Shown piece by piece: positions 1-64,000 of a stretch of 64,000 nt of DNA. Origin of the DNA: Novakomyces olei (Eukaryota); the NCBI GenBank assembly GCA_016906335.1, contig JADEYG010000005.1, forward strand, positions 372,001 through 436,000, given 5' to 3'. The notes under the pieces are model-generated. The model searched no databases, had not been told where the DNA came from, and saw only the letters and a program-made list of their open reading frames with translations. The number at the start of each line of letters is the position of its first letter. Position 1 is the stretch's first letter. Position numbers and translations under genes: made by a program.

Positions 1-645
1 GGAATACTTCTATCTTAGAGCGGACAATATCAGGTATTATAAAGATGTTTATGTGTCAAGTTTATCTTAATTGAGGGCGAGATTAGAGATTTTACAGTAC
101 ATCGCCTTTGGCCATGGATACGTCAACGTTTTTCAACGGCAGCGAGCCATGGTCCCCTAGTTTGCTGATATGCGTACTTTACAGGAAATGAGTTGGCGGA
201 GGACAAGGGTATAGATGAGGCAGTCGAAAGAGGCATATGGAACATGTGTTATGCACGTCTTGTCTTGAACTCGAATTGTTAACGGTACAAACAAGAATCA
301 ATTCTAGTAGTATATTAAAACGACATGAGTTCTAGGAAGCATCATACTCTGCGTTGACAATGATACAAGACGCTTTGCAGCATGTTGAGTTTGTGGCACA
401 GCAAGGTAATAATCACCAACATTAACCCTAACCCTATATATATTAAATTATTAGCATTAATGCTTATCTTGCATAAAATACCGAGTCCAATAATATTTAG
501 CGATAAGTGTCAAGCGTGAAAAGTACAGATATACCACTGCAGTCTCATACATTATAGGCAGATAAACGTAACAATAGTGATTTTTTTAGTATAAACTTTT
601 ATTAGAGAGCGCTATATACAAAAATTTAAAGAGCCATCATCGAGA

Positions 646-3534
646 ATGGGCAAACCTCGTCGAGGTCCAACCCTTCCCGGGGTTTTGAAAAGCCAGATTG
701 ACGGATTGGCGGATACAAGCTCAGCTTCAAATCGACGCGACTCTAAATCTCAAAGAAATGGCAAGAAGAAAGCGAACGGTCGAGAGACCTCGCATGGCAA
801 AGGCAAAAGATTCGACTCCAACAATAGCTCAATGAAACGAAAACTTGGGGCATATGATCTGGCAGAGTCTGAGTCTGACGATGCGGCCCACGATGATATG
901 GAGGAGCAAGCTGAGGGTGTTCAAGATCGTTATGCGTTTGACAAGGACAATGAGGATATGGACGATGAAGAAATTGATAGTGACGAAGCGTTTGATAGTG
1001 CAGATGATGAACAGTTTGAAGACTGGAAGTTTTCCGGTAGCTCTGCTAATACCAAGAATAAGGACAAGAGATCTGTGGACAAACTCGAGCGAAATAAGGC
1101 AATTTTGAAAGAAGAAGAAGAAGAAGAAGAAGAAGAAGAAAGTGATGATGAACTTGGGAAAGACAATGATGGCATTACACTCTCTGAAATGTTAGATCGT
1201 GGATCCAATGAGGACTCGAGCGACGGTAGTAGTCAAGATAATGACTCTGGGTCGGAGAGTGATGAGGGCAGTAGTGAAGGCGGTAGCGATTTGGAAAGCG
1301 ACGCAAGTGCAAGTGACCTGGAGGAAACGGAGCTAGATCTGTCTGGCGAATCAAACAAATCTTCAAATTTACAAGCTTTTATTGCCAAACTCGATGCCAA
1401 ACGGAAGCGGGATTCACAAGCTGAAGACGCTGTAGAGTCGCGAAAGCGCAAAACACACTCTGATGACCATTACGAGTCTCGTCGAGAATCTCAGTACAAT
1501 GTTCCTTCAACAGCAGGAACAAAGCTAACCCTAAATGACATGATGAAATCGCTGGAAGAGGATTCGGATTCCTTGAAAGTTATATCAAAGTTCAAGCCAA
1601 AAGCGTCGGCTGATACGGATGTGGAGAATGGGCCAATACAGCCGCCATTAGCACGACCGATCAAAGCGCGTTTAGATCGTCAGGCGGCATATGAACAAGC
1701 AAAGACGGACGTCTCCAAATGGCAGGATACAGTAAGGCAAAACCGGCAAGCTGATCATCTCTACTTCCCAGCAGGGCAACAAGACAAATCAGACTCGACC
1801 GTTAATGCAAATACAATTGCTTCCTCACACAAACCGAGCACGGGACTGGAAACGGAGGTACATAAACTGCTAAATTCGGCGGGGCTCCAATCGGAAAAAG
1901 ATCTGGATGGAGTGGATGAGCTGGGCATGAAAAAACTGAGTAGAGAAGAGATTATAGCCCGGAGGAATGAGCTGCGCATGATGAGGGAATTGATGTTTCG
2001 GCATGACATGAAAGCGAAACGCATTGCCAAGATAAAATCCAAAACATTTAGGAAACTAAAGCGTAAAGAAAAAGCAAAGCAGGATATGCTAGTCTCACAA
2101 ACGATCGATAGTGAAGCAAATGCATTAGAACCAAATGGGGAATCAGCTGAAGAAGCTCGATTGCGATTGGAAACCTTACGCGCCCAAGAGAGAATGACAC
2201 AAAAGCATCGAAACGGGGGTAAATGGGCACAACAGGAAAAGAGAAAAGGATCTGCTGCTGCTTTTAACACCGAGTACCGTGAATCTGTTGAAGAATCGAT
2301 TCGTAGAGAAGAGGAATTGGAAGCTCGAATTCGGGGGTTTAATAGTGCAAATAATGAAGACGGCTCTCACTCCGGATCTGAAGATGACGATGATGGATTG
2401 CTGGCCAAGCAAATCCAGGAGTTGGAAAGCGAGGATGGTACGGCGTTTGAAGGCAAACCCTTTAAAGGCAAAGGCTTAGCGCGTATGGCGTTCATGGAAA
2501 GGGCAAAGGAAGCAACACGTGTTCAGAATGAGGAGGATACAAGGCGTTTACGAGATGTCTTGGCTGGTTACGATTCTGATAATTCAGACAATGATAAAAT
2601 TAATGGATCGGAGCACGCAGACAGGCCAGTTGGCCGAGTAAGCTTTGGCCCTGGCACTGTTGAAAAGTCAGAGACGACTGAGTTGGAGAATAGTGATAGT
2701 CGTAATAGTGATCGTCAAGATCCAACGGAAAGGACGGTTTATTCGCGGGGAACAGAACTATTAAACAGCAATCCCTTCACAATATCTCGCGCTGAAAAGG
2801 CACGCGATGGAGACCCTGGACATGGCTCATCTTTTACAGACGCGCATTCGGACCAAGAGCAGGAAAATCCTTGGATCACGGGCGAGACTATGGCAGAGGA
2901 GCCTTTGCGAAAGGCAAAGACGGTCGCTCGTCATCAGTCTGCCCAAAAAATCGCAAACAGTTCTCCAGAAAAAAGAATCGAGATTAATCCTGAACCTTCA
3001 AGTGATAAAGATGATGAGGATGAAGATGAAGCAGAGGCAAGGCTTGTCTATAATCATCCTCATAATAATAATACAGCAATTAAACAAATAGACCTGTTAA
3101 AAGAAGCCTTTGCTGGAGAAGATGTGATCAGAGACTTTGCAGAGGAAAAACGGTTACAAGTAGAGGAAGCAGCACCCAAGGAACAGGACATGACTCTGCC
3201 CGGGTGGGGGTCTTGGACAGGCAGTGGCATCAAATCAAGGCAGCGCACGAATGTCAAGAAATTCACGAAGCTTATACCAGGACTGGACCCTTCGAAACGC
3301 AAGGATGCAAAGCTGCAAAATGTAATAATTAATGAAAAGCGACTGAAAAAGGCGAAACCTTTTCTGGCTTCAGAAGTTCCGTTTCCCTATGAATCTCGGG
3401 AGCAATATGAGCTTTCTATGAACTTACCTGTTGGACAAGAATGGAATAGTCGTGACATGTTCCAAAGGATGACTAAGCCTAGAGTAATGGTTAAGCGCGG
3501 AACCGTTGTTGACCCGTTGAAAGCACCTTTTTGA
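646..3534 (+). CDS. UTP14: U3 snoRNA-associated protein 14 (SSU processome)
   Basis: Intronless 962-aa acidic/basic ORF with Utp14 motifs (EIDSDEAF, RIAKIKSKTFRKL, LPGWGSWTG, RKDAKLQNVIINEK, PVGQEWN, PRVMVKRGTVVDPL); (GAA)10 poly-Glu at 1111-1140. Confidence 0.95.
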   Translation: MGKPRRGPTLPGVLKSQIDGLADTSSASNRRDSKSQRNGKKKANGRETSHGKGKRFDSNNSSMKRKLGAYDLAESESDDAAHDDMEEQAEGVQDRYAFDKDNEDMDDEEIDSDEAFDSADDEQFEDWKFSGSSANTKNKDKRSVDKLERNKAILKEEEEEEEEEESDDELGKDNDGITLSEMLDRGSNEDSSDGSSQDNDSGSESDEGSSEGGSDLESDASASDLEETELDLSGESNKSSNLQAFIAKLDAKRKRDSQAEDAVESRKRKTHSDDHYESRRESQYNVPSTAGTKLTLNDMMKSLEEDSDSLKVISKFKPKASADTDVENGPIQPPLARPIKARLDRQAAYEQAKTDVSKWQDTVRQNRQADHLYFPAGQQDKSDSTVNANTIASSHKPSTGLETEVHKLLNSAGLQSEKDLDGVDELGMKKLSREEIIARRNELRMMRELMFRHDMKAKRIAKIKSKTFRKLKRKEKAKQDMLVSQTIDSEANALEPNGESAEEARLRLETLRAQERMTQKHRNGGKWAQQEKRKGSAAAFNTEYRESVEESIRREEELEARIRGFNSANNEDGSHSGSEDDDDGLLAKQIQELESEDGTAFEGKPFKGKGLARMAFMERAKEATRVQNEEDTRRLRDVLAGYDSDNSDNDKINGSEHADRPVGRVSFGPGTVEKSETTELENSDSRNSDRQDPTERTVYSRGTELLNSNPFTISRAEKARDGDPGHGSSFTDAHSDQEQENPWITGETMAEEPLRKAKTVARHQSAQKIANSSPEKRIEINPEPSSDKDDEDEDEAEARLVYNHPHNNNTAIKQIDLLKEAFAGEDVIRDFAEEKRLQVEEAAPKEQDMTLPGWGSWTGSGIKSRQRTNVKKFTKLIPGLDPSKRKDAKLQNVIINEKRLKKAKPFLASEVPFPYESREQYELSMNLPVGQEWNSRDMFQRMTKPRVMVKRGTVVDPLKAPF

Positions 3535-3704
3535 TATCCGAATAAGCTTTAACGAGGATTTTTGTACACTTGTTTCTTACAATTATTTCCTGGTTTAATT
3601 GAACTAAATTTACAGCATTTGCTTGAGGAAATGGTCTATAGTCTGATGTAGTTTTAGGTATAATTTATATTTTTTATACTGCATTTGTATTTATATGTAT
3701 ATAT

Positions 3705-6596
3705 TCACTCCCTAAGTTTTGACACGAGCTCGGCAAAAGTGACGGAACTCGTTTTCGCCAAGTGTTTCAAAACGACCTTTTGGCGTTTATCAGTCAAAAG
3801 ACGTTCCAGTGCCACTATCAGGTACGGAGCAACGCATTTCAATGACCATTCACTCGGAATAACACTGAGGACGTCGTTCACCTTTATATAACGGGCCCAG
3901 TGATGGATAAAGCGGGCAATCAGTTCATCTGATTCGCCAGCGGCAAACAGCATCTGCAGTAAAAGAGTAAACAGGCCTTGTCTTTTCACGTCATTACCAC
4001 TCGACAGGGTTTTCTCCAGAGTTCCGCGTATTGAACCGCAAGAAAAACAATAGTATTCCGCTGTCTGGATGTCCCTTACCTGCAACAAAACTTTCAGGGC
4101 CTCAGCATGATTGCCCATGCGTCCGTATAGTACAACTGCCTCGGAAATCAGGCAGGGCTCACGAGCAATGGGACCCAGAATTTCCTCTATTTTGCGGGGG
4201 GAAACAGTCTCCAGGACCTGTACCAGTTTGGACTCCATTTCAACGACAAGTGTATACTTTTCTGTAACGGATGGCTCTCCTCCGTTATCCACAACTGTGC
4301 TTGCGTAATCCAAAAACTTGGGCTTCGGTATCCCACACTCGGCATACCGCTGAACCGTAGCTAAGGCCAGTTCCTTAATGCGTGAGTCTTCAAGCAAGCT
4401 TAGAGTCTTGTGCAAAAGTAGATCAGCCAGCTTGTCCACCAGCTCAGGATCGAGCAGATGTTCAGTGAAAACGAAATACTCCAATACCGGTAAAGAAGCG
4501 CCATTGCCAATAGCTGAATCAACGCGTTCGACGATATTATGAGGCCCAAACCGTCGCAGAATGGCAATTCCAGCCTGAGCATCATACTGCAATAGAAAAA
4601 TGCCAAACTCCCACACAATAGCCTCGTCCCGAGTTGCCTTTAGTTCCCTGACAAACAGCGATTTGCCGTCCACGAACTTTGGATCATCAACAGCGCCAGA
4701 TAATAGTTGGGCCCATGTCTGGAAGGCTTCACGGGGTTTTCCCATTTTTCTATAGTAAAGTGAGAGAGCATAGTATTGCCCGCAGGATACTAAAACATGG
4801 CGCACCGTCTCCTCGTCACAGCAAAAGTTATCGTCGTCCAGGAAGCCGATGAGTCCCTCATAGTCTGATCTTGCAAACATCTCCAGCAGCGCTTGGTCCA
4901 CTAGATGCCAACGCCATTTGGGAACTGTCAGCGTGCAAACCAGGGGGTTACACTGGCGTGCAAAAGACAGGTACCTCTGTAAAATTGTATAAAAATCCGA
5001 CCGTACAAACTCCCGGGCCTCCTCTGGCACACTGTCCAGGATCTCGTCTATTGAAACAGGCAAAAACTGCAACAGACCGTGCATGATATTCATCTCGCCG
5101 GAACGGTCTCGGTACTCGGGAAACAAATGCAGCAAAACCAAAGGATCCAATTTAGAAAGCTTCAAATAGTCCAGAGCATCATTGAGCATAAATTTATGTA
5201 AAAGTTTGAACGACAATCGCTGGTAAAACAGTGCCAGTTCCGTTTCAACACGTACAAGCTCGGTCCCATCGACTGTTCCAGTTTGGCTCTTTAACGATTC
5301 GGCAAAATCAATGGCAGACTGAATTCCGTCTTCATCAGCAAAGATCTTTGTCAGGATTTCGGTACTACTGGGCTCTGTAAAGGCATATATTTGTCCATCA
5401 ACTGCTCCGACCAGTTGTGACTTACGAATGGCCGCCTTACGAGCATTGTCAAGAGCCTCCCGAGTAGGAGGCAGTTCTCCAACGCAAACCGTTAATTGCT
5501 CCATCAATTTTGTATCTGGGAACAGGAATCCAGTGACTTTGTGTATGGCGGCCTTCTGTAAGGACCATACCGTGACTGGTTCAAGGCTGCGCATATCGTA
5601 TACTTGTACTTTTTCCGGTAATGTGACTATAATACTGCCCCCAAAGGCGGTAAACGATAGAGGGAAATCGTCAAAAACCAGAGTATTGCGGGTGATATTG
5701 CCCTCACAATCCACAAAGATCCCGATACCTGTTGTATCTGCACCCGTAGCGAGTAGAAAATCTTCATCATTGATAGCGCAGACAACAGGCGTTTGCTGGA
5801 CTTGCTGCTCGCTACTAATTTGCCCTGAATCTATGGGCTCAGGGATGCCTTGCATTATTGGCATAAGGGGGATTCGCTGCTGGCTTTCGAGGTCAACAAG
5901 ATCGTAGGTCTCTTCATTGGCAGCACAGGCTATGTGTCCGATCAGATCTGCCGCGACTGCAGGATACGCGACGTCAGCCAATAAGCGAAGCGAATTACTG
6001 ACACGTACTCGCCGCATTTTTTTGGAGGCCAATATCAGGATCTCGTACGCGGAATCAGCTGTTGATGGGGCCAACTGCACATTCGTTACGCTTTTAATTG
6101 AGCGCATATCACTGGCCGGAGACAGTTCTGGCAGTGTTCGGAAGTAAAGCTGTCCATCTTGTAATTAGACTACGAATTGAAATGTAAATTAAATTTAATT
6201 TAATTATAATAATTCAATCATAATAATTTAGTTAATTCGATTTGAACAAAAGGATTAAATACAGGCGAATTGATGCGAATTGATGCAATGAAATAAAAGT
6301 GGAACAAGACGAAAATAGTTGTGTCAGTAGCCTTACCACATAGAATAACCGCCTTTGAGATTCGAGCTAAAGCGATAATGGCTTTAACCGGGCCAGCGCC
6401 AAAGGATAGTATGGAGGCCGGGACATATTGTCCATCTATGAGCACAAAATGAAGGACCCGTCCGTCTGCTGTTCCAGCATAAAGATTGCCGTCTATCAAT
6501 ATTAAGCAAATTGTACACGCTGGACTGCTTACCATTTGCCGTGAAGGTAGAGATTTCGGCATCTATTCGGAACACAGACTGATAGCAGAGTTCCAT
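3705..6596 (-). CDS. CNH-domain Vps39/Vps3/TGFBRAP1-family vacuolar/endosomal tethering subunit
   Basis: Spliced gene with two introns (about 6532-6493 GTAAGC..TAG and 6330-6159 GTAAGG..AAG). N-terminal CNH-like propeller (DGNLYAGTADG, GIGIFVDCEGNITR) and helical repeats (LYGRMGNHAEALKVL, AEYYC, VLSVIPSEWSL). No C-terminal zinc finger, so more Vps3/TGFBRAP1-like. Start codon is approximate. Confidence 0.8.
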
Positions 6597-6965
6597 ACCT
6601 GCATCGTGTTAGAGTAGCATTGCCCTGCTGCGCAATGAGCTATCGGCGAACGATTACACTGTTCAGTTTTATTGGGCTCAATCGTAAAATAAAATGAGCA
6701 AGCTGGTGTTTTAAATATTTGGAAACTAGTATTATTGTATTTTTATTATTGTAATTTTATTAATGTAATTATATTTTTCGATTTTTTTATTCAATGATCT
6801 CTACTAGTTTTGTTGTATTGTAGCACTTTTAATTGTATTTTCCTCGTTTTGTTTTGCTCTGCTCTTTTTATTACATTATTCTACACTAAACACGGCACCC
6901 AGAATAAGACATAAATAATTTATTCTGTAAATCTGAACGAAGACTTGCAACCCAAATTTTGCGCA

Positions 6966-9581
6966 ATGGCTCGAGGCAAGAAGGGCCAGAGCATAGAAAA
7001 CGATTTGGGTATATCTGACGATACAGGATCAGATGCTGCCTCGGGAAACACGACCCCAGTGGCTCCTGCGAAAAAGAACAAAAAAGCTGCAAAGGCTAAA
7101 CGGCAAACAGTGGCTCACGAAGAGGAAGATGACGACAAGTACGATTTAAAAATTGGTGATGAGAGTGGAAGCGAAGATGAAACTGCAGCTCTAAAATCCT
7201 CAGAGAAAAAGTCGAAAGCGGCACCTGTGAACGCCTTTGATTTTCTCCAGGATGAAGATGATCAGGGAGACGAGGAAGATGGAGAAGCAGAAATTGATAA
7301 AGACAATGACGAAACTGAAGCTCTGACTAAAGGCTTAAAGGACCTTGATGTCAAAGCCGGCAAGAAAAAGAGTAAAGATGGCGGAGAAAAAAAGGATCGG
7401 AAAACCAGGTAAGCCGTAATCTTTTCCTTCAATCTTTGTGCATTTCTTTATTACATATTGTCATTTTTGATTAGATGCAATTATTAGATTTTTTTTTCTA
7501 GTTTAAATTGTTTTGACTGTTCTTTTTTCTTTTTTTTTTTTTTTTTAATCATTTATATGATTAAAAAATGTGCCAATTGTCAGTCTTGATTAGCTGTTTT
7601 AGTTTGAAACGCAACTTTTTTTTGGCTCAGAAATCTTCCCTTTATTTCAATTACAAGGACCTAACAATGATATAGAAAGAAAGAAAAGGCTCAGCGTATG
7701 GCCGAGGCAGCAACGGAAAAGGACGACAAGGCTGCCGAAGAGCGTCGTAAAAAACCCGTCTCAGCGGGCGCTGGTTTGGCAAACAGCCGACTTTTCTTTT
7801 CTTATGCTTCAGGCCAGCCGCTTGGTCCAGATGGCACTAACCCTGCTGATGCAATTGCAGTCACAGGAAACCTTCTTTCACCTCCCAATTCAAAGGACGT
7901 GCAGGTCGAAAAAGTATCGGTCTCTGCGTTTGGGAAGTCTCTTATAAAGGACAGTGAATTGAACCTTATAAATGGTCGTCGTTATGGACTGATTGCTCCT
8001 AATGGATCAGGAAAGTCCACACTTTTACACGCTATCGCTTGCGGCCTGGTGCCAGTTCCGCAGTCACTGGATTTCTACCTTTTAGATCGTGAATTCCGGC
8101 CATCGGAATTGACCAGTGTGGAGGCAGTTTTGGACATAAACGAGCAGGAAAGACGTCATCTTGAAGAAGAAATGGATGATTTACTTGGAGATCCTGATGC
8201 GAATGCAGTACGATTGGATTTTATTCAAACTCGGCTTGCCGAACTCGATGCAGATTCGTCTGAGCATAAAGTGAAAAAGATCTTGCACGGTTTGCAGTTC
8301 ACAGAAGCCATGTTGTCCACAAAAACAAAAGACCTCAGTGGTGGTTGGAGAATGAGAATTGCTCTTGCCCGAATTCTTTTCGTAAAACCGACGCTGATGA
8401 TGCTTGATGAGCCCACAAATCATTTGGATTTAGAGGCAGTTGCTTGGCTTGAAGAGTACTTGACCCATGAGCTATCTGGTCACACGCTACTCATCACATG
8501 TCATACGCAAGATACCCTGAACGAAGTTTGTACGGACATAATAAACTTGAAGGACCAAAGGCTCGACTATTATCCCGGCAATTACGATACCTTTGTCAAG
8601 GTCCGTGCCGAAAGGGATGCGATGCTGTCTAAGAAAGTCAGGCAAAAAGATAAAGACATGGCAAAATTGCAAAATAAACTAAACATGACGGGGAGTGATC
8701 AGCAAAAGCAGGCAAAAGCCAAAGTCAAAGCGATGGAAAAACGGGCGGAGAAAGAAAAGAAAGACAATAAAGTATTGGAAGAGGAGCTCACGCATGCAAA
8801 GGAGTTACACATTGTATTTGAAGACTGTGGAGGAGGAATTCCTTCACCCGCTGTTAAATTTCAAGACGTGTCCTTTGGCTATCCCGGTACTAACAAGACT
8901 CTGTTTAAAAACCTTAATTTTGGTATCGATTTGAAATCACGAATTGCCCTGGTTGGCCCAAATGGATGTGGGAAAACTACACTGATTAATTTACTTTTAA
9001 ATAAGTTGGAGCCGACTACAGGACACATTTCGCGGCATCATTCGCTCAGAATGGCTCTTTTCCATCAGCACATGTCCGATCAGCTGGATATGAACAAGTC
9101 AGCTGTTGACTGGCTCCGAAGCCAGTTTGGGGATCGGCCTGAAGGTGAAATGAGACGGATCGTAGGCCGATACGGGCTGACTGGTAAGTCTCAAATTATC
9201 CCGATGCGCCAGCTCAGCGATGGACAAAGGAGACGAGTGCTTTTCTGTTATTTGGGAATGCGCCAGCCTCACATTCTTCTCATGGATGAGCCTACAAATG
9301 CTCTAGATATTGCTACGATAGATGCATTGGCAGAAGCAATCAACAACTTTGACGGAGGAGTCGTTATCATCTCTCACGATCTCCGCTTGATCGAGCAGAC
9401 AGCTGAAGAAATCTGGCTTGTGGGCAACGAGTCAGTTCGGCCGCTGGAAGGAGATATTCGTGACTACAAGGATATGCTTAAAGCAAAAATCCATGAAGAA
9501 CGGGAAGAAGAGCGCAAAAGAGACATGCTGGCAATGGCAGACGAAAAGCAAAAGTCTAAAACTGTACTCGGGCTTCATTAA
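6966..9581 (+). CDS. ABC-F family soluble ATPase with long Lys/acidic N-terminal extension (ABCF1-like architecture)
   Basis: Exons 6966-7408 and 7676-9581 (GTAAGC..CTAAC..TAG, frame consistent). Two ABC domains (APNGSGKST/LSGGW/LDEPTNHLD and GPNGCGKTT/LSDGQ/MDEPTNALD), no TM segments. Confidence 0.92.
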
Positions 9582-9790
9582 GAGGGCTGAATGTATTACT
9601 TGTGACATTAGTAGATGCTTTCAAAAGAATAAATATCAATTTTGTAAATTTGCGACGAGAGCGAGATCAAAACGGTTTCAAGAGGATTGTAGACATTGAA
9701 TATTGTAAAATCTTATTAAAGTGGCGGTCACGTGTGCAAAATTGTATGTACAATAATTATTATTATTAATGACTTTTATTATTGACAAAT

Positions 9791-11125
9791 CTATACAAGG
9801 GCAGACAGCTTTGAGCTAATTGTCATTCTCGCGGCTGAAAGAACGATGGAGCCGATGACAAGAGCTGCTCCGGCAAACCCAAAGGCACCGTGAAAGTACC
9901 CAGAACCATTAGGTATTGCAGAGGCAATAGGAGAGCCTGTTAAAATTGCAAAAGAAATAACACCGCAGCACATCCCCACCATAGTGCCGATTTTTTTCAT
10001 GTCGGGGCAAATTTGAGCAATAATAGCTGCCTGCAGCGAGATCATTGCGCCTGAAGAAAATCCAAAAAAAGCAGCAAGGACCCAAGCAGATGCGCGAGAT
10101 GTGCAACCCACCCAAACAAGGCAAAACACGCCAGAGCTGAACACTGCACAAATTATCAGATTAAATCGGCCAAACCGGTCAGCAAGGGCTCCGGGAATAG
10201 TTCGGCCAAAGAACGAGGCTCCGTTGATTACAGAGATCAGGTAAAACCCCTCCTGTCGCCCGATACCCGCGCGTATTCCGAAATTAACAGAAAGGTAATA
10301 CGGGATAAACATTCCCCAGAACCCGAAAAACAGTCCAATGACGACAAGAGCAAATTTGGTATCCTTGAAAAACGAAAAGTCGATAAAAGGACCGCTTGTG
10401 TGGCGGGGCAATCTGGTGCGAAGGCAAATATTGCCCACTGCCAGAAACGGGATGTATAGAAACGCAAACAGCCTAATGCTCCAGCCAAACCCGAGATTAG
10501 AATTATTGAGGCATTTGTTCAGGACGATAGGCCAGACAACGCCGCCCAGGGAAGATCCAGCGGCGGCCAGACCAAGGGCGATTCCTCGTTTACGAGCAAA
10601 GTAGTGGTTAACGCACCCGATAGACGGGAAAAACATTAGAGCATTGGCCAGGCCGAAAGCAACGCCCTGGGCCAAAAAGAATTGGTAATATTCGTGAGAA
10701 ATTGAGACCATCATAAACGCAAAGACAGCGAGCACTGAGCCCGACAGAAAAATCGGCTGTACTCCCCATCTGTCGAACGCTCGGCCCACGAGTGGTCCAA
10801 AAAAAAACATTAAAAAGCCCTGAAAAGTGCCTATCCACGATACGTCAGACGCGGATTTGTGTGCCAATTGGTGTGTCAAGTAGTACGGCTCAAAGACACC
10901 AAAGCTTGTGATTGTGCCAAAGGCGACAAAGTAAGTGCACGCAGAGCCGAGCACGACGAGCCAGGCTCGCAGCCCGCCTTCTGGGAAATCTGGCACTGGC
11001 GCAGGCGGAGGTGCAGCGCTCGCCTGCTTTTCCATAGTAAGCGCGTCTTGGTCTTGCGAGTCATTCTGCGAAAGCTGAGTCTCGTCTGCCTGACGCGGAG
11101 CACTGCCTGCTCGCTCACGACGCAT
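9791..11125 (-). CDS. MFS monocarboxylate-porter family transporter (Mch/MCT-like)
   Basis: Intronless 444 aa; PEGGLRAWLVVLGS, SFGVF..YY, WIGTFQ, YYQFFLAQG, HYFARKRGIALG..AGSSLGG, GRTIPGALADRFGRFN; about 12 hydrophobic segments. Confidence 0.92.
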   Translation of the reverse strand: MRRERAGSAPRQADETQLSQNDSQDQDALTMEKQASAAPPPAPVPDFPEGGLRAWLVVLGSACTYFVAFGTITSFGVFEPYYLTHQLAHKSASDVSWIGTFQGFLMFFFGPLVGRAFDRWGVQPIFLSGSVLAVFAFMMVSISHEYYQFFLAQGVAFGLANALMFFPSIGCVNHYFARKRGIALGLAAAGSSLGGVVWPIVLNKCLNNSNLGFGWSIRLFAFLYIPFLAVGNICLRTRLPRHTSGPFIDFSFFKDTKFALVVIGLFFGFWGMFIPYYLSVNFGIRAGIGRQEGFYLISVINGASFFGRTIPGALADRFGRFNLIICAVFSSGVFCLVWVGCTSRASAWVLAAFFGFSSGAMISLQAAIIAQICPDMKKIGTMVGMCCGVISFAILTGSPIASAIPNGSGYFHGAFGFAGAALVIGSIVLSAARMTISSKLSALV

Positions 11126-11329
11126 TTCTGACGCGTTTCAATTGCCTTTTCTGCGGCATAGAGCTTAAACTGGCTCGGCCTTTTATAAATCGATCGCGTA
11201 GCCATCTGGACCGTGGACCGTGTCACGGCAATCGGTACACCGATGCACCGATATATACACCGAAGTACCGATATTCCTCCGACTGGGGTATGTACAGTAT
11301 TTATTGTAAAGTTTTTATTGTAGTGTTTA

Positions 11330-11386
11330 TTGAATAATGTTATTGAATAGTGTTTATTGAATAGTGTTTATTGAATAGTGTTTATT
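11330..11386. repeat. 14-bp tandem repeat (TGAATAGTGTTTAT), about 4 copies, upstream of the MFS gene
   Basis: Directly visible tandem copies; the first copy is degenerate. Confidence 0.85.
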
Positions 11387-12294
11387 GTATAATTTAATCT
11401 TTCTATACCCTTTCAGCAAACAGCGATACCCGGACCTCTGAAACGAGAACAAATAAGCGACGTGCGCCTATACTGACTGTTTCACAAACAGATTCGGCAA
11501 TGCCGACAGGCAGAATGTTGCTTTAACGCGCGCGCTGTTCGCGTAGATCGCGTGCGTGAAATGACGCTAAACTACAAAGGGTTTTCTACTCTGGAGCGAT
11601 AGGTCTATTATAAGAGTCAAACAATTGACGGCGTTTAATCTGGTTTTTATCTGTGTATATATATATACACATACACACTATACGCGTACGAAGTGTATAT
11701 ATCTGTACGTGTATAGAAAAACAGTGTAGACAAGCTTTGGAGAAGACGCAATGGCTAAAGAATTGGACTTTGTCAAATAAAACCAGCATTGCAGCCAACA
11801 TTGATTGTGCTCTAACAAAATCATAATACTCAATGAGACAAATACAGTGTGGGCTAATTTGCAGGCAGCCAGAGTGCTGTTAGACTGGTCTGGTATATAT
11901 CTGAATTGAATGTACGCGTATATGACTAAATGTGCCTATTATCTAAAATGTGTGTCTATTAAAAGTATAAAATATGCGTATATAGTACTGAATATATATA
12001 TATTCCTGTGTTAGTATAATAAGTCTACCATTCTCGAGTACATGGAATGAATGGGTTGTGGATAAACACAGAATTACACTGCCAGAAACTAAATTTAATT
12101 CGTTTAATGAAAATATGAAAAGTCAGCAGTATTTGATAATATGGCTTTCCTCCAATTTTGGACGCCCATTCTTATTTCCGCCCAAAAACTAAATACAAAT
12201 AAACACATCTTCCTTGAGCAGCTTGAGTCTGAGCTTTAATCTCGGTTTTCCGTCGTCGTCTGCAACGGACAAATTGTCAAGTTTTAGAGAAAGA

Positions 12295-15228
12295 CTACGG
12301 TTTTGAAGGCCCCGAAGAAGAAAACCCTACATTTTTAGACATGGGCAGTCGACGGTCCTTGTCTCTCATCTCAGTTATCCTTGCTTTAAGCATTTCTGAC
12401 AGCTCAGACGCTGTAGTTCGCCGTTTAACTCCATTCTGCCCCAGACCATCAATCTGAGATTGTGATTGTGGGCCTGCCGCCGAATTATACGAAGCCATTG
12501 AAGGAGGCAGAGCCCCTGAGCTTGCTGAACCTTCTCTTACCCGTGATTGTGGTCTCCGCCTCTGATCGCCTGTGAAACTGGGTTGCGCCGATGGTCCCTG
12601 GAACGATGAAGAGTAAATTGGTATATTCTCCTTCTCTATTGAACCCACAGAGTGGAAAGGCTCGGGGGATAATACACGTGAACTCGGCCGGCTATTGCTG
12701 CTTTTCAAATGATCCAAATCTTGTTGTAATCTTTGGGCTCTTAGTTGAGCAGACTCGGACTCGTTTTGTAATCGTGTGATTTGCGAATCGCGTGCTGCGA
12801 TCTGCAACAATAGATCGGAGCGTTCGTTGAGAATTTTGCGTATCTGAAAAGCAAACAGCGTTAGTCTTGCAACGATTTGTGCGAATTTCAATTGGATTCA
12901 ATTGTTGATTTAATAATTATTATTGTATTTTTGTTATTAAATTTCCCGTTCATTAATTATTTAACCACAGCTCATTCAACTATTTCCTTTCTGTGCTCTT
13001 TCATTCTGTCTTTATCATTTTTTAAATTTTATTTTATTCCTTTCTTACCTCTGATTGAGCTTGATCAAGCTGCATCGCCAACGATTTATTCTCCTCCATT
13101 AGCATACCCGTCCTCTGTTCCATTGTAGTTCGAAGCCCACGTAGCTCGTCCAGCTCCTTACGATCTTGCTCGCTAATTTCAGCTCGGCGAGCTTGTAAGC
13201 TCGATCCCAGTACAGAGTTGCTCTGTGGATTCGATCCGGCCGGTAGAGGCTTCTGTAGTGTCCGAGCAGTCAATGAACGGCCTGCTGATGGCTTTTGAAA
13301 GCTCTGTGGACGTTCTGGTGATGAAACAAAATTGGAGACAGGCTCCACATTATTTTGCAATTGCTGACGGGAAGGGATTTTGCTCGCTGCGGACAAAGGA
13401 CGTCGAGAAGGCGAATTTGCTGCTGAAGAAGAAGCAACCGTCTTTTTAACCAGACGGGTCTTTGCGCCCTGGCCCGCTGGTAGTGAGGATCCATTGCCAC
13501 GAGGCAAAGAGGCATTTGTAGACGATTGACCAACAGATTGAAGTTTAGGCTTGACGGGCTCTGGCTTGGGGGGTTTTGCTCGGACTACTGCCTTCTCGAA
13601 AAACTCGTGAATCTTCGGTTTGCGGAGATCTTCAACTTTATCAAGGTAGGGATTCATAGCTCTTTCCCCTACAATTTTCATAAGTGTCCCCAGTACTTGA
13701 GCAGCAGCCAGCCGTACAGGCTCAAAGGTATCGCCCACCAGTTTTAAAGCCATCTCCGCAATAAGCTTCTGCTCAGCTTTTGCCGGGAATTCAAGAGTCT
13801 GTTCGAGCGACCGGCTTAGAAAGGCTAAGGATTCGGTTTTAATTTGTGGGTTCTTGTGCTGACTAAATTCGGCCACGTCTTCCAAGATCGAATTTAAGCC
13901 AGACGATCGAGCAACTGCATCACAGGCTCTTGATAAGGCTTCTACCACATTTGCCTTCTTCTCCTTAAATCTCTCAAGCATTGGAGCCAGAATTATAGGC
14001 TTGTAAATAGCAAATTTTGTTCTCAGCCCATTGGCAAACGCCTCCACACAATTAGCTGCCACCACTACACACAGAATATTGGCATCTTTCATGCTTTTCG
14101 CCAGAGCTCGTATTATTTCCGAGTAATCGTGTTCATCTGCAATACGGACTACTTGAAGCGTGGATAGCATGGCATCCAACGCCTCTTTGCGATCTTTCCA
14201 TTTGGCAGAGCCCAATTTTTCAAAGAAGTCTTTAGGCATTTTAGCCAAAACTTCAACAGCATCAGCCAGATCGAAGGGGTCGACTGACGCTGAATCATTA
14301 TTCCCGCCTCCCGTGGCAGCTGGCTCATCATTTTCCGCCCCCTGCGCCGCTCCTGCTTGCCTGCCTTCATCATCCTCCACCGGCCTTTGCGACCGGAGAT
14401 ACCGCAGTTGTTTAGGTTTTTCTCCTGACTGCTGAACTAGAGCAAAAGCAGCTTCCAGTTCTTTAGCTTGAATGGGCTTTAATTCCGCAAAAAAGACAGG
14501 CTTAATTCCCTCGCCGAGCCAGCGGTACAGCTCACACGCCAGCTCAGATGCTTCTTTGCGCACGTTTTTATCACTGTGTCCAAACAGCCGTGGAAGCTGT
14601 TTCAGTATCATTTTAGGTCCAATCGTTTGGGCACCAAACTGCTTGATTAGCGTGTTGAGGCAGGCAGTAGATGCGGCTATAGTCTTGGGCAGCTTGTGGC
14701 CAAGACCAATGGCGATTATATCATCAATCACGGGTTCTGGTGTGTCAAGCTCTACAAACCAAGCACACGCGTCAAACGCCTTGTTTCGCGTTCCGCCACG
14801 TGTACTGGCAAAGCACTTCTCCACAAGACTCGGGACCACTTGAGGCCGTGTCCGGACCGCTGCAGACGGACCAGCGTACTCGAGGAACGCGTTTAATGCG
14901 GTGAGCGCGTGCTCCTGAGCCACCACGTTTGAATCCGTAACAGACTTTTTCCATAGCGAAGAATCGGCCAACCAGATTTTAAAGCAAGGATCAGATTCGT
15001 CCGGTGACACGACAAACTGCCGTGCTGCTTCCTCGTACGCGGACACTCGCGCTTTCCATACCTTTTTGTTAGCAAACCTCTGGGCAAAGCAAAGAAAGGA
15101 CCGTTGAATGATGGAGACAATGGGGTTTAGAGACGAAAAATTGAAGTATATCAGCGATGTACCTTGTGGCCTAGTCGGTCTATTAAAGCCAATTTTGAGA
15201 AATCTTCAGGCTGGTCGTCCGCCGACAT
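12295..15228 (-). CDS. STU2: XMAP215/TOG microtubule polymerase (Stu2/Alp14/Dis1)
   Basis: MSADDQPEDFSKLALIDRLGHK|VWKARVSAYEE after splicing (intron about 15162-15062). Two TOG domains (DSNVVAQE, LFGHSDKNVR, SAKWKDRKEAL, HKNPQIK), a basic SK-rich linker and a C-terminal coiled coil; second intron about 13047-12845. Confidence 0.93.
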
Positions 15229-15323
15229 TATGATGTCTGCGTGTTTACCGCTTGTTTATGTCGTCGGTCGTTTGTAAATACGACTATTTTAATATTACTA
15301 TAACAGCCTAACAATAGCAATAT

Positions 15324-15604
<281 letters not shown>

Positions 15605-15917
15605 ACAAAAGCAATAATGCTTGTATAAAAAGAGTACGGGGGCATATCATTTTTCTATTCAGCTATTATACGTTTCCTCCCTATTATAATACAAAAATGA
15701 AGAGCAAATAAAACCGTGTGTTGGATTACTATAGCAACAGAAAACCCTGTACAAGACTAAGTTCTGGTGGAAAAAGACGGCTCATCAAAAGTTGTGAAGC
15801 CAAAGCTCCGACGTTTCAACGCTGTCAAATCTGGTGTTTCAAAGCCTGAGTAAGATCGAAGTTTGCTTCATTTCGTGGGTTAGCTGACTTGCCTTTGTAG
15901 ACTAGTAGCTACGCGTC

Positions 15918-16611
15918 ATGTCCTCGGAACTATGGTACATTTCTTCCAAGATTTGTCGTTTAAGCTAACCTTTGGCAGTCCCGTTTACGCGCCCTTCTTT
16001 GGAGTGGTATGAGATTGGAAAGTGTCATTGTGTGCTAAACAGTTAAAGATGGGCTGCGCTTCGGCTATCATCTTCTCCAGTATGTATTATATCGTCGATT
16101 GAATAGCTAAATTCCGTCTAGGCTTCGGTGCGGCTTATGGTACTGCTAAATCTGGCGTGGGTATTTCTGCCATGGGTGTATTGCGTCCGGATCTTGTGAT
16201 GTAGGCTCAGTTCAGGAAATGTTTTTCTAATTTTTAGGCGTAATATCGTCCCTGTTGTCATGGCTGGTATTCTGGCCATTTACGGTCTTGTGGTATCCGT
16301 ACTCGTTTCAGACGGATGTGAGTCTCGAGCAGTGTCTTTATCGTAATCTAACTTTTGCAGTGGATCAAAAACAAGCCCTTTATTCTGGATTTATTCAGCT
16401 GGGTGCTGGCTTGTCTGTGGGTTTGGCTGGATTGGCCGCTGGCTTCGCTATTGGCATCGTAGGCGATGCTGGCGTACGTGGCACTGCCCAGCAGCCAAAG
16501 CTCTTTGTAGCGATGATTTTGATTCTCATTTTCGCTGAAGTTTTGGGTCTTTACGGTCTTATTGTAGCCTTGCTGCTCAACACTAAGGCTAGTAACGCAA
16601 CGTGCAACTAG
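15918..16611 (+). CDS. VMA3: V-ATPase 16-kDa proteolipid subunit c
   Basis: Six exons (15918-15934, 15979-16006, 16049-16079, 16122-16200, 16238-16317, 16361-16611) give [39 protein letters not shown]...[20 protein letters not shown], including the conserved proton-binding Glu. Likely 5'UTR intron at 15850-15900. Confidence 0.97.
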
Positions 16612-18758
16612 GTTCGCAGCCGTTCCAAATTCGCGGGTTACTGCACGCTCATCCGTTGCAACTTGTGCTCTCAAAATCATATGCAGTTGCTTCAGATAGC
16701 GATTGTCGTCAATTAGCAAATAAGCTCGAGCCATGCGAGCATTTAGCAATAAAACCAGTCAATCAATCAATTAACCAATATTTGAGCATAGTCTTTGTAT
16801 GTTTTTGATCATTTAATGTATCAATAGAGGGAGGCAAATGATTGATTTTCAGGTTCCGATCGAAATCTAGTCTTTTGCAAAACCTGATGTTAGCTATTGC
16901 GGCGAGCTGAATAAATGTTGCAGAACGAAAGCGCTTTATCATATTCGCTTTGACCAAACGATTAGATTATATGATTTAGTTGGCAGTCTCATAGTATGGC
17001 TATCAAGTATATTTGTTGCAATTCTATTGGCAATATTATCACGGGGCCCGTGAAACCTATACTAAAATGCTTCTTTGATGCAAGTAAATTTAAGAGCCAA
17101 ATGATTAAACGCATAGACTAGTGGACTATCTAGATGAAAACCCTAATTGTCAAAGATAGCTTATGAAGTTTGGAGATGCGTATGTCGGGAAATCTATAAC
17201 CATTGTCCTCGCGTAACATTGCCTCAAGGACGACGCGTTTAACATTTAATAGACTAATCATTATTCTTTGTTACAGCACAGAGCTCCAAATCTTAAGCTA
17301 CTGTTCCATAGTGCTGCCTTTCAAGACTCCTTTTGTAGACAGAAATGGCAAATGGATTCATCGCTGCCCTGATACTGCAAGGTTTTTAGAGCGTTACTCT
17401 ACGCCAATCCGGGAACAAGGCCTTTTTTTTTTAATATGCGTGGTTCTGTGAAAACGGGTATGATCTGTGATTCACGCAGTGATGCACGCAATGGTGTACG
17501 GTCGAGTCATTTTAGATTATCAAGAAAAGTTTCCAATGCCACTGTGTCAAATAATATATGCACAAAAATAGCTTGATTATGTATGAAATGTATGGCAACA
17601 TCGCCTAATAATTGCTTATTAGCCTCGCCATGTGAGTGTGCTCGGCTAAAAGCGGAACAAGCATTAACCGTTTAACTGCATGCAGTTATATTAACAGTGC
17701 AAGAATTAATTTCTGCCCGATCTAATCTAGTAATGTTCTGTGTGCCTGAATCTCCATCGCCCAACATTGCTTTGCATTCTACTATCATCCTCGATCGCAT
17801 GATACACCCGCCTCCAATTTTTGTTTGTCGGTTTATCTCACGTGGATGATGCACACAACCTTTCGCGTATCCCCTCCAGATATTTCCTGGCGAACCCTGA
17901 GCGTTTTCTACTACAATAACCAACTTCGATATTTTGTTTGAAGTCTCTAGTTGTCCTGAGTTGTCCTATTCTCGATTGACAAGTAATCTACTTCTTTTGG
18001 GACTCGGAACATTCCCCGTTAGGCGAGCAGACTTTGACCGACAAATTTGATCGTGTGACATATACGCGATGGCTAGATCAGCCGTAAACGGAAGTATGAC
18101 GAAGGTCTAAAACTAAATGAATTAGATGCTAATTCGACGCACATCTGCCATTCTGGAGTAGTTAAACACGGCGGCGTGAAAGTAAAGCGTTATACATTAT
18201 CCTCAACATTTTGAATCAGCCGGCCGAAAAGAAGCCCGGACTACGCCCTTTGAACTCTATCCTACTTTTCCTTTTCCCTCTCTACTCTCTGCCTTCTATC
18301 CCGATCTCTGTTCCAAGACGGTTGGTTGGCCGTTCGCAAACTGATTGACTATATATACACTTCAAGTAATCTTGATCGTGGAGTGAAGGATTCGATTTGT
18401 CCGGGGCTTATATAAATTTAATCTGACAAACCTGAAAATCAAGTATTATTCGTAGATAACACTAGCAGACTTATCCGAAAAGGATATACGAGCGCCATAG
18501 TATAAACGAATAAAAACAAGCTTACATCGGCTGTATAAATGAGAGACGCTTGTACCCCAATCTCGCAAAGGATCAGTTTACTCGCGGCAATAACAATTAG
18601 CCACAAAGTGGCGCCTTGTACAGCTGATTAGCTGCTTTGTGTGCCTTTTTCTTGTTATCTTTTTATTGCTCGGTAGTCTCTTGTCCCGGTGGGTGACTAG
18701 TGCGGCTGCAAAGGTTCTTTTATACTGTGCTGGCAATTTAAATGACCGCCAGCAGATC

Positions 18759-21057
18759 ATGCGACTACGCCCGTGGTACATGTGCTTGTGGCGCAAAGAC
18801 GCCGTCTTCAAAATCGCGGGTGCTTGTGTCTCCTTACTTGTTTTATTGAGCATCTGGAAACTGCTTTTGACGCCAGACGGACTCTCTCTTCTTGCGCCCT
18901 CAGGAACGCCTTCGAGTTTCGATCACCATCTCTATCTCGGGAATCCGCCCGCGCCATCCGACAATGGCGATAATAATAGTAATGCGACCCAAGAAATGTT
19001 TGAGCGGCTACAGGTTGCAGCGGAAGATTGCCGCTCATACCGAGATCGAGCTTCAGAGCTGCCGGAGCACGTTGTGATTCCTTTTCAAGACATACTCTCG
19101 GGCCAATTCCGACCCAGCGATTGGCTCTCGGAACTCGTCAGCGATGGCAGAATCAAAGAGCCTTTAAGCAAACGCGCAGCTGCCGCTTTGCCTCGGAGTG
19201 CAGATGTCGTAATATCATGGGTGAATGCCTCCGACAGCTGGTTTGCGGGTGCCAAAGCTGCTTGGGAGCAAATGGCCGATTTTGATAATTGGCAAGATTT
19301 TGCCCGGGAAAATGTCAATCGGCATCGCGACTGGGGGGAGTTACGGTACTTGGTCCGGTCGCTATTCAAGTTTTTTCGGCCTCTCAACTCGCTTACTATC
19401 GTAAGCCCTCTGGCCTTCAAGGATCACACGTTTGATCCAAGTGCAGGGCAAAGACCCGGCTGGATGATTTCACAAAAGGAGGCTGAGAAACATAATGTTC
19501 TGACACTAAGCCAGGAGGCCCTACTAGCCGAGTCGCATCAATGCAATCCCGTTTTCTCTTCTGTCGCTGTAGAAGCAGGTCTGCCAAATTTACCGACGGG
19601 TGGACGGGCAAACGCTCCAAAAAATGCACAAGATACACTGTATTATATGAACGACGATATGATGCTTATGCGCAATATGAGTATGGCTAGTATCTACTCA
19701 CCATTCACTGGCTATATGATCAGCTTTGATTATGGGTTTCCACAGCTGTTTAACGAAATTGAAAGACCGCCTTTTGGACGAGGTGAATGGGTGTTTGGCG
19801 AATGGCCTTTTTTGAAAGCCACTTCGTTTGCAATGAGTAAGAGTCTTTATTTTTTTCCCTCTAAATATCAGATCCATAATACTGGTTCATAGGTTGCCTT
19901 TTGTTTTTTCTACCTTTTATTGTTTTACATCTATTTTGTATCCATTTTCTTTTTCACATATTCTTTAATTATCGTCCAAACATCTATCTAACCGATCTCT
20001 AGATCAAAGATTCGGGAACCGTCCGCGACCTTATCCTCGCCATAACGGCCATCCTCTGTCCCGCTCAATCTTGAAAGAAATTAAGCAGACTTTCCCTCGA
20101 TTATTCCAGATTTCCATGGGCCACCGGTGGCGGGGAGAGTCTCCAGCAATACACATGTGGTCATCCTTTTATTGGTACCTTATGGAAAGGCACAGAGAGG
20201 CTTTGCTATGGAGTGCGCTCTCGCTAAAGTTTGATGACGATGGAGATCAAGGCCATATATCTGTCGGGGAGAAAGGCGGAATCTTTGAAATCGCTCGAGA
20301 GCATTTATCAGAGACGTCTTTACATAGAACTTCTCTCGCATCGTATTCTGAAAATGCCCAAAAAATGGGGTACGATATGTCAGATTCAAATTACGTGTAC
20401 TGGACCAGCTGGGACGGTCCATTATGGCTCTCGCAACGGGCCCACTTTGATCCTATTCGCGACGAAGAGTTTGATGCATCGCTAAAGAATTCTGTTCATA
20501 TAAATGCGACGTACCCGGCCATTGACGGCACTTGTAACTTGGATTTCTTGAGCCAATGCCTGCGCCTTGGCGAAAGCGAGTCCACAGAGACAATAATGAA
20601 CAGATTTGTAAGGGAAAGAACTGAGTGTGGCGATTGCTTAATAAATGCTTTAACACGAGCTAGCGGCTCAGAAGGTCTTTCTGCCTTTCTACCGCCCAAC
20701 AGGCGTGGAAATGGCCATTATTTACAGAGTGCAGACAATAAAAAGTCTCTAGTTGTGGACGGCAATGGGTCGCTATTATCGAAATTTGATGCTGCTATTC
20801 TTGCAATCTCCCGGTACTCATACTCTGTGTCAAACATGGATGCTGGGTATGTGCACCTTGTAGATTCTAAAAATGCACAAAAAACTCTCAGCACTTGGAT
20901 CCATGACCCGCCGAATCAGATTTGCCTGAACGATCATATGGATAGTACCCATAGTCGAAGACAATTATTAGATATGAAACAGGTGCTTGATCACTTTTTC
21001 GATACTGTCTACGGAGGCGATATGGATACTTGCGCTGTCGAAATTCCCTCGGCTTAG
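18759..21057 (+). CDS. Stealth-family sugar-1-phosphate phosphotransferase (Xpt1/GNPTAB/CpsY-like), type II membrane protein
   Basis: Exons 18759-19836 and 20003-21057. N-terminal TM anchor and all four Stealth conserved regions: DVVISWVNASD (CR1), RHRDWGELRYLVRSL...YYMNDDMML (CR2), RFGNRPRPYPRHNGH (CR3), ICLND (CR4). Confidence 0.88.
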
Positions 21058-21149
21058 ACTGACTTGTTTAATGACCTACTTGTACATAATATTGGGCATA
21101 TGATTGCTTGATTAGTGTGAATGTGTTCCGCTATATACGGTGTATATTA

Positions 21150-21223
21150 CAATTAATACAATTAATACAATTAATACAATTAATACAATTAATACAATTA
21201 ATACAATTAATACAATTAATACA
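21150..21223. repeat. 9-bp tandem repeat (AATTAATAC), about 8 copies
   Basis: Visible perfect tandem array between the Stealth gene stop and the NUP37 start. Confidence 0.92.
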
Positions 21224-21371
21224 AAATAATCAATATGATATAGCACACTTGTATCAAGAGATTTTCCATATGAACAAGACACGATGCTAATATTATATAG
21301 AATAAATTCCGTTAATAAATAATTAGTATATAACGAGCGAGCATAGCTCGCATAAACGCGAACGCGGTGTT

Positions 21372-22783
21372 ATGGGCCTACGGCGGAGAGACGCGTCAGC
21401 GTACGGTGGAGCATTGGACTTGTACGTCAATTGCCCAATCTTCCTTTTTTATTATTTTTTTTCTGCCCTTTCCCCTTTATCGCTCCCGCTCTGACCTCAT
21501 TACAGGTTTGCGCTCGACTATGATGCAAACTGTATACAGTTTGCTCACAATGCAAAACGACCCGACTTGTTTGGCATTGGTAGGACGATCCTGCTAAATG
21601 TGCTAAATGCGTGTATAGGAAACGGGAACGGTGTATCGTTCTACGAATTGTCTAAAGCTGAAGCAGACGATTATTCGGGTTCAAAGTATCACTCCTGTAT
21701 TGATGACGCGTGCTAAACTAATGCCCAACAATAAAGGTTCGAAGCCAAGCAGATCGCGGACGTTTTTCTCGGTCTGTCTGTGAGCAAGTTGGAGTTTTGT
21801 GAGGCAGCGAACGATCTTGGTGCGTGTATTGTTGCGGCCGTTTGCGAAAGCACCAATTCGATCGAGGTTCTACGGCTACAAGGAGACCAGGCACGGCGTG
21901 TTACGTCTCTCGGAGGCCAATCAGGGCACCATGGATCGATCAATGACGTCTCTATACTGAGCCGTGAAAGTGAAGGGGTTGAGGAGACGTATGTCTTGTC
22001 CGTGGGCGATGATAAAATGCTGATTTCATGGACAATACGGGGCGGCCGTAAAGATGTTATTACAGCGTTTTCCTTAGCGTCAAGCGGAGTAGCGGTATCC
22101 TTTTGCCCAAACGATCCAAAGCTGGTCGTGTGTGCAGAGCACAGTGGAGCAGTGCGACTGCTAAATTGGTCACCGGAAAGTATTACACGCGCAACGTCAT
22201 ACTATCTGCCTTCGACGGCTGCGAAGCAATTATCCTTTGCCAATGGAGCGTTTTGGCTCAGTCAAAACGAGGCTGATGACCATGATAGAATACTAGCCTG
22301 TTCTGATAATGGCGTTGTCAGTATTTTAGCAGTACACGCGGATGGCTTACGGGCTGAATCGCAAATAGTGCTGCAACATGATTGCAGTTTAAAAGCTGCG
22401 GCTGTACATTCATCATTGCCCGGTGTGACCGCTTTTGTCTTGGCAACGAAAAGTTACGAGGACACTGTGCTGTGCTACCGTTTACATACGGGACGTAAGT
22501 TTGGAGATGCAGCTTTTTCCACAAATTTTCTTAAAAGAAAATATCAATAAAATATTTATTTTCATTTTTATTTCATTTTCATTTTCCTAACTTTTGTACT
22601 CTTTGTTCCCGTTTTATCGATAATTGTGGTGTTCGTTTGCTGAGCACCTTTCTAGAGCTGGACAACGAGATTCAAATGCCCAAGCGGGAAGTCAACCGCC
22701 AGCGAATACGGTCACTGACCTGGCATATCGAACAACCAATTTTGCTAATTGTTTTCGACAGGTCTCTTGCAATTTACTCGTGA
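21372..22783 (+). CDS. NUP37: WD40 nucleoporin Nup37
   Basis: Multi-exon. Core GHHGSINDVS...LSVGDDKMLISW...LASSGVAVSFCPNDPKLVVCAEHSGAVRLLNW matches the Nup37 pattern. Last exon (from 22656) supplies IRSLTWHIEQPILL..YS*. 5' microexon structure is approximate. Confidence 0.78.
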
Positions 22784-22834
22784 GATATTAAATGAAAAAG
22801 CCATTATGATAGAGTATAAGTACAATTGGAAACA

Positions 22835-23701
22835 CTATTCTTCGATAGCGTTAAACACAAAATCCACGAATTTATGGAAATCATTCGTGACATCAGCATC
22901 GTTGCGCAGAGTAGCCAAAAGACTTAGAGACCTCTGTAAACTGTGTTCCACGTTTGATGCCACAGCCGGCTGACCCTCATCCTGAAGAACATGCCGTAAT
23001 ACTTTGCGCAATTCGGGGTTCTGCGAAAGCAAGTCTAGCAATGGCTGATACCCAGCTGAAGATTTAGCAAATTTAAGCAAAGAAAATAAATAAATAAATA
23101 AATTCATGTGATATAATATAATGTAATCAAACCATAAAGATTTCAGGTATTATGAACAATATTTCAAAAACTTACTTGCTCTCTCGAGAGTCTTGGAAGG
23201 CAGCAATGCGTGCTCTGCAATGCTGATATTATTGTTTACGCCTTTGTAAATAAAAGGATCATTGCTGCTCTTATCAAAGCCATTGCGCGAGTTTCGCTCA
23301 GTCTGATTGGGTCCGATAGTCGAAGCGTTAGTCGATCGACGTTCGTCTACCGTTGCCATATAAATTTCATGTTGTTCATTGTGTGTCTTGAAGCAAGCTA
23401 CGCTGCAGCTGATAATTAGCAGTTTTCTTGGGTACACTCTCTCCGTACTATTGAATAAGGCATTTTGGGCATTTATATTTTGCCGCTGCGCTACGGCAAA
23501 CGTCGCAAGAAGAGGTGTCCACTTTGCTCGAGAACGGGCGAGTCGATCTTTGCGGCTGTCAAAAGATTTGCGACAAAGTCAATAATAATTAATCTTATCG
23601 AGCGAGACTGAGCAAATATTAATTTTGTCAAAAAACTCAATATTTCGGTCACTGACCAGATTGCTGCCTTCATTACTTGGAAGAAAGATTACTTGACACA
23701 T
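22835..23701 (-). CDS. HIT1: zf-HIT protein (Hit1/ZNHIT3, box C/D snoRNP assembly)
   Basis: Spliced CDVCRSAAAKYKCPKCLIQY|CSVACFKTH zinc finger plus a short helical C-terminal domain (FHKFVDFVF). Start codon and first exon uncertain. Confidence 0.75.
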
Positions 23702-23926
23702 CAGCGCGAGTAGGCACGTGTTATAATAGACAAGTAACATAGTCAGCACTAAATACAAGTAAATGACTTGCACCGTTCGTACCGTTCGTTGTATCGCAAT
23801 AATCATGTCTGGCGAACGAACTGCGACATTAGAATATTCTACGTGCACACGTAAGCAACAGTTTTGTGTATAAATAAAAATGACGCACTCTTGCGCGTAA
23901 AAGCCGAAGACTGGCAGACGGGCAGA

Positions 23927-24778
23927 ATGAGTCGGGCGGAAATTATAGCGTACGAGGGAAAAGTTGGCGAGCCAGAGATTGGAGCGCGTTGCGCGTTTTG
24001 CCGGGCACAAGGTAGGGACAAGGCTGGATCTGATTGGGTGGAGGATTGAGGAGAAGCTTGCTAACATTGTACAGACTTTTTGCCGTGGTCTTGTGCGTAC
24101 TGTGGGGAAAAGTTTTGCGCCGAGCATGCAAAGCCGAAAGTGCATGAGTGCCCCAAAGAAGAGCAAATACTAAAAGCTCGAGCCGAGGAGAATCGGAGGC
24201 GGATTGGCTCAGTGGACAGGCGGCCGGTTGGTCCTACTGACGCACGGACGCTGAAGGCTTTGGCAGTTCAAAAACGACAACAGGAAGAACTTGCTGAGAA
24301 ATCGCGTCGGGAGGCAACTAAAGCCCGCCACGCTTCTGCTCTGGCCAAGTTTACGAAATGGACATCGTCATCTTCAGCAAAGAAAGCTGGTCAGGGCTCA
24401 AATAGCCAAGGCTCTCTACTCGTACCAAAGCCGCTGGATGCCTCAGTAAGCCGAGATCAGTGTTTAACGGTACGCGTAAGCGTGGGAAGTGTGACTCGCT
24501 GTTTTATAATACCAAATTTTTGGTCTGTAGGCAGATCGATGGACCGACTGGCGAGGGAAATGGACGTGGAGAACCTCAACATGCGTGAAACAGACGAGTC
24601 GCGAAGGCTTCATCTCGTCTTGGCGCCTCGACTTGTTTCTTCGATTTCTTCGCTTTCGATTAAATCAAATACTGCTGGTAATACTATGAAGCAGCCAATG
24701 ACTCTAGAGCCGAGTCAGCAACTGAGCAAAGTTGTTCAGAATAATGATACCCTTAAATTGGTGCGTGGACGAGTGTAA
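23927..24778 (+). CDS. CUZ1: AN1-type zinc finger plus ubiquitin-like domain protein (Cuz1/ZFAND1)
   Basis: EIGARCAFCRAQ|DFLPWSCAYCGEKFCAEH..HEC after removing intron 24012-24074; C-terminal WSVGRSMDRLA Ub-like motif. Confidence 0.85.
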
Positions 24779-25129
24779 GGCTCTGATTACGGAATTGTTT
24801 AGAATAGCCTGGGAAATTGTACAATTGTGCTTTTGATTTCATCTTTTTTCAAAGCAGACTGCTGATTTTAAATGTTTATCTTGTGTGGCATGGGCTCGAC
24901 GGCTTCTTTACAGGTGAGCCAATTGGAAGTCCTGTTTCATATGGATTGGGCTGTAGCGTAGAGCGCCATAGTAACGTAACAGACGGCTTTGCCTATATTA
25001 TGGGTGACAATTCTTATATACGTAGATTTTGTAAATAATAATATTGTCAATTGTCACAAGTAACACAACGTGCATTATTTAATCCTAAATTTTGTTTATT
25101 AACGCGCAAAGGCTCAAGGGCAAGACGGC

Positions 25130-26823
25130 ATGTCGTTTTTCGGGGCTGCGACGGCTGCGACTACCACTCCAGCCGCCTCTGGCAGTGGCTCGCAGGCCGA
25201 TCTCAGTAAAGATGTTGAGGTAGAAGCGGCCAAATAATTTTCTTGGCTAATTGGTCCAGGTAGCACAACCGCCAGAGGATGGAATATCAGATCTGTCTTT
25301 TTCGCCAATGTCAGAGCATCTTGGGGTAGCGTCTTGGTAAGTTTGAAGGCTCAGGATTCTGGCCTGAACAGATTTTTACGAATTTTTCTGGCTTTTTTAC
25401 ACAATTTTTATTGTTACCAAATTGTGATATTAATGCGGCAAACAGGGACAAAAAGGTTCGGATATACGAAATACAACCGAATGGCCAAAACATCGGTAAA
25501 GCTCTTTTTGAACACAGCGCTCCAGTGCTATCATGTCACTGGTCAAAGGTAAAGTAGTTCAGACTGTAATCTGACTCTGTGATTTCATGATTATATGGCT
25601 TTTATTGAAATCATTTGCTTTTTTAATATTTTGTCTCTTGTTTTTTTGGTCCAAGGCCTTTTTATACACAAGATCTTGCTTATTTGTCTATTGGCCATGC
25701 CGAATGTTTATCAACTTCATCTATTTGTTTGCGTTTTTCTTTTCTTGTCCTTGTGCATTCCTATATATACATACATTCCATGTCTTGTTTAATGATTTCA
25801 ATGTTACACTCTTCCTCTTCCTCTGCCTCTTTTGTATTATTTCAATTGTTTCTTGCTCTTTACTCACTGTCTAGGACGGGACAAAACTTGCTTCAGGCAG
25901 TATTGACAAGACGGCTAAAGTCTTTGATGTTCAAAGTGGACAAAATCAGCAAGTAGCGGCTCACGATGCTCCTATTAGAGTCGTACGCTGGGTTGATGGA
26001 GGACCATCCGGCCAAGTCTTGGCGACAGGATCGTGGGACAAGACACTAAAATATTGGGATCTTCGGCAGCAAGCACCGATTTCCACAGTTCAGTTACCAG
26101 AAAGATGTTATACTATGGATGTTAAGGATCAGCTTCTTGTAGTTGGTACAGCCGAAAGACATGTTTGCATTATAAATCTTCAAAACCCGGGAGCCATCTT
26201 CAAGACAGTACAGAGCCCGTTAAAGTTTCAGACTCGCGTGGTTGCCTGCTTCAACAAAGCAAACGGATACGCGTTAGGAAGCGTAGAGGGTCGCTGTGCA
26301 ATTCAGTATGTTGATGAAAAGGAAACGAGCAACAATTTCAGCTTTAGATGTCAACGAGAACAAACAGGGATTGGAGGAAAAGATGAAAATGCATTTAGTG
26401 TAAACGCTATTAGTTTCAATCCTGTTCATGGGACTTTTTCCACTGCTGGAGCAGATGGTACTTTTCATTTCTGGGACAAAGACTCAAGGCACCGGCTAAA
26501 ATTGTCTCCCAATGTCGGCTGCCCGATTAGTGCGACAGCAATTAGTCGTACCGGCGATATCTTTGCATATGCTATGAGCTATGATTGGAACAAGGTTGGT
26601 GAAGTATATTTGTATATATATTGTGTATACATTTTATTTAATTTTATTTTCGTAACCAGTACTGTTTGTTCCTATACTAATCGTTTATAGGGTTATCAGG
26701 GAAACGATCCAAAATTACCAAACAAAATTATGCTACACGCAGTGGGCCCAGATGAGGTATTATTTTGACTTTTATTGCATTGGCTAATCGGTCTAGATGA
26801 AGAGTAAACCGAAAAAACGTTAG
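25130..26823 (+). CDS. GLE2: mRNA export WD40 protein Rae1/Gle2
   Basis: Six exons. DVEVAQPPEDGISDL, QVAAHDAPI, ATGSWDKTLKYWDLRQ, SPLKFQTR, GSVEGRCAIQY, FSTAGADGTFHFWDKD, YAMSYDWNKG; ends MKSKPKKR*. Confidence 0.95.
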
Positions 26824-27014
26824 GCTAAGTTGTTTTCTAGGTTAGGAAGATCTGTAATATACTGCTGCATGTTAGCGGCCTTTCATATCGATTAATACAA
26901 CATGACAACAGTCTGGTGATACGGCAAAAAATAAGGGCATGTCACGAACCTATTACTGTAGAAACGATTTGTAATAATGTTTTAAAATGTTTTTATTATT
27001 CAATTATATCTTCA

Positions 27015-27856
27015 CTAGTTTGTCATTGAGCCAAGAATATTACTGCTAGTCAGAAAATCTCGAATGTCAGAATTGAGAGACTCCCCGACTGACTCGGTGG
27101 GCGCTGCCGCAGCCTTTTCGGCCGATGATGCGACCAATCCTCTATTCTCCATATCCTTAAGGTACCGCTTAATAAGGACCCGTTCACCACGTAAAGATAT
27201 ATTTGCGTTACTCCGTCCCCATGAAACGCCATAAGCGTCCGCCTCGTCTTTACTTACGCGCTGTAATATTTCCTGCTTCCGCCGAAGCCGATAAAACTTA
27301 GCTGTTGCCTCCGCATAAGCCGTATTCTCGTCCAAATGACGTTCTGTCATTAACCAGGCCTGATGTTGGATGACACTGTAGTTAGTAAAAGGTCAACTGG
27401 TAGAATATCAATCTTTTATTCAATATTTTCCAATTTTTTCCTCTGATTTATTCTCTGCTAAATATTTCGTTGCTAATGTTCTTTCTCTCATCAATTGCTC
27501 TGTTCATACTTTTCGCCAGTAAGGGCAATATTGGGCTGATCCAGTTTGCTCCAATCATGAATAAAACCGTCCTTGCCGTCCTGTTCCATGACAACATAGG
27601 GTTTTGCTAATTCCCAGGGATGCTCCTGAAAGAACCTCCGTCGTAATTTGTCTTGCAGATATTTGATCTTTGGTGGAGCCGACCCGTACCGTGTTTTGCG
27701 TGACATATCAGGACCATGAGACGGGTAAGGTCTCCGCATTAGATTTGCTGAAGGCGGCCGCTCTAAAACCGCCCGGTACCATGTTGGCTCTGCTTTCAAT
27801 ATTTTTGTGCCAAGAATATTGGACGTGCGCAAGTGCACATCCAATGCTTTTGACAT
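27015..27856 (-). CDS. RSM25: Mitochondrial small-subunit ribosomal protein mS23 (Rsm25)
   Basis: Exons 27856-27510 and 27375-27015; PTWYRAVLERPP, PPKIKYLQDKLRRRFFQEHPWELAKP, DWSKLDQ...LTGENVIQ, AYAEATAKFYRLR. Confidence 0.9.
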
Positions 27857-27943
27857 GCCGGCCCGGACTTTGAGGAAATTTACGAAAAGCAATTTTTTGA
27901 TTTATACCTACGCTTATAACTAGCATTCTTTCTTTTTTATTAT

Positions 27944-28097
<154 letters not shown>

Positions 28098-28284
28098 ATC
28101 TCAAGCATATTTCAAAGTAGTAGGCAACTTCCACGTAATTATTGATCAAATTAATATTTCTAATCTACAAGTAAGCTTACAGTTATCGTTAGGTGGGCTC
28201 GGTACAGACCGTCGTTTCCTTAGCCGCCCCGTCCACTGCCAATCAGTAAGACACTTGGGAAAAGGCCGTGTATTGATCGTCAAA

Positions 28285-29197
28285 ATGACAAAAGAAGTGA
28301 TCAAAGTAAGGTGCAATGGCGAGTCACCAGCGCTGATTTTTAGGTGGCCGTGCTGGTCAACATGCACGCAAACTCGGCCATAACAAAAGAAGGAATCGCA
28401 AATATTTACCGCGATTTTCTGCAGAAATCCATCAATGGCTATAACAGTTCCGTGGCACTAGAATTTTCATGGTACGACGCAGTGCGGCTTGAGTTTCCCG
28501 ACGCGTCCGCTTTGGCCAACTTGGATCTGCTTTTGTTATCTGGAGGCAGTATGTATTGCTCTCGTGTTTTGCTTCCTTTTTATATATTTATCTATTGTCC
28601 AATAAAAGTTTGAACCGTCTAACCTTAGGCGATCCCCCACAATCGGACGAGTATGAGTGGATTAACAAGGAACGTCGGGAACTGGCTCGTGCGTTCACCG
28701 AGTATCCGGCTCTTAAAGTCGTGGGTATCTGCTGGGGACACCAAGTCACAAACATTGTTCTCGGCGGCAGTGTTGCAGAGAATCCATTGGGTTGGGAGGT
28801 AAGGTCTATCTTTTTAATTTAGCAATCGAAATATCATGTGTACTGATCGGCTTAGCTGGGCGTAAAAGAGATCAAATTAACGCGCGAAGGCTCCGAGTTT
28901 TTTGGGGTGCCCGCCCTGAGATTACACGAGTTTCATCATCGTCACGTAACAGACCAAGCTCCCCATACAATACGTACAGCGTCTTCTGTTTTGACACCAC
29001 TTCAAGGAATATTTAAAGACAATCGTATAATCACACTTCAAGGTCATCCCGAAGCTAGTGCGCAAGTCATGCGAGCCTGGCTGGCCGACAAAGTTAATGG
29101 CAAAGGCATTGCATGGAATGAAAGCGATCTAGATTTGCCTCATGATGGGCTCGTAATCGGGCAGCGGCTCGTAAAATGGATCATAGAAGGTAGCTAG
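28285..29197 (+). CDS. Class I glutamine amidotransferase-like protein (stand-alone GATase1; gamma-glutamyl hydrolase/peptidase-like), 245 aa
   Basis: Exons 28285-28305, 28344-28548, 28629-28798 and 28856-29197 total 738 nt in frame. Oxyanion LLSGGS, nucleophile GICWGHQ and QGHPE give an intact Cys-His-Glu triad. Confidence 0.9.
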
Positions 29198-29456
29198 GAT
29201 TAGGGTTAATGTATACTCGTTTTTAAGTGTCGTATTGCTTTGAGACAGAATAGTCAAATTAAAGGACTTTGTGCACATATATTATTTTTAATAGACCGAT
29301 TGATAAACTGCGCACAGTATGACTTTGCTGTACGTACAAGGTGTGGAGTATAATACCGACGGTTACACATCCCACGGTTGTGTTACACAAGACTTTGTAG
29401 GACTTGTGTAAAGCCGTGTGAGGGTGCGCAGACAGCTGCCAGGGACCATCTAGACA

Positions 29457-32052
29457 ATGGCATTAGACGAACATCCCGCGCCTGCCAATGGCAGCCAAAC
29501 AGGTGCAGAACTCTTCAAACTACCTACAGAATGCCGGAATGCACGGACGCTAAACATCGACCGCATGAGCACATTGGACTGCGTTCGCACCATCAATCAA
29601 GAAGATTCGTCGGTACCACAGTCATTAGAGCCAGTGCTTCCAATCTTGGCTGCGGCTGTTGACGAAACAGTTCCTCGAGTACGAAATGGGGGCCGTGTAA
29701 TATATATAGGTGCCGGCACGAGCGGACGGTATGCCACTCCCTCCTGGCTTTTTTTCTTAGCTATTTATTTATATTTTATTTTTATATATTTCTATTTTCT
29801 CAGTTGCAACCAAGATCTGTTTTGGCCGTTTTTTGATACTTTCCTCTGGATTGCGCTCTTTTTGTTTCCCTTATTTCACCACTTTAAAACGAAAAATCTT
29901 CAGCCGTTATCGGTTCTCTATGCCAATCAATCTAAGTGTACCTTCATGGTGTTTATAAATAATAAATTTTCCATCTCGTCTGCAGTTTCCGGCAAGTGTT
30001 CTGATTTTCAAGGTTGGGCGTACTCGATGCTTCCGAGCTACTGCCCACGTTTTCCGCGGACCCGGATCAGTTTATTGGCGTGATTGCTGGTGGAGATACT
30101 GCTTTAAGGTGGGCTGTTGAAGGCGCAGAGGACTCGCGGGATGAAGCGGTGCGGACCCTGACAGAAATGAATCTGCAAGTCATCGACACGGTTATCGGTA
30201 TTGCCGCGTCTGGACGCACACCTTACGTCATCAGTGGGCTAGCCCACGCAAAATCAGTGGGATGTCTTACTATCGGAGTTGTGTGCGTCCCACATTCCGC
30301 TTTAGCACAGGCTGGGGTGGCTTCATTTGTTATCGCGCCTGTTCCGGGCCCAGAGGTTGGCTCACGATCTAGTTTCTTGTCATTAATCGAGCAGGTTGTT
30401 ACTGGAAGTACCCGGCTCAAAGCCGGGACAGCGACGAAGCTGGTGCTTAATACGCTGAGTACTACGCTCATGATTGCTCTGGGCAAGACTTACGGAAATT
30501 TGGTACGGGCCCTGTAAGAGCCTAGGCTCTTAAATTTTTTTTTAAATTTAATTCTTGCTCTTGTGTTTTATAATTGACCCAAGATTTTATTTTATTTGAC
30601 TTTACAACAATCTCTCTCGTACAACAAGTATTTTGCTCTTTTCTGAATTCCCATTAACTTCTAATACTGCTCTCTCTGACCCTTAAGATGGTAGATTTGC
30701 GCACAAGCAATGCGAAACTAGTGGCGCGCGCGACTAATATTGTACGTGAAGCTTGTGGCGCACGTATCCACGTGCCGCGTGGGGGCCAATCATCCCCTCT
30801 CGCTGAGCCCACGGACGAAAATGTGGCTACACTTTTAAGGGCGTGCAATGGCAGTGCTAAACTGGCTATTCTTGTAGCCCAATCAGGCTTATCTGTGAAA
30901 GAAGCAGAGCGTTCATTGGCCGCACACGGACGATTAGCATCTGCCTTATCTGATTTTCCATCAAAAAACTGTACAGATTTGCCATCAGACAATGTCGACG
31001 CAACAAACGGCAATTCGCTACCCACAAAACCAAACGGCACTTGGAGCCTTGCTATTGATGCGGGGGGATCCTCGTGTGATGCTGTTTTGCTAAGCAACAA
31101 TGGCAGTTCTTTTCGCTACAAGGGCGGCTCGTGCAATTTGTATGTTTACTTTTTTATTTTGTTTTTCTAATAAAACAGTCTAAATCTCGGCGTTGCTGGA
31201 TGCGTGCAACGAATCAGTGAAGCTGCGCGTCAGGTCACAGAGGAAGCGGCAATCACTGTGCGGGATGTTTCAGCTGCGTGGATCGGTATGGCCGGTCTAG
31301 ATCGCCGCGATGATATTATACGGATGCGAGAGGAAATGCTCTTGGTTTTCCCCCACCTTTTGCTGGACCAGCGGCTCTTTGTCACAAACGATTGCCTAAT
31401 GACATCAGTCGGCGCAGAGCTGCGTGGGAGGGCTGTGGGATTGATCTGCGGTACAGGCAGTGTGGCTATGAGTTATGTACAAGGAGATAAGCAAGACACG
31501 GGAATCCTTCCGAGACGCGTTGCGCGGGCTGGCGGATGGGGTCCCGTACTCGGCGATGATGGAAGCGGATTTGCCATTGGCAGGGCGGCGATAAGAAACT
31601 GTCTCGCCAGTATCGATGCTGGCACCAATCTCTCGCCCCTGCAATCGGCAGTTTTACAGCACTACAATGCGGACGGAGAAGATTTACTACGTAAAGTCCT
31701 CGTTACAGACTCGACCGGACCGGCTTCCGGTGCGTCGTCACGTGTCACCGAGATTGCCCGCACGAGTGGGCTGGTTCTCACGCTGTACGAAAGAGGAAAT
31801 GCGGAGGCCGTCGAAATTGTGGAGGCGGCACATTCCGCACTTGCCGGTATTGTGCACAGTTTGTGTCGAAAGGACACGGAGCTTTGTCCGGAAGAAGCGA
31901 GTCTCCTGCTCGTAGGTGGGCTATTTAAAAACGAAAAATTTTGCAACAATTTTCTCGTTCGATTAAAGGCGCTCGAAATTCGGTTTAAAGCCGTTCGCCA
32001 TATTCAGGACCCGGCGTGGTTGAGCGTGAATTACCTTCAGGCAAACATTTGA
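29457..32052 (+). CDS. murQ: Fusion protein: MurQ-type N-acetylmuramic acid-6-phosphate etherase (SIS/GCKR family) plus BadF/BadG/BcrA/BcrD-type (NAGK/MurK-like) amino-sugar kinase, 682 aa
   Basis: Exons 29457-29728, 30013-30355, 30395-30502, 30688-31139 and 31179-32052 total 2049 nt in frame. MurQ motifs: TECRN..[89 protein letters not shown]. Kinase motifs: IDAGGS, IGMAG, VTND, ICGTGS, RAGGWGPVLGDDGSGFAIG, LVGGLF. Confidence 0.92.
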
Positions 32053-32556
32053 ATTGGGAATCAACACGATAAAATATAAAATAAACTGGCAACGCAGGAT
32101 GCCATACTACACATAAAAGGGAGAAGACATATGAAAACAAGAAGTTGCACGAGGAAAAGAAATTGCTAAAAGCAGGCTGCTTTGCTATCATAACGCTTTG
32201 GTTAACCCCGAATAAAAAGACAAATGAGTGTACATATCGTAAATTCATTACATGATTATAGATTTGAAAAAAATACATTTGACGGACTGCCTCTTATTAT
32301 CGAAAAACTAATTCACATATAAACTGAAAACCGTCGCTCTCCCTTATTCTATTGCATTTGTCAAATTGGTATTTAAAGCAACTACAATTTTTGGTTCTAG
32401 TGAAAAGAACAAAGCAGTTAAAACGGAGCCTGGAAAAATCTAATACAGGGATTTTCAGCGAATACAACGGCGACATCTCCCAACACCTTCTCCCAGAATA
32501 ACACAGAACTAAAAACACAGAACTAAAAACGTGAAAAGAAAAAATATCGGAGCAAG

Positions 32557-33660
32557 CTAATTTTCTGGTGCTTTCAGCTGTTCAAATACATTGGTTTCTC
32601 TAAGCAAAATGGCATCCTTCAGCCAGCTTGGCAAGAAGGACATCAAATAAACCCCTTTAGAAAATGAGCCTGTCCAAATGTGCAATGGGTAAGACCATAA
32701 TGAAAGATCAGTAAGACGAGCATGGCCAGTCGCTTGCTTGACGAGATTGCGACTAAACTCCATCGTATTCATCATCTTTCCCTTCAAACGCGCATCTAAT
32801 TCCTTTAGTTGCGGCTCTGTCGCCTTGTAAAGTGAATCTTCACGGAAGCGTTTCTTTGAGCCATTGTCCCAAATGTTGGACTCGATAGCGCCCGGCAGAG
32901 CGGTTATAACTCGGACACCAAACGGCTTGAGCTCTAATCGTAGTCCGTCAGAATAAGACAAGAGTGCAGCTTTGGAAGATGCGTAAGCAGTGTTAAATGG
33001 GTTTGACAAGACTGCGGCACAGCTGCTAATCTGCAAAATTGTGCCTTTGGCCTTTATGAGAAGCGGTGCAAAAGCCTTGCATACTCGAACAACCCCAAAC
33101 ACTAGCAGAGTTAAAATTGAATTTCCATGATAAAATAAAAGGAAAAGAAATAAATAATAAAAGAGATAGAGGAATTAAGCCAACCATTTGTTTCGTAAAC
33201 AAGCTTGAACTCGTCGGCACTCATTTCAATCGCGGGTCCGAACCGGTGAATACCCGCATTATTCACGAGCAAATCCAATTTTCCTCCAAACTTTTCTGCC
33301 ACAGTAGCCGCAGCAGCCGACACGGACTCGTCGCTAGTAACATCAAGCCTGACAAGAGTAACCTGCTCGTTTCGGAGCAAGGAAACCTTTTCCAAAGATC
33401 TAGTATGAAATTGATTAGGTTACAGTTCGATGCTAACTAAAAGAACGAATCTTTAAAGCTAAATTCATTCATTCATTTATGTATTTTATTTCTTTGCGCA
33501 TGTTCCATTAATGACGCGTCTGGCCGTAACGTAAGCATTAAAGTAAACCCTACCTTGCTGCCGCGATTACGTGCCAGCCTTGCTCGAGCAGGGCACGGCA
33601 GATCCCGTCGCCAATACCGCCGGCACTAGTTCCAGTGACCAGCGCTACTTTCCCAGTCAT
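32557..33660 (-). CDS. Short-chain dehydrogenase/reductase (Ayr1/17-beta-HSD-like)
   Basis: Exons 33660-33554, 33399-33185 and 33101-32557; VALVTGTSAGGIG, LDVT, LDLLVNNAG, YETNVFG, catalytic YASSK, LRLELKPFGVRV. Confidence 0.9.
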
Positions 33661-34799
33661 TGTCAATTTGCGCTGCTACTATAGTTTCTGCCACAAATGC
33701 TGGTCGGCAGTCAATTATTTCCAGAGAGCGCCAGTGACGTATAGGGATTATAGGGGTTATATTAAATACTATCGCGCTTCCCAATCCGGCAGTAGTTGTT
33801 CCGACAGATACATACGCGTACCCAACCTTGCGTGGGACGGAGGAACTGTATTAATATAACGTTTTGCACACGCGAGTTTATATAGTTTAGGCTGAATGGA
33901 TAGGCGGTGTTTTGAAAAATGTGGCTTTTGTATGAACATTTTGAACACTGATACCAGGCTGCTTTATTATTCATTTTGTTAACGCTGCTATTGTCTTTTA
34001 CGGTGGTGGTACGATAGAGCAATGGCAGGTCGCCCCAATTGGCCCGTTTGTCAGATCGCATTGGGCGCCCGGCATATTTGAAACCATGGTGGCCTAATCT
34101 ACGTACGTGGACGAAAATAGCGAAGGCATGGGAAACTTCAAAGTAAGAGTGTAGCAGATTTTTTAAGGTTAGAAAGGATAGTGGGCCTGGACAGTCCACA
34201 TTAACCCGTAATATGGTGACGATAACCGGATTAAAGTACGGCTGGATGATATATATAGGCACGACAGCAGTGTAACAAGGAATAATTTAGGCGTAGACCG
34301 GTAGATGTTCTTATACATTGGTGGGGCCACACAAACCACTACAGACTTGACTGTACACGGTAAATCAGTCTCCGGAATGAGTTCAGGCAAGCATGTAATT
34401 CAAAATATGTTTGATGTTTGTGCCGTGACGGAAATTACTACGAGCGGCAATATCTCGAACCTTTTCCCGCAGTCATCCTCGTACGCTTGGCAAGTTCACA
34501 CAAGCTTTCCGAGTCTCGTAAGAGTTTTATACTGAGTAACATTAATATTCCATGTGTAAAAGTAAGACAAGGCGAACTTTGTAAAAGTATGACGATAGAC
34601 AGTGCGCTGTACATAGATAGTAACGTGCGTATATAGCCAGCGTGCGTAAGAAATACACACATTGTACACGTACAACTTATGCGAGACCGACTCCAACATT
34701 TGAGATATTCGCTCTACGCACTGACGTAGCAAACATCGGATCGATCATGTGGGCAGACGAGCTTATTGCGAGTGAACGGTAAAAGATCCACAGTACTCA

Positions 34800-37700
34800 A
34801 TGGTACTGGGGAGCCAATCTTCACTACCGCGCCTAGCGGAGAGCAGGCAAAAGACTACTGAATCACAAACGAGCACAGGCTCACACAAGACTCATCTGAG
34901 TCTCCCAAAGCCTTCAAAAGTGGTTGGATCAATCGAACGAGCCTTTTCGAAACACCGGAATCGCAGTAGATCTAAATCAAGCAAAGCTGCTAAAGCTGAA
35001 GATTACCCTGGTAGTGACGACGACCACCGTGCCTCTAGTAATGCTTCCCATAGCACGTCACTTTACTCTGTGGACGATTCTATAGCGTATGAGCCTGCAC
35101 AATTTAATTTGCCAGTTGGGTTTGAAGTTTCTACATTTAAAAGGGCGTTTGACGTGCCAAAAAGTCCAATCTTATTTATTTCCTATTCACCATCTAGCCA
35201 TGGTTTATTTGGCTTTTATTCATATTTTGAACATATTTTAATTAATCTCGTTTGCTCTTGTCGCTATTCTACTTGAAAAGTTGATTCTTTTCGCTTCACT
35301 TCACTTCACTTCTCTTCACCTCACTTTATTTCACTTCACTTTGTTTTTTATTTCGTTTATTTTTTCAGTCCCCGTTCGCCCGTTCCCGTTCCCGTTCCCG
35401 TTCCCGTTCGTCTCTTTTCGTTCTTTTTTATTGCTTCCAATAATATATATTCCACCATTTGTTTTCTGCCCTTGACACTCCAGACTAACAGCATCAGCAA
35501 CAGCTCCGAGAGCGATTCAAACTACTTGACAGCCCGCGTTCGTGACGACCAGAACCCTCAGACAGACACGAGGCAGCTACCAATATTAGACCGTGGGCGC
35601 GACTCGCGAGCGAAGCTGACCCTTCACTCGTCCCCTTCAGCTCGAGTGGACGATGGTATTCCGCCTCAAACACAATCAATCCCAACGACAGAAGTGACTC
35701 CGGCTTCGCCAGTTGTCCCGAGATCCAATACTGAGACAACAGGCGATCAGGGCATATTATCATCGTTCCTAAGTGCCGCCAGTAACGCTGCCCACTTCCT
35801 CCTTAAACACGACCAGGATGGTTCTAGTGGTGGGGGCACAAGTGTAGGTGGGGGTACAAGTGTAGGTGGGGGTTCTGCAGGTACGAGTGCAGACGGGTAC
35901 ATGCTCGGTGAGCCTCTTTCCAAGGGCCGATCACAAACAGACACAGATATAACTCCCGGTATCGGTGAGCATGACGGGGTCCGAAGTGCGACGAACAGCA
36001 ATAGTAATAGTAAGAAAAATACAAATAATAACGGTAACAAACCCGAGCGAATGCATCCATCTGGCACGCTTTCCCTCTATGACTTGGACGAGATTCCCTG
36101 GCGCAATATCCCTGGTGGAGGAGAAGGTCCGGCACTGACTAGTGAGCCAGCTGCCCGGCTCAGCCAGGACCCAGGAGTTTCCGGGCTGAACTCTCCCACG
36201 GCGGACAATACTTTCCGTATGTCGAGGCACGAATCAATAGCTTCGTCTGATGGAGGAGCAGGCAGCAACAATTTCGACTCCTCCAAGCAAATCCCCGGAT
36301 TTGCAGTGGCCTCCACGAAACGAAACAAAGAGTTTCATGCACTTTTCAAGTCTGTACCGGAGGACGATTATTTGATTGAGGATTATGGAGCGGCTTTACA
36401 GAAAGATATACTAATCCATGGCCGGTTTTACGTGTCCGAGGGCCATATCTGCTTCAATTCAAACATCTTTGGATGGGTAACAAATTTGATTATTGCCTTT
36501 GAGGATATAGTCGCTATTGAAAAGCGATCTACCGCCGTTCTCTTCCCCACAGCGATACAAATATCCACCAAGCATGCCTCCCACTTGTTTGCCTCCTTTA
36601 TTTCGAGGGACACGACCTATGATCTCGTAGTTAATGTATGGAAACTAACGCACCCTTCAACACGATCGTCTCAAAATGGGATTAGAATAGCCGATATGAG
36701 TGAGAGCGATCGTGCGTCTGCGTCATCGGAAACAGGATCCGATGACGCAGATTTTGACCGTCATAACGAGCAGGACGATGAGGAAGATGACGGCCAAAGT
36801 ATCGGCAGTGCCGAGTCCAATGCGAACACTTCCTCTGAGGCAAAATCGTCTGACGGTGAGGATGACGGCAGCAATAACGGCGGAGTTGGAGCTCATCGCT
36901 CCAGCAACGAAGCGCGTCTGCACGAAAAAGCCAAGGAGGAAGCAGCGCATAGAAACAGGTCAGCTAGTGCTCCTAATTTTGCAGACAGAGGCGATAAAAC
37001 GGGTCCGGGTTCTTCAGCGCAAGACTCTAAAAGAGCCAATGGTGCTAATAGTGCCAATAGCCTTGTGCATCTTTTTGACGATGCTAAAGACGATCCGACG
37101 CAGCACGAGCCGACAAGTTTCCCGGGAAAGCAGTTGGAGAAATCGCTGACAAGCGAGACTATAAATCTGCCGTTGCCTGTATGTTTTCACCTAATGTTTG
37201 GCAGTGATACTGCGTGGATGAGACGGTTCCTGAGTGACGTTTCCAGCGTACGGGACATACAGTTTCGGCCTTGGAAGGGCGAGAATGGATCGTTTGAGAG
37301 GGATATTTCATACATTCGGCCACTGTCGGGACCCGTCGGACCGAAACAGACAGCTTGTAATATCAGTGAGAAGCTTGTTCATGCGAGTTTTGACGATTAT
37401 ATCGAAGTGCTCAGTTACACGGTTACACCTGATGTGCCGAGTGGCAGTTCCTTTGTCGTAAAGACAAAGTACGCACTGTCCTGGGCCGCAAACAATGCCA
37501 CACGCTTCCAACTATCCTGTGCCGTTGAATGGTCAAAGTCTTCCTGGCTGAAATCAGCGGTAGAGAAGGGAGCCTCTGATGGCCAAGAGTCCTTTGCGAG
37601 AAACCTGGTTGCGGAGCTACAAAAGTATGCCTCTGGCAGCGGGAAAAAGCGAAAGCACAAGGGGGGGAGTGGAGGAAATGGCGCTAGATCTGGAGCAGTG

Positions 37701-38207
37701 GGTGAAAGACGAGAAAAATCAAGGAAATCGAAGCAATCGACGTCTCTGGCAGAGGCAGACAGCAAAACTGGTGCTCATAGCTCCAGTGTGTGGACCAGTT
37801 ACATTGCTGATCCAATATTTGGGCTTTTTAGGCAGAGGGGCACAGTTTTGCTCTATATTATTATGGCCATCTTGGCCGTACAGGTCGTCCTGCTCAGCAG
37901 ATCACTCGGCAATTTGTCTGCTGCGAGTGGACGGGATGCGAGTCTTGCCAGCCTGGACTCCCGCTGGCAGACTGAGGAGGATCTGCTCTGGCAGTGGATG
38001 GAGTCGAGGTCCTCGTCGGATAGTGCGAGGTCTTCAGGACGGTACAATAGCAACGTCAACAGCTACCGTTTTTCACGGTCCAGACCGGGACGGGAGGCGG
38101 GACCCAAGAATTCCTTCTCCGAGTACGAAATTCGGGAAGCAATTTCTGTCACAGAAGCAAAACTCAGACGTATTCAAGCGTCGTTGGATGAAGGCCGGGT
38201 TTCATGA
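34800..38207 (+). CDS. GRAM plus VASt/StART-like sterol-transfer protein of membrane contact sites (Lam/Ltc family)
   Basis: Exons 34800-35086 and 35498-38207. GRAM domain (RNKEFHALFKSVPEDDYLIEDY..ALQKDILIHGRFYVSEGHICFNSNIFGW), VASt domain (TPDVPSGSSF, VEWSKSSWLKS) and a C-terminal TM segment. Confidence 0.92.
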
Positions 38208-38626
38208 CGGAAGTAAAATAAAAACCTTTTTTTTTTTACCGATGAATTATTGGTATATTGGTTCATGGATTGCCAAATTGGATGTCGATTTATATGTAGT
38301 CCGTCAGTTTCGAAGGGGCATTGTATTGTTCAAGTGAAAATTTTGGGTATATTGTGTGCCAGAGAGGATTGTAAGGGCATGAACTCCAATTGCCGTGGCT
38401 GTACAACAATATTACAGCTTTTGTCATTGTCCTACCTTTCCTTTTCCTATTTTCTCTTTGATTTTCCTCATTTTGTTTTTATCAAATTTCCCCTTTTTGC
38501 TTTTGCGTTTAACAAACAATTTTTGACAGATTGCTTTTGGACCAGACCTAGCAGATATACTATTAGGGTCAGGGTTAATAAAGAAACATTTTCTAGGAAA
38601 CATTTTAATGATGGCTAAACGTAGTT

Positions 38627-41600
38627 TTATGCAAGTTTTGAAATGCGGTGCTCAACACTATAAGGAGCCACAGTCTGCAGTGCTCTCAGCAATATATGAG
38701 AAACACGGCTGGTTAAGGGCTCATAGTCGCCCTCAACCTGCATTGTGTCGAAACTCAGCGAAGCCTGATGCCGTCCAGCGGTTATACGTATCCCCGTCTT
38801 TGTAGTTTCCATACAGTCGCCAAATTGCGCTTGGAAAAAGGCGGCAATCTCCTCCATCCTTCGACTGGAGGCACTATTTGATCCGTCTGCTAATGATTCG
38901 TCTTGGCTATGCTGATGGCTACACAGTTTAGATGTCAATTTTACTGAAGCCGGACTGCTTTCTGCACCCAAAACAATTGCAATTACCGCATCAGCAATTG
39001 AGTCATTCACCATATTGCCCTCCCACTCGATGTCAAGCGAGTCTGACGCTTCATGTAAGGTTAAAGTAACTGTATCAAGCACAATAAACTTGATTGTCTC
39101 CTCGCCTTTGACAGTATCGATGTGATCAAACATTTGTTCCATGTGATACCGGATAAGATTGCTACTAGAGTGGAACTTCATAGTCTGCTTTTGCAGTATA
39201 GTACAAGTGTTCAATTCGCCAAACTCTTCCAAATCTTGAGGCGCGAGTAAGCCGAGTCGAAAGTCGCGCTGCACCAGAACACCCGTCATTATTGAGTCTA
39301 TCTTGGGCTCTTGTGCCGCTAATCTGCCCATAACCTGGCCGTTAGAAGAATGATGAAAATCGTATAAATAATGCAAAACAAATATAATGTAATATAATAT
39401 AATATAATATAATATAATATAATATAATATAATATAATATAATATAATATAATATAATATAATATAATATAATATAATATAATATAATATAATATAATAT
39501 AATATAATATAATATAATATAATATAATATAATATAATATAATATAATATAATATAATATAATATAATATAATATAATATAATATAATATAATATAATAT
39601 AATATAATATAATATAATATAATATAATATAATATAATATAATATAATATAATATAATATAATATAATATAATATAAACATAATATAATATAATATGATA
39701 TAATATAATATAATATAATATAATATAATATAATATAATATAATATAATATAATATAATATAGAATAAATATTAAACCGAATCAAATTCATACCCTGGCA
39801 GTTTTGTCGCCTTTGAACGGAATCTCTATCGGCTCACAATTCCGTGGATTAAAGACTTTAACCTCGCGACCCTCCTCCCGGCGCTGGGAATACCGACTAA
39901 GCAAAGCAGATTTTAATCGAGCCATATTCGTGTGTTCTCCATGCACTAGTATAATAAACTTTGGATCGACTAAATCAATAAAATCCCTGTTTTGTGCATA
40001 ATCAACGTGGGCAGCAAATGAAATTTCCTCTACACCCATTCGGCGAGGAATCCTGTGCCCACTCAGCGATGTAATCTCGGGCGGAGCGTTTGTAATTGTT
40101 TTGGCCATTGTTCCTTCGACGGAATAGCCGGTTAGTATCAACATGTTTTTAGCATCGGGGCACCATCTTTCCAATAGTATCCGCGAAACTCCGTTCTGCA
40201 GCATTCCGGGGGCGGCAATAACGACTGAGGGGCCAATATCCTCAAACGTATCAAGGCTCCGCAAGTTATTTACGTGGCGGAAAGCAAAAGGGTTGCGTGA
40301 GGACGTAAAGGCAGCTTTGCGAATTTTGTCGTTCATCATATTCACGTAAGTCTGGTAGATTGCCATACATTTGCGAGCCAGTGAGGAGGCATAGTAGATG
40401 GGAACATGGTGCAGTTTCGGATGCTGTGTCCAAAACTCGTCGAGCAAGAGCAACAGCTCTTGAGCGTTTCCAAGCGCAAACTGAGGCAGTAAAACTCGGC
40501 CGCCATTCGCTACAGTTTTCGTGATTGCTGACGTGAGCCGTGCTTCTTTTTCCAGCCGAGGCTCGTGTGAAGCTGTTCCGTATGTCGATTCTGTAATCAT
40601 TATGTCTGGGTGGTCTTGCGGTACTTCGGCAATGTGCAAATGCCGGTCTTCCTCCCGCGAATAGTCTCCGGTAAAAAGAAGACGGACGCCAGCAATTTCT
40701 ACAAGGTACATAGCCGCTCCAAGAACATGGCCAGCATGGTACGGAGTGAAACGGATGCCTTCAATCTCCATAGTAGAATGAAAGTCTACTGTTTCAATAC
40801 GCTCCATGCACATTGCCAGATCTTTTTCCGAGTACAACTGCTCGTTTGCGCTCGCATTAGGGTCACTGATCCGGACGAAATCTGCAAGCAGCCATTTAAG
40901 AATCGCTTTGGTAGGGTGCGTCATGAAAACTCGTCCTCGAAAGTCTGTCTTTGTCATAACGTAGGGTACAGAGGCGGCATGGTCCACGTGAAAACTAGTG
41001 GTTAGAGTCAGAAAATAGACAAAATAAATTAAAATAAAATAAAACAGAAACAAAATTAGTTAGATAGAATGTAAAAACATAATGTCAGGGGACGGCCCGA
41101 GAATACTCAAATTAATAAACGTCAAATTTATAAACTAAATAGGGGAAATAAATGAATAATTTGAGTATCAAAAGAACGGCAGCGTCGGTGAAACGCATTA
41201 TATTGACTTACTGACTAACGAGCAGAATGTCCACGGTACTGAGATCAAATTCATCAAAAAACGGAAGCGATGCAAGTCCAGTAAGAGCAGGATGTACACC
41301 AGAATCAAGCTGTTTTCAATGCGATTAGTTGATGGCCAAACCAATGAAATGACTAAGCAATTTGAATACGGCGGCAATAATTTTTTGTAGACACAAACAT
41401 GGCCAAACATATCCACAATTGCTCCTCAATAAAACAATGGTGCAATCGCAAGCCATCTTGAGCGATGAACGATACACCAGTGGGCAGCAATCTTACCATC
41501 ACAGTTTTGCCCTTGTACTGAATAACATGACAGGAGCGTCCTACTTCGGCTCCGGCGCCCAGATTTGTAAACGTCAACACGTCCTTTATATAATTAGCTT

Positions 41601-41668
41601 TTACCGCCACATGACTTTAAACTTACACTGGGATCAACGTCCTCCAACACAGTTGACGCTGGCGCCAT
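38627..41668 (-). CDS. YSH1: Pre-mRNA 3'-end endonuclease Ysh1/CPSF73
   Basis: Five exons (introns 41626-41584, 41496-41310, about 41211-40996, 39793-39335). [67 protein letters not shown]73 C-terminal domain. Confidence 0.96.
39391..39762. repeat. (AATAT)n pentanucleotide microsatellite, about 70 units, inside a YSH1 intron
   Basis: Visible repeat occupying most of intron 39793-39335. Confidence 0.97.
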
Positions 41669-41748
41669 TGTGCACGGTGGTAGGCGCTCTCTAGATTTAA
41701 TTATTTAATACGAGAAACATTAATTAATTATATTGGATCGCTAGACTG

Positions 41749-41750
<2 letters not shown>

Positions 41751-41813
<63 letters not shown>
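41751..41813. repeat. (ATT)~21 microsatellite in the YSH1/LMW-PTP divergent promoter
   Basis: Visible perfect repeat. Confidence 0.95.
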
Positions 41814-41815
<2 letters not shown>

Positions 41816-41865
41816 CAGCCTGAATCGAAATACAAGCGAGCCTGGTATTGTTTGATTGTGAGGCA

Positions 41866-42464
41866 ATGCCACCAACGTCTGTTTTATTCGTTTGCCTGGG
41901 AAACATATGCCGGTCGCCAATGGCACAGGGTACCTTTCGAAACATTTACTATTAAAATTTATTTTAATATTCTTTGCCTAATTAAAGGCGTTTTTGCAAA
42001 GATTGTCGAGGAGCGCGGTGTGGAGGACAAATTCGAGATTATTGATTCATGCGGTACCGGCGCCTACCATTCGGGTGAGCGGCCCGATAGTCGCACGTTG
42101 AACGTTCTCAAAAGTAACAATTGCCCGCTTGATCACAGAGCAAGGCAAATAGATTACAGTGATTTAAGTACCTTTGATTATATTTTGGCAATGGACGAAA
42201 TGAACCTTGAAACTGTTGTGCATATGATGAAACGGCAGCAGAAAAATGGAAAAAGTGTCAAATCACACGTCTCATTATTCGGGGATTTTAGACGCAATCT
42301 AGGATTAGAACAGGAATTGCAAGATCCCGTAAGTGACCAGCAAATTTATGTATTTTTGAGACTAACGTCAAAAGTATTACGGAGGGAAACGCGGGTTTGA
42401 GGACGTTTATAAACAGTGTGTAGATTTCTCACATGGGCTTATAGATCATGTGTTAAAGGGGTGA
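41866..42464 (+). CDS. LTP1: Low-molecular-weight protein tyrosine phosphatase (Ltp1/Stp1)
   Basis: P-loop [50 protein letters not shown]; introns 41930-41987 and 42329-42374. Confidence 0.95.
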
Positions 42465-42662
42465 ATTATGGCGATGTACATAGATCCTTTGGAGCATTTT
42501 GAGTTTGAGATAATTTACAATCATTACACTAACTGTTCAACGCTGTAAACATTTTGCTGAGAATAGAATTGTAGTTTATAATAAGTATAAAATCACAATA
42601 AAGATGATTTAGACAATACAAACTTCAAAGTCTTCAGGACAGGCTTTCAAGCACATTTAAAG

Positions 42663-43464
42663 TCAATATCCATTGCCATGGTCCAACTTTTCCCCATTCA
42701 ACCCTGCATTAATCAGCTGCCAGGATATATGCCTCACCACACAGTCAATTACTTGCCGTAATTGCTCAATAGTAAAAGGGTATCCTTCCTCGGGTACGTG
42801 CACAAAGCACACAGGCTTATCTCTTGCTCTTGAAGCCGAGCAAAACAAGATGAATTCGCAAAGGTACTTGCCAGCATCCGCACTCTCTACAATGTTCCGC
42901 ACCAAGAAGTCTCCCAAAAATGGCTTCAGTTCTTGGCGCACCTTATCACAAATACTCATATCCAGAGTTATCGCATCGTCACCTGGAAACCGGTCTCTTG
43001 GAGGGCCTCTGATATTCCGTTTTGCATCAATTATTGGCGCCAAATTGCCGTGTACATCTTGCAGAGAATAATTTCCACGTAAAGCACGTGTCTCCAGCGC
43101 AATACGGCCACGTTGACCTTGGCCTACATGAATTATAGCATCCACATTTTGACCGTGGATATCTAACGCCGTTCTCATTGCATCCTCATAAGTTACAGGA
43201 ACATGGCGTTTATGTATGTGCACAGTACACTCTCCTATCGTTTGTGTATCCGATAATCGCTTTACCGCTTCCCACGATGGATTTGTCGATTTTGCCGATG
43301 CGAAGAGCTACCGTTCAGACTTTATGAAATTAAATAGATTTATAAATAAATAATGACGAATTATTGAAACAGTCTCGACGTTTCATAGCAAACAGTATCC
43401 AATATAAAGCAGTAGAATAAAAGGCAAATACCCCGAAACCCGTGACGGCAATTCCAAGTTCCAT
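42663..43464 (-). CDS. Pyroglutamyl-peptidase I (peptidase C15)
   Basis: VTGFG|LF...NPSWEAVKRL (intron 43431-43308), VPVTY, IIHVG, ALETRA, DAGKYLCEF (catalytic Cys), FVHVP (His). Confidence 0.9.
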
Positions 43465-45081
43465 GATCCGTTTCAGTTGCCGTTTGCGCTCATTCAAACG
43501 CTGGGCTTTATTTACGCTATTTACAATGCGGGGCTTGAAGCTTTTGCGCTGTATCCGCTAGCAGAAACTCACTGCTTAAAAGCTAAACATTGGTCGCGCA
43601 GAGCCATTATTCAGCCTCAATATTACGGTTTCTGCGTGAAAGCAAAGCCTACCGACGGCACTCTTATCGAGATCAATTAAAGTAGTAGTCGTACTTTGAC
43701 CGGCGATTAATACGTACTTTTCTTTGTCGGTATATAGCACATTTAATTCGTCTTGTATACGTATGAATAACTTTGGGGTTTTAGTATCGATGATGCACCA
43801 CATAAAATGTATGAAAAGATCGGGTATTAAAATAGTGAATAGTTTGAATGGTACTTTATTCTTATAAACTCTTATCTCGATGACTTTAGCGAATTGACAA
43901 TAAAGACTTGAAGATAAAAAGGAGCGAGCGAGCGAGCGTTTAGCATTGTGATGTGACATGGAACAGCAGCAACAACCAATATTCGACGATACTAATTTCT
44001 TGTATACTTTTCACAATGTATTTGTTTGTTTTCGAATGATTCGATGTCTATTCTCACAAAATTATTAATTTATTTTTACAAGCACGGCGGACCAGCCGTC
44101 AACGGTGGCCGAGCCGCCTTTTGTTAGATTAGCATAAATTACCACAACTCCTGCCTGCCACTGTAAATATTTCTTCCAAAAACTGTACTTTAGCATAATA
44201 GTTATTCATATAACCAAGAAGGGTCGAGTAACTTTTGCCAAGATAAGGTCGGTAGGTTATTTATAGTAGTACTTTGAAACAGAGGAGTATAATACAGAGT
44301 ACCTGTCGATTGTCAGGTACACACGTGATTGGCCGATAAATAGCTTAAAGAAAAAGCGTGAACGGCTGCAGACTGATTGCTGTCAGAAGGGCGGCATTTG
44401 AAGGTTGCAAACTGGTCACTAATAAAAGTCTAACATTCAAAGAGAGGCAAATAAAAGAGAGGCAAAGAAAAAGAGGCAAGAACTGTCACGGAAAATGAGC
44501 GAGTAACGCGCGGACGCGTACACAACTCGTTTTAGTCAGTTTGACGTATTCCGACCGTCTCGCTTTTCATGTGGATATTTTGACTCGTTGCGTCGTGTGA
44601 GCGGTGATATATTGGTCGACGGAAGTAAAATCTCATCAGCTGAACCATCAAACATTAAATACCGATCTTGTCAGCTATACTTATTGAGCTCAATCAAAGT
44701 GACGAGGCCATAGGCGAGGCTGTTCCAGTTACCCACTGGATTACTGGTTCCGAGGGACAATTGAACGTTGCGACAGAAAGAACGTTCATTCTGTACTTTG
44801 AGAAACTTCAACTCGGTCACCGTACATTCAAGGCTCACGCAATTACCAGTTCGTGTCGGCGCCTGTTTCTTGTATTGCGTCACTTTTAGCGCTACAGGCT
44901 AACTGTAGCAATCTCGCTCCACCTCCGTGTCTGATCCATCAGCTCTTTCAGCTCTTTCTTTTCTTTGTTTGTTTATTGAATTATTTTTTATACATTTGCC
45001 GTAATCTTTATACGAGGCGGTTGAATTACAGTTTGAACTGTTTTCTTTTATCATTGATTCAACCCATCTCTGCTCTCGGCC

Positions 45082-48000
45082 ATGAACGCGTATGGACGGG
45101 ACTATGGGCCGTCAGGAGACGGTGATTCCAATACGCCTGATCGACGATTACCGTCTGATTCGCCCGGATGGACTCCGATCGAGCGGCCGGCAAGAACGCG
45201 ATACATAACGCCTCGTAATGCGCCAATGGCTGCAAACGAAGGAGCCTCAGAGAGCTATGAAATGGCAAACCCCCGTCCTCCTCCGATCGATTTTAGTCCG
45301 GGCAATTTCCACTCGGCTTATAGCCCTTTTCAAGATCAAGACGCTTCGCCTTATGGATCTTTAGCACGTCAGCGTGCTCACAGGTTTAATGACGATGGCA
45401 ATAATAATTACAACAACAGCAATATTAATAGTTTTAATGATTATAGCCAAGAAAACAGCGACAGTGCAGGAGCATTGCGCGTCCCCAGACGCCCAGTGCC
45501 GAGTCCGTCACGTGCACCTTCGGCTCAGTCGCTTCTCCCTGACGACCAAACTCCGTTATTTGACCCGGCAATGCCCTTTGACAGCAGACCTAATTTCCCC
45601 TACCAGCCGCCCTTTAGCAGTGCTGCCTATGGTGAAGGTGCTCAATTGCTGGCAGAGCAAAATAGTGCTGAATCTCCGTTTACGAATCCTTATTCGAATC
45701 GCTACGCAAATAGTTATACGGACCACCAAGAGCCGGCTCCGTTGGCGGACGGGTTTCAGGATAATGTTTCTATTGTCTCGTCGAATTTACAGTATGAAGA
45801 GCCCACTAAACAGAGTCTTGTTCGCGAAGATGGGGGAGATGAGGAGTACGGGATAGAGGGCACTAATGTTCGCTATGGAGAGCTGCCTGTTCGACAGCCG
45901 AGACGTTGGAAGACCGTTAAACGTGTAGAGCTTTACAAGGGCAATCTAGTGCTCGACTGTCCTATACCGAACAGGCTGCTGTCTTCGCTATCGATCAAGG
46001 AAGGCCGTGAGTTTACCCACATGCGTTACACTGCTGCCACGTGTGATCCTGCAGACTTTAAAAAGGAAAGGTTCACCCTTCGTCAGCCACTGTACGACCA
46101 GCCCAGACATACTGAGCTTTTTATAGTTGCTACAATGTACAACGAGGACCAAGTACTCTTTACGCGTACAATGTACGCGATACAAAAGAACATTAGAAAC
46201 TTTGTGAAGCGGTCTCGATCACGAATTTGGGGAGAAAATGGATGGAAAAAAATTGTAGTCGCTATCGTGTCTGACGGCCGGCGTAAAATAAACCCAAAGA
46301 CTTTAGCCGTTCTTGCGGCAATGGGGGTTTATCAGGATGGGGTCGCCAAAAGTGTTGTTAATGGGCGGCCAGTGCAGGCTCACATTTACGAATATACTAC
46401 ACAAATTGCAGTGGACCCGGAAATGAATATCCACCATGAAAACACTGTACCCGTGCAGATAATCTTTTGTTTAAAGGAACAAAATAAGAAAAAGCTAAAC
46501 TCTCATCGGTGGTTTTTCGACGCCTTCAGTCCCATCCTTAACCCTAATATCTGTGTTTTATTGGACGTGGGTACGCAACCCGGCGGCGATTCCCTGTATC
46601 ATTTATGGAAGGCCTTTGATATAAACGCAAACGTTGCTGGAGCCTGTGGAGAGATTCGGGCAATGAAGGGTCGGGCTGGATCTAATCTCGTTAACCCTCT
46701 TGTGGCAGCTCAGAATTTTGAGTATAAAATTAGCAATATCTTGGATAAGCCGTTTGAAAGTATGTTTGGCTTCATCTCTGTGCTGCCGGGTGCTTTTTCT
46801 GCTTACCGATACGTTGCTCTTCAAAATGGTGTTGATGGGTCGGGGCCTTTGGAAAAATATTTCAAGGGCGAGACGAATACTAGTAATGCGGGGGTAAGTT
46901 GCTTTATAATTTGATGGACTATTTTATTTATTAATCTTCCAATTAATTAGCGGCTAATGTCAGATCTTTGAAGCAAACATGTACCTAGCGGAAGATCGTA
47001 TTCTATGCTTTGAGCTGGTGGCCAAAAAGAACTGCAGTTGGGTTCTGCAGTACGTTAAGTCTGCCTATGCAGAAACTGACGTGCCTGATCGGCTGCCTGA
47101 GCTTGTTTCCCAGCGCCGTCGATGGCTGAACGGCAGTTTTTTTGCCTCTGTCTATTCCCTAGCACATTTCTACAAAATTTGGCACAGCAGCCATGGGCTT
47201 TTTCGGAAAGTAATGCTTCACTTTGAGTTCTTTTATCAAGCTGTTCAGGTCGTTTTTTCGTGGTTCATGCTGGCAAATTTTTTCATTATTTTTTCAATTT
47301 TAACTTCATCGATGGGTGATAGCACTGTGAATTTCAGTCCGGGCGCAGTCATCTACATCGTGTGCGCTTGGATTTATGTAGCATTACTTGTCATGTGTTT
47401 TGTTTTGGGCCTGGGAAATCGGCCTCAAGGTAGTAAATGGTCGTTTCTCTTTGCCGCCGGATTTTTCGCGGTTCTAATGGCGTAAGTGCTTCTTTAATTT
47501 GTTTTTATTTTTTGTTTAATTAGTTTTGTATTTACATTTATATCTACATTTGTGCTTGATTGCTTTATATTTTTCTATTCGGCTAATTATTTCCAGGTAC
47601 ATGCTCTTTTGTACAGTTTGGTTATCGTACAGGGCGATCGCGAGCACAGTAGCAGATTTGCATCGGAATGGAGTCGCTCTTACTTTTCAAAGCACAGTCA
47701 GAATTGTATTTGAAAACAGTGTTTTTCGAAACCTTATTGTGTCCCTGGGCTCGACGTATGTCCTGTACCTGGTCGCCTCCCTTTTATACTTTGAACCGTG
47801 GCATATGGTGACGTCCTTTTTACAGTACCTTTTGTTGTCTCCGAGTTATACAAACATATTGAACGTTTACGCATTTTGCAACGTGCACGATGTTAGTTGG
47901 GGTACAAAAGGCGAAACTAAAGTCTCTACTGAGTTAGGTGTAATTTCGGCAAAAAAGGATAACGAGGCTGTTGATGTCGCAATGCCAACGGGCGAAAACG

Positions 48001-48392
48001 ACTTGAACGAGGCGTATACTGAGGCAATACAAATCCTGGCGACTAAATCGGCTCCGATTAAAATTGGGTCTCGCGATGAGGAAACAAAACGGCAGGATTA
48101 TTATCGTAATTTTCGTACAAATGTCGTTTTGGCCTGGATACTGAGCAATGCTGCTCTTGTTGCAATTATTATGAATATTGGTGTTCAAACACAGTCTGTT
48201 ACTGCGGACGAACGAAATGCCCGGTCAAGTGTTTATATGGCAATCATGTATGTTTATTTATTTATTTATTTATTTATTTATATAACAATTATTGATATCA
48301 ACAATAGATTATGGGCGGTTGCTGGAATGGCTCTTGTCAGATTTGTCGGAGCAGTCTCGTATCTGGTGAGAAGATTGATTCAAGGCGAATAG
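45082..48392 (+). CDS. CHS1: Chitin synthase, division 1 (class I-like)
   Basis: Introns 46894-46963, 47482-47597 and 48248-48307. [81 protein letters not shown]. Confidence 0.95.
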
Positions 48393-48558
48393 GCTGTATG
48401 GTACTTTTTTGCGTAAAATACAAACAAGAAAATGAGCTTATGAATTGTGCACAGCTGAGGGATGCCAACGGCAATGTAGGGGTGATTGACATTTTAGGAT
48501 TTAAATATTAAAAGCGAATTACAAGCAACATCTTCATAATTCAACATTTTTCCTCGTA

Positions 48559-51500
48559 CTAAAAATTTGTTCGACGGCGTTTATTGTTTCCGTCATTCTG
48601 CCCAAAATGCTCCTGATTATCTCTTGCTCGAGAAAACCCTGCCCCCGATCTTTCACGCAAAGACCGATTCGACTCGTCCCTACCGCCCCGGCCTCGATCA
48701 CGAGGAGGTGCTTCTCTACCTTCATTTGCCCTTTCGTTTCTCGCATTTTCTCTTCTAGATCCTCGCTCCTGCCTTCCTGACGAACGCTGATTCCGTGTAA
48801 AAGACTCTGTAGCTTGATCCTGGTTTCGCTCTGTGCCCCTTGACGAATGGCGCGTAGGCTTTTCCGCTGGCAGTTGGTCTCTGTTGGAGACTCTCAATCT
48901 TTCATTGGTTTTATTGTCCTTATTATTACTATCCTGCGGACGGCCTTGTTCCGGATTTGCAGGCTTAGGAGCCGGAGCAGGACTGTCTTCAGTGTACCCC
49001 TGACTGGCTCCGAATCCTCGCCGATTATCAATCTTGATATTATTCGCAGACACTTGGCTTCTCGATCCCTGTTTATCTGAATCCACTGGCGTGTCTTTTA
49101 CCCATCCAGAGTTTGCAGTAGCCTCGTCCACGCTTGTTTTCCAAGACGAACTGCCATCTCCGCCCTGTCGCGACCGTGACGTGTCTCTCAAAGAGCCCTG
49201 GCGAGCAACAGATTTTCGTCCTTCGTCAGGCACCGGGTCCCTCTCCCTCCTCTTGCCATAAAGCGACTCCCGCCCTGGCCCAGGCGTTTCCCAAGAGCCG
49301 TCCTTGGAGTCTCGCTTTGAGGATTCTTTGGTAGTTTTAGACGTTTCCTTTGGCGTTTCCTTTGTAGTTTCCTTTGTAGTTTCTCTAGGGTTTTCCCTGG
49401 GCGTTTCTCTAGGATTTTCTCTGGGCGTTTCTCTAGGGTTTTCTCTAGGGTTTTCTCTGGGCGTTTCTCTAGGGTTTTCTCTGGGACTGGGCCTCTGACT
49501 GTCCCTGCCCGAATCCCAGCCAGGGTTTTCGACACGACCAGACTGGCCAGCGGGTGCACGGAACGCGGCATTACCACCACGTGACCGCGCCTTGGACTCG
49601 CGATCGTCACGTCGGCCTTCACTCCGTGAAGACGGCCGATCATCTTGCCGGCTGGATTGCGTTCGTGTGCTCTTTGGTATACGCGACTCTCCCCAGGACG
49701 AGGCAGATACTGCTGTAGACGGTTGAGATCTTTGATCGTTCGAGTGCCGATCAGAACGGCGCGCTTCGTGGCCGCTACGAGGCGACTGACGCGTATCATT
49801 ACTGCCACGTTCCGCGAATCGAGGCGTTTCAGCTCGGACAGGGTTTTCTGCATAGCGATCTCGCTGTCTGTCTGACAGGGAAGAACGGGGGTGCAAAGGC
49901 GTCGCAGCCTGAACCGTACTATCAACCGTGTCTGACGACCTTTTGAATTCTCCATTTTCACGAGATATTTGTCGGGAATTTTCGTCTCCTGCCAGAGCCC
50001 TGCGTACACCGTTTGTTCGGGTATGGCTGTCTGATTTTTGTGAGGAGGGACCTGATGGTGGTGATGGAGCAGCTGCCAAATTATCCTGAACAATAGCAGC
50101 CGACTTTGATTTTGATACAGATGGACTAAACGGCTCTCCGGATTTATTTGTATTTTCTTGAGATTTTGGAGTCGAATAGCCTGTCGGAGTCCCCTGTCTT
50201 GCGGGCGAAGAGACTGCTGCTGCTTTGGTCTGAGGCGGCTCTTTACCAAGAAATGCATACTGCGTAATCCAAGACGACGAGGCTTTCTTCAGCTTTGCCT
50301 GGTATCCAAGCACAAATATTCTCAAATCCTCACGGGGGTCGTTCGCCTGGATAGCAGCCGTTTTCGATAGAATAACGTTGCCGGACCAGTCTAGTAGGGG
50401 GAACGAATCAACCAGTTTTTCGAGTACTATAACAGCGTTCTTAATGTGCATGTACTCACCACTCTCTAAGCAGATCTTGAAGGCATTTGTCATTTTCCGA
50501 TGCCATCTGATCAAAAGCTTTCTAAACTCGTCAAACTGCAAAACGTTTCCCTCTAAAAGCGCTTGTCCATCGCCAAAATTCCATTTTTTTTGGAACCCAG
50601 GCAGCAATTTGGGGGATCCTTTTGCTTCGGAATTGTATAATGTTTCATTCTTTAACCAGGCTGTTATATCGCCCAGCAGGCAGGATAGAAATCTTCCGTA
50701 ATTCTGAGCCTCTCGCTCTGAGCATGTAAAAGTGATCGGTGCAATACTCTCGTCCAGAATCTGGCGTTTAGCAACAGTGATAATACATTGATCAAAACAG
50801 TTATTCAAAACATTAAATCAAAATATTTATTTAAACAAGTAGTAAATGAGCTCCAATTGCAAAATGGTATTGCGGATATAAACAAATGTAAAGGGCAATT
50901 CATTCATAATATACAAACGCCAAACTTACCTTGTCAATTAAAGTCAAAGTTGAGAATCCAGGCGTTCCGATAAGATGAAGCAGCCGCACGAACCGGGCAC
51001 AGAAAATCGCGTCGTTTGGACTAAACAAGTAGCGCGGATATATACAGTACTGCAATATATCTATGGCCCTCTTCTCCCGTAGCGCTGGTCCAGTGCGAGA
51101 CGAGGGAACGGAGAACCAGCGGCCCTTTGAATTCATCAGTTCCTTGCGTGTTGTTTCGAACCAAATCATTTGTGTTTTTAACTCGTTCCTCAATGAGGAA
51201 CTGATTTCAAAGAGCTGCGCCTTTTCCCTCCGATTTCTCGATGCACTCTGTTCCATTAGATTACTTGTGGTCGTTGAAATGGATGTAAGAAAGACGCAAA
51301 AGCACATTAAGAAATCGGATAAACCAATATCCAAAAAAAAAAAAAAAAAAAAAATTGGTAAAAAAATTGGTAAAAAAATTGGTAAAATTAACCAGGAGGA
51401 TAAAAAAACAAAATAATGTTTGGGTATATATAAACGGAAACCAAGTAAAACTCACAGTCGGATCCGATCTGTCGGCAGCCTCCAGCCTTGCAATTCCAGT

Positions 51501-54500
51501 TTGTAAGCTTCTTTGTTCGCCTTCGTATTGAGCAATCGGCACAGCAATGTCGTATAAGCTCAACTGCCAGAATGTGACATAGAATTCGCGGGAAAAAGAC
51601 TCGTCTTGAATCGGAATATCCAGCATAACCGTTTCCATCAGTGATGACCACGATGAAGGCACTTTTGATTCAGCTGAAGGGGTGGAAACTGCTTTTACTG
51701 GTGAAGAGTTGCCGGCAGCGTTATTATTTGCCTCTGCAAGTTCTTTTCCGCCTTCTGCGGAAGAGTCTATTTCGCCTTTGTCAGAATGCTCGACCGTCTT
51801 TTGATCATCCTTTGCCAAAGACGTTTGATCTGTATTTTCTTGAACTGCACTATCCTGCGCACCATTTTCCTTTCCTCCATTTTCCTTGCCTCCGTTTTCC
51901 TGCTCTGTAGGACTGTCTCTATCCAAATTCTCTTCTGCTGGATTCGCCTTAACTGAGCCTTCGTCAGTTCCTCTGCTGGGGCCCTGTTGGTCGTCCTGGA
52001 ATTCTCCATCTTCTTGAGACCCCTGACGACTCTGCTTGCCCACATGTCCATCGCCCTTCGCGTCGTCACGATACTGGGCAATAAATCTTTTAAGAATGGG
52101 CCGAGAAATGTGGAAGGCAACAACAGGCTCAATATCAAACTCTGATAATAATCTGCCTATCGATGGAACCATCTTCTCATACGTGTCAGGCGTTAAGTTT
52201 GACATGAGCAATAAAGTGTACAGCTGCAATACGTCATTGCACTCGTCCTGAAGATTTGCAAGCAATTTCAAATGGCTCTTGGCCTCCTTGGAAACGCGGA
52301 AAGTGCATACTTTAGACAGCTGTGCAAGTAGGACGAGTATAGGCCCTGAAAGTTGGTCCTTTTCCAAACAGTCCATAAGACGGGTAGAAGATTTCCGTAG
52401 CAATGACCTTTTTTCGTTTATCAGAGCCATCGATTGTGTAGCCAGCACTTCTCCCCCCGATAAGCCCTGTAATTGGGCTTCCGATAAGTTTACTTGAGGC
52501 TGCAATCCTGCCATTTGTCCGATAAGCTCCTTGAACACAATCAAGTCATACGGATTATTGGACTTGATTTGATTCACCACGTACGCAATAATAGGCAAAG
52601 GATCCAAAGTAGAGTACCTGCGGAATAAACGGCCCGTAAATTGTGCTAAACCCTGAAGCCATTGTGCAATACTCGTTCCGTCTTCCTTGAGCCGTTTCTT
52701 GTGCCCATTGGCGGCTAAAGAATTTAGCAGAGTAAAGCTTAATACGTCATATGAGCAAATTGTGATTGACTTGGCCGCATCCACCACGACTTCCACCATA
52801 TTATCGTAAGATTCAATTTGGTTCAACATAATCTGAAACACAACACACGGGTTCGCGTGCGATATTTTGGAAATAACCTTGCCAATCAACTTAACGTTTT
52901 CTTTTGTCAGCCTTCTTAACGCTGATTTTGTCTCCTTCTCAGCAATGGCTAATTTCACTTTTAGTTCCGGGTATTCTTTGTAAATTGCCAGAGACCAATC
53001 ACCGTAAAGGCCAAAGCGGACAGGATAAGAAAAGTACTTGATTACGCCATAAATCTCATTCACCAAACCTGGGTTCGCACCAGCCATGGGGATACAGGGA
53101 AGAAGAATAGTGCGGCAAATTCTGACCCACATATCTTCAGCAGTGGCCCTTTTGGTTTCCGACGGTCTCACATTTGAGCTTTTCAGGTCGGACCTTCCGA
53201 TCCGACAGATTTTGTAGATAAGACTAATATCTCTAGACAAAAACACAGAGGCCACACGTAATATTGGCACAATAATAGCGATAAAATCGTCCAATGTTTC
53301 ACAAATGGGAATATGCTCCCTGTAAGAATCGGCAAAGAAAAATTTCTCTCTGCTCCCGTTACTCGACCGTCTAACACTCGACGGATCTAGCGATAAGGAG
53401 TTGCCATTTTTGTTTATTAATTTTGCCTCTGTCGACGGCTTTTGCGCGGATTGAGAGGCATTTACCTGCAATGATAAAAGCGGCAAAGGTCTCAATGGCT
53501 CATACAGCCGAGCTATCATTACATTGCAAAGGCGGCAAATATGCTGCGCAATTTGTGGGTGTGGCCCCACAATTCCAGGGTATTCTTGTAGCAGCCATGA
53601 AGAGACAGGCAGCTCGCCAATAGCAAGTAAAGATTTCAACAGTGGTACTATAGTCTCCGCTGGAGGTTGAGGCGGAAGTAAGGAATCAACGTCTGCCATG
53701 GCAACATCCTCTGCTCCTTCAGGGGCAAGACTTCCTGTCTGCTTATCTGATCCAAGGCTGGAAGATTCGGTTTCATTTGCAAGAGGAGCAGCCATTGAAA
53801 GAGCGTTCCCCTTTGCCGCAAATGCTTCATCATCCAGTTTCTTTCTATAATCGGATATTTGAGATTGAATTATGGACTTATCCGGTCTCAAATGAGGGTA
53901 AAGATCATTGATACTGATGAAGCGATACTTCAATGAAATTGCCGCCAAGTATATAAGCCTTTCAGTCTGTTCATTATCAGGAGACGAATTCAATTTGACT
54001 CCCAGTAATTGGGCTGCAGCATAGCTGGCTGGTATTGTAGTGCTTGTGGCTGCAAGAGAAGCAAAATAAGCTAAAGGGCCGGCAGGATACTGTACGATTT
54101 TGTCCAGTTCAGTGCGCTTTTCAGTTTCAGTTTCCCATGACCAATCGCACGAGTAAGCCTGAGCTTGCTGCTGCTGATCACGACGGAACCATGAACTGCT
54201 GGCAAAAAAGTGAATGAAAAACTGAGAATGCTGTACAATGTTAAAGGCAGCAATATCAAATAGCACGTCCAAAACACGATTAGGATCCAGATCGAAGTAA
54301 CCAATTATCTCTTCAACGTCCCGAGCCAGACTGATAACTGCATCATTGACAGTGTCCTTCGTATATCGCGACAACGCTGTAGTGACTTGTACTGTTAATT
54401 TAGAGAAGCCTTCGGATTCTTCACGAAACAGATTGAACCGCTGTTGTTTGTACAAAGTGGCCGTATTGATACGGATCTGTTTTTTTGCAAATGCTTGCGC

Positions 54501-54952
54501 GTTAGGAATCAGCTGAAGCGACTGTAATAAGCCGGGCTCAAGCCTTTCCGATGCATTAAACGGGTTTAGCCAGTCATTATTCTGGATCGGGTTAGTAAAG
54601 GACAAAAGACGTAGAGTCGAATCCAAAAAATAAATAATAGTGTCGAAATAACATAAGTGCAAAGTACCTTTAAGACTAACGAAATTTCTATCAGCCTAGT
54701 GCGATTCTGAGCAAAGCTTCCAGACGGCTCTGGGTATATTTCACAATCGTAAAGCCATAGCAAATCAAGTATGGCGTCCTCGGCGCCCTCTTGGTTCCTT
54801 AAAGGCGCCAGCGCATTCAAAAGACTCGTTTGATCGAGAGGTTCGGACACATTTGACAAGTGATTGTCCAGAGTATTTTGTAATTTATTGTACAACTCGA
54901 CACCCGCGACTTGCGCGCAGTGTTTTGATGGCTCAATGTCGGCCAAGGCCAT
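48559..54952 (-). CDS. THO2: THO complex subunit 2
   Basis: Four exons (introns about 54667-54581, 51455-51265, 50929-50761). LYKQQRFNLFREESEGFSKL, IGYFDLDPNRVLD, RRLTKENVK, ISHANP, NQIESYDN, FYVTFWQLSLYDI, ILQYCIYPR, TCSEREAQNYGRFL, EYMHIKNA; long disordered R/S/E tail. Confidence 0.95.
49336..49489 (-). repeat. Coding 12-bp tandem repeat in THO2 (RENP/RETP/KETT tetrapeptides)
   Basis: About 12 degenerate copies giving PRENPRETPRENPRENPRETP...KETTKETPKET. Confidence 0.85.
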
Positions 54953-55043
54953 GATTTAATCCATCTCGTGGGTCTCTAGATGGATCATCAAGACGGACAT
55001 GACAGGATTATCATTGTCTTTTTTTTTTGTAAGGGAGACAGTA

Positions 55044-55236
55044 ATATATACAACCGGATTATATTTATTTTTATTTTTATTTTTATTTTTATTTTTATTT
55101 TTATTTTTATTTTTATTTTTATTTTTATTTTTATTTTTATTTTTATTTTTATATTTATTTTTATTTTTATTTTTATTTTTATTTTTATTTTTATTTTTAT
55201 TTTTATTTTTATTTTTATTTTTATTTTTATTTTTAT
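55044..55236. repeat. (TTTTTA)n hexanucleotide microsatellite, about 30 units, in the THO2/ATG3 divergent promoter
   Basis: Visible repeat with a single interruption. Confidence 0.96.
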
Positions 55237-55332
55237 TTATATATATACGCGTACAACAGTAATTAGCAGCGCATACTATAATAACTATTGCCCGAATCCA
55301 TCTCGGCCGATCAAATCGCAAGCAGCAAAACA

Positions 55333-56335
55333 ATGCAGTCTTTACAGTCACAATTTGCGTCATGGCGGGAGCATTTTACACCGGTAACTCACGAATCGTC
55401 GTTCCGCGCGACGGGTATGATTACGCCTGAGGAGGTAAGGTTGATTAATAACCTATTTATTTCATAAAGTTTGCAATAAATGCCGCAGCGACTAATACGT
55501 CTAGTTTGTTCAGGCGGGTGATTACCTCGTCTACAAGTTCCCCACGTGGTCCTGGTAAGCAAAAATAATCCAAGTATATGTCGTAGTCTAATCCTCAAGG
55601 CACGGCGGAGACGCGGCTCGGAGACGAGACTTTTTGCCGCCAGACAAGCAGTATCTCGTAACAAAGCATGTCCCCAGCTTGAAGCGCGCTAAAGCGTTAC
55701 AAGCAGAAATGGAGGACACGGAGATTAGCGAAGGCGGAGAAGAATGGATTGGAACTACTTTTGCGTCCGGCCATGAGTCGTCTGCTCAGGAAACTGCTCA
55801 CGAGACAGAGCCGTCTTTGGGCGACAAGGATGCTATCCCCAACCTGGAGGATATGGCGCTAGAGGAAGATGATGATGATGACGTAATTCAACAAGGACCC
55901 AGTGGAATTCTGGCCACCCGAACGTATGATATTTATATTACATACGACAAGTACTATCGCACTCCGCGGATATGGCTCTATGGCTGGTCCGAGTCACGTC
56001 AGCCGCTTAGTGTAGCTCAAGTGTACGAGGACGTTAGTGGGGATCACGTGGGCAAAACTGTCACAATCGAGACTTTTCCTCATCAGCCTGATTTGACTAT
56101 GGCTAGTGTTCACCCGTGCAAGCACAGTTCTGTTATGCGCACGTTTATTGCGAAAGCAGACGAAGCAGCACAGAGTGCAAAATTGCGGAGACAGCGGCTT
56201 AAACTGCCGGCAAGCCAGGAGGAAGATGAGGAGGCTGTTAGGGGCGTACGCGTGGACAAGTACCTGGTTTTGTTTCTCAAATTTATATCGTCCGTTATGC
56301 CTACCGTGGAAGCAGATTATACTATGCAAGTTTAG
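55333..56335 (+). CDS. ATG3: Autophagy E2-like enzyme Atg3
   Basis: [42 protein letters not shown]...[26 protein letters not shown]; catalytic [22 protein letters not shown]. Introns 55435-55504 and 55555-55599. Confidence 0.96.
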
Positions 56336-56888
56336 GCACAGTTTGGGTTGGTGTGGCTGCCAGCTTCTATGTGTGTGTATCTCACACAATTGCCACGTGC
56401 AATACACGTTGTGGCTCTCAACATACTGGGTTTACATTGACAATATGACAGCACTCTCAGTCTTGCATATAAAAAGGCTGTTGGCCATTACGTTTCTAAT
56501 CGCACTCTGAAATTTGGCTGTGGTTATCTTGTAAATTTCGGTTTTTTTAATTCCAATTTTTAAATTTTATTTTTTAAATTTCATTATTTCATTAATCGGG
56601 GAACGGATCGACTTTTTGGGATGGGTGTTTGTACCGGCCAGACATGTACACCAACTTGTATAGAAAACGGAACTTCTGGGAGAACGCTTGCATGTTTTAG
56701 TACTAGAGTAAAAGCAACAGAGCCCAATTATGGTCTTAAGATTGTCACAAAAAAAAATCCATTTATTCATGCACGCTCGTGCAAAATGTACACAATGCCA
56801 AAAGCCACACGGCCTTGCCCTTAGATGTCCAAGAACCGTGATTAGTCACTTTTATATTCATCAACTGCAGCCGGACAGAGCACCCATG

Positions 56889-57359
56889 CTACTTCTTTTT
56901 CGGACCCCCCAAAGGCGATCCAATATCTGAGCCTCGCAGTTTAACACCGAGCACCCTTTCCATTTTGCCCAGAATCTGCTGGTTTGGTACGGCACGTCCG
57001 CTTTCGTAGTCGTTTACGATAGTGGGTTTCTCGTTGATTCGAGTAGCCAGATCCTTTTGTGTAAGGCCCTTTGCCTGACGAGCTTTGCCAATTGCTTGGC
57101 CAACGTCCCGCGATACAGTAGACGGCGGTTTGACCTCATTTTCGCGATCAATCTTGGTCAGATGCTGCCCTTCCGTAGACTTGTGTGCCGTATTTCCTCC
57201 CGCACTGTACTTTTTGTCCGTATTCACTACTGCGCCAACTCTCCGTGCCGCATTTACTTCGCCCTGTGAGCGCGCTACTGTTGCCCTATTATGTGCAGAA
57301 TTGGCTCTTGATCCAATCTTTGTGACTGTGTCCCAGTCCGCGTTGCTCGGCTGCTGCAT
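56889..57359 (-). CDS. MBF1: Multiprotein bridging factor 1
   Basis: [22 protein letters not shown] motif [44 protein letters not shown]. Confidence 0.97.
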
Positions 57360-57714
57360 TTTGCTCTATTCGCTCGACTCACTCACCGACTCCTCACCGA
57401 CGCTGCGTCACCGAATTTATAGGATTGTGTATAGAATTTATTTTTTATTTAATCACAGAAAACAGTAGAAACGTCACTGCTCGCCATAGTCAGGGTTTTC
57501 TATTTCCCTGGGCACTGGAGCGAGATCTGGCAGCTCACGGTACAAGTAACCTACTGGCAATATTACTTGTTCCTGATTCGGTACGCGTAGCACGCACCCA
57601 TAACAAGGGATAAACAAAGACTGACGAGGCAAAATCAATCTGATCAATCTGATCAGTCTGATCAGTCTGGTTTGATCTGACGGCTGATTACAGTCACGAT
57701 ACGTCGTTTGCCTT

Positions 57715-57861
57715 GAATTGAATTTAATTGAATATAATTTCAATTCAACTAATTTCATTTCAATCAATTTCATTTTTATTTTGATTTTGATTTTGATTTT
57801 GATTTTCAATTCAATTCAATTCAATCAATTTCAATCAATTTCAATCAATTTCAATCAATTT
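57715..57861. repeat. Compound microsatellite (TTTTGA)n/(TTCAA)n/(TTCAATCAAT)n in the MBF1/OPY2 divergent promoter
   Basis: Visible adjacent short-period arrays; also (AATCTGATC)-like 9-mers at about 57636-57670. Confidence 0.85.
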
Positions 57862-57871
57862 GAACACGAAA

Positions 57872-59035
57872 ATGCTTCTCTTTGGCCGCAGCTGTGTTAC
57901 TTGCGACAGCACGAGCCCGTCTTGCCCTGTCTGTGCGCCCGACGAAGTATGTTCGCTCCAGGCACAGACGTGTACACAGTGCGCTCAGGCAGTGTGCATT
58001 AGTGTGAGCAGCAATAGCGGCAGTGGCGGCAGTAGCGGTCCAATTGCCTCAGTCCCTCGTCAGGCGGGGATCGGAATAGTCATTGGCACTGTCCTCGGAG
58101 GCGTTCTCGCCTGTGCGCTTATTGCCCTCGTCGTCTACAAGATCGCTCGCCGGCGCCAATTGCTTCGGCACTATGCTTCGGCTATAGCCCACGACGGCCA
58201 TACGCGGGCTGCGGAAAAGCAGACGGAGGATTACTTGCCCGTTGAGTTTTTCGACGGAGGCAGTATCAACTCGGGCCGCGCTTCTTTAGCTTCCTCCCTC
58301 ATCTCTCGCGCCTCTAATATTATCCAAATTGGGTTTATCGGGTCACCACGCCGTTCACGTCATATTACTCTGGCGCGTAACGACGCGTCTGCCTCTGCTT
58401 CTGCTTACGCGTCTGCCGCTGTAGCATCGCCCTCGTCGCCAGAGCAACGGGGGTATATCTCCAATACGCACACGGGTGCTCCGCCAGTGCCCGAGATTCC
58501 ACACGTCTATACTCTGCCACCAAGACGGCTTTTCGCTGGCAGCAGTGATTCTGGTCAGAATTCTGGCCAAAATTCTGGTCAAAATTCTGAACGAGACTCG
58601 GCACTGCACCAGTCGCTCGTTGTGCTGGAAGAGGCGCCTCGGCCAATGCACGTGCAAAATGCTCGGCCCAAAGTTGTGTCGTTTAGTCACTTGCGTAATT
58701 TGGTTCCTCGAAGCATGAGCGACCAAAGTATTACGGAACTTGTACAAAGCCGGAGGAAGCAGGCACCTGCAAAGGCTGCAAACGACGGGCACAGTGAGCC
58801 TCAGGTCGAGCATCAAGAGGCAAAAACGTTGGTCCAGGCTGGACAAGCGACTACGGGTCGAGCGGAAGGAGAAGGAGAAGGAGAAGGAGCACTCGGGAGC
58901 AGTATTCCGGCCATCGATGAGGAGGATGGAGTAGAATTGGGGGAGCAGATTGGTGCTCGGGAGAGTCAAATGCCGCTAGAGAACGATGGGGATAAATCTA
59001 ATAGACATCAAGCACTAGGGCTGGGGAAGGAGTAA
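57872..59035 (+). CDS. OPY2: Opy2-type single-pass membrane anchor (HOG/filamentous-growth MAPK signalling)
   Basis: N-terminal 8-Cys domain CVTC..SPSCPVCAPDEVC..QTCTQCAQAVC, TM helix (IVIGTVLGGVLACALIALVVY) and cytoplasmic SRASNIIQIGFI motif. Confidence 0.88.
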   Translation: MLLFGRSCVTCDSTSPSCPVCAPDEVCSLQAQTCTQCAQAVCISVSSNSGSGGSSGPIASVPRQAGIGIVIGTVLGGVLACALIALVVYKIARRRQLLRHYASAIAHDGHTRAAEKQTEDYLPVEFFDGGSINSGRASLASSLISRASNIIQIGFIGSPRRSRHITLARNDASASASAYASAAVASPSSPEQRGYISNTHTGAPPVPEIPHVYTLPPRRLFAGSSDSGQNSGQNSGQNSERDSALHQSLVVLEEAPRPMHVQNARPKVVSFSHLRNLVPRSMSDQSITELVQSRRKQAPAKAANDGHSEPQVEHQEAKTLVQAGQATTGRAEGEGEGEGALGSSIPAIDEEDGVELGEQIGARESQMPLENDGDKSNRHQALGLGKE

Positions 59036-59528
59036 ATATACTAAACAGACGCCAGGCCAGGTGGGCAGTGGTGGGAGAGGTTTTATCATAGGTCTTGTTA
59101 AATAAGCATTTTCTTGTACATTAATACATTGAGTTTGGAGGCGTGCCGGGTCGAATCTCTCTAGGACGCGTCGCGTAAAACGAATACTCGTTCTGCCGCG
59201 CCAAAGTTTAGGGTAGTTTAGGGTTAGTCAGAGGTTTATAGAGCGAGTATTAGGGTTTAAACAGAATTGTCATTTATTCATTTAAATACAAGGCACACAC
59301 GATTACTTGTCGTTGTAGTGTGCAGCGCGTGGTATATAGTGTGGTATATAGTATACTGCCTCTGTGAAACAAGCAACACTGCGGCAGCATTACTTGCGCA
59401 GTCGTCCAACCAACGAAAACCCTTACATTGCACGGCAAAAGCTGTCGGACCACTACACAAACGTATACGAAAAAGGGAACCGGATCAAAACCTCGCAAGG
59501 CCCACAGAGCAATTGATACTTGAGCGCA

Positions 59529-60089
59529 ATGTTTGCAGTCCGCGGTCTTCGTCTGGCTGCCGTGAATGCTCGCTGTGCCTCAACGGCTTCTGCCGGCGTG
59601 GCAAAAGGAGTAGCGGCACAGCGGCTATTTTCGAGCTCTATGAGACGGATGGCAGACGCCCACGGGTCTACAAAGATCTCGCCGCGTGACGATGTCACTG
59701 TCGCTCAGGCATTGGAAGAATTGGAAAAAGTCGCAGAGACACGTGACCTGATTGCACCGGGAACAAAAGCTGGTTCCGTGCCGACTGATTACGAGCACGC
59801 TACCGGTCTGGAGCGTTTGGAACTGCTTAGCAAGATTGCCGGAATGGACTTTTTCGACTTTTCTACTCTGCAAGCGGACCGCGTTGGTACTCTCAAAGAC
59901 CCAATTGCTGTCGATTCTTTTCATCATACCCGCTACGTCGGCTGTACCGGATCACCCGCTGACTCACATCAAACGGTTTGGCTCACGCTGGGCCGTGATG
60001 CTTTCTCTCGCTGCCCAGAGTGCGGTTCTGTTTACAAGATGAATTATTTGGGCGAGGAGGAGGATCCAGAGCTGCTCCACCACCACTAG
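59529..60089 (+). CDS. COX4: Cytochrome c oxidase Zn-binding subunit (yeast Cox4 / COX5B family)
   Basis: Arg/Ala-rich mitochondrial presequence; PGTKAGSVPTDYEHATGLERLELL, RYVGCTGSPADSH, RCPECGSVYKM. Confidence 0.96.
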   Translation: MFAVRGLRLAAVNARCASTASAGVAKGVAAQRLFSSSMRRMADAHGSTKISPRDDVTVAQALEELEKVAETRDLIAPGTKAGSVPTDYEHATGLERLELLSKIAGMDFFDFSTLQADRVGTLKDPIAVDSFHHTRYVGCTGSPADSHQTVWLTLGRDAFSRCPECGSVYKMNYLGEEEDPELLHHH

Positions 60090-60460
60090 AATTGGGAGTA
60101 AAATTATCACATTAGCGAAGTTGTGTAGCAATAAGCAGCAATTACTATTTACTATAATCCATCCAGTATTATGGCCCAGTAGAGGGCGGACTTTGTCGAT
60201 TTGTCACTTTGTCGATTTGAATTACAGTTTATTCATTGCGAGTCTACTAGTCTACACTGTGACTAACGCCATTGATATCTCCATTGATCAAGTTTTGTAT
60301 GGGCCATGTGCTGCTTTGTGTTGGGTATAATGTCGCGTCGTTTTTATTGGTATAGTTGCTAAAATAATATCATTAAAACATACTAGTAGTAAGGCTTACT
60401 ATAGAGATGAAAAAATAAATAATAACATCCTTTAAACATACGAGGCTTAATATAGATGAT

Positions 60461-60467
60461 AAAAAAA
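60461..60467 (-). terminator. RNA polymerase III terminator (T7 run) of the tRNA-Arg gene
   Basis: T-run a few nt downstream of the tRNA discriminator base on the minus strand. Confidence 0.8.
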
Positions 60468-60473
60468 TAATTA

Positions 60474-60547
60474 AGCCCCACGCGAGGGTCGAACTCGCAA
60501 CCTCCGCTTTAGAAGAGCGATGCGCTAACCAATTGCGCCAGCGGGGC
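60474..60547 (-). tRNA. tRNA-Arg (anticodon TCT), intronless
   Basis: The reverse complement GCCCCGC TG GCGC AATTGGTTA GCGC A TCGCT CT-TCT-AA AGCGG AGGTT GCGAG TTCGACC CTCGC GTGGGGC T folds into a complete cloverleaf with A and B boxes. Confidence 0.95.
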
Positions 60548-61030
60548 GATACCCTAATCAAGGAATTCTCATGGACCATTACGCACGAGAATACTGCCAA
60601 TCTGAGATTTTTAAAAATATATTCTACATTAAATATTTAATTTTCATGTGAGATTTACCAATTCACTGCACCCATTAATCAAATGCCGATACGCACAAGT
60701 ACTTCTATATCCTTATCGTCGTCACTTAACAGACAAAACTAGATAAATTTGCTCAGACAACTACTAACTATGCTAAAAATTATAATATCCCATATTGTGC
60801 AACCCAATTCGCTCCATGATTGCAATGCGCTCTGTAATAATCCATCCAGATGACGAAAAGAGCCCAAAAACAGCGTGTATACCAAACTTCTTGAATACCG
60901 TCTAAAAGCAATAGCAAACGTCACTTTGCCTCTCTCTCAGTCTCGCTGTATTTATAATGCCCAATATTGACACGAATACAGACACACGTTCTTTTGAGCA
61001 TCTCTCTTTTCTTTGCTTGGCGTCCTTGTT

Positions 61031-62026
61031 TCAAAAATTGACAGCTGCCCTATGATGTCGGCCTAAAAAGAGCGGTCCATGACCTGATCTCTCGGACATG
61101 GGTGCAGCTGGATCGTTGACAGGATGCATAAACTCGGAAGAATCAGAATCGTCGCTGCGACCCGATCGTCGGAAAGGCCACCAGCCCTTTATTCGGGCCA
61201 GGATAAGCAGTGTAATTAAAATAATCAAGAACCCTCCAACGCCGACAACAACGCCAACTACAATTCGGTTATTATGTGACAGTCCACTTTGCGAGTTGGA
61301 TGTTTCGTCACTGCTGCTCACTTCAGCAGCTCTTGTTGCTGAAGCATGTGCCGTAAATACAATAGTAGTGTAGCTCGTAAGTGGTGAGCCTCCCTGGGAA
61401 GTGGGCGAGGCTACAATGGCAACAGTACTGGTGTACACAGACGCAGAGTTCCCACTCTCAAGCGCAGTTTGAGCAGTGCTTGAGGCAGACGTGGTTGATT
61501 GTGGAGTCGATGAAGACGAGCTAGAAATTGTTGAGGAGGAGGTCGTAAACGTAGAAAGGCTCGTTAAAGTAGACGATGGAGTAGTCGAAGTTGACGAAAC
61601 CGGGTCCGACGACGTGAAAAAGCTGGTTGAAAGTGAAGAAGAAGAAGAGTCTGTTGTAGTTGATGACTCTGTAGACGAAGGCGTAGAGGAAACAGTAGAG
61701 CTCTCATCTGTGGAAACGCTGGAAAACAATGAGCTTGAGCTTGTGCTTGTGCTGGTGCTGGTGCTTGTGACTGAACTGGACGGCGACGACTCGGTAGAGG
61801 AGCTCAGAGTCGTGGAAGGTGGTGCCGAGGAGGACGAGAACAGAGTCGAGCTGGAGGACAAGCCCGAAGATTGGGTATTGATCACGGTTGCATTGCCTTG
61901 AAAATCTTGGCGGCGTATTAGCTTTGCCCGGAAGCAGTTCCCCTCGTTTCCTTGGCAATCATAAGCGCAAGACACGGCCACTCGAGCTTCAAGCAGCAAA
62001 AGCAGCCATTTCAGACGCAAAAGCAT
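61031..62026 (-). CDS. Mid2/Mtl-type cell-wall stress sensor
   Basis: Signal peptide, long Ser/Thr-rich ectodomain, juxtamembrane GLSHNNRIVVGVVVGVGG plus TM helix, short cytoplasmic tail. Confidence 0.8.
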   Translation of the reverse strand: MLLRLKWLLLLLEARVAVSCAYDCQGNEGNCFRAKLIRRQDFQGNATVINTQSSGLSSSSTLFSSSSAPPSTTLSSSTESSPSSSVTSTSTSTSTSSSSLFSSVSTDESSTVSSTPSSTESSTTTDSSSSSLSTSFFTSSDPVSSTSTTPSSTLTSLSTFTTSSSTISSSSSSTPQSTTSASSTAQTALESGNSASVYTSTVAIVASPTSQGGSPLTSYTTIVFTAHASATRAAEVSSSDETSNSQSGLSHNNRIVVGVVVGVGGFLIILITLLILARIKGWWPFRRSGRSDDSDSSEFMHPVNDPAAPMSERSGHGPLFLGRHHRAAVNF

Positions 62027-63558
62027 AATCCCTATTGATCAAGAGAGCCGCACCCAGAAAGGGTGGGTCCACACTACGTACCTCGCAAAGATTTCGGTAG
62101 AGTATAGTCGGTAGTGTGGTCAATTCGTTGAGTGGGGAAAATATAGAGGGACCAGCTTTAGAGTCGATTGGAGGAGTAAAAGTGCAGGACACTGAAGCGG
62201 CTAGAATCAGGTACCTCGGTGCATGGGCAACGAACGGTAAAGGCAGGCCTCCTCCCAATGCAACTTAAAAAAAGAAAAAGAAAAAGAAAAGAACAAAAGA
62301 CAAGAACAAATCGCACGGAAAGTGTACGACCTGGAGCAGATCGATGCTTTCGGCCACAATTTAGTGATCGTGAGACGCAAGCAAAAAACGGCAATAAGAA
62401 AGAATCAGGTAGACGGCTGTTCCGGTTACTTGGAACAATAAGATGGGTTTTATATTATGTACTCATTGAATGTAATGCATTTATTATAGTGGTGTGCAGC
62501 GTAAAGGAATTCTCAATGCAACCGGTGCAAGCGAAACCCCGCGCATCGTGCGTGATTCATACGAGCCTCAAACAAAATGGCCGATATTAGAATTAATAGA
62601 CAGTAGGGAGAAATATTGACAATTATCTTAATATTCGTTGCACATGACGAACGTGTCTGCCAAACGTACAAGTGTGATCGTTGCAAAGTACAATTAAGCT
62701 ATTGTGTGGCCTTTACATGGCCGCTAACGTTGCGTGTAGGCGCTTCTCACTTTTCCACTCATCCCCGATTGGGACGGGCCGGCCGTTATGCACGTGTATC
62801 ACGATAATCACTTTTATGTAAGATTGATATTGGAATCGACGAACAAGTAACATTGTACGAAAATTCACATACTAATACTAATAATAGTTGTTCACAGTTG
62901 AGTTTACAAGCCAGTAAATTAGCTTGAATGTCACCTAAATCTTGAAACAATAACTATTATTGTCGAAATATTCTATTATCCCCTCATGTTATCTTTTATC
63001 TATCCAATTGTCATTTCAAATACATTTTTTGAGGCTTGTTTTCTTTTGCTCTCTTAGATATCTGTTTGATAATATAAAGGTATTTACACCGCTCAAGTAA
63101 GCTCTTTTATCTTTGGGGGATTCAGTCGGAGCTTTTGTGTGTTTGTATTTTAAATATTTTACTACAAGAAAATTTTCCAATTTTAAATACAAATAATAGT
63201 ATTAATATTAATTAGTGTTGAATTAGTATTGTAATTAATATTAATATTAGTATTGTAATTATACTAATAGTTTAGTATTCTATCCAGACCCATTCATTAT
63301 AAAACGCTATTAAACAAAACTGCACCCTTCACCTGCTGAGCCGCCTTTTCTTTCTAGCACTGCCTCCCCCCTCTGCAACACCGCCACTTTGTCATAACAC
63401 CAAGTCCCCCTCAGCCAGAGGGGAACAAAGAATTGAACAAACTCACAAAGTAAGTAAAATTTAAACATAAGTAGAACATTAATAAATATAATAGACAAAT
63501 TATAATAGTGAGACCCAAAAAAGTAAAGGCAAGCATGAACCAACTGTCTTTTCGATTT

Positions 63559-64000
63559 CTACTTCAGCCCGAACCCATCCGTCCCGTCTAGAGCCTGCTG
63601 CAGCATGCTCTGCAACTTCTCCTTCGTGCTGTACCGTTGCAGGCACAACTGGCTAAAGCATGTGTGAGCAGTTGGATACCTATTCTCCTCTTCGCCGGTT
63701 ATACAAATACTAAACTCCATGTTGCTGGCACCTGCAGCAGGAATACGTTCGCATCCAGTAATAAACTGAATTATTTGCCGTTGATACTGGGCATTTGCGC
63801 TGCTCAATATTTCCCAAAACCAGGCGACAACGGGCTCGATTGCTCCGTCAGAGCCGTCAAACGACTCATACGTCGTAATCGCTTTCAGCTGAGCAATATC
63901 TAAATCCTCTGACGTACCTCGGACCATCATTTCAATCTCTTCTGGCCGGAACAACGAAAAAGCATTGCCGCCACAGACTTGCAAGAACCCACGCTTGAAC
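63559..64000 (-). CDS. HECT E3 ubiquitin ligase, C-terminal fragment (gene continues beyond the window; Hul4/HERC-like)
   Basis: LFRPEEIEMMVRG, VAWFWE, FITGCERIP, catalytic PTAHTCF, terminal GFGLK*. Confidence 0.92.
   Translation of the reverse strand, partial: FKRGFLQVCGGNAFSLFRPEEIEMMVRGTSEDLDIAQLKAITTYESFDGSDGAIEPVVAWFWEILSSANAQYQRQIIQFITGCERIPAAGASNMEFSICITGEEENRYPTAHTCFSQLCLQRYSTKEKLQSMLQQALDGTDGFGLK

Follow-up and report, generated by a model that had tools for sequence, protein, structure and literature searches.

A MurQ-type etherase domain fused to a BadF/NagK/MurK-type kinase in Novakomyces olei: a candidate one-protein route for the assimilation of MurNAc

The gene described here lies on contig JADEYG010000005.1 of Novakomyces olei, within a window (the whole stretch of DNA that was analysed) of 64,000 nucleotides. 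It is read as five exons at 29457-32052 (+), which coordinate splicing joins through four GT-AG introns into the coding sequence of a 682-aa protein, with a spliced coding length of 2049 nt, 682 codons and a single terminal stop. The predicted protein combines an N-terminal MurNAc-6-phosphate etherase (MurQ) domain with a C-terminal sugar kinase, and the parts of its gene are as follows.

Exon 1, 29457..29728, + strand: opens with the start codon and runs through the MurQ N-terminus as far as the GAGTSG(R) phosphate loop; matches positions 7-81 of 307 in the NCBIfam MurQ profile (E 6e-24)
Intron 1, 29729..30012, + strand: 284 nt, GTATGC..AAG, GC 0.35; the joined sequence matches 9/9 homologues
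Exon 2, 30013..30355, + strand: core of the SIS domain, carrying ASGRTPY and the two glutamates of DASE and EGAED; matches H. influenzae MurQ 4lzj/1nri with E 1e-25
Intron 2, 30356..30394, + strand: 39 nt, in frame, GTTGGC..CAG, GC 0.44; probable; a gap in 9/9 homologues
Exon 3, 30395..30502, + strand: MurQ segment up to YGNL, from the MurQ profile and homologue alignment
Intron 3, 30503..30687, + strand: 185 nt, GTACGG..AAG, GC 0.33; YGNL|MVDL junction as in homologues
Exon 4, 30688..31139, + strand: MurQ C-terminal lid (to ~30951), variable linker (~30952-31041) and predicted kinase N-terminus with DAGGSS (from ~31042)
Intron 4, 31140..31178, + strand: 39 nt, GTATGT..CAG, GC 0.18
Exon 5, 31179..32052, + strand: remainder of the predicted BadF/NagK/MurK-type kinase (catalytic N-D, GTGS, GGWG..GDDGSG, LVGGL); stop codon at 32050-32052

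Translation is taken to start at 29457, where the first in-frame ATG follows a stop at 29451-29453. Each of the four splice junctions gives an unbroken alignment with all nine fused homologues, so that the single 682-aa frame over four GT-AG introns proposed in an earlier sequence-only reading of this DNA is borne out by coordinate splicing and by homologue alignment (9/9); the predicted splice sites themselves are backed only by homology. Introns 1, 3 and 4 are AT-rich (GC 0.35, 0.33 and 0.18) relative to the exons (0.50-0.56), with intron 2 less distinct (0.44), and all four introns (284, 39, 185 and 39 nt) begin with GT and end with AG. Intron 4 must be spliced out, since leaving it in would bring in-frame stops and a shift of frame. 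Intron 2 is in frame and read-through is therefore possible; its 13 codons fall in an alignment gap in 9/9 homologues. On a profile made from as many as 15 stand-alone bacterial MurQ sequences, the protein scores 376.6 bits with the intron removed and 354.8 bits with it kept, a loss of 22 bits. We consider it a probable genuine intron. Introns this short are usual here, since the chitin synthase gene in the same window has introns of 42 and 57 nt, as read by eye.

A candidate fifth in-frame GT..AG stretch of 36 nt, at 30772-30807, corresponds to a 12-residue insertion in the lid relative to all homologues. The MurQ profile score gains 13 bits when it is excised, as would happen on deletion of any insertion. 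We judged the stretch to be probably coding: its GC content is high (0.69, against 0.18-0.44 in the introns that we accept), the donor site is poor, no branch-like motif is present, and the lid in which it falls varies in length. The fusion itself is independent of splicing, because the two halves meet within one exon: exon 4 holds the end of MurQ, then the linker, then the leading kinase motif, with no stop between them. Residues 1-88 of this exon match positions 224-296 of 300 in the MurQ profile, and the kinase half begins at protein residue 360. The N-terminus is hydrophilic and, by reading only, shows no apparent signal peptide, in agreement with the earlier reading.

As judged from profile coverage and motifs, the N-terminal half is a full-length MurQ domain. 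The NCBIfam MurQ models are covered from position 7 to 303 of 307 across exons 1-4, with the single SIS domain and C-terminal lid that these models describe, and the middle piece alone scores 184 bits, above the NCBIfam MurQ subfamily cut-off of 168. Against the bacterial MurQ profile the spliced protein aligns over positions 4-297 with the 376.6 bits given above, and the Aspergillus fumigatus homologue scores 373 bits. On the TIGR00274 MurQ equivalog (cut-off 302 bits) the three pieces from the window add up to ~268 bits, a rough sum in which the middle piece includes translated intron; the fungal homologues tested lie above this cut-off in 3/3 cases (336, 313 and 303 bits). The MurQ motifs named in the sequence-only reading, the glutamate pair among them, are all present, at residues 85 (GAGTSGR), 95 (LDASE), 127 (EGAED) and 156 (ASGRTPY), with one more at 208. 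The DASE and EGAED glutamates line up with those of H. influenzae MurQ, are invariant in 23/23 fungal fusions and are kept in the window copy. We take these glutamates to be the catalytic pair (in E. coli MurQ, Glu83 and Glu114, as reported by Hadi et al. 2008).

The C-terminal half is, on the evidence of its motifs and matches, a BadF/NagK/MurK-type ASKHA sugar kinase, and the earlier claim that it is complete holds up. The features of BadF/BadG/BcrA/BcrD-type ASKHA proteins are all found, namely phosphate-1 DxGG(S/T), the catalytic Asp, phosphate-2 GTGS, GGWG..GD(D/E)GSG and a C-terminal GG, and the motifs lie at residues 365 (DAGGSS), 461 (TNDC), 482 (CGTGS), 510 (GGWGPVLGDDGSG) and 636 (LVGGL). 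Exon 5 matches Pfam PF01869 with E 4e-12, and its best solved match is 8zo3, the MurK of Clostridium acetobutylicum, with E 6e-12. A profile of the kinase half from the 23 fungal fusions gives 121 bits on the same C. acetobutylicum MurK, 84 on the Sulfolobus tokodaii hexokinase, 58 on human NAGK and 32 on the Tannerella forsythia kinases, and the AlphaFold model of an Amanita homologue ranks the kinase structures in the same order. The only NCBIfam kinase model matched was the NagK_SO3507 equivalog (cut-off 370 bits), on which exon 5 of the window gene scores 49.6 bits, far below the cut-off, and the fungal and bacterial relatives 50-112 bits.

How far the kinase motifs speak to the substrate is limited. 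The catalytic Asp is preceded by Asn in the window kinase, in NAGK and in the C. acetobutylicum MurK, and by Thr in the strictly MurNAc-specific MurK of T. forsythia (PMC10465942); in the same paper, the authors of the MurK structures state that MurNAc binding in this class of kinase is unreadable from sequence. The C. acetobutylicum MurK accepts both MurNAc and GlcNAc (PMC5790795, citing Reith 2011), with a slight preference for GlcNAc according to PMC5790795. We infer MurNAc rather than GlcNAc as the kinase substrate, and it is only the linkage to MurQ that argues for it.

The separate phylogenies of each domain that the sequence-only reading had proposed were run, and both place the window gene in the fungal clade, to which it belongs. 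Fungal and bacterial fusions form separate clades in both domain trees (99* support). The window copy sits deep in the fungal clade, near its base, on a long branch in both trees (1.35 and 1.8 changes per column). It retains 74/78 invariant and 57/68 near-invariant family columns, with none of the changed columns in catalytic or phosphate-binding motifs.

Annotated proteins of the same architecture occur in many Ascomycota and in a part of the Basidiomycota. One of their names, 'glucokinase regulator family protein', had been given correctly in the sequence-only reading; in UniRef the fungal proteins are called 'N-acetyl-D-glucosamine kinase', and one genome paper places the gene within chitin biosynthesis (PMC9159588). 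The present gene model of the Aspergillus nidulans orthologue (ANIA_11038, 373 aa) looks split. In our literature search we found no paper testing a role of the fusion in MurNAc use in any fungus. Fungi are not alone in carrying the fusion, which is widespread among them and common in bacteria, where fused clusters of 62-94 members occur in three phyla (Verrucomicrobiota, Actinomycetota and Hydrogenedentota) and where we found three single-ORF loci. The window copy itself brings a modest gain, as a divergent addition to a family already catalogued. From the bacterial fusion clusters and both domain trees a bacterial ancestry of the fusion, earlier called probable, is plausible. In side searches, the P0027 search of genome contigs gave one locus with a 30-residue match, and the P0027 kinase half as query gave nine homologous proteins.

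In bacteria the two activities are genetically coupled. Eighteen metagenome loci had a match reaching the kinase half, and blastp of stop-to-stop ORFs, by which fused and adjacent genes were told apart, resolved these into 3 single-ORF fusions, 11 loci with murQ followed directly by the kinase gene, 3 with the reverse order and 1 cut by a contig end. The separate ORFs in 14/18 loci fit two consecutive enzymes. Among 77 flanking ORFs at 13 of the 18 loci were four NamZ exo-muramidases, three AnmK, three sodium:solute symporters, two GH3 and two proteins of the beta-lactamase fold. The window gene, for its part, sits on a fungal chromosome amid housekeeping genes and the chitin synthase gene. 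Among the ~40 annotated ORFs of the 64-kb window we found no muramidase, amidase, NamZ or dedicated transporter; one MFS transporter lies ~18 kb from the fusion gene. Nor was a peptidoglycan-use gene seen adjoining the fusion, the upstream ORFs (28344-29197) having no Pfam match and the downstream neighbour being a short-chain dehydrogenase.

To account for this combination of domains, we propose that the protein is a cytosolic bifunctional enzyme that converts MurNAc to MurNAc-6P and then to GlcNAc-6P and D-lactate, a reading we regard as fairly probable. In the first step the C-terminal ASKHA kinase would transfer phosphate from ATP to free MurNAc, at O6, with GlcNAc probably a substrate as well; in the second, the N-terminal MurQ domain would strip the D-lactyl ether off MurNAc-6P, leaving GlcNAc-6P and D-lactate. 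The GlcNAc-6P could feed into the usual amino-sugar metabolism of fungi, either through the deacetylase and deaminase to fructose-6P or through UDP-GlcNAc to chitin, and the likely biological use would be feeding on bacterial cell-wall debris. Alongside the kinase substrate, we infer the etherase activity of the window copy, the uptake of MurNAc and the physiological role.

Other readings of the same protein have to be weighed against this one. The two halves may be a real enzyme pair that acts on other substrates, for instance a GlcNAc or hexosamine kinase joined to an SIS domain that works on a different phospho-sugar or on a lactyl/ether sugar from outside peptidoglycan. The slight preference of the nearest solved kinase, C. 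acetobutylicum MurK, for GlcNAc (PMC5790795), the UniRef name of the fungal proteins and the statement that MurNAc binding is unassignable from sequence (PMC10465942) all point in this direction. Against it stand the N-terminal half, which passes the MurQ equivalog cut-off in 3/3 tested fungal homologues, the two glutamate motifs, invariant in 23/23 fungal fusions and the window copy, and the bacterial relatives, which adjoin NamZ and AnmK, enzymes that act on MurNAc. In addition, fungi phosphorylate GlcNAc by a hexokinase-type enzyme. We think it unlikely that the substrates are others, and give this reading more weight than either of the next two.

The earlier reading had also suggested that the SIS domain is a sensor of sugar phosphates which regulates the attached kinase, as GKRP does glucokinase, and is not a catalyst. 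The Pfam label of the best domain, GKRP_SIS_N, agrees with this, as does the descent of GKRP from MurQ (bioRxiv 10.64898/2026.05.08.723886). The suggestion fares poorly against the architecture of the protein, which has one SIS and a short lid instead of a double SIS, with no match to PF22198 (GKRP_SIS_2) in the window pieces; against the profile of the 23 fungal fusions, which scores 385 bits on solved MurQ structures and 113 on GKRP; and against the bacterial genes, often separate ORFs (14/18 loci). We regard it as very improbable. That the window copy is a relic, in decay or without function, or that its halves are made as separate products, would be consistent with its long branches in both trees, its identity of only 37-44% to other fungal fusions and the 12-residue insertion in the lid, and yet the frame is intact over five exons, 74/78 invariant residues are retained, the protein does as well on the MurQ profile as its A. 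fumigatus homologue, and the halves are joined inside one exon without a stop. This, too, seems improbable to us, if less so than the sensor. Our preferred reading remains that of a kinase and etherase acting in turn on MurNAc.

For the Dikarya as a whole we propose, tentatively, that the fusion may represent an old and largely vertical one-protein cytosolic route of MurNAc assimilation, acquired once from bacteria in an already fused state, and that it may supply an enzymatic step so far missing from the fungal use of bacterial necromass, and with it from muramic-acid turnover in soil; we see this as quite possible without holding it probable. If the enzyme acts as we propose, the one sugar unique to bacteria would be open, without the bacterial PTS, to many moulds, to dermatophytes and to some yeasts and mushrooms, which bears on fungal feeding on dead or living bacteria, on the turnover of soil muramic acid, a marker of bacterial necromass, and on the history of gene transfer from bacteria to fungi. 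In fungi that live with bacteria the route, if it exists, could also destroy or read signals derived from muropeptides. The names 'glucokinase regulator' and 'GlcNAc kinase', long present in fungal annotations, mask this possible role.

Among known systems, the murT-murK-murQ operon of T. forsythia allows MurNAc to be used without a PTS by a kinase and MurQ, and follows the same logic, with a cytoplasmic BadF-family kinase that makes MurNAc-6P and subsequent cleavage by MurQ (PMC5790795). Bacterial relatives of the window gene likewise have sodium-symporter genes beside them. Unlike the window gene, however, its genes are separate and not fused, and the window has no linked transporter; its kinases are distant from the fungal kinase half (32 bits on the profile, where C. 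acetobutylicum MurK has 121) and carry Thr in place of Asn before the catalytic Asp (PMC10465942). Among solved kinases, the C. acetobutylicum MurK (8zo3) comes nearest in both sequence and fold, and it has the N-D dipeptide and GGWG..GDEGSG in common with the window protein; it is a stand-alone protein of 306 aa with ~21% identity to the modelled Amanita homologue, and its specificity for MurNAc and GlcNAc is dual. Eukaryotic etherases are active in Naegleria and in non-mammalian homologues of GKRP (bioRxiv 10.64898/2026.05.08.723886), and such activity in eukaryotes has been proposed to serve the digestion of bacterial walls (bioRxiv 10.64898/2026.05.08.723886; PMC7052976). GKRP and the GKRP-type etherase of Naegleria share the MurQ-derived SIS fold with the window protein, but GKRP has a duplicated double SIS and lid over ~620 aa without a kinase, whereas the window protein is a single MurQ unit with a kinase. 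A like organisation is found in the bacterial MurQ-BadF kinase fusions, with the domain order and length (~600-650 aa) of the fungal protein, which differ in lacking introns, in lying in peptidoglycan-recycling neighbourhoods and in forming clades of their own, and in the other fungal MurQ-kinase fusions, which share both architecture and clade with the window protein, itself the divergent, near-basal member.

The fusion of a MurQ etherase with a BadF/NagK-type kinase is encoded by five open stretches at window positions 29457-32052 (+), which join into one 2049-nt frame of 682 codons with a single terminal stop. These exons are given below, together with a chitin synthase gene from the same window that served as a fungal marker and for intron-size calibration.

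29457-29728, + strand: exon 1, part of the spliced frame, MurQ half
30013-30355, + strand: exon 2, E = 1e-25 against the solved H. influenzae and Yersinia MurQ
30395-30502, + strand: exon 3, MurQ half
30688-31139, + strand: exon 4, end of the MurQ lid, linker and start of the kinase
31179-32052, + strand: exon 5, BadF/BcrAD-type ASKHA kinase, PF01869, E = 4e-12
45058-48392, + strand: chitin synthase gene (Chitin_synth_1N/1/2), in three ORF pieces

The four introns (284, 39, 185 and 39 nt) all run from GT to AG, and introns 1, 3 and 4 have GC contents of 0.35, 0.33 and 0.18, against 0.50-0.56 in the exons; these three need to be spliced out, because otherwise the frame is lost or stops are met. 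Intron 2 (30356-30394) is in frame, has a GC content of 0.44 and could in principle be translated. We accept it as an intron because its 13 codons, which lie within the conserved GPE/VTGSTRxK segment, are a gap in all nine fused homologues (9/9), and because retaining them lowers the bacterial MurQ profile score from 376.6 to 354.8 bits. This genome ordinarily has very short introns, as the chitin synthase gene shows: the two read by eye there measure about 57 nt (46894-46950) and 42 nt (47482-47523). The homologue alignment is free of gaps across all four exon junctions, and the predicted five-exon model is based on homology; the spliced frame and this alignment confirm the sequence-only reading, which had joined the pieces through four GT-AG introns into one 682-aa frame. 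Within the MurQ lid, window positions 30772-30807 hold a 12-residue insertion missing from all nine aligned homologues; its edges form an in-frame GT..AG, and this stretch of 36 nt, with a GC content of 0.69, is read as probable coding sequence and not as a fifth intron.

The N-terminal half is by homology a MurQ etherase: exons 1-4 cover profile positions 7-303 of 307 in the NCBIfam MurNAc-6-phosphate etherase models, and the middle piece alone scores 184 bits, against a subfamily cut-off of 168. The C-terminal half is, likewise by homology, a sugar kinase, with exon 5 matching best among solved structures 8zo3 (E = 6e-12), which a structure match to the Amanita model identifies as MurK of Clostridium acetobutylicum, and more weakly S. 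tokodaii hexokinase (3e-7) and human GlcNAc kinase (2e-6). These matches bear out the division into halves proposed earlier, and the motifs named for the etherase are all present in the window protein, as are those of the kinase. In exon 4 the MurQ lid ends, a variable linker of about 30 residues follows, and DAGGSS, the first motif of the kinase, comes next; no stop interrupts this stretch, and the fusion is therefore independent of any splice. AlphaFold models the Amanita thiersii homologue with a mean pLDDT of 79 and a pTM of 0.53; interdomain residues 275-294 have pLDDT below 50, consistent with the family having a flexible linker.

The gene is part of a fungal chromosome and not a contaminant, because the genes around it are ordinary eukaryotic ones: mitochondrial ribosomal protein S25, a WD40 protein, a short-chain dehydrogenase, a GRAM/VASt protein (nearest Atlas clusters from Ascomycota and Basidiomycota) and CPSF73. 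The window further holds Utp14, a Vps39-like protein, ABC-F, an MFS transporter, a TOG protein, THO2 and Atg3, and its fungal markers include Opy2 and a Mid2-like sensor in addition to chitin synthase. Among annotated neighbours within the window, no peptidoglycan-related genes lie beside the fusion gene. The gene immediately upstream (28344-29197, +) comprises three ORF pieces with a GICWGHQ-like motif resembling class I glutamine amidotransferases, and a scan of pieces 28493-28819 and 28856-29194 gave no Pfam match. Elsewhere in the window, at 18594-21057 (+), two ORFs next to each other with Stealth CR2 and CR3 regions (a hexose-1-phosphotransferase-like family) are probably one intron-containing gene.

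The fusion is widespread in fungi. A search with the kinase exon gave 28 proteins longer than 509 aa, of which 26 combine SIS and BadF domains, and among these 26 all 19 with an organism given are from Ascomycota. With the MurQ exon, fusions make up 52 of the best 120 rows, from Aspergillus (including A. fumigatus and A. clavatus), Penicillium, Talaromyces, Monascus, Cladophialophora, Fonsecaea, dermatophytes, Pseudogymnoascus, Xylona, Sordariomycetes and the yeasts Sugiyamaella and Kuraishia; the basidiomycete Amanita thiersii has a 643-aa fusion. Several of the best representative matches (300-480 aa) and MurQ-only models lie on equal-sized contigs (e.g. 30271, 34015 and 3700673 nt) and look like one gene split by prokaryote-style gene calling. 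In one homologue, P0028 (803 aa, from a 222-kb contig), a BadF-type kinase and MFS sugar-transporter domains stand in a single model; either the model merges separate genes or it signals a transporter gene adjoining such a kinase in some eukaryote.

Separate phylogenies of the two domains, which had been called for earlier, were built from quick searches and are unrooted (54 rows for MurQ, 64 for the kinase). In the MurQ tree all fungal sequences, including the window protein, the yeasts and Amanita, form one 34-row clade (support 99), and bacterial-type fusions with planctomycete MurQ form another (99); the kinase tree is congruent, with the bacterial-type fusions again separate (99). For MurQ, the window's copy joins the fungal clade at its basal polytomy (branch 1.35 changes per column), and for the kinase it lies near the Amanita group (weak support of 80, branch 1.8). 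The congruence indicates that both halves travelled together throughout the fungal clade and, taken with the bacterial fusions, favours acquisition of an already-fused gene with later intron gain over a fusion made in fungi. Marasmius, a basidiomycete, has MurQ sequences (P0115, P0135) that are nested inside the Pezizomycotina part of the tree, and a table in the Moniliophthora roreri genome paper, in its comparison of that species with other basidiomycetes, lists a 'glucokinase regulator family' gene (PMC3948071); together these may reflect fungus-to-fungus transfer.

On function, we consider a two-step cytosolic conversion the best-supported reading, and a reasonably probable one: the kinase half would convert MurNAc to MurNAc-6P, which the MurQ half would cleave to GlcNAc-6P and D-lactate. 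For the etherase half, the profile of 23 fungal fusions scores 385 bits on solved MurQ versus 113 on the glucokinase regulatory protein, GKRP; each of the three fungal homologues tested exceeds the MurQ equivalog cut-off; and active etherases are described among eukaryotic MurQ descendants, such as Naegleria and lancelet GKRP homologues (bioRxiv 10.64898/2026.05.08.723886). A role of the SIS domain like that of GKRP is highly improbable. Among kinases, the same profile reaches 121 bits on C. acetobutylicum MurK, 58 on human NAGK and 32 on those from T. forsythia, and fold comparison with the AlphaFold model of the Amanita homologue also places C. acetobutylicum MurK nearest. That enzyme is reported to accept MurNAc as well as GlcNAc (PMC5790795), and the MurK-structure authors state that MurNAc binding is not readable from sequence (PMC10465942); MurNAc specificity is therefore proposed here from linkage to MurQ and not from residues, and a different substrate pair for the kinase and SIS domain is a lesser possibility, though a real one. 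At the catalytic aspartate, Asn-Asp is found in the window protein, in Eurotiales members and in C. acetobutylicum MurK; the Sordariomycete fusions P0001, P0003, P0004 and P0012 have Thr-Asp, and P0010 has Ala-Asp. T. forsythia MurK also has Thr (T94) at this site, which has been tied to MurNAc accommodation (PMC10465942).

That the window copy is decaying, or that its halves are made as separate products, is unlikely. Its identity to other fungal members is 37-44% overall, and it keeps 74 of the 78 columns invariant among the 23 fungal fusions and 57 of the 68 near-invariant ones; the four changed invariant columns all lie outside the catalytic and phosphate-binding motifs, and its MurQ half scores as high against the bacterial profile as the A. 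fumigatus homologue.

The literature search, with most subscription papers and supplements outside its reach, turned up no work testing the function of the fusion or of any etherase from fungi, and an earlier mention of the fungal fusion in print may exist. The murQ gene of Monascus appears in a KEGG-style listing under chitin biosynthesis (PMC9159588), protist murQ is treated as a prey-digestion gene (PMC7052976, PMC13198582), and a murQ transfer into Camponotini ants is, by its authors' account, the first reported (PMC13320244).

In bacteria, ESM Atlas clusters combining SIS and BadF have 62-94 members, most commonly from Hydrogenedentota, Verrucomicrobiota and Actinomycetota; one Ascomycota cluster has 87. 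A MurQ-ROK kinase fusion at Atlas rank 23 (574 aa, 193 members, commonest phylum Bacteroidota) is also present, and the same two activities seem to be fused there with an unrelated kinase type. When metagenome contigs were scanned with seven bacterial-type fusions, 80 loci of 593 confirmed relatives were kept, and gene context was counted in the 18 with a match into the kinase half (leaving out locus L039 and 61 loci with MurQ-only matches). Both halves share a single ORF in three (L002-L004), murQ is followed directly by the kinase gene in 11, often with overlapping ends, the order is reversed in three and a contig end cuts one, although assembly frameshifts could blur the distinction between fused and adjacent. 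Families that recur among 77 flanking ORFs around 13 of the 18 loci (first 25 of 84 families listed) are the exo-muramidase NamZ (4), AnmK (3), sodium:solute symporters (3), GH3 (2), beta-lactamase folds (2) and a WD40-type family (3) taken as unrelated. Such flanking genes adjoin the murQ-kinase pair in L006, L008, L011, L015 and L045, and the flanking families are the company expected for MurNAc catabolism. Two loci from uncultured bacteria (L008:3616-7553 and L006:987-3730), with one or two NamZ genes and a sodium:solute symporter gene divergent from the murQ-kinase pair, look like compact MurNAc-utilisation loci.

Hence, of the one-gene MurNAc route proposed in the sequence-only reading, the observation stands and the MurNAc interpretation is supported in part, while a new kind of system is not what we find; the interest lies in fungal metabolism, through the predicted role. 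With the window gene, a fungal family that has been catalogued though not characterised gains a new, divergent member. The bacterial murQ-kinase loci keep gene company that parallels the Tannerella forsythia murT-murK-murQ operon, a characterised system (PMC5790795), and the fungal family mirrors this two-enzyme route known from bacteria, along with the fusions found there.
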